A DNA stretch of 62,415 nucleotides, counting the filler, from Platydemus manokwari (lineage: Eukaryota): the NCBI GenBank assembly GCA_037951405.1. It is 6 parts of 6 records of this genome, joined end to end, with 100 filler letters (N's around TTAATTAATTAA, not from the genome) between each part and the next. Parts side by side here need not be neighbours in the genome. Positions count along the whole stretch, not along the records: positions 9,886 to 20,864 come from JBBMOY011002192.1; 5 more parts are not named here. One strand, 5' to 3'. The notes beneath the pieces were generated by a model. The model worked only from the letters and a program-made list of their open reading frames with translations, was not told the origin of the DNA and searched no databases. A program made the position numbers and the translations under genes. Below are positions 1 through 62,415 of this stretch, piece by piece; the stretch's first letter is position 1, and each line of letters opens with the position of its first letter.

Positions 1-811
1 AATATTCGGTACAAATGAAGACACTTATTGAATAATAATAATTAATTTAGATAATTATATTACTAATTTTAAAGATTGATAAATTCCAAAAAAAATTGAA
101 AAATATATTTCTTATTTTTTATCAATATAAAATCAATAAGAAATGGCATAAGTTTTCACTTGTTTTGCTAAACTACCCTGAACTATAAACAATATATTTG
201 TATACCTAAAAATTCATTCACAGAAAAATCAATATCAATATTATTCTCAAATAAGCTCTGAAAATGTTTCATAAATCTAAAAAGATTTTTTTAATTAGAT
301 TACTCATTGATTTTCTAACATTGATGTCGAAAATTGGATTTTTTGAAGACTAACCAATAAAACTATAAAAATAAATTGTAACCAACGAGATCGATGAAAT
401 ATATTAAAATAAATTTTGGAAACTGGAAAAGTAAATGTTAAAAATAACAATCGAGAAAATAATTATAGATCAATAAAGAAAAAACATTTATTAATCAGGA
501 TTGATTAATAAACAATAGCTTCATAAATATTCATAGATTATCGAAATCATGTTAATGAGCTCCAGCCTAAATATTTCAAATAAATCTCGTCAGTTAGCGG
601 TTGTAAAAACAGTTGATTGAATACCGGTATCAGAAACAGAAACTACTGACGAATCAATGTCATAATTACTAAAAGATGATTGGGGAAATTCAATCAAAAA
701 TACATCTGAATAAACTATGTGAGTTGTCAGAAAATTGAGTGAATATATATATATATATATATATTGATCGAAAATCCAGCAGTACTATTAATAGCATAGG
801 TCAGTCATTTT

Positions 812-6463
<5,652 letters not shown>

Positions 6464-7839
6464 TGATCAAATTTACGCGATAATTAGAGAATCATATTTA
6501 AGCAAATAAACAAAAATTGACCTTGAAAAATACTAAGATATAACAAGAATATTGAATTTTTTTCATTTCACTCTAAATATTTGATAATCAACTTTTTAAA
6601 AGAATCAAGTGAGTTTAAGCTGTAAATAAAACACTTGATTGTTTATAGAAAACCATGAAATTTGTTCATTTTTTAAAATATATCTATGTCCAAGCTTTAG
6701 AGTAAGATTGATATTTATTTAATATACGCACTTTAACCAGTAATAACAATCGCTTATCTTTCTTTACAATTTGGAGACCTATATTGAATACGATTTCATA
6801 TAAATACCATAAAGATAAAGTGTAAGTCGATAATCCTATTTTCTATCACATTCACTTGGCATAAATAAATATTTTTTAAATATTATAGCAGACACAAATA
6901 AAGTTCTTTTACTCGAATACTTTGCAAAGAATTCTTAACTTTATTTAAAATTTGTTTTTCACATAAACATTTTATGATAGAATTTATTGACCTTGATCTT
7001 GAGAAAATCAATAACAGATCTCATTTAAACAGCAAATATTTTCTTATTATTATATACCAAACATTGTTACTGTTGCAGAAAATTAGTCAACAACTGTTAT
7101 TTACTTGGAACTAGAAAACATGTGTTAAACAATTGCTGATAGAAAAGATAATATTGCGGTATTTTTTTCAATTACAGGCAGAAAACCATAAGAATAAATT
7201 GTCATTTATGATTAGCTAACAAAAATGTGCTGAGATTAAATGTGGTTACATTGTCGTACACGCCAGTTGAAGTACGTCAAAGAAAAATCTGTTAACACAA
7301 AAACTCAAATTTTAACGTATAAAATTCTGAATAATCATCATACACGTGAACATCATTTTAAATCTCTATCAAATCACCAATAAAATTGGTTGTTTAAAAC
7401 CAGCGTGAAATTGACACTAAACGATAGTACCAAATTACTCTAATGCCTACACAAATACCATTATTTCAGGGTAAAGAACAAGTTAAATCCAATAAAAATT
7501 ATTTAAAATAAAATATCTTTCAACTTGAAAACTTGTAAAACAAAACCAATGTTTTATTCACAACAATAATCAATTAATTGCTTCCGATTTTCTGGAAAAT
7601 TGCCACCATATATTATTAAATATTCAAAAGTATCTATAACAAGGAAAATCTTACGCACCCAGCATAAAAATGTGTCAAATGTATATATGTATCTAATATA
7701 TGTATATATGTTCACAAATCGATCGATTCTCATCAAAAATAAATGTCAGAAATAAACCAATATGAAAAGGATAAAAAACTTGAAAAATATATAATATATG
7801 ATATATCAATGAAACCCAGAAATTTTACAGAATCACATG

Positions 7840-7890
7840 TATACACACACACATATACACACATACATACATACACACATATATATGTAT
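7840..7890. repeat. (CA/TA)n microsatellite
   Basis: Directly visible. Confidence 0.85.
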
Positions 7891-7962
7891 TCATATTATT
7901 GAGAAATGAAATGATCCAATATTATCGAACAGTGTGAAGCATAAATATTGTTACTATTATAA

Positions 7963-8172
7963 TTAAAATCCATCGTTTGGCATATTTGCATCAAATATAC
8001 ATACTTCTATCTGAAAATATCACGACGGTTAAAGATCACATGAATATCACACAAATTCAATGTCACTCACCACACGAAGACCACGCTCCATTGGATTGAT
8101 TATCATGAGGTTCCTGGGAACAAAAACCTTATCATTGAGGTTTTGTATGAGCAAACAGAGTTCCTTCATGCA
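7963..8172 (-). CDS. GOLGA7: Golgin A7 / GCP16 / Erf4 (DHHC9 palmitoyltransferase cofactor), last two exons; 5' exons not found
   Basis: Exons 8172-8071 and 8010-7963 with a 60-nt GTGAGT...TTTCAG intron give [49 protein letters not shown], matching the GOLGA7 C-terminus ([30 protein letters not shown]). Not in the ORF track. Confidence 0.9.
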
Positions 8173-9785
8173 CTATATTAAAATACATACTGTAAGAAAT
8201 AGGTTATTAATATTCGAAATAAACATTGACATTAGGCTTATTTAGAACACATGCCCTGGCATGCTGATATAGAATCGATATCCTATCGAAACAAGTGCTC
8301 GGCAGTAAGCTGCAATGAAAAGTAAGTCAAGTTTCAATGCCTTTGAATCCATAGATGAGACAATTGCAGAATGGTGCATTTTAAGAAAGGAATTTATAGA
8401 TTATTTGTCGGGATTGTCAAGTCTTGTGGGTCAATTCAATCGATATTGCAATGAGTTTATTTGTAGACATATCTCATCATTAACAATTACAAAAATGTGA
8501 GTTTGTGTATTAATAAATAAATTATTCTATTTTTATCCATTTTATTTTTAAAATCCAATTACATCACCAGAGAAACGTTTTATAGGAATACATCCAGAGT
8601 AAAATCGACATACAAAAATATAACATAGATATATAATCAAGAATAATTATTATATTTCACATGTTAAAAGTTTAAACGCATAGAAATTATCTTGTAGTTG
8701 CGGAATCGATTTAATTTATTATTGTGGTAATGTTTGTTATAAAATCTATCATTATTATTATTATTTATAACAATCAAGTAATGATTTATAAAATGTTTTG
8801 CTATCATAGTACAGATCATTTCGATCTTAGTGAAAACTTTTTGTTTAATGGTTCAAATGATGTTGATGTCTTAATTGTTACACAGTAGAATTAAATTAAT
8901 TTTACATTTCTATCGCTCGGTTAATTTTGGGCAAAAATATTTATAAATGAAACGTGTTCATTTATAATAAAAATTTTGATTTATGATTTCCATATATGTT
9001 ATCAATTAATATTAGGATTAATTTGGGAAATATTGATTTGTCCGATAAATTTATTTAATACTTGTCTGTATGAGATCAATATATAATTGAATCGGAGACA
9101 TCAAATAACGAAAATTATAAATGATAAATATTATTGTCAATCAGATTTTAATCTGAGATAATATTATTTCCACAATAATCATAGAGCCAATCATTATCGT
9201 TTCAATTTAATAAATTAGCAATTCTATGAATGCCAAATTTCAAAAATAATAAAAAATGAATTTAAACATTCAACAATCGATAACAGACATACATTGACAC
9301 AGAAAACCCATCTATTTAAAAGAATAAAATCGTGAATGTTGATAATTTAATCTCAAATATATAATAATATCCCATATATATAATATTTCATCATCAATTA
9401 CGGTTTATCACCAGATGAATAGGAAAACAAATACAAATAATCGTTATAAGCAGACATCTGGAATATATTGATGGCAATTAGAATATACACACCATTGAGT
9501 CAATGATGAGATTAATGTACAATAATGTCAAATAATTACAGATAGCATCATTAATAAAATATATTCATAGTGAAATAATGATTGGCAAATTATAATCAAT
9601 ATTAAATATAAATTTATGAGAAATTTATCAATCCATTAATATCAATTGATTCATATTACTGATAATTTAACATTGACATTTAATCACAATATACATACAC
9701 TGTTAATAATACACTGATTGGGATAAGATAATAAAATCAAAATCTGTTCGTGGTGAAGTGATTATTAATGTGACCTTAGAAACTT

Positions 9786-9885
9786 NNNNNNNNNNNNNNN
9801 NNNNNNNNNNNNNNNNNNNNNNNNNNNNNTTAATTAATTAANNNNNNNNNNNNNNNNNNNNNNNNNNNNNNNNNNNNNNNNNNNN
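9786..9885. other. Assembly gap with TTAATTAATTAA linker
   Basis: 44 N + TTAATTAATTAA (stops in all six frames) + 44 N. Confidence 0.99.
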
Positions 9886-9992
9886 TTATCATTATTAATA
9901 TTATTAATATTATTATTATTAATATTATTAAATTTTATATTAATCATAAATGCTAATGATAATAAAAACAATAACTGTTAACAATAAAATAC

Positions 9993-12900
9993 CTTGTACT
10001 CTCTATTATTCACCATTGCTCCTAGTGTATATCTCGATATTTTTCCTGATCTTGTTCTTGGAATGTCAGGTACAATGACTACATTTCTGAATAAATTGAA
10101 CTTTCCTATTGCTCTGGTAACTAATTCAATAGTTTGATCGATCACTTCAACATCACTTACAATTCGACCTTTTTTCTTAACTATGAATGCAAATGGAACT
10201 TGACCTTGAAATTATAAGAGAAGTGATGTGATAATCAAAATGATATTAAATGAATTAAAATAATTGTTGATTCTTGGTGCGTAATTTATAATATAAAATT
10301 AAATTTGTAAGAAAAACTTTGGCCGACTTTTATTTCATTGAAAGATTATTGATGTGTTAAATATTGATCAGTGTCATGTAACTACTGTACTCGGTGATGA
10401 ACCGCTAATTAGACTGAATGAAAGGTTAAATTAGACTGTATTTCGATTTAATAATTCGTAAAGGTTCTTGTTTCTCAACTAGTTACATTTGGAGGATCTA
10501 ATTCATGAAATAAGTTGTTAAAGATTTGTAAATATTTTCTCTAAATTTTATATTATCAGTAACAGTCACATCGTTACTATTTGCAGACATAATATTTATT
10601 TAAAAATCTAAACTAATCCACCAATCGATTATTTAAACAAATATAACACTGCTCTTTCAGGTAGCTGTTATCATATCTTGTCCCGTCCTGATGACTCTTC
10701 CAGCTACCTCTTTCGATTGATGCTGAAATGGTGAACTGAATTCTTGTTAGATTTCCAATTTTGAACATGCCTCTTCCTTAAAATTGCATTCAAATTGTTC
10801 CCCGTTATCGGATTGAATGCTCTTTGGCTTTCCAAAACGGTAACTGAACGAGTTAAAGATGACCTGGAAGACTGTCTTTTCGTCTTGCTTAAATGTAGCA
10901 ATGAGGCTCACGAATATGTCCATAATGCCTACTAGATAATTCCTGTTACTATGCACCGTGTCATTTTAAGCAAAGAACACCACGACCTGTTTGTGAAACT
11001 CAAAACCTAACTGAGGAAGTAAAAACAGCTTAGTTATGGATTCACCAATCTTTCTCTTTTCACAGATAATACATACTTTCAATATCACTATGATGGTATT
11101 GAAAATGTCGGGCTAATAAAAACTTTGGTCTAAATATGTAAACCTTCTTGGAGTCTAAGTGGAAGAGTTCCTGTGAATTGTCTTGACAAATTGAGTGGCA
11201 AAACTTTCAGAATTATAGCAACTAAATCTTCCTCTTTCGCCAGCATCAGCGTATTGTCGACAACCTTAAGCGTTGCTATGATTCTCTACTTTGCTCTATC
11301 TTAAATTTAAATCGTATTCTGACCCCGTTCGCCACCCATGCTAAAAAATGTGCAATTTTAAAACCTCGAACGTAGTTTGACTTGCTAATATCACTCTTGC
11401 ATGGACTTTTTACTCCTATTCCGAGCAGGATTTATATCACATCTTCAAGTTTTGCTTCTAATAATTATAAATTAATAGCCACTCTTCTGTATCTCCAAAT
11501 ACTTTGTAGCCTCATTTGAATTTCTTCCATCGAATTTTTGAATATTGAAATTAAGGACTTCCTGTGATTGTTTCAGCAAGCTGTCACGTGGCTGCTTCCT
11601 CTGCTGATTACTTTGATTTGTATGGCGTGGTAGCCAGTTACATCAGAGACATTCGCACACATAATATTTATTATTTAAAAAGCTAAACTAATCGACCAAT
11701 CAATTAATTAAACAAATATAACATGTTTGTTATTTAACCACGTTACTGCAACCATATGTTTTTCCAGGCCCCTATCGGATTAGTCATTACAGTACCGACT
11801 TCAACTACAATCTCTAGCTGCATAATAAATGAGTTATACCGATTTATTACAACCGATAAATTATCAATTATTTTATTTTAATAACAATTTATCGATTAAA
11901 TTATTAATTAAGGATTTTAATGTATTTTTTGAAACTTTTTCTGGTGATTTGAATTTCAATCTCGTTAACCAATCGCTTAGATTTATGGTCTCATTTGGAG
12001 CTAAGAAATGATGGATTAAGCAGTGATGAAAACCAAGATTATTTTGCATTATATTCCAATATCAACCTAAAAAAATACAATTCTATTTGAAAGAATTCTT
12101 TATTTTCTCTCTTATAATGAAGGCTTCGCATTAGTGTTACCTTGTTCTCTTGTTAGAACAACACCAAACAAAACCATTTCAAAATTTAAATAAATTTTTT
12201 GATAAATTTTCTTACCATTAATTTCATCGTCTAATGGTACAACTGCTGCTTCTATTACGTTTTCGTTCTGTAAACATATCTCCTCCAATGCTCCTCCAGA
12301 AACTCGAGCTGCACAAACTTGTATTATGTCATCAGCACGTGACAATATCTTCAATTGTCTATCATTTGTCAACACAGCATAATCCATGGTATCGTAATAT
12401 CCCTATAAGAAATATCATCAATTGCTTTCATCATTCTATTATTGAAAGCTATTTGTTTTCTAGTTAGAATGTTTGTCTTGGAAATGTGCAAAAAATAGGA
12501 TGATGAATTTTAAATAACGATTTTTAATTGATTGGATATAAGAAAAGAATGTGTCAAATAATATAAAATTGAAATGAAAATAAAAAATGAAATTTTTTTT
12601 CTACTAAGACTTTTTGATGTTTATACACCATTATACTTCTTGTACACCATTAGAAGGCCCATCCTATTCTCTACACGAATAAAATAACTTTTATTGCTTT
12701 AATTATTTTTTATCTTTTTTAGAGCCGTCAAATGGATTGTCAATAAACTAAAAATCTATACGTCTTTCTTTTTGCCTTTAATGAGGTCGAAAAACGAGTG
12801 AAGCTATCACAGATATTTGTGCAAAATATAGTTGAGAGATCTTCTTGGATTGGTTTGCCCTGTTTAAACACGATAAACTCGACCTTAACGACGTTCATCA

Positions 12901-15900
12901 TTTCAGAATACCTATAGAGATAAACCAACTCGAAGATTCTTTGACGGATGATAGCCACTAGACATGCAGAGAATTAAGAGAAAAGATGAATTGTGATTTT
13001 CAGACAATTTCTGTCGATGGTTTTCACTCAAAAGCTTGTATTTTGGGTTCCGCGTGAACTTATTTAAAAACACGAGGATAAGCAGATAATTGATCGAAGC
13101 GTTAATAATTTGCTGTTGAAAATCTTTGATTTCTATGATAATAAATGTTCAACAAACTGCGGAAACTTATGGAACAACCTAATTATTGTGTACTCTTTGT
13201 CATAACAATGGTCAAACACAGCTTATAAAAACAAAATAATAAATACCAAGTACATTATGAAAATAAACGATTAACAATAGGAAAACTACGAATTGATATT
13301 TAATTCGAGGTAAGATCCGTCTAAAACTTTAATGGTAATGAAGACAAGGCCTTTACGAACAACATGGGGATGTTAATGTTATTTGATCCAATAAATATGC
13401 ATCAATTCAGTGTTTTTAACAATCTTACAAAATTAAACAATAAAAAGCTTACAGGATATCTTTGGAAATATGTTCTCAAAAATCTTTCGTGATCTTTGTA
13501 GAACGAAATGGCCATTGAAGGAACCCAAGGTTTTTTCAGAAGTAATTTTCCAGGACTTTCGTTTGGTAAAATCTCACCTGTTATATCGTCTACAATTATT
13601 GGAATCATATTTGGTAAAAGAACACAGTCATTGTAATGATCTCTCTTAAATCCAAATCCAGGCGATGCTGCTGTAGCACCGATTTCTGTTTGAGCCCACA
13701 CATCGTATACGGAGCATTTGAAAGATTTTGATATCCATTGTGTTGTCTCTGTATCAATTAATTCACCTAAATTATGTAAAAATCAATACTAGAGCATAGG
13801 GGTGGTTGGATAGGTATATATGAAAATTTTAGTGTTATAAAATTAAAAACCAATCACAAAGATATTCCAAAGACCTTTGAAATAACACTTCCTTAGAACA
13901 CCAATAGTGAAATAGTTTTATAATACAAAATGTCATAAATTTTCATTTTATGTCTCTCACTTTTAATATTCTACTAACGATAAATATGCTATAATCCAAT
14001 ATTATGTTAACAATTTTGACTCCAATCATCATACGTGAATCCCGATAATTTTGCAAACCATTTGTGAAACTGTGGATTATGTGATCATTGGAAGTTACAA
14101 ACATTTCATCAAATAAATAATGTTTAAAATGAATATTAAATTCATGGACATCTAAAAGTTCCTTTCTAGTAAGAAAATATTTCTTTTCTTTACTATCAAG
14201 CGTTTAGTCACCAATGCAACCAATTTCTCATTTCCTCTCTTTAGAATCAGGAAAGCACAAATTGCTCCTTATTTTTTATCAATACCCGATAACATCTCTT
14301 TTTAGTGTTGGAAAAGCTAGAATCGTTGCCATTCATAATCTCTCCTTTGGTTTATGAAAAATTTAGATTTTTTGGTTCTTTCAATTCTCCTCTTATTTTA
14401 GGACATATCAGTGAGCAGTTAATATAGTATCATAGGATAAATCTGATTTATTTCTTTCTTAAATATTCCTGGTCTTGTCGATATTGGTTTCTTTAGCTTT
14501 TTAACCAATTATATGACGTAAGAAATTTAATTTCTTATTACCAAATACACGTCTTTCTGGTTGATAATCACCCGAAAACGGATTGAGTTGTGCTCGATTG
14601 TCTATAAATGTTCTTCCATAAAAATATTGTAGGAATAAACAAAAACGCCTTTGTAAATCCAGTTTCTAAATATTCATCTCTGAAAAGTTGCTGGATGGAT
14701 AAAAATTCTAAAAAAATAATCTATTAAAACAAAACTGTTTATTCTATGTACTGAAAGTGATTTTCAACTTTGAATCGTTCTTAAGCTTGATTTGACAGCG
14801 CACATGACCCAAATCTATCGTTGCAATAACCTATAACTATAATCTCATTAAATGATTTCAGTAACACCTGAATATCTGGCACCGAAAAAGCAAATTTCTC
14901 GAATTTTATTTCAATTTCCAAAGATCTAGGTACATTGCTACTTTTCATCTTTCCAAACCATCAGCACGTTGTAGGACACTATTTTCTAAAAGGATTCTCT
15001 CACACATTTCAAATTGTTTTTTGTACATTTATTGGCTGTTATTTGGGATTTTGTGCAATCCAATTTCCCTTTCGTTGGAATTTTGTACTTGATCAGGTTT
15101 GTTAATTCTTGTTTGAATCCAGAAGCTATAAATATCAAACCACATTTCCGGATACAATTTCTCAATGAAATATCATTGGCAATAGCAATACTTTTCATAG
15201 CTATTTCAATTCTGTCTTCATTACTATTGTCTTTGATGTCTTCATTTCTGACATCAATTGTTTTCATTTTTGCTAGAACTACTCCGCCTATCTATATCAT
15301 ATCAACTCCACCAATAAAATCTGGTAAGATTTCTTTTATCTCAATAATGTCCATCAAAGATTATTTTATTTCATATAATATTTTCCACATAATATTCAAC
15401 GTTAAAAGAAAAACTTTTATCGATTTAACATAATACCATTAAATATGAGCATTCCATTACGTTCTCAGCTACGTTTACTCATTAGCGTTCTTGATGCGGC
15501 AGAATCTTATAACATTTTGAGATTGGTTCTATTTGATTCTACCACGATCAATTGTCTACCATCTACCTCCTGATTCACTTGAAAACAAGTCTTAATATGT
15601 GTCACGTCTCACCCATCCATAGTCACTCTATCATTTGGCTTTAACCATCAACTCGTTGTCTAACAACTGACAATCTCAAAACTTTGACATTTGAAAAAGT
15701 GCAAGAAATAAGAGACCCCAACTGCATCATTGGACAAAACCTTTTACTTATGACTAAATCTCTGACGTCATATATTTTTATTATTTCGAAACTAATTCAA
15801 AACACTTAATCAAATGCCTCAGATATTTTTATTATTGTTAGTTAATCTCAAATAAGAATTTGACCTCCAATAAAAATAGTTCTCAAATTTTCAAAAAGAG

Positions 15901-18029
15901 GTTCCAAATCCATTTCAGTACAATTATTTCTCAACATTCTCATGAATGTGGGTGCTGATACAAAAGTTACCACTTTATTTCGATTCATTGTTCTCACAAT
16001 TTCACCCGCATCTAGAGTTGATACTGGTTTGCCCTGGAAATATTTTTATCAATTCCATCATATATGAACAACTATTGATAGAACTTCATAAATAATTGTT
16101 GTGCTTCTTGACAGCAATACACAATAGCTCAATAACGTTTGACCTGTAATCCATCCAAAATCGCTAAACATCCAGAAACATTCTCGATGTTTCAAGCCAT
16201 AAACGTATTTCATAGCATATTTGTTTGACACAACAGAATTTCCTGTGCCTATCATTAAGCCCTTTGGTTCACCTGGTGCCAGAATAAAAATTTCAAAAAT
16301 TAATGTACGAATAAAATGCTTTACCAGTAGTTCCAGATGTATAAATGATGAACATAGGATGATTCGATTCTACCGGTACATGGAGTTGAGGTCGTGCCAA
16401 TCGCATTTCAACATTCCATTCCAAATCTCTTTTATCGATCATTTTAGCAAGCTCGCTATTTGGTCTGTTGTAAACGATACAATAATCTGGAATAAATTCG
16501 CTCATTTCGATAGCCAAATCTATGATAGCTTTGTAATTTATGACTTGAGATTGTTCGAAACCGACATTACTGGTAAGAATCAATCTTGGCTAAATCATAA
16601 AATAGTATTTCAAATCGATAATATATGATTTTTATAACTCAGATTTATAGTTATCAAGTTATTGGAACAAAGAGAAATCATCAATTTACTGTATGTTATA
16701 TGGTTAGGTAATCTAATGAATATCATGTCAATCAATAGTTGTCAATGAATCCGCTCTTTAGACAAACAGGAAATCCACATGTCAATAAATGATAAAAAAA
16801 ACCTAAAACATGTTAACGCCTAGAATAAATTCAAAGAGAGTCAAATTATGAATTATTTTTGTACAGAAATCATCATTATTTATCAATCTTTTTTATGGCT
16901 CGATTTGCATGGTGATTGAGTTCTCTAATTTCATAAATTTTTCATATTTGTTTAAATTCATATCATTTTTTTAAGTGCTATATTGGTACAGAAAAGTTAA
17001 GAAAAGAAATTTTTAAGTTTATCTGACACATTTATAAATTTCTTTTCACGAGAAATAATCAGAGATGAATTCAAATTCCATTGGTCAAATAATTGACAGT
17101 AGAGGACCGAATGACATGTTGTTGAGGCATAAGTCACATACAAAAGCTTAACCAATAATATTGGAAAATCGAAATTCAATAAATAAGGTTTCATTGGATT
17201 ACTTATTGATTATAATGCGGTCTTTGAGAAACAAACAGTATTGGAAATCATTAATAGAGATGAGTGCTTAATTAGTTTATACTGAGAATGATCTCTTGGA
17301 AATATCAATAAATCAATCAGTAAATGTTAGCTCTTATCATATATAAATGAGGATCGCTTAGCTCATTTTATTTCCCCTTTAACGGTAGCTCAGTAAATAA
17401 TAAATCGATAAAAAACAATCTCATATTTTGTTGAAAAATCGAACTTGTAGGTGTTTGATTCTTGATGAAATAGCTTTTGAAGAGAATCCTCCAAATGTTG
17501 CCGAATAGATGGCTCCTATTCTTGTACAAGCCAACATTGCAATCAAACATTGAGGAATCATAGGAAAATATAGTAAAACAATGTCACCCTTTTTCATTCC
17601 ACATTTATCAACCATCACACCAGCTAATAATTCGACCTGAATTGATTACATGAAAACATGATTGGAAATATTATTGATCGATTTACTGATTCAAGAAGGT
17701 GTTTATAAGTGATTTTTTCAGTAGTATTTGTCACTGGACTTTCATGAATGACAGCCACATCATTTCCATATCCTTCTTCAATAGCTCTATCTAAGCAATT
17801 GTATGACATATTGATCTCTCCTCCTACAAACCTGTCATATCAAAGATTCAATTCAATTTTATTAATGATATTCAAACTTGATTTACCACTTCATAGGGAT
17901 CGAATCTTTATTTTCCAGCACACTGGTGTACGGCTTGTCCCAAACTACTTCTTGGGCGACCTCATCCCAAAATTTTTCTGGTTGAGAATTACTTAATTCA
18001 TATAATTCATCATAATCTAACTTCAACAT
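9993..18029 (-). CDS. ACSS3: Acyl-CoA synthetase short-chain family member 3-like (9 exons, 605 codons; terminal exon missing at the gap)
   Basis: Exons 18029-17887, 17831-17687, 17636-17445, 16589-16325, 16272-16085, 16033-15865, 13766-13453, 12402-12216, 10204-9993; all GT-AG and in phase. Motifs [56 protein letters not shown] (ACSS3/PrpE-type), PRTRSGKI. Confidence 0.93.
10565..11723 (-). mobile_element. Internally deleted Ty3/Gypsy LTR element with two short (~85 bp) LTRs, in ACSS3 intron 8
   Basis: Diverged direct repeats 11637-11723 and 10565-10648, both beginning TGTTATATTTG on the minus strand; TGG PBS-like site after the 5' LTR; integrase HHCC remnant (CIICEKRK) and core ([19 protein letters not shown] 10747-10956). 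Confidence 0.8.
12732..13090 (+). mobile_element. mariner transposase pseudogene (N-terminal half) in ACSS3 intron 7
   Basis: MDCQ*...FLFAFN...[12 protein letters not shown]...WVPREL (mariner WVPHEL motif at 13044); stops and frameshifts present. Confidence 0.8.
14000..15450 (-). mobile_element. Degenerate Ty3/Gypsy pol remnant in ACSS3 intron 6
   Basis: FIGGVD (protease end), [13 protein letters not shown] (RT start), TLDSKEKK and HYLF...[12 protein letters not shown] (RNase H) in canonical order with many breaks. Confidence 0.6.
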
Positions 18030-18279
18030 GATTATCAATAATTTTCAATCGATTTATGATTTAAAACCAAATAAATTGATTCAAATAAACAAAATGCTAT
18101 TGGTTAAATAAAATAAATAAGATTGAATAAGTTCATTATATTTATAATTTTCAAAATTAAATCATTATTTAAATATAAATTTTATATGAAAATATTAAAT
18201 TATAAACTTTCACTTTACTTTTACCTTCTGATAACACAATCAATAAAAAAATTAAATTCATACGAAACTGATCATTTTA

Positions 18280-18650
18280 TTAAATATAGCCCTATCTGTA
18301 TGAGGTATTGCAGTAATAGACAGAAGGAAATTCTTGACTGATATCACAAAATTGTATCAAAATCCAATCTTTGTTTGACAGTGAGTGTTTTAGCCTTGAC
18401 TACAGAATTGTGTTCTCCATTGTCTGTCCATTTTCATTTTCAAATTATTATCTAGCTTCAAAGTTGTGAATTCCAATCCTTGATTTGATCTTTCTTATGG
18501 TCAAGCAGTCTCTATGTATTTTGTAAATAAATAACAAAATTTGATGTCCTCTTATAAGTTCATTTTCACCTAACGCAATGGTCTGAATTGTATATCAGAT
18601 ATTGATTTCAAATATAATGAACCTATTTTGCTCTTAAATTCAGAAGCATC
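18280..18650 (-). mobile_element. Possible LTR integrase remnant
   Basis: ENGQ...RLKHSLSNKDW...ITAIPH resembles the Gypsy integrase NGQxER...W...TPH stretch; heavily decayed. Confidence 0.3.
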
Positions 18651-20781
18651 ATGAAACCGAATTCATGAAAACGGAAAACATTAAAATAAATAATAATAAT
18701 TTCTTTAAATCAAAAATCAATATTGACAACTAGAATATTTTGATTTGGAAAATATTTATAGACAAGACATCTCACGGCGAATTCCATTTGACATACAAAT
18801 TCATTTGATTATTGATTACTTTATTGGTGTGCTCAGTATTCGATTACAACCGTACACGACGTGCAAAGTATAAAGAGCTCGTCATAAAACTAAAATCTAT
18901 CTCAGTGTATTCCAAATTTTCGAATGTTTTCAAAGCATATCAATCAATAACACTTCACTTTCAATCACTTATTTAGTTGTATTAATGTAAATGGCGGAAA
19001 TTTTGAAAATAAAAATTGAAATTGAAAATCTTTACAAATCGAATATTAGCAGAGGGTTCACTGAAGGACATTCTATAATTCGTTACTCTATATGTTACTT
19101 TAATGTTTCTATTTATGGAAATAAAAATATCCCAAAATAAAAAAAATATATTTATAAATCAATTTAAATGATAGCCAGATTTTATTTAAAATAAATCGAT
19201 AGATAATTTAATTATTAAATAAGCTAATCAATTCCATTAATGATTGATTTAATGTTGTAAAAATTCAAAGCAGATTCTCTTAGTTGGTCGATATTACTTT
19301 TCAATGAAATCAGTTTCTAACTATTGTTTTTGTTTGTTTTGATTTCTCATTTTAGTTCGTTTTAAAATTAATTTAATTTCCTTCATCTCATTGAATTTCC
19401 ACGCGTTGAAGTTATTTTTTACGAAATTTATTTATTTTATCAATAAATGATTCCTCAGTTACGAATTTTCTTTTTATTCTTTTCACAAATCTCGAAAGAT
19501 TTATCATAATTATAGTAACGGTTTTCTGCTTTATTTGGATTTGTTTGATTCTTCATTTGTCGTCGGGGTAAATATCCCAAACATATTTAATATGTCACAT
19601 TTCCTTCTATTATATATTACCATATTATTTATTAGATCAATAAATTCATCGTCAAACTAGTTTAAATTGTTATATAATGAATTAAGTCACAGTTTATGGT
19701 TGATAAGATACGATCATTGTTAAATGCGTCAATACGAATCCGAAGCAAAAAGATTATTTTTTTCAGTATTCTAATGGTAGATATCTATGTGCAGTCGTAA
19801 TGCTTTATATTTATCGAGAAGATACTCATCATCTTAAAAATTGATTTTGCTTCAATACTAAGAAGGGATTTATAAATCATCTATTTTCGAGTACATTTGT
19901 AATTTCTATCATATTTTCGCTGAAGTGTATTGTTGTACAAATATAATTTTATCGTACAAAACTGATGTTCTGAAATTATAGAGGACCAATGACATCATAT
20001 AAAATATTTGATATTCTTCATCTCTCCACCTTTTTTAGTTGTGAAATTATAGTTATTTATAGAAAAGTTTAATAAGCATTGTTCTTCTTCGATAACATTG
20101 TCAATGTACAAGGGTGTGATCGTTCGAGCAGAAAATAACTTATTAAATATACCGTTTAATTCTACCTGGGGTTTTGATAACTCTAAGACTGATATAAGTT
20201 GCGATAATTCTGATAATTATAATAATATGGATACATGAAATGGACATCAAGTATATTTCGAAAAATTAAAATAAATAAAATCGATAATTTAAATTTTTCA
20301 TTATCTTTGTAATTTTTATTTTGTTGATTTAAATTTTATTTATTGAGACCATTTTCTCTTTTAAATAATTTAAAAATAAACATTGATTACAACACACCAG
20401 AAATTCATAAATTAATGATTGTTTCATTATCGATAAAAATAATTAATAAAATAAATCATATCTTGTATCTTAACCCAAAATAAACAGAAAATCGATATTT
20501 GAATCAATAATTTATTTTTAAACACAATTCTTGAACAATCTTTTGGAACCGCGTTTTCGAGTCAAAAATTTCTTCTGAGAATCTTCACTGATCGTAAATG
20601 AGTAATAATACTGTGTAAAATTGATTTTTACAATCATTATAATTATTCAATATAAGTATAACTACAATGTATAAGTGAATATTAATACTCGATTTTACAA
20701 GAATATTTCTTTGTTTCACAGGGGTTTTAGCTTATTGATTTTTAGTGAATATTTTGATGATCATTGTCGACGTCTTGATCA

Positions 20782-20864
20782 GTCATCATCGATGGCAACC
20801 TTTATGCTGAACAACTACAGCGAGTTCATGATGCTTTGAGCACTCGCTACCCAGGACTGTTGAA
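20782..20864 (+). mobile_element. mariner transposase internal fragment cut by the gap
   Basis: Open frame VIIDGNLYAEQLQRVHDALSTRYPGLL matches the mariner segment just before the second catalytic Asp (Y..QL.R...L..R.P.L). Confidence 0.8.
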
Positions 20865-20964
20865 NNNNNNNNNNNNNNNNNNNNNNNNNNNNNNNNNNNN
20901 NNNNNNNNTTAATTAATTAANNNNNNNNNNNNNNNNNNNNNNNNNNNNNNNNNNNNNNNNNNNN
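20865..20964. other. Assembly gap with TTAATTAATTAA linker
   Basis: Same 44N-12-44N structure. Confidence 0.99.
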
Positions 20965-21145
20965 ATTATTATTATTATTATTATTATTATTCCTGTTACT
21001 ATTGTTATTATTTTTATTATCACCATTATTATTACTATTATTGTTGTTGTTATTATTATGATCGTTATTATAAATATTATTATTATTATAGTTATTTATA
21101 TTATTATAGTTATTATTACTATTATCATTATTATTATTATTAATT
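20965..21145. repeat. (ATT)n-type microsatellite
   Basis: Directly visible at the contig edge. Confidence 0.9.
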
Positions 21146-21639
21146 TACGAAATGAAACAGTTGATCACTAAATCCCATTGAATTACCATGATCAAAATTA
21201 TTTGTAATTTTCAAGGACTAGTAGTCGGTTATAAAAATTATTTTTGGTCCCAATTCTGTTAAATGTATTGATTTCCAAGTTTATTTAGAAACATGGTTTA
21301 AAACAAATAAAACTAATGTTGACACAGTTTTAAAAAACAATCAATAAATTTCTCGAAACTATTTGAAACTAATCCTCATTATTAAAATTGCAGAATAATT
21401 TTCTCTGTGAGTATGCTTGGACTTTTCTAATTTTCGACAGCCAATCAGAATTGAAGCAATACTATGTATATTGAATCTCAATAGATGTTGTTAGTTGCTA
21501 CTATTTCGCTAAATACGAAAAATGAAAAACAAATCTAAGAAAGACAATCTAAAGGTTTATTTCATCAAAATATTCAAACAAATTAAAAGTATTAAAAAAT
21601 TTTCACAAAAATTTGAAAAATTCCCTCAAAAAAATGAGC

Positions 21640-22330
21640 TAATAAATCCTACACAAGGGCGTTGTTTCAAACCTATGCTGTTTGATTTAACATTGCTGAT
21701 GTTATTTTATTGACTTCTATAATACAAACTGTGTATTTAGCGACAACTCAAATCTGCACTTTCGAACACACTGTGTGATGTGTAGTCTACAAAACAAAAT
21801 CTTCAAATGAAAAACATGAACGATTTTGTAAATAATTTGAAAAATCATAACAAGCTTTGATTGAAGCTCTTGAAAGTTTCAGAAAATTTTATCCAAGACA
21901 AAGAAATTGTTCTTGGTTTTTTTCATCAATTTATTCTCATTGTTATGAATTAGTAGAAACAGATAGTCATCTAGTAATGAATATATTTGAAAGGATTCAT
22001 GTGAATTTGATTTCATCAAACATCACAATTGATACCATAGAAGACCGTTACAATCGATTGTGGGTGAGCTGAGTTTTAATTTGGTGTTGATTTGTTTTGC
22101 AGAACACTATTAGTTATTTTGATAACCGGTTGTTGTATTTGTCTGATCTATTGTAGGGCATTGAAAATTAATTAATGAGAGTCGAAATTTTTTTGTAAAG
22201 CAGGTACTAGAAACGAATCGTAAAGAATCTTTTAAATTTTAATCTTAATATCCTCACGCCCTTTTCTTTAAAATGTTTGATTTTCTATTTAATGCTGTAA
22301 ATATTCATCTAAATGAAAAATCTTGTCTAT
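21640..22330 (+). mobile_element. Possible decayed hAT transposase
   Basis: Broken frames (QALIEALE; MNIFERIHVNLISSNITI) resemble ZMYM1-type hAT transposases; weak. Confidence 0.25.
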
Positions 22331-25300
22331 ATCGTCTCTTCTATACTTCCATGCAACAAACCTTTTCAGAATCAAAGCCAAATGCATGATACCCTGGTAA
22401 GCCTATTCAAGTTTATAAAGTAAATGTTGAAAAAGAATTGGAAAAGTCACAACACCAAATTATTCATTTATATACAGTAATTAATTTAAAAAACCTTTTA
22501 AATTTTTATATTATTAAAGTCCTCACCATCAATAAAGCTTGAGCATAACCTTAAAAACAACTCATGCAACAAAATCAAGACAAAGTAAAAAAGGAAGTAA
22601 AAAACCAATGGGATACTTGCAATTTCATTAAGTATTTATTTTAGAAAAAACTATTTAATCTAAGCTCGTGATTTTATAATTCTTGAAACAACTGAAATAA
22701 AATCAAAATAAGAAGATTAGTTTCCGAAGCAACTTAACCAACCATTTAACAAATAACGGACACAGTCAAAGAAAGTAAAATACGGAAAAATCCTACAAAA
22801 CAAAAGGAAGAAAAGGTTTTAAAACCAAATAAAACCTCATAAGAAACAACTTGAGAAATCCACAAACTAATCTCCATAAACAATACTTTGACTTTCTACC
22901 CCAATCATAATCAAGAGCACAATAAATAAATTGTCGATCATATTTATGACTGTCATCGCTACTTTTCTATGGCTGTTGTTAAACTTTCATTTAGTTCAAT
23001 CTCATTCAACAAATTTAATTATAATAATCAACCCAGAAATATCCTGTTCCCAGGATCGAGGTATATCATTATCATTTAGTCTTCTATTAATTTTCCTATT
23101 TGAGATTATATATAATCACATTGATTATGCTTATAATTTGGTTTATATTTTCATTCATAGTATTACTGTTTAAGTAAAGGTTTAGTCCTCTCAACAATTG
23201 AGAATTATTTCACAACCTTATAATATTTTCAAATCGTCTGTCCATAACTGTGAAAGGAGGACTCTGGTTTCAAATTATTCTTTGAAATTTTGAAAATAAA
23301 GGGATTTATTTTTCATTCGTCTTTTAATTTTTTCATTTTTTGAATTTATGATTTTGAAACATGAAATTCGATTTCGATTAATTTATTGATTCTCAACATT
23401 GAAATCAATTCTCGGGAGTTAATTTATACAAATTTAAAAATTTCTAGATAAATTTTACAAGTTTTAAAACAATTTTTTTATCGACACTTTTCATTGCTTT
23501 GACTCGTGAACTTTGCGAGAGATTCATCTGAACAGAATTTACCATAACGGAATTATTCCAATATAAATAAACTAATTAAAAAAATATTCCCGTATTTTTT
23601 AAATTATGTACTTATTTTTTTAATAAAAATTATTTTTTTTTAATTTATTGATTTTAATAAAAAGTTCAAAATATCATTACAGTTTGACCAAATAATTAAT
23701 TCACACTAAAAATCTTGTGTAACATTGTATAAATTATTATAACAATCATATTTTTGTGCGTGAAAATACGTGTGACGTGTGCATTAATTTTTATGAAATC
23801 AGTGTGATTTTTTATGCCTTAACAACCTACAGAATATTTCAGTGAAATCAACTGGAAATATTATTATACATTCGTATTTAAAATGGTTTATCTGTAAATA
23901 TCTAAAATAATAATACTTGAAAATCCTTCCTGAAGAAAAACCCATGAAATGCCCTAATATGTTATCGCGCAGTAACATCGACAAATAAATTGCCATCTAT
24001 AATCACGCACATAAATTCAATCATTGAATGAAATATTCACTTGGCTAAATTTAACCAGAGACAATATTTCTCTGTATAATAAATTTAATCGGAGAGAATG
24101 TCTTTCTCTGATAAATAAATTCTAGCGAGAAAATAATAAATAAACTGCCATTAAATTTAATCGCAGAGAATATCTGCAAGTGATTCACCACTGGATATAT
24201 ATATATATAAGGCAGCAGTCACGGTTAGCACTGCAATAATAATAAATTACTGAAGACACAGTTATACGTTCCATCGATTGATATACACGGAGATGCGACA
24301 CATTATTCTGTAATCAAGAACCGCATGATAGAAAACCATTCAATATCAAAGATCAGGATAAGCCAAGTATTTTCCTGGAAGGCCCTACTATAAGTTACAT
24401 TCATATAAATTCATATTATATTATCTGTAATTTCTTATAATCAAGTTGTGCCTCAAATACCTTTCGGTAAATGATTTTCCCCAAGTGTGTAGAGCATATA
24501 AACCGTCACCTTAATCTGTGAAATTGTTAAGGTTCGCTATAAGTTGATGTAAAGTATAATACCAAAATCAATTTTTTAATTTTGATTTCATCATTGTTAA
24601 ATCGATTTGTATCGGTGTTATTTGTCGATAAATATTTGTAGTAACAAGCCTTAATTTTTCATTAAGCAGGGATCATGAACCATTATTGTTCATTGTCCTT
24701 GGTATCAGCATATTTAGTAGTTTAAATAGGTTATGTAAGTTGAGATTGATAGTTAAAATATATAACTATTGCCACACCTATTGTCTTCGCACAGTAAAAT
24801 CAATAAAATCCGAACGTTACAGATAACCCGATTAATCTGAAAATATTATCATTTTAGTGAATTTACTAACAAGAATATTATTTTTAATATTATTATTAAT
24901 AATGTTAATATTATCATTAATATTGTAACATAAATTATGATTATTCTAAAAATATCAAAAGTCTACTGATTTTAAAACAACCTACACGTGAAATTGTGAA
25001 ATACGTCGTAAATTTATATGATATCGAATCTATAAATAATCCTGATAATTCATGTATTCGGTTTCATAGATTTCCTTCATCTACATTACATGCCTTTGTA
25101 GTTTTAATCCATTGATAATTGCTTTAAACCACATAAATGCTAAACACGTATTCTTATTTAAAAGTCATAATTCATTGATCAATAGATTCCGTAATCTTTT
25201 CTACTAAAGCAAATTTTTTCCCATAAACTCGTGTAAAATGCTTTCCAAAAACTCTAAGAATAATTTAAAAAAAAACACATGGCAAGCTTAAATGCAAATC

Positions 25301-26502
25301 AATACATTGCACCTCTTAACCACGCAAATATCGGTTGATTTTATTCACATATCAAACACTAATAGATCAATTTCATTTTTCTTAAATTCTCCTCAAGTAT
25401 TTATCGACATACGAGAAAAAAAATCTAAGTCAGCTAAAATAATTACCAAACAAACTTTATACTCAAAATTGACGCTAAACTAAAGCCTACTTCATTCTGT
25501 GATTGGCGATTATCATAGATCATTAAGAGAATATTATTTTCAATATTTAAACCATGATAATTTTATTTCTGCTTCTCATATAATTGCTTCTCTAATAGTA
25601 GCAAAATATATTTTTTTTATTATTATATATTGAAGAACTCTGATTTAATTAAGGGAAACCAGCAATATTGAAGAAAAATTAATTGAGTTCTGTATATCTC
25701 TTTTAAAATAGTTATTGTCATTCGCATACGATAGCAATTCACAAGATAGATATTATATATATATAATTGAAATTATTATTATTGAATTATTATCTTTATT
25801 GTCCTTGTTGATTTGACGAAAGCTTATTTTAAAATATTTATTTTTTGACGAAAATATATTTTAAAGCACATTTTAAAAATATTTGTGGTCTGTGATTGAA
25901 GATGAGCTAGATATTTCATTGATCCGAACAATTGAGAAAACGATCAATAAATGAAACTGGCACTCAATAAAATATCGTCATATCAAGCTCTGATTCACAA
26001 ATAGAATCCACGCAAGAAGAAATAAAAATCAAGAACAAGTGTTGAAATTGCATTGAGTTCAGCAACCGAAAGAAGAGTACGTAGAAAGCAACCAGTCATA
26101 AAAGAATGACACATTTTGAAAGAAGTTCACGCATTATATGTTGTTAAGTTGTACCTTTCAATTTGTATATTTATCAATACTTTTAACTACTAATTAATGG
26201 ATCTTTGATTGTGGGTGTTTCGTCATTCTTCTGTACCATTGGTTCATGGTATAGTTCATTCCTTACGGTTGGTATATCTTAATTGAAAGCAGTGTGTATT
26301 CTTTATAGGTGTGTATACTCTTTTAGGCTTAATTGTGAACTGAAAACAAAGAGCAATAATGATATAATCAAATTTTGTTGATAGATTGATGGACTTTATT
26401 TGATGACACAATTTTTAATGTCGAATAGTACCAAAACAGAATTGTTAAACTAAGTTCCTATTCCATTCACAACATTTCCTAAATTTATACCGCCTACCTT
26501 TA

Positions 26503-26730
26503 TTAGGTTGGCAACTAAGTTCACGAACTTTTTTTAAAGTTTTTTTCTGTAAAAAAAACAACTAAAAGATCAATAATATATCCTCCTTTGTTGTTTACAA
26601 CTTTCAATACTTAGAAATGACCCGGTTACGACTGGAAAAATTTATCCATCCAATCTCTAAATTCGGCATCATTATTGACCGAAAACCCACGCATAATATT
26701 TTATACGGATCGAAAGAAAAGGAAATTTGT
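26503..26730 (-). mobile_element. mariner 3' end (transposase C-terminus plus TIR)
   Basis: TA + TTAGGTTGGCAACTAAGT TIR at 26501; minus strand reads FFRSV*NIMRGFSVNNDAEFRDWMDKFFQS*PGHF...VVNNKGGYIID. Confidence 0.85.
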
Positions 26731-27049
26731 AGAGATTAGATTTTGAATTTTTTTTTGCAATTATAAATCAGCTTTTTAATCTAATTACGTGTTTAGTAAT
26801 ATAATTGTGACATAATTATAAAAAAATATAATATCTCTCCATGCACTTCAAATTTCAGGAGAGGCCTGCACTAATTTTCAATAAATTATAATTTAACCTA
26901 TTTTTACTAGATTTTCGAATAATAAATTTTTAAAAGATTTTAAAGCTCAGATTCAACAACTCAAAAATTATGCCTTCGATGCCCGTTACTATATTTGGCT
27001 CCTCCAAAATAGGCCTCGTCAATTTCTACCACGATATTTAGGCCTGCAA

Positions 27050-27255
27050 TTATTTCAACCTGTTTTTCAAATAATTGATTTCTAGGCGATTTTAAAAAAA
27101 CATATTTGATTCTAAACAACTAAAATTTTTCTTAAATAAAATATTCAAAACGTTATTAAAGAACTTGATTAAATAAACTATATACATTTTTGCAATACAC
27201 TTCACAAATTTAAAATTTTATTTTAGAACCCTTTTTAACTTTAGCTCGAATTTCT
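27050..27255 (-). repeat. Dispersed repeat family A (inverted partial copy)
   Basis: Reverse complement aligns by eye with 57900-58100 (GCTAAAGTTAAAAAGGG...AATTTTAAATTTGT...GTGTATTGCAAAA). Confidence 0.7.
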
Positions 27256-28309
27256 TAACTTTAGCATTTTGTTTAATTGACTTTAGAGTACTTCACTTAA
27301 TTATTTCTTCAAACGTGAATTGAAAATTTGCTCTAAAATATGTTGTAATCATCAGGTTATTAGGGACAAATGTGTCATATTTTCGTTTAATTCAATAATT
27401 GAATGAGGAGATTTTATCCATTGTAGAATATCAAGGAGAAATTATTTTAAAAATGCAGGAGCAATAACCCGTATAAAAAATTTTAAAATATTAATTTAAT
27501 TTTTACCTTGTATATCTATTTAAAGCGAGAATTGCTTTTATCGAGATGAAATGATTCTCGTTCTAATTGAGCTACGAATTTATATTCTACATTATTCTTT
27601 GAATGGAATTTCTTTCATACGGTTTAAACAGAAAAATGATCTCATCATCATCGTCATCATATAAGGAAAAAATAATTTATTTTTTTGCTATAAATTTCAT
27701 TGATCGGCTTTTCTCAACATTTCGTTATCAGAAATTTAATATGCCCATATAATTGGATTAGAGGATATTGCTTTTAATGCCATCATTGCTGATATTATCT
27801 AGAAGTATCTTTCGATCATTAATTAAATTAGTTCCTCTAATGATTTCATATTAAATTTAAATGAATTTTTGTCACATTGATGTGAATTGAAAAAGATGAA
27901 AATGATAATACCATTGTATCGTCCTTAATTAGTTTTATTTCTGGTTGTTCTGATCTTTGTATTGAACCATATGGGAACAAGTACAGCAATTTAATTATTC
28001 CAAAATAATAAAACTGGTCATAAATGGAGTGTTGTTAGAAATACAAAATGACATATTAAATTACTTTCTCAAATAATAAAAATATTAATAGTTCTGTTGG
28101 GTTTCCAGTTATGCAAATTATCGACAGTAAAGTTCCCGATAAGTTTCAAGATTATTTTTATTAAATCCCATGAGCTCTATGATAGATATTGCTGGTACTA
28201 AATTATGGATAACCAAATAATTGTTGACTCCAAGGAATCGAAGGTTGCAAACTTATTTTCTATTACACGTACTAATCAGTAAGATACTCTAAAACGCAAT
28301 ACAATATTT

Positions 28310-28650
28310 CAAAAACACAACCAAAACCTGGCTTCCGATCGGCAGTTGGCCATCTTTATATCGGTATTTATATGACGATTTTTGTATAACATTTATATCA
28401 AAATTTGATTTGATCTTTAATTTCTAATGTTCCTATCGGATTTGTCCATTTTTGGTTATCTAAACCATACGTGTGTTGTTGCGTGGCTATACCCATGTTT
28501 AAAATTATCGTTTTATATCTAAATCAGCTGTGATTGGTTGATTGTCATTCATGTATGTTCAAATAAGCATGCAAATGCTTAAAGTGCTAAAACAAGGATA
28601 ACAAGGTGCAAATTCGTTTTTTTGCAAGCCTCTTCAAAATTTCTTTCAAC
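28310..28650 (+). repeat. Dispersed repeat family B, copy 1
   Basis: Shares TGGCTTCC....GGCAGTTGGCCATCTTTATATCG and downstream blocks with 48035-48400. Confidence 0.75.
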
Positions 28651-30072
28651 CAGAATTGATTAACTCACATAATCATGCATTATAAGAATTATTATACAAT
28701 TATTTTCATTGTTAAAGTAAACATCGCATTGGGTATTATCATAATGATTTATTAACGTACTAGTTACTGTGTACTGGATCCACAAGTAAAAAAAATTATT
28801 CATCCAGTGGTAGTACAGTAATAAGTTAACGATATCTTTCAACATTAATTTTAAATTTTTGTTCAAAGCTTTAAAACTTTGTTCGTCTTCACTAGAAATT
28901 CACTTCATATAATGTTTAAGCTTCGTAAGATCACAACGTCAATAACGAATCTTTAAAATAATTTAACTTAATTCTATTATATTTAACTTTAACCAAATTA
29001 AAATAATTCAAAGCAATATAAGTAACATGAAGACATAAATCATTTCATCAACAAACAAATTGACAAAATTTATTTATAAAAAATTGGACAATATAAAAAA
29101 TGTATGAAATTCATAATATCACGTAATCAAATTTCCCAAATGCAACGATGCAATTCTAGGTTTTAAATTGATCAAAAGAATACCGAAAACTGCTTTTAAA
29201 TATACCAATAACTTCCATCAGCTAAACTATTCATTTATTCTGATATACAGATAAGTAGTCAATGGTATATTTTGAACACATTTTTAGATTCAGCCGATTT
29301 TCATATATTTAACAATGGTTAACAGATATATATTTCTTTTTAACTCGATAATATCAAAATCAAGCTAAATTTTAAATTAGTTGAAAATAATAACAAAACA
29401 AAAATAATTTCATTTTATAAAATTTTATAGATAATTTGTCTAATAGTATTCAAAAAAATTTTAGGTAATGAACGGATAAATAGGTATCAAATAAAGTTTT
29501 TTAGTTTAAAAAAACAAAATAGAAATATAATTTTTATTTCAGTTAATTAAAATATAAGGAAAAATTCAAAGAAATTCTATATTAGGAGAATGCATATAAA
29601 CTTAATTAAACTATTCAAAAATCACATTACACACATACAATTCACATATACTATAGAGACGGAATCTTATGAAAGAAAACTGGTTTTGTACATCGGAACC
29701 ATACAACTAGCAACAGTAGACTAAGATGGTAGACTTAAAGTCAAAAGAAAGTTCAACCTTAAATAAAAATGATTCCCAAAGAAGACTTTTCTGGTTGTCA
29801 CAAACTCCCAATCGATTAGTACTGAGGAGATCCAGTAGTTTTTGCGAATTTCATGGTGGATTATATCGTTTTTGCTGCATCCCAAATCCCGAGGAACCAG
29901 GAAGTGATTACATTCTTCAAAACAATCATTGCATTTGTTGGGATTCTGGCCCAACAAGTCATTTACAAGACATAATTTACATTGAAAAATATGTGTAAAC
30001 ATTTGCATGACAGTCCTTATTAAATGCGTATTCATTTTTATTGTATTCATTTTTATTTGATCACTTTGTATT

Positions 30073-30172
30073 NNNNNNNNNNNNNNNNNNNNNNNNNNNN
30101 NNNNNNNNNNNNNNNNTTAATTAATTAANNNNNNNNNNNNNNNNNNNNNNNNNNNNNNNNNNNNNNNNNNNN
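30073..30172. other. Assembly gap with TTAATTAATTAA linker
   Basis: Same structure. Confidence 0.99.
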
Positions 30173-32931
30173 CAAAATAAAGTCATAATAACGTCATAAA
30201 ATACATTTTTTATGCAAAATCAGGATAGTCATAGTCATTTGTCATTTTACTCATCGATGTCTACCTTCCATTGTAGACTCTGATAGGAGGGGGTTGATTG
30301 AGGTGTTTTGATCTTCTGATATTTGGAAGATATGGAAGATGACGCAATTGATCCAGTCTGCAACACTGTCATGCACACATATTTCAATGTAAATCTATTG
30401 TTTTTAATCAACTAGTTGGGCCAGAACCCCAACATCTTAATCAGTCTCAATTAGCTCTTGTAAAAGGCAGAGATGTAATATACCTCATAATTGAGTTTCC
30501 TCGTCGCGCACAACGTTATGAAAACAACAAGCACAGACACCTTTAAATTCGTGACTTAACTTTAAATAAAACTTTAACGCTTAAAAAATGGTGAAACGAC
30601 CATGAGTTTTTACGACGTGATGCCATTTGTATTTGATCAATAACTTCATTATAAATAAAACATGTTTTCATAACAAAATATTAAATGATATGGTAGTTGG
30701 GTTTTTTTTGTTTTACTTTAAACGTTAACGACTTATTGATTTAGCTTTAATTTACCACTGATTCTCGGGGGGATTCTATAACGGGTAAAAAGACCACGCA
30801 TTGGAAATATATTTATGATTGAACATATCTAAGGCTGCTAAAGCTAAAGATGTCGATTTTATACGTTAAATAAAAGCGTCGAAATTTATAATGAAATGAC
30901 TGAGTGTGGGTTTTCTGAGTTATATATATATATATATAGCCATATGACATCTTCATGTATTTTTTAGGTAAAACTGCATTTACACATGGTTATTCCTGTA
31001 TTTTGACGATATGTTTTTTATTTTGTTTATGTAGTTTTAAAATATCTTTTTGTTACATCCCTGTATTCTCCAAATATGGTCTATTTTCCTTATTATTTGC
31101 ACTTTAACTTTTAATTAATTATATTTAATGTTTATTTTATTAATATTATTTATGCCGAAAATAATCTTTTCCCCCATTTTACATAAACAATAAAAATAAA
31201 ATAAATTAGCATCAAAATCCATACCTACAATATGTTATCATACAATCACTGTTTGAATAACATTGGATATCACCAAAAACATGAATTATTAATAAAATAA
31301 AAACCACACATAACAATCATACAATTATTGCTTCAAAAAAAGTTCAATTGCTGCTTTACAAAATTAAACACAAAATCAGATGTTAAATGTTTTCCTGATA
31401 TTTGCAGATTCACAGAATTGGTATTTGGACTGCTCCTCCGATTTTCTCGCTTTACTCTGACATATCCATGGTCAATGATTATGTTGTGTAACTAGTGGGG
31501 TTTAGTGTGTGATGGCTAATTATATGGTTGGAGATTTATTATATTGGTTATATGTGCTTTTATATGCACGTTGTAGTAGTTGGTATATTAGCTAATTGGT
31601 TGAATTTTTTATATGGCATAGTAAAAATTTGGTAATAGATACTGTTAAGCGATTAGGTTGGAACATGATCATTCGATGAGAATTGATTAAAGAATTGGGA
31701 TTGTTGTTTGAATTGGAATTTTAGATTTGGATTTGGTTAAGGAATTTGGATTGATATGCCGTTTGGATATTGTAAGAATTGATTAACAAATTAGGATAAT
31801 TCATTAAGGAATTAAGATTTGATGTGTTCGGATTGGGTGTATCCTCAACAGTTTAATGAAATACATACTTGTTTAGAGAAAGTTTCTGGGATTAAATTTA
31901 TTATAACAGATAAATTATCGACCATTTTATTAATTCTCAATACGATACTTTATGACCAATATTTTTTCATACCATAATTTATGAAATGAGATATACAATT
32001 TGTTAGCGTTATTTTATTGGGATTTGTTTTGCTAACTAATTTATTAGTCATTTTTATGTGTTTTCAGATATTATTAAATTATATTATTTCTGATAATTAA
32101 ACATTTATGTTCGATAATTGCTGTTAATAAGATTATTCCCATTAGAATTTCAGGACAGTTACATTCGTATGAATAAATATTATAAAAAACCCAATATTAC
32201 ATTTATCTGTTTTTTTATACCAAATTTAAATATTTTTTCAGTACACGGGGCATGGAAAATCTGGTACAATTTAGACAAGTTTCTGAATAAACATTGTCAC
32301 TGAAAATCATTTTCACTAAGTTTTATTTCAAGATTTTATCTTTTTTGAAGTTACTTATATCTTAATGTGTGGATGTTACATTGAATAATATTACCATATT
32401 GTATATAATAAGAGTAATTTACATAAACAGGTTTTCGTAATTTTTAAACAAGATCAATCAACAAATTTTATTTAATAGTTAAAAAATTTAATTTATTATG
32501 TTTTTACAAAACAAATTTGATTTTTACGCTTTGAAAGAAAAATAAAGGACAAGATTATAATTTTATTTTTAGCTGGGAATTCAAAAACCAAACTCATTTC
32601 AATCTGAAGGCTTTGCAATAAATTGCTTTTAATTTATTATCAAAATAATATTCAGTCTCAATTACAACGCTCTAAAGTACCACACATCGTATGATCATAT
32701 ATATATTCGACAGGTTTCAGATTATTTTAACACAAGCCGATACTTATAATATATTGATACAAGCTCTTAAAATTGATCTGTTTTGAAATGTTATATTATT
32801 AAATGATAAAATTTCAAAATATCTTATCGAACGAACAAATGGTTAAAGACCTCTCAAAAATCCACTTAATAATTCCAGATAATTTTACATGAAATTTAAA
32901 AAAATATATTTTTATACAAAACAATGACTAA

Positions 32932-35900
32932 TTATTTGTTTAAACTGATCAAATCGTGTTTTAGCCGAAGTCGATAGATATGTTTCAACAGCTTAATTCT
33001 GACACAAAATGTATTATTCTTGCTATTAGTAAAACAAATAATCGAAAAACCTGTCAGCTTTGGTGGATATACCCATTTCCATCAAATGTTCTTCAGTAAT
33101 GAGTGTAAGGCAGCGACCTATAAAAGACAGACTACAAATATATAATATCTCATATTAATAAAGTAAACTTTTTCAGATAGAATTTATCGAATTAAAAATA
33201 GTTTTCAATCGATTATTATGTGATATATCAATAATAATGTGTTATTAACATAAATTAAAAAAAACAAATTCTTCAATAAATTTTAGAAAATTAATTATAC
33301 ATTTAAAAATAATCTTTTCAAAACAAATTTAGGATAAAAAAACAAAAATCTATTTAAGACATTGATTAATTGGTTAGCCGTGATGACTCAAGACTTATAA
33401 CATAGATTCTCTCTTGCGATTAAGATTTTTTTAATTTGTCTTCCAATGAAGCAGATTGGAATTTGCTTAAGTCAACGAAGAGAACCAATTCAGACATTAT
33501 ATGATTAGTACAATGTAGAGACATGTATAGCAAGATAAGAAAGCAACAACAATATCAAATACATATTTATATACCGAACAAGACAGGTTAAGTAAAAGGT
33601 AAAGAATAACAGAAAGTCATTATTTCAAGCAATAAATCACAAAATTGTAAGTATCAACAATTTCGATTAAAACAATAAAGTTGAACACGTTTAAAATTAA
33701 ATATCCTCTAGAAACTTTTTATCACAAATTTTAATGCAATGCATTGATTACATTTACAAGTTTCCCCAAGTGAAACTGGAGGAAAAATTTAATAGTAAAT
33801 ATAATTGATCATAGAATTTATTTTCGGGATTGCAAATTTGTATTTGCATAACCATAAAATATTACTAAAATACTAAAATTATAAATTTTTCAACATTTAG
33901 AATTGGAAAAATCGAAATATTTTAAAATCCAAATTCAACAAAGAAATATTTCCAAAAGCCTTTTCCAAACAAATCAATGACAAATCATCAATAACAACAG
34001 TGCAAAACGTAACACTGGTTACCATAGAAAGAACAAGAAAAACAAATCAGTACGAAAAATGGCGTTGTCTTATTGGATGAGAAACAAAGTAAATAATTTT
34101 AAGTGTTAAAAAACTACACTAAAAACCACTAAAAATGTAAGGTTTTATTATAGTTTTGCACATTTACGATAACAAACTGTCTGTGAATATTGATTGTGGT
34201 AGATAATTAGAGACAGATATAATAAAGATAATATAAAATTATGCAAAAACAAAAAATAAATAACGGAATTTAAAATGTTAATTTTAAATATAAACAGCAA
34301 TGAACATCCATTCAACAAATAAAACGAGCAGCATTTGGGAATTGAGATGAAACCTAACGAATAACTGAAATTTATACAGCAACAAGTATGCAAAAACAAT
34401 GATAATTATGTGACACCTTAAATTCTAAGTGAAACCCAAATTTCAAGCAATCATCACTATACAACCGATGAACCTTTGGTTTTTTAAATGAAGTTGTAGA
34501 ATAATTCTTGTCACCATTGCCTTTTTCTTTTGAAAAACTTGTCCATATTTAAAGGTTAATTAAATCTAAAATTGAAGAAAATAAATCTAAGAGAATTTTT
34601 ATCATAATTAATCATGTTTTTTATTTGTCCTACTAAAACCTTAACTTACAACACCTAAATATTAAATAAGAAATATCTGCAAAGTCTTTTGATTTTGTAA
34701 ACGAGATATAAAGCATAACAACGCTTACTAATTACTTTGCGGCACAAAGGTTTGGAACTATTGCCTTAAAATATATCTCGATATAATATTAAATAATAAA
34801 TAAGTCACTAAGACATCATCCCGAGTTGTCTTGACCAGCCAATCAGAACATAGCAACACAAGAATCAATCACATGTAACCCGAAAATACACATCAATTAA
34901 TCAAATTGAAATCAAGTAATCAGTTACTAAAATCAGAGTAAGAAAACTATATAAACCATTACAAAAATCGGTAAATTGCATAAAAATTGTAGCACAAAAA
35001 TCACAGGATAAAATAAGCACTCAAAATATTCAGTAGTTCAAACATCCCGACAAATCAGAAGTTCTAAGCTTATATTCAATAAACAATGGAGAGATCTTCA
35101 CATTTTAATTGTGGCATTGTCCCGAAAAAGAAATTATCAAGCAGTAATTAAACCGCCAATTTTCATGCTGACTACTTGGTATCTCTTAAACTTAAATCGC
35201 TTCTGACCTTTTACATACAGAGATGGCAGCATAGAGTAATACAGCTAACACAAAACATTGTCGCATTGCATATTTGGATTATTAATTATTGTGAAATTTA
35301 TAGTATAGTGTAATCAAATGACCCTTAATTATAGCTAATAACAAGTAACCTTATTAAATGAAACGAATAAGGATCGAATGATAGTAGCCACATTAAATTG
35401 AGTTTATTACCAGTGTGCAATTGCTGTTAATAAAACCAATCTCATTCATCAAAAAATAAATTTCATCATAACAACGACATTATTCGTTCAGATAAAGAAA
35501 TACATTGAGAACCGCACAAAACTTTTCTTGGAGAACAGTTAGCTTATAACATACAGAATAGCATATTGAATTCTTTGTTGCCATACAATGTACGATTCTG
35601 GAAAGCAATTACTATCCGTTTCAAGAATAATATCAATTCAATCCTGAAATCTCATTTATTATTCTCATCAAGGCTCCGAATTATCAATCAGGCGTTCACA
35701 TTTCTGTACTGGTCATTTCATTACCATTTTTCCTGTGATTTGAGGTAATTTGTACTTGATTATTAGTGAGACAATTTCATAAATAAGGTCTTTAAAATCT
35801 ATACATCCCTTGCTTGACATTTGGTTCCCATCGTTCCAACGGCCATTAAGGGTCTTATTTTATTGCTGTTGTTATTATCTTGTAGAACAGTCTCGAAGAA

Positions 35901-36829
35901 CAAAAGTTAGCCTATTTTAATCAATATCTTGTAACCTCAGAATTTATCAGTTTCATTGAAATATATTTTTATTTGTCTCGTCAGTCTTATTTAACTATTA
36001 TCTGTATGATTTGAGATTTCCACTACATTCTGGATTCGGTAAGTTATTGTAGAGCTTAAATTAAGTTTAGTAAGCGCAATCTAACCAATCACATGTCTTT
36101 TTTCTTGTACAAGATTTTAATCATCTTTACTTAAACCAAACCTATATTATCACTTTAAGAAAACTAATAAACCCTTGCATTACATACTTTATAGTTTTAC
36201 ATAATTACTTCCCCCACAATTATATTACATAATATTTCAACTCTTTCAAACTAATATAAAACATTAAATGTTGGTTTTAGAAATATTGATCATATATTAT
36301 ATCAAAATTAATATTTAAGTTAAATGATTATTAATCATAGAATTTGCTGTAAATTTGATAAGTTTTGAAGTTATCAATAGTTAAAAGTTATTAACTAAAA
36401 TCTACTAAATAGAAAATCTCTACAATTTTTCTTAATATTCATAAAAAATTCATTAATTCTTAATCACATTTAATTAAATAAAAATTTTACTTAGATGTAA
36501 CCAATACAGGAACCATTATTTATAATTACTCTAAGTTTTAGAAAGTAACAAGTTTATAAATACTGTTACAGTTTCTTAATTTATAATATTAGAACCAATT
36601 AAAATATTAATTAATGATTTTTAATACCTGTTATACAGTGACTTTCAAAATGTTTAGAATATTTCTGACCTTCGGGTTCTGCATGACGAACTAGCCACTT
36701 ACAAACTTCAGTCACATTCCAAAATACAACCGGTTTAGTTTTACGAATCGCTTGCTAAATTACATTACATAAATTGCACCGCGTTTCAATTTTCATACTA
36801 ACGCTTTCTTTGGTTTGTTTGGAATCCAT
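32932..36829 (-). CDS. ave: Aveugle/Hyphen (SAMD10/SAMD12-like) single SAM-domain protein, complete, 4 exons, 95 aa
   Basis: Exons 36829-36803, 36754-36628, 33117-33051, 32998-32932 (288 nt, GT-AG, in phase) give MDSKQTKESQAIRKTKPVVFWNVTEVCKWLVRHAEPEGQKYSKHFESHCITGRCLTLITEEHLMEMGISTKADRIKLLKHIYRLRLKHDLISLNK*, matching KPV..W...DVCKWL..H...F..H.ITGR.L. Not in the ORF track. Confidence 0.92.
35420..36050 (-). mobile_element. Decayed Gypsy RT/RNase H remnant in ave intron 2
   Basis: DFR...IILETDSN resembles the RNase H FILETDAS motif; otherwise heavily decayed. Confidence 0.35.
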
Positions 36830-37349
36830 AATAAATACTCATTATAACAAAACAAATTATGTTGAAATAAAATTTATTAGTATTTTATAACTTTTTATTT
36901 CACTTATTAAATCGAAGTTTTTATACTAATTCAAAATATTTAAAGTTCAAGACAACATTTGTTTCATTGGATATCTATAATACAATTCAGTACCTCCTAT
37001 TTGTATGCTATGTTTTGTATAGAAACCTTTTCAAAATTAGTTTTACTTATAGTAACGGTTACCTTTATTTATTTGTTTATGAAAATAACTGATAATTAAC
37101 TGATTCATAACTGATTTTTAACTAGTTTTTATAATAATTGCCATTGTTGTAAATATTTACAAAATAATAAATACATTTATTTTGTATTTTACTAATTATT
37201 AATTTTATTAATTTCCTCAGATTTTACTTTTAAAATCTTTTCTATATAATTTATTTTCTCATTTATTTCAATCATCAATACATATTCTTATTAATTTTTT
37301 AATTAAAAATTTTAAACATGTACATTGATATACTTTAAAATTTATTTGA

Positions 37350-37580
37350 TAAGATTCGAACGTTAATTTCAAAATTTGTATTGCGAAACAAATTAAAACG
37401 TATTATGGCCACGCATCTTTAGTCAAAATAGCTGTCAACGTTTCTCTTCTTTGTTCTTATAAAGTTCTTACCGCTGAGGATATTAAACATAAACTTAAGA
37501 AATTAGAAAATTGTAAAGAAATATTTTTAAAATATTTCTCAAAATATCATTTATGTATCATTCACATATATTTTTGAAAT
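37350..37580 (+). mobile_element. Possible integrase zinc-finger remnant
   Basis: Start-less open frame YYGHASLVK...EDIKHKLKKLENCK resembles the integrase HHCC region. Confidence 0.3.
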
Positions 37581-38549
37581 AATCTAGAATATTGTGTTAA
37601 ATTTTATGTCCGTAAAATTACTAAAAAATATCTCAACTCTTGGTAGCAACTATAATTCATGCATAGTCGGTATTACTTTTGATTGGTTACCTTTCATTTT
37701 GTTGCGAATATTAAATGTACAGTTAGTTTTAGTTGATTATAATTTATTGATCTATCTTTAGTATTTATGGACTAAATGAGATCTAAATGTAGCAAAGGAT
37801 TTTTAATGACACCTACAATGCTAATTTGCTCTTAAATAACTCATAAGCCGAAATGTTGAATCTTTCAAATGCTAAAAGGTCATATTTGTAATATTATTGA
37901 TGATCAGAAAATTTTATGTGTTCCAAGTGATAGACTTTTATTTAATTATCTGATTTTTCGATTTTAATTGGATTTATTGATTTATCATGTCCGAGTTTGG
38001 TTACTCTTTGTTTATATGTAGTTATGCAGTCATGTATTTTAGTTAAGTGAATTCTAAGCCTCACCTTTCTTCTGACTGGTCGGCTATCGTGCACAAGTAA
38101 GTCAGTATATATATATATAAAGTATCAAAACAGGGTTCCAAGTACAATGTACTATTAGTTATTTCACGAAATGTTTAAAAATTTTGGGTTTCCTCTTAAA
38201 GCGTTGATGAGAGAAGAAAAATGAGATTTATTATATTATATTCTTTCTCATTTCTGTTTATTTCAAGGGAAGTTAATATTAATATCCTACATCAATTTAA
38301 AATTTTTTAAATTTGATTTTTCATCAAATATTTATATTATCGAATGTTGTAATTTATCACAATTACATCTTTTGTTTCCAGGTTTCATAATAGACAAAAT
38401 GAAAATATCATTATATATTGTTACATCACGAACAATTTAATAGATTATAAAAAAGTTACAACTAAATTGCTTCAATATACTTCAGTTACCAATTATGTGG
38501 AAAGGTTCATTATATTACAATTAGATCAATAATTTTTTATCATTTAAGT

Positions 38550-40300
38550 CCAAATCTCAACAATTCAATCATATCTGTTATTGATACGTTATTGGATTCT
38601 TTATTTTTAACATAAAAGTTATCGACTCGTGGTCTATCCTAAGTGTGAATGTTTAACGAAACAAATAATGGATAAAATGATGACAGAAACAATATATAGC
38701 CAATGATTTCATTCTAGTGATACAATATCTTTTCTCAAGCTTGTTTATTGCACATGATCTTATGTGATTACACCCCCATTTTGTGGTCATCTTTCGAGAT
38801 TTGCCGGCTACAATTTGGTCAAAACTTGTATCGGTACCTAGTATTAATTTTTTATTGAAATCTGGGAATGTCAAAATTGGTGCTTTTGCCAAAGCTTTCT
38901 TCATTTCTAGAAATTTATTGACACAGGCGTTGTCCCTTTGTCACAAGATTAGTTTTCCGTTATTCTTCCTCACAACTGCTCCAGTGCTTTTAATTTTTTG
39001 ACTACTCCTGTATAAATATCCTATAATAGGCACAAATTTCTAAGAAGCTTATTAAATTCTTTATGTATTTTGGTTTTTCAAAAGATTTAAATGCTTCAAT
39101 CTTATTTGAGTCTGTTCTGATGCCTTGATTTCTATTTTTAATATGTTACGTTTTTTGAGTTTACCTATTATCCAATTTTTCTATTGTCTGTATAACTTCT
39201 TCTAAGACTTTAAAGTGTTCTTTCAAAGTTTTCGAAAATATGATTGTGTCATCTGAGTAAACCATTGCACCTTTATCTTTAATATCATTGAGTACATTCG
39301 TCATTACTTCTTGAAAAATTCAAGGTGCTACAGCAATTCCAAATAACATCTTAGTAAAAAAAATATTTTTGTTGTTGTTGAAAACGTTGTTTATTCGTTT
39401 GATTCTTCTTTTTAGTACTACGTCCTACCCAAAACAATAGATGTAAAGTATTTAAACCTAGAATTTCTTCTGCATTTTGTGAACGAAGCACTTATATTTC
39501 TATTATTAAATTTGACTATCTGAAATCATGGCATAATCTTATATCTTTCCTTTTATTCCATGTACAAACCAAAGTAGTATTCCACTGTTAGTTGCTCTTC
39601 ATTTATGACGTTATTTGTTAACACAAGTCTTAATTACTTCATCTATCTTTTCTCCTAAATTACCTCTTGTCTTTGTGGATTCAGGTTTCTCGGATTACCA
39701 TTTATTACAACTTTGCATTTCACTAGTTTTGTGCAACCTATATTCTAATGTTTTTATATGAATACATTCCGTTTATTACTGATAATCTGATATACACGAT
39801 ATTCCTCTTTCAATCTAAGACACATTTAGTATTTTTAAATTTGTCTTCAATCATGTTCCTCCCGAATGTAGATATTTTTGAGTTATCAATCAACAATTTG
39901 GATCTCAAAATTTGTATTAACTAAAATATTACACCCAAAGTCTCAACAACAATAACGGCAAATATTTTCACAATTCACAAGGTAAATCATTCAAAATTGG
40001 ATCAGTGCCCGAAATTCTAAAACAAAATGAAAAATAATCAAAAATACTGATTACTAAAATCACACATAAGATAAGCACTCAGGTTACCGACCAAAAAAGA
40101 CTGGCAGAAATCCATGGAAATCAACCTCTTTTATAGACCTACTAGGTGTGTCTGCTTGATGTCAAGAATCTTCGTTTTCCATTTCCTGAATTTTTTCGGG
40201 GATCAATCTCCTTGAGATTTTTCTTACATCTTTCGTGCCATTAGCGAATATTTGAGCTGTCTATGTGCCTGTCTATTCTTAGCTTCTAAAGATGGATTAA
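38550..40300 (-). mobile_element. Degenerate Ty3/Gypsy gag-pol
   Basis: RT: MLFGIAVAP*IFQEVMTNVL...VYSDDTIIFSKTLKEH. RNase H: ALAKAPILTFPDFNKKLILGTDTS...EKRYCITR...HFIHYL. Weak gag-like residue near 40150-40260. Confidence 0.9.
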
Positions 40301-42140
40301 CATTAGAAAGAATCTGATTGGCTGACAGTTTTACTGTTTTTAGGGTTCTTTTCTTGGTTCAAGTGACCCTTTTGAATGATTTGTGATATTCTCACAATTG
40401 AAGTTGTATCTATTTTTCTCCTTTTCCATTTATTTATTTAAAAATTTTTATTCTAGATAATTTTTGTAATTCTATATCTGGTATAATTTGTGATGATATG
40501 TATTTTTTTGTTCGTATATGTAATTGGAAACGCGTTCAGCAGACGTTGCTCGCGGTTCCCTTAGTCCTCCACCATGGAGCTTTTGGGTTCAGCGGAATTT
40601 TGATCAAAAACCATTGGTAGAGACTCTTGTCTTCATTTATATCTGCTAAAATTTATCTTCAACTTAACTTTAACTTAAAGTACTTCGTTAAGTGTTTAAT
40701 AACTAACAAATTTTATCTTAACAATTAGCATTTCATTCCATGTACAAATCATTAGTAATTTAGAATACACAAACTATAATATTAATAAGAAAAAAGATTT
40801 TTGATAAAATTTGCAATATTTCATAGAAATAACCATCATTAATATATTTCTTATTTCTTAAGATGCTTTAATTATTAATTAATCCCAGTATTTGTCAATA
40901 TTTGATCGACATATTAATTGATTAATAGGACATCTATAATATAAAATTTATTATAGTAAATATAACTGTTTTAGATAATAATTTTATTATTTGAATACTA
41001 ATGAATATTGTTCGAAGTTTTAACTAATTCTCGATGCATCAGGACAAAATTGGTGTATAATTATGATTTTAAAATAATGAAATAAGATTCAATGAAAAGT
41101 AATGAAATGGTTTATTATTTTGAGTTCATGAAAAATAATAATTACTTTCGAAATGTTTCATTCAATACACCAGAAAGGGAACGAATTGACAAACGATAAT
41201 GGAGAATTAATTAATTCTGTATACGACAAGTATTGACGAAGACATTTTCGATTTTGATACACCACGATAAATTGCAATTATAAAATGAAATTATTGTTTG
41301 TTAGTGAGATGAATTTGTACAAACAAAATGGAAAACATGGAAAAAGAAGAGCTGGGTGTAGATTTGGACGATCAAGGGTCGGGGGAAAATTCTGGTACTG
41401 CTCTCAAATCCCAATAATCGAATATTCGTGAACATTTTATTGACAATTGACTCTTTCGATTACGATTTATTGATTAGGATTTATATGCCACTTGTAATAA
41501 ATTGATAATTTGTATAATTTTTAGAAATTGCATGCATAAATATATTATAATTTATAAACAATTTTCTAATATAATTTTAATCAAATAAAATAAGTAGGAA
41601 TAAAAAGAAAAATTAATTTTAATAATTTTAAAGATTGACAAATTATATAATAGAATTTTAAGATTAATAAAATGAAACAAATTTTTAAGTTTAGGAGCTT
41701 TTAAAATCGTAAATAATTAAGGATCAAAGTAAATAAAATCATAAAAAAATCTTAGGTACAAAGTATCGAAATTCAGCAACTATATAGGCTGATGAATTTT
41801 CATCACAATTCAATCGTAAAAGTTTTTTAGAAAAAAACCTTAAAATTTCGGGGAGAAAAATTACAATCTACAATCTAAAAAATACTATCTGACGATAATA
41901 CATTGAAAAAGGAAAAATTTGAAATATAAAAAAGAATTTTAAATTTTTTGGAAATGCTAAATTTTGATAAATTTAATTAACACAGAAAATAAAAGATAAA
42001 ATCCATTTTAAAGGGATCTTATATTCATTAAAATTTTTAATTTCAACTATTAGAACAAAAGTAAAGTTCTCACGTTCGCGGTGAGATAACTACACCAATT
42101 GGTTGTACTCATACCACAAGGAAGTCAGTTGGTGTAATTA

Positions 42141-42229
42141 AGTAGTGGTAAAATGAGGGTTCCAACCCAAACCCTCGCTGCGCTCAAATTGTCTAGGATT
42201 CGAGTTGGAACCCTCATTTTACCACTACT
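42141..42229. repeat. 89-bp foldback with perfect 26-bp inverted arms (MITE-like)
   Basis: AGTAGTGGTAAAATGAGGGTTCCAAC (42141-42166) and its exact reverse complement (42204-42229). Confidence 0.9.
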
Positions 42230-42356
42230 ATAAAACAATCAAATTTTACAACCGCAGTATATCACACGAATCACCTCCAAATTGCTCGTTTTGCAATTAA
42301 ATCATAAAATTATCCTTATTTTAAAAATAAAGTAAATTAAAAAGGTAAATATAAAA

Positions 42357-42566
42357 ATGAATGAACCCATGTTGGAATGTCATTGTGAAGTGTATTATAA
42401 GTATTTTAAAAATAAAACAGGATTAATCTCTCATAAAAAATTAAGAGATCATTTAATAAAACAAAATGAAAGACTAACAGAAGGAAATGAAATTGCAACA
42501 CAAAATAAATTCAAAGAAGTTTATGAAAAATATGATTATGAAAAGAAATATGATAAAATAAAATAA
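42357..42566 (+). pseudogene. Short ORF with a degenerate C2H2 zinc finger, probably TE-derived
   Basis: CEVYYKYFKNKTGLISHKKLRDH fits C-x2-(C>Y)-x3-F-x5-L-x2-H-x5-H. Confidence 0.4.
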
Positions 42567-42656
42567 AATTTATTTAAAGAATGTATTAGGTGTATAACCT
42601 TAAAATTTCGGTTTTTTTTGAAAAATATTTATTTATTTAAAGTACATTTTGCATAG

Positions 42657-42756
42657 NNNNNNNNNNNNNNNNNNNNNNNNNNNNNNNNNNNNNNNNNNNN
42701 TTAATTAATTAANNNNNNNNNNNNNNNNNNNNNNNNNNNNNNNNNNNNNNNNNNNN
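42657..42756. other. Assembly gap with TTAATTAATTAA linker
   Basis: Same structure. Confidence 0.99.
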
Positions 42757-43120
42757 TGATATCTAGTATCACTGAAATTTTCGAATAATCCAGTCATTCC
42801 ATAATGGAATTAATATCTAGGATCACTGAAATTATCGATTAATTCAGTCATTCCATAATGGAATTGACATCTAGAATCACTGGAATTTTCGAATAATCCA
42901 GTCATTCCATAATGGAATCGATATCTAGGATCACTGAAATTATCGATTAATTCAGTCATTCCATAATGGAATTGATATCTAGTATCACTGAAATTTTCGA
43001 ATAATCCAGTCATTCCATAATGGAATTAATATCTAGGATCACTGAAATTTTCGAATAATCCAGTCATTCCATAATGGAATCGATATCTAGGATCACTGAA
43101 ATTATCGATTAATCCAGTCA
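42757..43120. repeat. 54-bp tandem repeat, about 6.7 copies, running into the gap
   Basis: Unit GATATCTAG(G/T)ATCACTGAAATT(T/A)TCGA(A/T)TAAT(C/T)CAGTCATTCCATAATGGAAT(T/C) starting at 42758, 42812, 42866, 42920, 42974, 43028, 43082. Confidence 0.95.
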
Positions 43121-43315
43121 TATTGCTTAAATTCATCGATTTATTCCTCATTGAATTTTGTAAAATGTGATATGAAATTTATTTTGTTCGTACTAGCGGA
43201 TTCCCTTATATTTTTTTTAAATATACATTTTATTATATAATTTTTGATGATTATCAAATATTTAGAATCAAATAATTATAATAGTATTTTTGGGAATTTT
43301 TTATGATATTTGTTA

Positions 43316-43530
43316 TTTTATTTTCCGGACTATAAGGTACATCCTAACTATGAATTGAGAGATTAATATATTAAATTAAATTAAAAACGTGTAGCAATAT
43401 TTAATGCTCTTCATCATCTAAAATGCCACATTCGCTTATAAACATCATCACCATCATTTTTTAAATATTCCTGCTTTAATAAATCCTCAAAATCTGTTTT
43501 AAGGTGCGCTTTATAATCTGGAAAATACGG
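43316..43530. mobile_element. pogo-like non-autonomous element
   Basis: TIR pair TATTTTCCGGACTATAAGGTACA / GGTGCGCTTTATAATCTGGAAAATACGG+TA; internal GFIKAGI (minus strand) resembles a pogo transposase C-terminus. Confidence 0.7.
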
Positions 43531-43739
43531 TAATTTCTAATAATTAAATATTTGTCTATTAAACAGCATGGTTAATAGATATTATATTTTCTTTTATTTT
43601 TTTTTAAAATGTATTTCATTTTGGTATCGAGGTTTAGAACTCATCAGTATTCGTCTTATTTTCAAATCAACCTTTATCAAGTTACACTAACCTGAAATAT
43701 TAATTATCATATAGATCGATGGACTTCATTTCAGTTGCT

Positions 43740-44080
43740 AATTCTGTTTATCGTTTGATGTTTATTTGAGTGTTGTTAGAGAGAATGATCATCAGATCAT
43801 TATGTAATTGTATTCATTTTCAGTTTAAGATAACATCGTCAAAATATTCGAAATTATTTACGTTTTACTTAGAAATTCTTTTACATACCGCTAAATGTGT
43901 TCTGAATCGTATTCATTAAAGTACAATTCTTTAGATCTCCAATAGTGATGCCTCGTCAGCATGGCCACGGTCGTGGTAAAAAAGGCCACCGTAATGCTCT
44001 TATTCAGCAAGCTTCGAGATATAAATGAATCTCGTTAATTCCTTATCACCTCTAGTATCTCATTTGAAAACTTTATTAAA
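43740..44080 (-). mobile_element. hAT (Buster-type) transposase remnant
   Basis: EHYGGLFYH...VKEFLSK...EYFDD resembles EYGDLLYHTEVRWLS...EVKEFL. Confidence 0.45.
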
Positions 44081-45884
44081 TCGATCATTTTTTCTGTGAA
44101 AGTCTATGAAAACGAAGAGATTAATTAATGTTATATATATAAAAAAAAGTCAAATAAAATCGATTGTTTCTTGTTGAAAAAAAAGGTAAAATTTCAATTC
44201 ATTTTTTAAACGAAAAATGGAATGCTGTTTGATAAAGAATTGTAAATTGTTTCTTAATTATTTTTATTAAATGTGATTTGTACACGTGTCCACTTAATAA
44301 TTGAATATATTTTATAATAAAATCTATTGATCTCGGTTTAATAAAAATAATAATTATCTTTATTGTTGATTATGGAAATTGTGGAAATCTGATTTGATAT
44401 TATTATTATTATTGGTCAATATTTTTGGTGTTTTTCATAAAATTATCGATTTATTAATTAATCGGTTAATATCGTTTCGATTTCAGGTTTTATTTGTTGT
44501 ATTATTTGTTTTAATTCAAGAAATAAATTCAATTGATAATAGTTTCATAAAACATGAGCTTGTTTGGCATAAATAAAATCAATAAATCCCCCACCAACCC
44601 CCTCCCCCCGAAGTTGCTAAATTTGTTGTAATGACGAATTGAATTCAGAATTAATATTTCAATTTCCAATGTAAAAATTATCTTTGATTCGTGAGTTGGG
44701 TTGATTTTGTTCGCAGCATATGGCCTTTAGTTGTTGTAATTATCTTTGTAAGGGTTTTGAAAAATTTCCGATTGAACCCACTAGTAATTCTTGCAGGTTC
44801 TGAATCAGTAGACTTTTCTTTGATAGGATAGGATGTCGACTAATGAGTTCGTTCATTAGTTTATACAAATCACCTCGCATTTTAGATATTTATTATCATC
44901 CACAACTTGATGACGAACACATGATTTAATTGGATTTTGAATTCATAGCAACGCAGGATTATTGTTTATTTAGATTATCTTATAAATGCAATACATTTAT
45001 TCGTGATTATTTGATATTGTATTCTGTAAAACGTTTGATTAATTTACCTTTATTAATTTGTCACAATATATCTGTGAAATAGATGGCTTTGGATTATATT
45101 TAAAATTATTAAATTTGATAAAGCATATATATTCAAGTCTACATATCGGTTACATGGACATTAAAATCAGACTTCTATTTTTAGATTTAAACAGATCCCA
45201 TGAGTATACATTGTTAATCTTTCCATATGTTGTGTTCATATTAAAACTAATAATTTATCTGTGTGTACTTATGAAGGGTTGTTTTATGAAAAGGGTAAGT
45301 CGGACTGTTAGTTTGTCTTAGATATATGTATCCATTGGTTGTTAAGGTGATTACGTGGAATTCAAAAATTGCGATATGTTTTGTTTTTATCAAGAATTGA
45401 ATAATGTAAATATTATTAAAGAAAAAAATGTCAATTTATACATAAATCCAAGTAGCTAATATCAATCTGGTATGTGATGAATAAATACAATTTTAAAGGA
45501 CAATTATTTCTCAATATAAACAAATGTTAAGTGGTAATGATAGATGGAAATCAAGTATTACATCAAACTAATATGAGTATAAGTGCTTCCATTATTCACC
45601 TTATTATATATGTGCTACAGTCTGGGTCAGCTAATATCTGATTAATTCAAAGATAAATATTGATATTGAGTTCTATATTTTTATTTCTACTTTAATATTA
45701 ATAAGGTGAAAATGTTACGGATGAATGGTATGAGACATTCATTAATATCTGGCTCTCTATAAATCGGAATGTGTTTTTATTTTATGAATCTATTTTCGTG
45801 GTCAAAAATAAGATAAATGTTATAGTTTCTCGCTGATTTGTGCAATCGTTCTCTTTTACAAAATTTACAACCTTTTCCTTCATG

Positions 45885-46070
45885 ATTTCATCAGACGGTC
45901 TTCCGGATCGCAACGGAGTGGATAAGTTCCCAGTTTCTTCAAATTTCCGTTTTCAGTATTGCACTGTTGTCCTAGCTTGTGGCGAACAATTGATATGCCG
46001 TTAAAATTCTTGACTTACTTTGGCACTACTCTGGTACATTATTGTATGGCTTAATATAAACGCTATCCGC
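45885..46070 (-). mobile_element. Tc1/mariner (rosa/DD41D-like) transposase N-terminal HTH remnant
   Basis: QEF*RHINCSPQARTTVQY*KRKFEETGNLSTPLRSGRPS matches the KF.ETG.....RSGRP motif. Confidence 0.7.
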
Positions 46071-46476
46071 AAGCGAAAATTTAACATCACCAGCTGCTTC
46101 CACCATATTGTAATAAAGTAATTGATTAATAAGAAATAAAATCCATTAATCAGCGAATAATAATTAATATCAATAAGTATAAATATGAGTATAAATTAAA
46201 TTGTTTTGTTGTTTTATTTTAGTTTTAGAGACGGATACTTATGAATCGCACGGCATAATAAAATTATTATAATCACGATTATTAAATGGCTGTTATTATT
46301 AATTGGGTTTTTTTTTAACTTGAAACCTTTTGATTGAATTTCGATTGATAATAAATAAATTTGTCGAAGAAACACAACCGAAACTAATGAAAATTTGAGA
46401 CAATAATATAAATTTCATTTCCACCAATGCCAAAAGGATTGAAATAAATATTAATTTAATTTATCAATAATTATAA

Positions 46477-47508
46477 TTAGTTCAAACTGTTTACCGAACC
46501 TAATGGTGCTGAATAATTAGTGATTGACTTTTTCAATTTTCTATGATACATTTCTGTGATAGGTCTCTCCATCAAATATGGTCGCCGTCTAATGGAACCG
46601 TTTGTTTGATTGTATTCCATAGTGGAATTGTTCCGTTTGAAAATTTGTTCGGTGAATATACATTCATTGTATAATTTTGGGATTTTTATTTTGAATAAAT
46701 TCAATGCTTGAACATTGATCAAGTCACTAGACGAATTAATTCTTATCCGAATACAATTCGTGCCTTTATAACGGAAGACCTTGAGATTATCGGGAAAATT
46801 GAAAGTACATTTTGTACTTTGCTCAATGGACATGAGCCGACGATCTTTGACCAATATCTTTTCACTTAAATTCATAATGGTTTTGTTTTGTATGTGATTG
46901 TGCAATAAATTGTTCAATTCATTCCAAATTTTTTCCGTTTTCAACAAAAAATTCAACGAACAAACCGGTTGTGAAGAAATTGATTGATGAGTTTCACTTT
47001 TTAATGAATAAAAGCTCGTTGGTTTTTTAATCAGTATTCGTCCATAAAATTGGTTACAATTTTGTTTTTCATCCACAACTTCTACTTGACAAACATTGTT
47101 TTCAAGTTCATTGGATAAATTATAGAAAATAACGGGATTGGTGGACGATTTGCAATATTGAGTGTCATCTAATTCATATAGGCATCTTTGATCGTCATCG
47201 TCTTCAGCATAGACAAACGTTTCCGTTATGGACGTATAAGTACAAATAGTATCGGTTTCTTCCTTTATTAAATCATTGACAATGATAAATAATTGCTGAC
47301 ATAATAAACAATTTAAAACTACATCAATTGATTCATGGAATGGATTCCAAGGGCTGATATCCAATGATGTAATGAGACTGGAATTGAATTCAATTGTATC
47401 GTTGTCGTCGGATTTTATGGATTTATTATTTCTATAATTATTTGTACTAGTTAGACTGACGATATTACAGGAAAACAAAGCATTATCAGTAATAGCATCT
47501 AGTGACAT
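46477..47508 (-). CDS. Uncharacterised protein, ~343 aa (single exon or long terminal exon)
   Basis: More than 1 kb stop-free frame in very AT-rich DNA; first ATG at 47508; non-repetitive sequence; no family motif recognised. Confidence 0.75.
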   Translation of the reverse strand: MSLDAITDNALFSCNIVSLTSTNNYRNNKSIKSDDNDTIEFNSSLITSLDISPWNPFHESIDVVLNCLLCQQLFIIVNDLIKEETDTICTYTSITETFVYAEDDDDQRCLYELDDTQYCKSSTNPVIFYNLSNELENNVCQVEVVDEKQNCNQFYGRILIKKPTSFYSLKSETHQSISSQPVCSLNFLLKTEKIWNELNNLLHNHIQNKTIMNLSEKILVKDRRLMSIEQSTKCTFNFPDNLKVFRYKGTNCIRIRINSSSDLINVQALNLFKIKIPKLYNECIFTEQIFKRNNSTMEYNQTNGSIRRRPYLMERPITEMYHRKLKKSITNYSAPLGSVNSLN

Positions 47509-48034
47509 TCCAATCAATTATTTAATTGATTCATTAATGGATTTTATTAAAGCAAGTTAATCAATCGAATGTTTTTATTACAATTTCGAAGAAGATTTAA
47601 ATTTACTGAAGTTGATATTCAAATTTTTTATTCTAACCCGATAGAGATATTTTTCATCAAAGATATCATTGCATTGTAATTGAAAACATGTTATCTCTAA
47701 TTTTATTTTCAATAATCGTAATTAAAAATAAATTGTAAAAAAGATAAATATCAAGAACTAAATAATAACATCATTTGGTTACACATTGGTACTGGATTGA
47801 TTCTCGCTCTGTTTTATAATGGTATTATTTATGTAGGTATATGGTTGGAAATATTTCACTACATGATTTTCAATACTTTATTACACAAACATCTTTACTA
47901 GTATTGAATATTTTCGAGTATTTCTGATTATGCCATGTCTCTTAAAAAATTAATTAGGCTCTGATTCCAAAATAGTAGGGTAATATTATATTTGCTTGTG
48001 TATTATTCAATACATCTACACATAAACTATACTT

Positions 48035-48400
48035 CACAAAATATCAACCAAAATTTGGCTTCCAATTGGCAGTTGGCCATCTTTATATCGATATTTATAT
48101 TCGGGATTTGTATGTAATTTTTTGTGTCATATAGTATCATATTTTGATGCGATCTTTGCTTTTCCATGTTCTAATTGGGTTTTTAAGTTTTTGCATGAGT
48201 GGGATTGGTCAATCAGTATGTATGCGTTGTTATGCAGCTATGACTCTTTTTTCATTTGTCTTTTACCATGTAACTTGACTATAATTGGCTAATTGCTAGC
48301 CTGTTTGGTTGCGTAGACATGCAAATATTATAAGTGCCGAAACAATGGTTCCAAATTGCTATTCAGTTTATCTTTTCGCAGAATTTCATCTTACTTAACA
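48035..48400 (+). repeat. Dispersed repeat family B, copy 2
   Basis: Aligns by eye with 28310-28650. Confidence 0.75.
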
Positions 48401-48570
48401 ATTGATCGAATTCTTGAAATTGATCTAATGTTGGGAACCAAAATAATAAATATAAAATAAAATAATGTAATCTATAATAATATAATCTAAGAAATATATT
48501 TATCCTGCCCACGTACTCCCACACCAGCCCAAATTAATAATAATAAAAATAATAATTAAAATCATGATAC

Positions 48571-48664
48571 ATCACCATGGTGAATTAATACGTCGCCATG
48601 GTAACAATGATAATAATATTGAAATAAACATCACCATGGTGATTTAATATATCACCGCGGCAAC
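48571..48664. promoter_or_regulatory. Cluster of four X-box (RFX)-like palindromes
   Basis: ATCACCATGGTGAA 48571, GTCGCCATGGTAAC 48592 (consensus X-box), ATCACCATGGTGAT 48630, ATCACCGCGGCAAC 48651. Function is inferred. Confidence 0.4.
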
Positions 48665-50919
48665 ACCAAAAAATTCCATCATCAAATCCCACGCACGCCC
48701 ACATTAAAAATTTCTTGCCTCAATACATCATTGATTGGGATTAAAAATTTCTACAGAATTTTTGCCTCAACAATTTATTCATCACTACAGTCGTAAATTG
48801 GATAATTTTTGCGTGGATTTATTGAGGAAAATTGTATTCATCAAAGCCTCACTGTGTTCGTACGTTGGAATCTTTATATATATAAAGCGTTCAAGTCTCA
48901 TCAAATTTAAATCGGGATGCAATCGGTAATTTTTGTAATTAATTATATGAGTATCGTACAAAGTCGAAAGAGTTTGTACTGATACTCATTACTCCAAATC
49001 ATATAGCGGGACAAGGGCGGAAGCATTTGTACCGAGTCATCCGTGCGCTGTAAAACCGCAAAGATTTGCAGACGTCATCTTTAATTAACAAGTTAAAATC
49101 ACATCTCCTTTAGTTTATCGCCCGAAGTATGGCTGCACTTAGTTCCTTACGTCGGTTTGTTTTCAACTCTTCAGGACACGACACTACTCTGTCAAATTCT
49201 TGCACGACACGTTCGTTAATTTTTATTATAATAAACGTATTGTATTACGATTTCGTTATCATTCATATCATTATTATATTTAACAGTACCTGAATAACTA
49301 CACGCAACCTATTTACTGATTAAAGTCGGATTATTGGTGGAATCATCATTACTCCGGTTCTAATCATCACTCAATAGCGCACAGATAATTCATCGAGTTC
49401 TGCTAGTTGAATTATCTCTTAGAATCACTCACCAGATACTACTTAGCAGAGGCTAGTAGGATTCCATCACTGCTATACATTTCGAATAATAATTATAAAT
49501 AGTACTTTACAATGTCAATAAGTACACAAAGAAAGAACAACTTCCAGACAATTTATTAATTTATATGATCTCTTCTTATTAATGAAACAAAATCAATACA
49601 AGGTGGGTGACATTAAACCTGTACATATGAAATATACTGCAAAATCAATATAATCTCTTTACTTATTTGTTAAATATTTTAATTTCTTTAACATTACATC
49701 ATAATAAATTGTGGAAAGATCAAGGCCAATAGCTTTGATAAGATATAATAAATAATTATTACAGATACACATTGAATTTCATGAAAACGCTATGGCCTGC
49801 CCAATGTATTACAATATCTGAAAAACCCCAGAGCTATGACTTTATACTTTTATAAACAAGACAAAGCAATTACCTTGAATATACCGTCGGTATTTGTTTA
49901 AGTTTTTGAAAATGAAAAGACTATGACTTTGATTGGGATTTATGCCAATTTTAGGAACAGACCTGCTATGTGTACCTTATAAAACATAGTTGTGCGAAAA
50001 TTGCATAAAACGTTTCATATTTAGTAAGTTTTATTTATTTAATCAAAACTAGTGTGTATCATCAGTTATTTTCACATTTATTTCTTATGTTATCTTTTAG
50101 CGTAATATATAAATTTCAAGCTACCAACTCAAGTGCAGAACCTGCTTATATTTTCAATAGTTAGGACTTGAGAAGTATGACGGTTCCGGTAAATAAAGTT
50201 TGAGAATTTATAAGTAACATTTATTCTTGTAGTTATTTCATTTATTTTTATATCAACTGACATTATTATACATTTCAGGATTGATGGTTTTATATTTACT
50301 ATCAACTTTCTAATCTTTTACAACTCTATCGAATCTTAAATGAACTTTGGAGTTCTCAAATAAAATACCATCCATCTAATCACGGAGAATTTTACTCTAC
50401 CATAGTGGAATTAATTGCAGAGAATTTCTTTCTGCCACAATAAATTCCAGTGCGATAAGCATATATGCACTAATTCAAATAAAGCAGTGACCGTAAACAT
50501 TACATGCACAATAACAAAAGCGAGAACATGAAATTCAAGGTTATTCACTGCCGGGATTAGGATTAGGATATGCCCAGTATTTTCTACCGGAAGATCAAAT
50601 AGTAAGATGATACATTTAAAATCACATATTAATATATATATATATATTGCATATTCTCCCTATTTATAAGGCAGAAGCCCAAAAACCCTCTTGAAGAGGA
50701 CAATTATCCAATATCTTGCTGGTCAGTGATCTGCCCTGAATTGTACGTAAATCCATCGCTTAAGCGTATACATGTAGCACTAAAATTATAACTATATAAA
50801 AGTATTAAATCCTATATAAAGTTATAAAAGTATTGAATTTGTAATATAATTGTAATACATACTTTGGTGTTAAAAATTAGTTTTGATATTCACTTAGTAT
50901 TTAGCTTTTATAGGTTCCA

Positions 50920-51110
50920 TAAGTTCATCATTAAATATTTCATTATCATTCATCACCTTTTGAAGTTGTCCTGGTGCATTATTAAATCAATTGAAGCGGA
51001 TAGTAAAATCAATAACATCGTTGAGACAATAACAATATAGGCATTGATAAGGCTCAAATTATTAAACAAATCGTTATCAGCGCCGTTCCACTAGCCTTCA
51101 TGTAAGTTGA
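50920..51110 (-). mobile_element. Gypsy RT fragment
   Basis: FNNAPGQLQKVMND resembles the RT GLxNAPxTFQRxMN motif. Confidence 0.45.
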
Positions 51111-51499
51111 GAACGTTGAAGCGAAAAAGAACATTAGATTAATGTCTAATTATTCCCTAAGGGCCAGGCGGACTATATAGAATGATAAAGACGTTGATAG
51201 CAATCAATCAAATTCAATAATAATTAAATCAAATACCCCAAAAAGTAACAGTTGAACTGAAACTTAATTTTAAGCTTTATTTGCAATTTTTCACAAATTT
51301 AAATTGATAATGGTCGTTATGTTTGTTATCAAAAAAATATGTTAAGCTATTTGTGCCCTTGATTATGAAAGTGGTATAAGTCATATATTTCTTGTTTGGA
51401 GATATTAAGGGATTTGCATGTCAAAGAATTAAAAAATATTTGTGTATTATGGAATGAAATATTTTGACAATTAATTAGCGCCGGTAAATCAGCATTTAA

Positions 51500-51599
51500 N
51501 NNNNNNNNNNNNNNNNNNNNNNNNNNNNNNNNNNNNNNNNNNNTTAATTAATTAANNNNNNNNNNNNNNNNNNNNNNNNNNNNNNNNNNNNNNNNNNNN
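51500..51599. other. Assembly gap with TTAATTAATTAA linker
   Basis: Same structure. Confidence 0.99.
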
Positions 51600-53249
51600 A
51601 ACAAGAGCACAATGTAGTTGTACCTATCTTGAACTTTGAGTTAGTTAGTTAGCTAGTTAGTTAGTTAATTATAGGATTACCATCATCGCACACGAAATGA
51701 ATATTGAAAAAATATCTCAAAACTCAACAAGTTTTCAAATAATTTTAGGTTTTCCTTCAATTTATAGTTATAAAGAACGGGAAGAAAATATTAATCACTG
51801 CCACTTTAATGAATGAAATGAATTTTGAACATCAAACAATCATTAATGAAGAACTTAATTTAATTTAAGAAAATAAAACATATATATAAAAACATAACCG
51901 AGTCAGTCACATGCATTTAGTTGATGGATTTTACAGATATGAATATAATATCCTTATTTTGAAGAATGATTCTTCTATAATTTCCGAACCAATGAACTTT
52001 GTTTAAAGATATATTTTCATATTTATGACGTTTAGAATTCTACCAATAGAATGCATTTAATGGTAGATTAAAGATTCAACTAATTAATTCATGAGAGGTT
52101 TCTATGAGAATTTATAATCTTTCAAAGATCTCTTCAATATAAATCAATTGTGTATTGTTCGATATGAAATTCTGGTTTCACGCTAGAGAAATTAGAGAAA
52201 TTACAGATATTATTCTTGCTTTGATATGTTAGACATTGTTTATAATATATTTTCAACAATATTAAAATTCCTATTTTAAAAGTTCAAATTTTGGATACGA
52301 TTTGAATAAAACAGAATTGATTTTAATCGGGCCAATAATATTTAGGTTGTCAATTTACGAATTCAATTTATTTCTAGATTCAGAAGTTATTTTTTGTGTA
52401 AGCTATTGTTAATTGGTACGATTATTTAAAATTCTGTTTCCGTTTTGCAATCATCTCTCCCTCTCACTATGAAATAATAGAAAATTTTCCTGTCATATTT
52501 CCATACTAACAAGATACTTTGATATATGATTCCAGGGACTCATGGTAAATAAATGTCTTTGAGTGATAAATTTATATTTATGGTGGACGTTATCAATAAT
52601 AATAACAATTACATTACACAGGTATTTTGACTCTTAAAATCAAATTGCATCTAAATAAATCTCTCGACCTTTAAAAATGAGCTTGTAGGTGGAGTTCGAA
52701 AAATCAACGATACAAATCTAGAGAATGCATTAAGATTCCAGTGACGAATATGTCGAAATTCTATCAGGATTTGATAATATAAAATGAGTCAAGATCGATA
52801 AAAATCACCGGATAGAAAACCAGGCAGCGAACCTTTTAATAATTGTTTTTATTTTACTGTTAATTAACATGAATTCTATTTGAGTGTAATTTCCAATTCT
52901 ACTGACCTTGCAATGGTAAAATAATAAGAATATTTTTATAATTTCAATTTTGTTTTTATGTTTATAACCGACCAGAACATAAAAACAAGAAACAGATTTA
53001 TTATTAATAATATTTGGTGATGTTTATAATAATTTTTTATAATACATTTATTAATTTAATTCTTCAAAGTACACATTTCAAGATCATTATTTTAGTAACA
53101 TAAATCAATCTGGTTTTTAAAGTGATTGTAAAACACCATTTTTGAAATATAATTACTTTCTAAAATGAATCGTATTGGCGCGAGTAGATTTTTATTTTAT
53201 AAAGAATTCCATTTTGAAATTAATTTTAAAATTATTAACTTTCTATACA

Positions 53250-53540
53250 GTTCTTCGTCAATATCATGGAGATGTGTCCAAGAGTTAATCAAGAGTTTGA
53301 GATTGACCCTGATCCACCAGTTTTAATGCGATCTAAAAGAAAAAAAACAAAATTGCTTTTAAATCCGATGAATTTGAAGCCTATGGTTTAAATAACCGAT
53401 GACGAGTCTGTAATAATGTGGTGGACTTTCATACTGGATGATCACACTCCAGAATCCTGCAACATCTAGAAGGACATTTTGAAGCATGGAGAGATAATTG
53501 TCATTGTCGACAGCTGTCCTGAAGATGAAGGGTGTAATAA
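53250..53540 (+). mobile_element. Possible hAT C-terminal dimerisation-domain remnant
   Basis: SDEFEAY...ITDDESVIMWW...KDIL across frameshifts. Confidence 0.3.
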
Positions 53541-54344
53541 ATTATTGCATATAAATGTAGTTCATTTTTATTTTATATGTTTGTTTCCGCTGGCTTGCAA
53601 TTTTCAAATTAGGCATTAAATTTTAATTACATAATCTCTTAATTATCTGATCCGATGTGTATCGATTTATACAATATCTACTCACAAGAAACTGAGAGTA
53701 ATAAACCATTAAAATATCGCTATCATTGATAAAATATTGTAAATAATTATGTAGAATTATTCATTTCCATTTCCTTTCTAAAACACAGGTTGCCATTGCT
53801 TACTTGGATCGGTTAAAGTCTTTGAAATGAAAATCATTAAATATTTCAAAAGAAATGACAAAATTAAAACATTCAAAAAATCATTTCTGAAAATTGTTCA
53901 TTTCTCCACTTCAAAGTGAACAGCATGGATACAATTTATACGTAATCGTATTGATTTCCCCAAACCGGTATTAAAATTATTAGAATAAATCCATTTATTC
54001 CAATAAATGAATTCAATTTCTAAAGCGCAAATGTTAATTTATTCACTAAGATTTCCAAATTGATGATGTGAAGAGTTAATTACTTATCATAAATCTAGTT
54101 AACCTACTTTGATGCATTCCGACCAAAGCAATTCCAAATGAAAAGTATTTCCATTGGATTGTTTTAAATGATGAAATGTTGTCTTAATTAACAATGGAAT
54201 TTGGTTAGATATTTTTGAAATTAAATCTCGAATTACAAGATCAGATGTTTAACTTAAATGTGTCCCGAAATTTTGGTAGAAATTCTTAAATATACCGAAG
54301 TTAATTACAAAATGAAATTTATTAGTTAAAGGATTTATTAATAT

Positions 54345-54860
54345 AATGAAATAAATTGAGTGGCTTAATTTATAAAAGGAGATCTGAAAATAAAATTTTA
54401 AATTTGTTGAAAGTATTTCAAAATTTTATGTAGATTATTCCATTATATTAATTAATAAAATTTTGAATTTATTATCTGAGTACTTTAGAAAAATTTTGGT
54501 TATTTGAAATCAAATATTAAATACATTAGAACTTTAAAATTTACTTATTTGAAAAAAGAAGATTTATTGAAAATTAGAGATGACCCTTTTTGTAAAATAG
54601 AAGCAAGTTGAGATAAACCCCAATTTTTTACAATTATTTCATAAAAATAAATAATATTGGATTATTAAACAAACCAGGAGTTTACTTATTCAGTTTATGA
54701 TTAAAAATTTTAAATTTAAAAAATCCAAAAACAATATAGAAGTGTTATCATTAAAATTAGGATTTGTTTTAGTAATTTTATTTTGTTCGTATTCGCCAAT
54801 TTAAGCGAGCTATAAATTGAATTATAAGAATAAATTAAAAATCACAAAATGGTAAAAAAT
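54345..54860 (+). repeat. Dispersed repeat family A, copy
   Basis: Collinear with 57895-58410 (for example TTTGAAATCAAATATTAAATACA, GACCCTTTTT). Confidence 0.75.
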
Positions 54861-55822
54861 CTAATCAAAGAAATTCAATATTTTTCAAAAAAATTGTTAT
54901 TAACAACAAAGGAAAAAATTATAAAATAAACAATAAATTAACATTTAAAGTATTAACTTTATATTTAATCGATGATAGATGAGGTTAGATCAATCATTTC
55001 TAATATTATCATCATCAAGTTTCATTGAAGGTCTTATATGGTGCCTTCTTTCTTTCAAGGGGAGGAAATCAAATATGAATTTGATCGACAATTTAACCAA
55101 CGATTTAACCGAGTCAAATTGATTTTGAGATCGAAAATTATACTCAACAGCATTACGAAGGAACGTAATTTTGAATTGAAATAATCACGAAATAAGAGCT
55201 GGTAATGTTCAGTAATGCCGACTGTCAGAAGATTAAAATTCGATGATCCGAAGAAACGAAGAAAGTAATTTTTGCCGGAAGTTATGATTACTGGAAAGCT
55301 AGATCTTTTCTAGAGTGGTGTATATTGTAACCAATATCTGTAAGAAAGATCAATGCGATAACGGATCACAAAGTTTAGTTTACGACTTAAAATAAATAAG
55401 TTCCTATTTGGAGACAAGTTTTGTTGGCGTACCGTTTTAAATTAAAATACCGAAATGGGAAAATAGGCAACAATGAAATTAGCTTATTTCAAACCAATGA
55501 AACAATATTGTAAAAATATCAATAACAAAAATTATTAACAAAAAACAAACAAAAATATCAAATTAATAATAAAAATTAATAGCTTGGTAATTATGAGTAA
55601 ATAACAAGAGTAACAAATAGATTTCAAATTATTCATCAGCAAAGTTTGGTTGTTGAGATTTAGCTGTAGAAACTTATATTATTTTACTATAGCAAAGAAA
55701 AGTTATTCAGATTATTTCAAATTTGTTGAACAAAGAAAGTTAATGGTATTTCAAATTGTTATAATAAAATCCTGCAATACATTAAATAATTCTTCTAAAA
55801 ATAAAACACTAATAAAATTTTG

Positions 55823-55868
<46 letters not shown>
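55823..55868. repeat. (CA)n(TA)n microsatellite
   Basis: Directly visible. Confidence 0.95.
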
Positions 55869-55869
<1 letters not shown>

Positions 55870-57894
55870 ATACAGTGAAAAATAAAGCACAGCACTAACA
55901 CTTTAAAAATACATATTTATTTTAAGATAACCAAATTGTTTAAGTAGAATAAAATAATAAATAATAAACAAACTCAAATACAAAGTAATGACAATTCCTA
56001 AGTTACCATGACAACTTACCGAGTTGTTACGACAATTGAGTAAGGAAAGTAAATGAACACCCAATCAGAGGGAACACAACTAAAAATAGCATAAAATTTA
56101 GAATAAAAGGCAAAACAAATTAGAAAAAACTTCACAAATAATTTTTACAAATAGAACATAACTTGACAATTGGACAAACTGAATTCTGACCTCGTTATGA
56201 GCAATTTTTATTTATTGTTACTAATGATAATTAATTTTAGTAATACATGAAAAGATTATTAAATCATAAAGTTACCACAACGAGGTTCTGAAAGAAAATT
56301 TGACTTCCTTCTAACTTTATATTTCTACAGACCTTCTTTTTTCAACAGAGCTAGCTGGCAATAGTTCCAAACTCTGGTTTTTTAATCATTTTCTGGGAAA
56401 ACAGCGTTAACAAGTATAAAATCAATGAAGCTTAAAACCACCTTGTGAAATGCTATTATTAAAAAGTTTACATTTCTTATTGATTGAATAAAGATTATCG
56501 ACTTCAATTATTTATCTATATCAATATTGCTGGAAGTCGAATTTATACACGAAATATAAGCTTTGGCACTATGACTAGTCAGATATTGGTGAAATTGTCT
56601 TTATAAAAATATATCCATCTTCACAGCTAATAAATTATCACCTACATCATCAAATTCCATCGATATGCTTTCAGTGTTAAATTAATCACGAACATCTCTA
56701 AATTAAGAAAACCTATAACTAGGTAATTATAAAACTAAATGTTGTTGATGGGTTATACAGAATAGGGAATATGAAAATAACAAATATTAAGGAAATACAA
56801 AATGGCCAAACACAGGATTTAGCATTGAAGTTCTTTTACCGTGGAATAAGATTATCTGAGAGTGATTGATGAAAAAAATATGCTGAAAATTGAGAGTAAA
56901 ATTATAATTTATAAAAATATACACTAATGACTCTGTGCATACAAAGGGAAAAAATATGAATATCAGTACGAACAGCCACTTGAAATCAAATGATTGTGTA
57001 AATTTTAGTCATATAAAATAATTTAAAAATCAATTTAAATAGGATTGTATTTATGCTAAAAAATATCAATGAAGAATACAATTTTCTGTTATGAAAATAA
57101 AATTAATCTTTTGGATTAAACTTTCTAAATTGCAGCAGCTACCGAAGTTTAAATTCAACTTATATATTCTATCAAATATTTGTGAATAGAATGACTTTAT
57201 CAACAGAATATCACAATGATTTCAAGGAATGAATGTGCTGTATGAATAAATTGATTTTATAAATATTAAATGTTATTCCTTGAATTTTAACAAATGAAAA
57301 TCAAACTGTTGCCAATCAAATAGCACTTTGCAAATATATAAGGTATAAATCTCTTATTCCACACACACATACATCGTAAAATTTCGAACGAAAAGCCTGA
57401 ACTTAAGCCAATAAGTACTTAAGGAATACCTAAAATTTGGAAACTACAAAGAGAAATCTTGAGAATTGATGTTTGAAGGTTGGTCAAGTATAACAATGAT
57501 ATATCTCTAACTGAAGTAAAACTCAATGGAATTATTTCATAAGCTATTAATAACGATTTCATTCTGTCAGTCAGAGCTGGTGAAATGTATGGATTTTAAT
57601 GTCCGGGGAAGTAATTAAATTAGATTAGTTTTGCTGAATAAATGTATTTATTGCTACCTTTCATGAAAATTGATAAATATTATAACAAATATGATTTCAA
57701 ATAAATAATTCATATATTTGTTTAATGATAACTTTATCTGACTATTCGTTTGCGAGATGAATTTACAACAAGCACAGTTTCCTTAATTTAATATTGAATT
57801 AGTTTTTTGTTTATTAGAAAACAATTCTCATGGATATTATGACAATATAATTAATTATAATTGTTAGCTTCTGTTATTTCTTAAAATACAAAAA

Positions 57895-58410
57895 GGAGTT
57901 TTGGCTAAAGTTAAAAAAGGGTCCCAAATTGAAATTTTAAATTTGTTGAGTGTATTGCAAAATTCTATATAGTTTATTTAATTATATTCTTTAAAAACAT
58001 TTTGAATTTTTTTATTTAAGTACTTAAGAAGAATTTTAGCTGTTTGAAATCAAATATTAAATACAATGGAGCTTAAAAATCTCCTAAAATTTGATTATTT
58101 GAAAAAATGAAAAAAGTAGATAGAATTGTAATTTTTTGAAAATTCACGAGGACCCTTTTTTAACATTGGAAGCAAATTGTGAGTTAATCACAATTTTTAC
58201 AAGTATTTTATAAAAATAAGCAATGATATTATTAATTATATTTGTAATTAACAAACTGGATTTATAATTATAAAAATTTAAATTTAAAAACTCAAATAAT
58301 CATATAGAAATGTTGTTATTAGAATGGGAACTTGGTTTAAAAACCATGTTTTGTTACTATTTGACATCTTACATAAAGATATATTAACTGAATTATACGA
58401 ATAAATCAAA
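57895..58410 (+). repeat. Dispersed repeat family A, copy with internal inverted repeat
   Basis: GTTAAAAAAGGGTCC (57910) pairs with GGACCCTTTTTTAAC (58150); collinear with 54345-54860. Confidence 0.75.
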
Positions 58411-59941
58411 CATAGCAGTTATATATTAAATTAAGTTATAAAATTATCTCGTGCGCGAAAATTCATTATTGCGAAAGTAGGTCAAAGGTCAAATTATTCA
58501 ACTTATAAGATGGTAAGCTGATTTGAAAGTAAAAATTTTTCTAAATCAAATTTCTAATTTACTCGAAACAATGACAACATATTTGTATTATTTATTTCAA
58601 ATTATATATATTCGTTATCCATCTTTAAAAATTCTGAATCTTTGACAACGTTTATCTCAATCCGTTTCAATCTGGATATTTACCGGAAATAAAATTTTCC
58701 TCAGACTGCATTGTTAAGATCAAACCATGAAATTAACTGTTAATAAATTCTGTGAAAATATAGTTCAAAATCTTATCACGAAAGAGGAAATCTTGAAATC
58801 CAATTCCATTGCACAAATGTCACTAGCATTCTCGTGCGTTTCAGATCAGATTGAAATTAAAATTGAGATCAATTTAAATGCTAAACAAAATAAAAGCTGA
58901 AAGAACATTTTCGTGAAGTACGTGTTCGATTTTATGAGATAGTTGTGTGTGTAAACATAATTTTAAAAAAAGGTAGTGACAAGAACGCTTATAAAATCAA
59001 ATAAATCACTGAACACAATGATACAGAAATATGGATCAAATCAAATACTAAAGTAGATTAAGAAAATATTTGTAAATAGCAATGGTTTTCTTCTATTAGT
59101 CTGCTCAATATTTTACTAGAAGATTACTCACTTATTTTTAATCAATATAAAAGTGCAAATCTCTTCAGCAAAACGAAAACCAAAACGATTTACAAACGTA
59201 TTTGCAATGTGTGTTTATTTTGTTATTTATATATCGGGATTTTTCGAATTCAACCCCAAAGAACATATCATTATTAAAAGATCGAGACCATGTAAATGTA
59301 GATAGAATTAAATTTTGAAATAAAGTGATACAATAAAGACATTCTCATGGATAGTCCAAAGCTGATTAATAATGGATTCAATATTATGAATAATTTTCTA
59401 TCATCAATGGAGATAGGAAGAAAAAAACATCAAAATATTAAAATAACTTAATATTCTTCGGAAATTTCTGATGTAATTATATAAGGATCATGATCAATAT
59501 ATGAAGGCCATTCACGGGATATATCATTTTCAAGGGTCTAATCTGCTCCACAAACCTTCCATTAAACTGTAATTCTTAGGCTAAAGTTATAGGAAATATT
59601 TACAGGCATCATCGAAACTCAACGGTCCTCTTTGAAGTCGAAACAAAGAATATTATGTTTTAAGTTGGGAACTTGAAAAGAAACCTTGTATTTCAGCAAA
59701 TTTCTTATTCGTAATATAATGTACGGCTTATGCGGGTTAATACATTGAATTTTGGAATATTTGGTGGCATCATGAACCAACTATTTTTTTAAAATTTCCA
59801 TTCACTAACACTGGTACTGGATGTCTACCATAATTGGTTCCTTATCAATATATTACTCATATCTATAATATATGTTGAGTTTTTGAATTTATCACAGAAT
59901 TAATAAAATGAATGATATATTCCTTAGAAAATAAGCTATAC

Positions 59942-61833
59942 CTTCCCAGTCGATTTAATTCCCTTGATCAAACAAAGAAATACGATGGTCCACGATGCAA
60001 ATAAGCACAGTACCAGTTTCCATTGCAAACCACCAACCATTGAAAAGTTATTGGATAATTTCAATACTTCATTGCTAGGCAAACAGTGACATCAATTACT
60101 TAAAATTACATGAAATATTTTACTTGAAATATTCTTCTGCTGGCAATATTCGACGTCTATTTGTGACTTGAGTAAACAATGTCTCATTCCAAATTCCGAT
60201 AGTGTTATTAAAGCTATCGAAACAAGTGCCATCATAAGACATATTCATCAGATTACAATTCACTAATGGAAGTTTATACCGGCAATCTGAACATGACATA
60301 ACTGTTTTTTCTTTTTTTAATTATATTATTATTGTTATTATTATTATTACTATTATTATTACTAATATTACTATAATATATATATATATATATTATTCCA
60401 TCAGTTTATTCTCCAGAATTTTCACGAATACACATAAGAGTGACATGGTGACAAATGCCATCTGTGAATTTATTTGGAGTGGAGTGAATTATTATTGGAA
60501 AAAAAAATCTTTCAAAAACATAAAATATAAATTTCATATAAAAATCATACATCTCCAATGATAGAACAAAAATCGTTGAATTATGTGACATTTAATATTA
60601 GCTGTGGTGAAATGATGAAAAGTAGATAGATGTAGATATATCGAATTAAGAAACCAAACGATTTAGATATCTGGCTTGACAATATCGAATCGCATTTATA
60701 CAAAATCAATATCATAATCACTATGAAGACTGACAATTATAGATTTACAAAATAACCTGTCTCGGTTTGATTCATTTGATCATAAAATGGAAATAACTTA
60801 ATAAAAATATCATCATGTAACACGAACAATTATATCTGAGATCTCAAAATAGGCTTGAGTACCATAATGGGTATCAGGGTTTCCCAATGGAACATTTGTC
60901 AGCCTCAAAGGGTTTGTAATAATTTCCACACATCCTTTATTGAATAACAGCTCAAATCTACAATTCAATAATTTCCTTACTGATTTATTTGAAGGAAAAG
61001 ATTTTTGATAAAAACATAATTTTTGCAAAACGTTTTACGGGTTCCTTCATAGGAAAACGATTGAAAAGTCACGACATCAAATTATATAAACAAATTAATA
61101 TAATTTTTATATAAAATTTGAATAAAACCTTTAAAAATTCTTTATCACTAGAGATATATCGATCGAGCATTAGGTTACAAATAAACAAATAAATTTTTTT
61201 GAAAAACCTATGTTGGAATTTATCAAATCGTCTTTAGATTCAGTATATAGATAATCTAAAAATAAGAATTATATAACAGAGAAAATGTGAGATTCCAATA
61301 TCATGAATGGAAATTTCATTGTCAATGAATAATACAAATATTTCACCTCTAGTATTCCATATATTGTTACAAGATTCCCACGGTAAAGGGTTGGACATTG
61401 ATGCAAAAAAATAATATATTGAGTAGGCTATTATCACATTGTAGTATATCGATACCATAGTAGAGATGATAACCATTGCATATCCTATTCCTGGAATATA
61501 TAATATTATTCAATAAATCGATATATTGATTTTTTTACCTGTGAAAATTGGAGCATATTGCCAACAAGTAAATGGACCATTACTAGTGAACTGGCCCAAA
61601 CTAACATCAACTAAAAATATTGGCATGCCAATAAGAAAGAGGAACAAAATATAAGGTATCATAAATGCTCCACCGCCATTTCGATAGCACATGTATGGAA
61701 ATCTCCAAATATTTCCCAATCCTACAGCATATCCGAGACTACTGAGAATGAAATCGCATTTTCCATTCCAGGTTTCACGTTCAGAGGCATGTTCCGATTT
61801 CAAATATACATTGTCGATATTGACTGTCTCTAC
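59942..61833 (-). CDS. SLC6 sodium:neurotransmitter symporter, glycine/proline amino-acid type; partial (TM1-TM4)
   Basis: Exons 61833-61539, 61490-61347, 60286-60124, 60074-59942, in phase: [39 protein letters not shown]...YYNVIIAY...[11 protein letters not shown]...PAEEYFN...IKGIKSTGK. Gly rather than Asp in TM1 argues against a monoamine transporter. Start exon and TM5-12 exons not found. Confidence 0.93.
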
Positions 61834-62237
61834 CTAAATTTATTTACATTTATCTATTATTTGCAAAACAGAAGATTTCTTTCAACTATTAGTTTCTTGC
61901 AAAACAATTCATTTTTCTCATAGAAATTGTATTTTTATTATTGTTGTTACAAAATCATTCATATCGCTCAAATGTCACTCAGATTGACGACGAAATTAAT
62001 TTGTCTAAGAGTCCACTCACATTTCAATTATTCAACATTTATGTCGATTTTTCTTAGCAAATGTTTATCGATCTTAATACGGTGCTATATTTATTTTTAT
62101 TGAAAAATGCCTAATCGAATGAACTCCGTTCAAGCATGTTAGAATTTCAATATAATATCGATCATTCAATGGCACAATTGTGTTTTCGCGTTCAATATTT
62201 TGATATTCACATATTTTTAAAAAAAAATTAAAGTCAC

Positions 62238-62415
62238 AATTATATTATTATTATTATTATCATTATTATTATTATTAACGTTATTATTATTATTATTACA
62301 TTATTATTGTTATCATTATTATTACGTTGTTATTATTATCGTTGTTTTTAAAATAATAATATTATTATTATTAAATTATTATTAGTAATATTATTATAAT
62401 CATATTATTATTATA
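62238..62415. repeat. (ATT)n-type microsatellite
   Basis: Directly visible. Confidence 0.9.

Follow-up and report, generated by a model that had tools for sequence, protein, structure and literature searches.

According to the textbooks, enzymes that activate acetate and propionate are set apart from medium-chain enzymes by the Trp wall, and ACSS3 is the mitochondrial propionyl-CoA synthetase of animals. What, then, would be activated by an ACSS3-related protein that carries an Ala in place of this Trp, as was originally predicted for a gene of Platydemus manokwari? The gene lies on record JBBMOY011002192.1 of assembly GCA_037951405.1, which makes up positions 9,886 to 20,864 of the window, the window being the whole 62,415-nt stretch of DNA that was analysed.

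The piece from 9886 to 20864 is AT-rich, with 29% G+C overall and 36% G+C in the exons. Its single spliced gene is encoded by the minus strand and has nine exons (Table 1), which sum to 1815 nt, or 605 codons, without a stop. Exon borders were read from the sequence and then checked by a script for splice sites and frame. All introns are of the GT..AG type, with lengths of 55, 50, 855, 52, 51, 2098, 1050 and 2011 nt, and the domains follow one another in the order ACAS_N (exon 1), AMP-binding (exons 3, 4, and 7), and AMP-binding_C (exon 9). The reading frame is intact over the nine exons present in the piece, in agreement with the original prediction of an intact enzyme gene. Since P0230, a full-length relative, runs on for approximately 30 residues (VPSTVRNVESF...) past the NNREYK that ends exon 9, a last exon of approximately 30 codons would lie beyond the edge of the piece. 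At the other end, residues 1 to 40 of P0230 matched positions 18029-17910, in exon 1, with 60% identity in a tblastn search against the window. The decayed retroelement fragment in intron 8 does not contribute to the gene product, and the ORF pieces that adjoin it are in other frames. Rfam and tandem-repeat searches returned nothing relevant.

Table 1. Exons of the Trp-less gene and the retroelement fragment in its intron 8, in positions of the window
Feature	Position	Strand	Details
Exon 1	17887..18029	-	ATG at 18029; ACAS_N domain, Pfam 8.3e-13; donor GTAAAT
Exon 2	17687..17831	-	Acceptor TGACAG, donor GTAAAT, frame kept; top blastp match P0230/P0001, 67%
Exon 3	17445..17636	-	Start of AMP-binding domain, Pfam 5.6e-11; splice sites checked
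Exon 4	16325..16589	-	Ends YTSGTT + G, the first half of the P-loop (A3 motif); Pfam AMP-binding
Exon 5	16085..16272	-	(G)EPKG completes the P-loop; stretch of the pocket "WIT" motif at 16168-16133
Exon 6	15865..16033	-	Ends TIFIG + G; TIFIG at 15880-15866; Gly codon GGA at 15868-15866
Exon 7	13453..13766	-	(G)ELIDTE...DVWAQTEIG...FQRYP; Ala392, GCT at 13695-13693, at the Trp wall; Pfam AMP-binding
Exon 8	12216..12402	-	GYYDTMD, SRADD, altered NVAGHR(I/L)S loop
Exon 9	9993..10204	-	AMP-binding_C, Pfam 3.3e-05; PRTRSGK at 10061-10041; ends NNREYK, then donor GTATTT
Decayed retroelement integrase (rve) fragment	10747..10956	-	Intron 8; Pfam rve 4.2e-05, below the gathering score

The motif at the Trp-wall site was read by translating the minus strand from 13767 to 13405. 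Positions 13704-13678 give DVWAQTEIG, where the family consensus is D-x-W-W-Q-T-E-T-G. The codons are GAT (13704-02), GTG, TGG (13698-96), GCT (13695-93), CAA, ACA, GAA, ATC, and GGT (13680-78), and the translation thus bears out the predicted Ala codon at 13695-13693. In a phmmer search of exon 7 against PDB chains, y-d-v-w-A-q-t-e aligned with V-D-T-Y-W-M-T-E of 5ifi_A (C. neoformans Acs1), and the Ala fell on residue 453 of the SEQRES, corresponding to Trp439 in the numbering of the paper, with the offset of 14 fixed through Gly412, Thr441, and Glu442 (PMC8383264). Trp439 of CnAcs1 is the "Trp wall" and has been equated with Trp416 of AcsMt (PMC8383264), and the latter with Trp414 of AcsSe (PMC10455477). 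Alignment and published numbering together identify the site as the equivalent of Acs W414, as had been proposed. In a census alignment of 357 fetched full-length family members, this column is Trp in 351, and in 351 of the 353 that lie outside the clade of the window gene; the exceptions are this small clade and two unrelated Acs-like proteins, P0010 and P0051. The Trp wall that restricts Acs, PrpE, and ACSS enzymes to C2-C3 acids, a feature of membership in these families, is absent from the window gene, which has Ala in this column.

The original prediction also held that neighboring pocket motifs are altered, and two of them are, namely, WITGQTL at 16153-16133 and T-I-F-I-G/G-E across the junction of exons 6 and 7. 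The first of these corresponds to the pocket strand GWVVGHSY of the family and shows His to Gln, Ser to Thr, and Tyr to Leu. The His column is H in 351 of the 357 census members, and Gln is confined to the clade. The Gly of exon 6 occupies the second pocket-limiting site, which is Ala in PrpE and ACSS3 and Val in Acs (AcsSe V386, CnAcs1 V411). In the census, this column holds A in 344 members, V in 9, and G in 1.

Relatives of the gene were sought exon by exon or through database proteins. All-against-library HMMER searching with exon 7 gave three matches below 1e-10, P0001 (625 aa), P0002 (401 aa), and P0003 (454 aa), which read SAWSQTEL, NSWGQTELG, and NVWGQSELG at the site, all without the Trp. 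P0001 is more completely represented by P0230 (636 aa). Among billions of proteins, no close relatives were found other than P0001/P0230, P0002, and P0003, which have Ser or Gly at the Trp-wall site, and the string FSDFGWI[TS]GQT is common to clade members wherever the region is present. For each of the nine exons, the best blastp match lies in this clade, with 43 to 68% identity (for exon 4, P0003 at 55%), and the next matches are mostly animal ACSS3. The clade is sharply bounded: in a search with a profile of its four members, the scores drop at the edge of the clade, from 864 to 472 bits, and identity to any canonical member of PrpE/ACSS3 is only about 35%. Word-index protein searches with P0001 and with the four-member profile returned no further clade members, a metagenome scan with P0230 gave no confirmed relative, a metagenome scan with the degenerate FSDFGWI[TS]GQT pattern gave 0 matches, and the ESM Atlas yielded generic propionyl-CoA synthetase clusters and no cluster of the clade.

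In exon 7, the window gene is only 36 to 45% identical to its Trp-less relatives, and a Trp loss common to proteins so far apart predates the window copy. The predicted loss is real, but it is not private to this gene, as a small residue is found clade-wide (Ala, Ser, Gly, and Gly). Judged from these comparisons, the loss is ancient and common to the members of a small, divergent subfamily, and the occurrence of small residues only at this site suggests selection for small size. P0001 and P0230 derive from intronless contigs of approximately 2 kb. These contigs are probably transcripts, in which case the subfamily is expressed in another species.

The ancestry of the clade was explored with a careful tree of 35 rows, including 19 animal ACSS3, built with IQ-TREE under LG+C20 PMSF. 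The clade is represented in this tree by P0230, P0002, and P0003, and the window gene was assigned to it by the blastp matches of its exons. Support was 100/100 both for the group formed by the clade and animal ACSS3 and for the clade alone, and canonical animal ACSS3 without the clade was monophyletic in 0 of 200 bootstrap trees. A quick tree with Acs-like outgroups agrees with the careful one. The stem of the clade measures 2.49 substitutions per site, versus a median terminal branch of 0.56. On these trees, the clade descends from within animal ACSS3, in keeping with the ACSS3 ancestry first proposed, and its finer placement inside animals is limited by long-branch effects. Horizontal transfer from bacteria was rejected, given the eight spliceosomal introns and the position of the clade inside animal ACSS3.

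The proteins of this clade also differ from animal ACSS3 at the N terminus. In the window gene, P0230, and P0002, 20 residues precede the conserved FW tryptophan, with a start of the form ML-x-L-[DE]-[YF]. The same stretch comprises 34 to 114 residues (median, 70) in the 19 animal ACSS3 and 16 to 32 in bacterial PrpE. The ATG of the window gene is closely preceded by an in-frame TGA. On the predicted gene start, the subfamily appears to be without the mitochondrial N-terminal extension. This absence points to a nonmitochondrial location, and the protein probably works outside the mitochondrial matrix.

Run X1 is the sole public run found with this DNA; it is kept as contigs and may be the source sample of the assembly itself. 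A Trp codon in the reads would have appeared as TGG at 13693-13695, and among the X1 differences listed none falls on this codon. A contig of approximately 80 nt spans about 13632-13713, and its differences from the window are confined to 13668, 13674, and 13680. The X1 contigs give modest support for the Ala codon. An assembly or sequencing error at this codon is unlikely, considering the X1 contig without a listed difference there and the distant relatives that are also Trp-less.

Among the matches listed, 61 of the 113 X1 contigs are 90 to 95% similar to the window and are stacked on exons. One contig of 1177 nt joins exon 7 to exon 6 through an intron that is much shorter, and 17 of its 206 aligned bases are different, which points to one or more additional loci or to a haplotype that is highly divergent. 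Moreover, P0002 and P0003 have neighboring UniParc numbers and are approximately 46% identical to each other. This adjacency, together with the several copies in the X1 contigs, indicates a multicopy subfamily.

The presence of several copies at 90 to 95% similarity would also fit a locus that is a recently dead or decaying member of a multicopy family, with the Ala as a product of neutral drift. The retroelement fragment in intron 8 agrees with such decay, as does the lack of an RNA run among the public runs searched for this DNA. The differences listed for X1 fall on 34 codons and are more often nonsynonymous (21) than synonymous (13). None of them is a stop, however, and the synonymous share of 38% (13/34) exceeds the approximately 24% expected without constraint (P = 0.046; dN/dS of roughly 0.5), a weak excess among similar copies. 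A decaying copy is also difficult to reconcile with 605 codons free of stops and frameshifts, with splice sites that are all canonical, with intact catalytic motifs, and with a Trp loss that is older than the copy itself. Taken together, these observations make recent decay very improbable.

Conservation across the family was assessed at 136 near-invariant columns, each at least 95% conserved among the 353 nonclade members. The window gene keeps 97 of these and differs at 33, and the remaining six either coincide with split codons or belong to the last exon, which is missing. Many of the changes are also seen in the clade; in the numbering of P0009, which matches AcsMt at the pocket residues and is a few residues off at C-terminal positions, these include H161 to Y, G282 to N, V313 to T, H315 to Q, S316 to T, Y317 to L, and W416 to a small residue. 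The 33 changes could mean relaxed constraint or an altered second half-reaction. In exon 8, the NVAGHR loop has become QVCAAR, in which Gly and His are lost and the Arg (AAR) is kept. The Arg equivalent to R584 of AcsSe, a CoA contact, is also replaced in the window gene, and all three of these sites (Gly, His, and Arg) vary across the clade. Exon 3 keeps the Arg that corresponds to the one in contact with CoA in Acs.

The replacement of these loop and CoA-contacting residues, the change of about one-quarter of the near-invariant columns, and the very long stem branch raise the alternative that the protein has left acyl-CoA synthesis and is an adenylating enzyme with another acceptor or a noncatalytic derivative. 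This is difficult to reconcile with the residues that are kept. The P-loop is preserved across the junction of exons 4 and 5 (YTSGTT/G/EPKG), and the wall position is followed by Q-T-E. The ribose-binding Asp of YYDTMD is kept, as are the Arg of SRADD, the Arg of the AAR, the Arg of GGFS..SRI, and the catalytic/acetylated Lys of PRTRSGK in exon 9. Furthermore, Gly459Ala had little effect in MacsMa, and AcsMt Arg586Ala kept its activity (PMC10455477), so that the residues lost here need not abolish CoA ligation. We regard a departure from acyl-CoA synthesis as distinctly unlikely.

The reading that we favor, with a little more confidence than doubt, is that the gene encodes an adenylate-forming acyl-CoA synthetase of a taxonomically restricted, rapidly evolving, ACSS3-derived subfamily that accepts acids larger than propionate. 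Its acyl pocket would be opened by the change of the Trp wall to Ala and of the second pocket-limiting residue to Gly, and the enzyme would make acyl-AMP and then acyl-CoA. Its substrates would be carboxylates larger than propionate, whether medium-chain, branched, or otherwise bulky, and the gene would be one of several similar copies in the genome. ACS are distinguished from medium- and long-chain synthetases by the Trp wall, and the AcsMt variant W416G admits acids up to approximately C7 as well as branched acids (PMC8383264, PMC10455477). From this, a wider pocket for larger acids can reasonably be inferred.

The same nesting of the clade inside animal ACSS3 is what would be seen if the gene were simply the lineage's own fast-evolving ACSS3 orthologue and no additional paralogue, still activating propionate or acetate, the lost Trp being compensated for by other residues. 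In MacsMa, a place similar to that of the lost wall is taken up by Trp259, a different Trp (PMC10455477). Loss of the wall is therefore, by itself, no proof of an open pocket, and for LiAcs1 the literature describes pocket behavior that is not fully predicted by the Trp-wall residue. This reading, however, sits poorly with a site that holds small residues alone (A, S, G, and G) across the clade and with two more pocket elements changed in the same way, Ala to Gly at the V386 site in the window gene and HSY to QTL. The lost N-terminal extension and the multicopy state of the subfamily, seen in P0002/P0003 and in the X1 contigs, also speak against it, and we consider an orthologue with an unchanged substrate range unlikely.

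If the subfamily does accept larger acids, nature would have repeated the laboratory W416G experiment of opening the pocket. The Trp wall has so far been probed mainly by mutagenesis, to which a natural ACSS3-derived subfamily adds, and no paper on a Trp-less ACSS3 or on an expansion of ACSS3 was found in a literature search. The subfamily combines the small residue, the reshaped pocket strand, and the lost targeting extension in members that are only about 40 to 50% identical, and it would illustrate the evolution of new acyl-CoA synthetase specificities in animals on the basis of a short-chain scaffold. Its sequences would serve studies of substrate range as well as engineering. Automatic annotation of such a protein as "ACSS3, propionyl-CoA synthetase" would probably be wrong in both function and location. 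A broader scenario, which is possible but which we hold to be doubtful, is that an invertebrate lineage turned mitochondrial ACSS3 into a multicopy, Trp-less, presequence-free, and presumably cytosolic family that feeds an unrecognized pool of medium-chain, branched, or unusual acyl-CoA. Such a pool might serve the use of diet- or microbe-derived acids, detoxification, or lipid or secondary metabolism.

Compared with known systems, the window gene has the same ACAS_N, AMP-binding, and AMP-binding_C layout as animal ACSS3 and bacterial PrpE, and it keeps the ACSS3-type strings SPVTNT..ITY, NRPN, PGYYDTMD, and ..EYK. The best PDB relative of the clade member P0230 is 5GXD (2e-124, end-to-end alignment). 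In contrast with ACSS3 and PrpE, the Trp wall has become Ala, WVVGHSY has become WITGQTL, (L/F)xAGE has become FIGGE, and NVAGHR has become QVCAAR. The ACSS3 pocket signature GWVVGHSY / xAGE / HWWQTE is thus represented by GWITGQTL / IGGE / VWAQTE. Unlike animal ACSS3, the window gene is also without the N-terminal extension and is changed at 33 of the 136 near-invariant columns, and it misses the three ACSS3 hallmarks tested, which are the Trp wall, the pocket strand, and the N-terminal extension. The MacsMa and ACSM enzymes favor larger or branched acids and, like the window gene and its clade, carry a small residue at the Trp-wall position, which in their case is Gly (PMC10455477). This likeness is one of mechanism and not of membership: the window gene and its clade give far higher scores with PrpE/ACSS3 and Acs than with any other ANL enzyme, and no Macs/ACSM chain is found among the PDB matches at 1e-20 or better. 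With AcsMt W416G, the window gene shares the loss of the indole at the same position. In contrast to that engineered variant, the change in the window gene is natural, is accompanied by many other substitutions, and lies on an ACSS3/PrpE rather than an Acs background.

The contigs of the public sequencing run X1, which contains this DNA and is possibly the source of the assembly itself, were compared with the gene between positions 12100 and 18040. The summed contig depth was 60 to 240 in exon bins versus approximately 13 in introns, and many of the contigs listed were only 90 to 95% alike over this interval. Moreover, exon 7 was found joined to exon 6 on a single 1177-nt contig, where the intervening intron is much shorter. 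The X1 sample therefore contains several similar copies of the gene or very divergent haplotypes.

At the 5′ end, the ATG of exon 1 (18029) is preceded by an in-frame TGA at a distance of 18 nt, and no AG acceptor is found between the two (18030-18047). The ML.LD start is conserved, being common to the window gene and to P0230 and P0002 of its own Trp-less clade, which suggests that this ATG is the true start codon.

Features in the 3′ part of the gene
Feature	Position	Strand	Location
AT-rich microsatellite-like run (TTA / ATTATTAAT units)	9886-9944		directly at piece edge
Three overlapping ORF pieces, frames differing	10613-10956	minus	within intron 8

The AT-rich run lies downstream of the exon 9 donor, at a distance of approximately 50 nt. 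One of the ORF pieces gave a sub-threshold match to Pfam rve, the integrase core (4.2e-05, 24 bits), and together they look like a decayed retroelement remnant in this 2-kb intron.

The Trp wall is also missing from two unrelated Acs-like proteins, P0010 (651 aa) and P0051 (658 aa), where the site reads NAYGQTE and NLYSQT, respectively, and the WxTGH strands are changed as well. From these sequences, the Trp wall seems to have been naturally lost on more than one occasion in the broader family.
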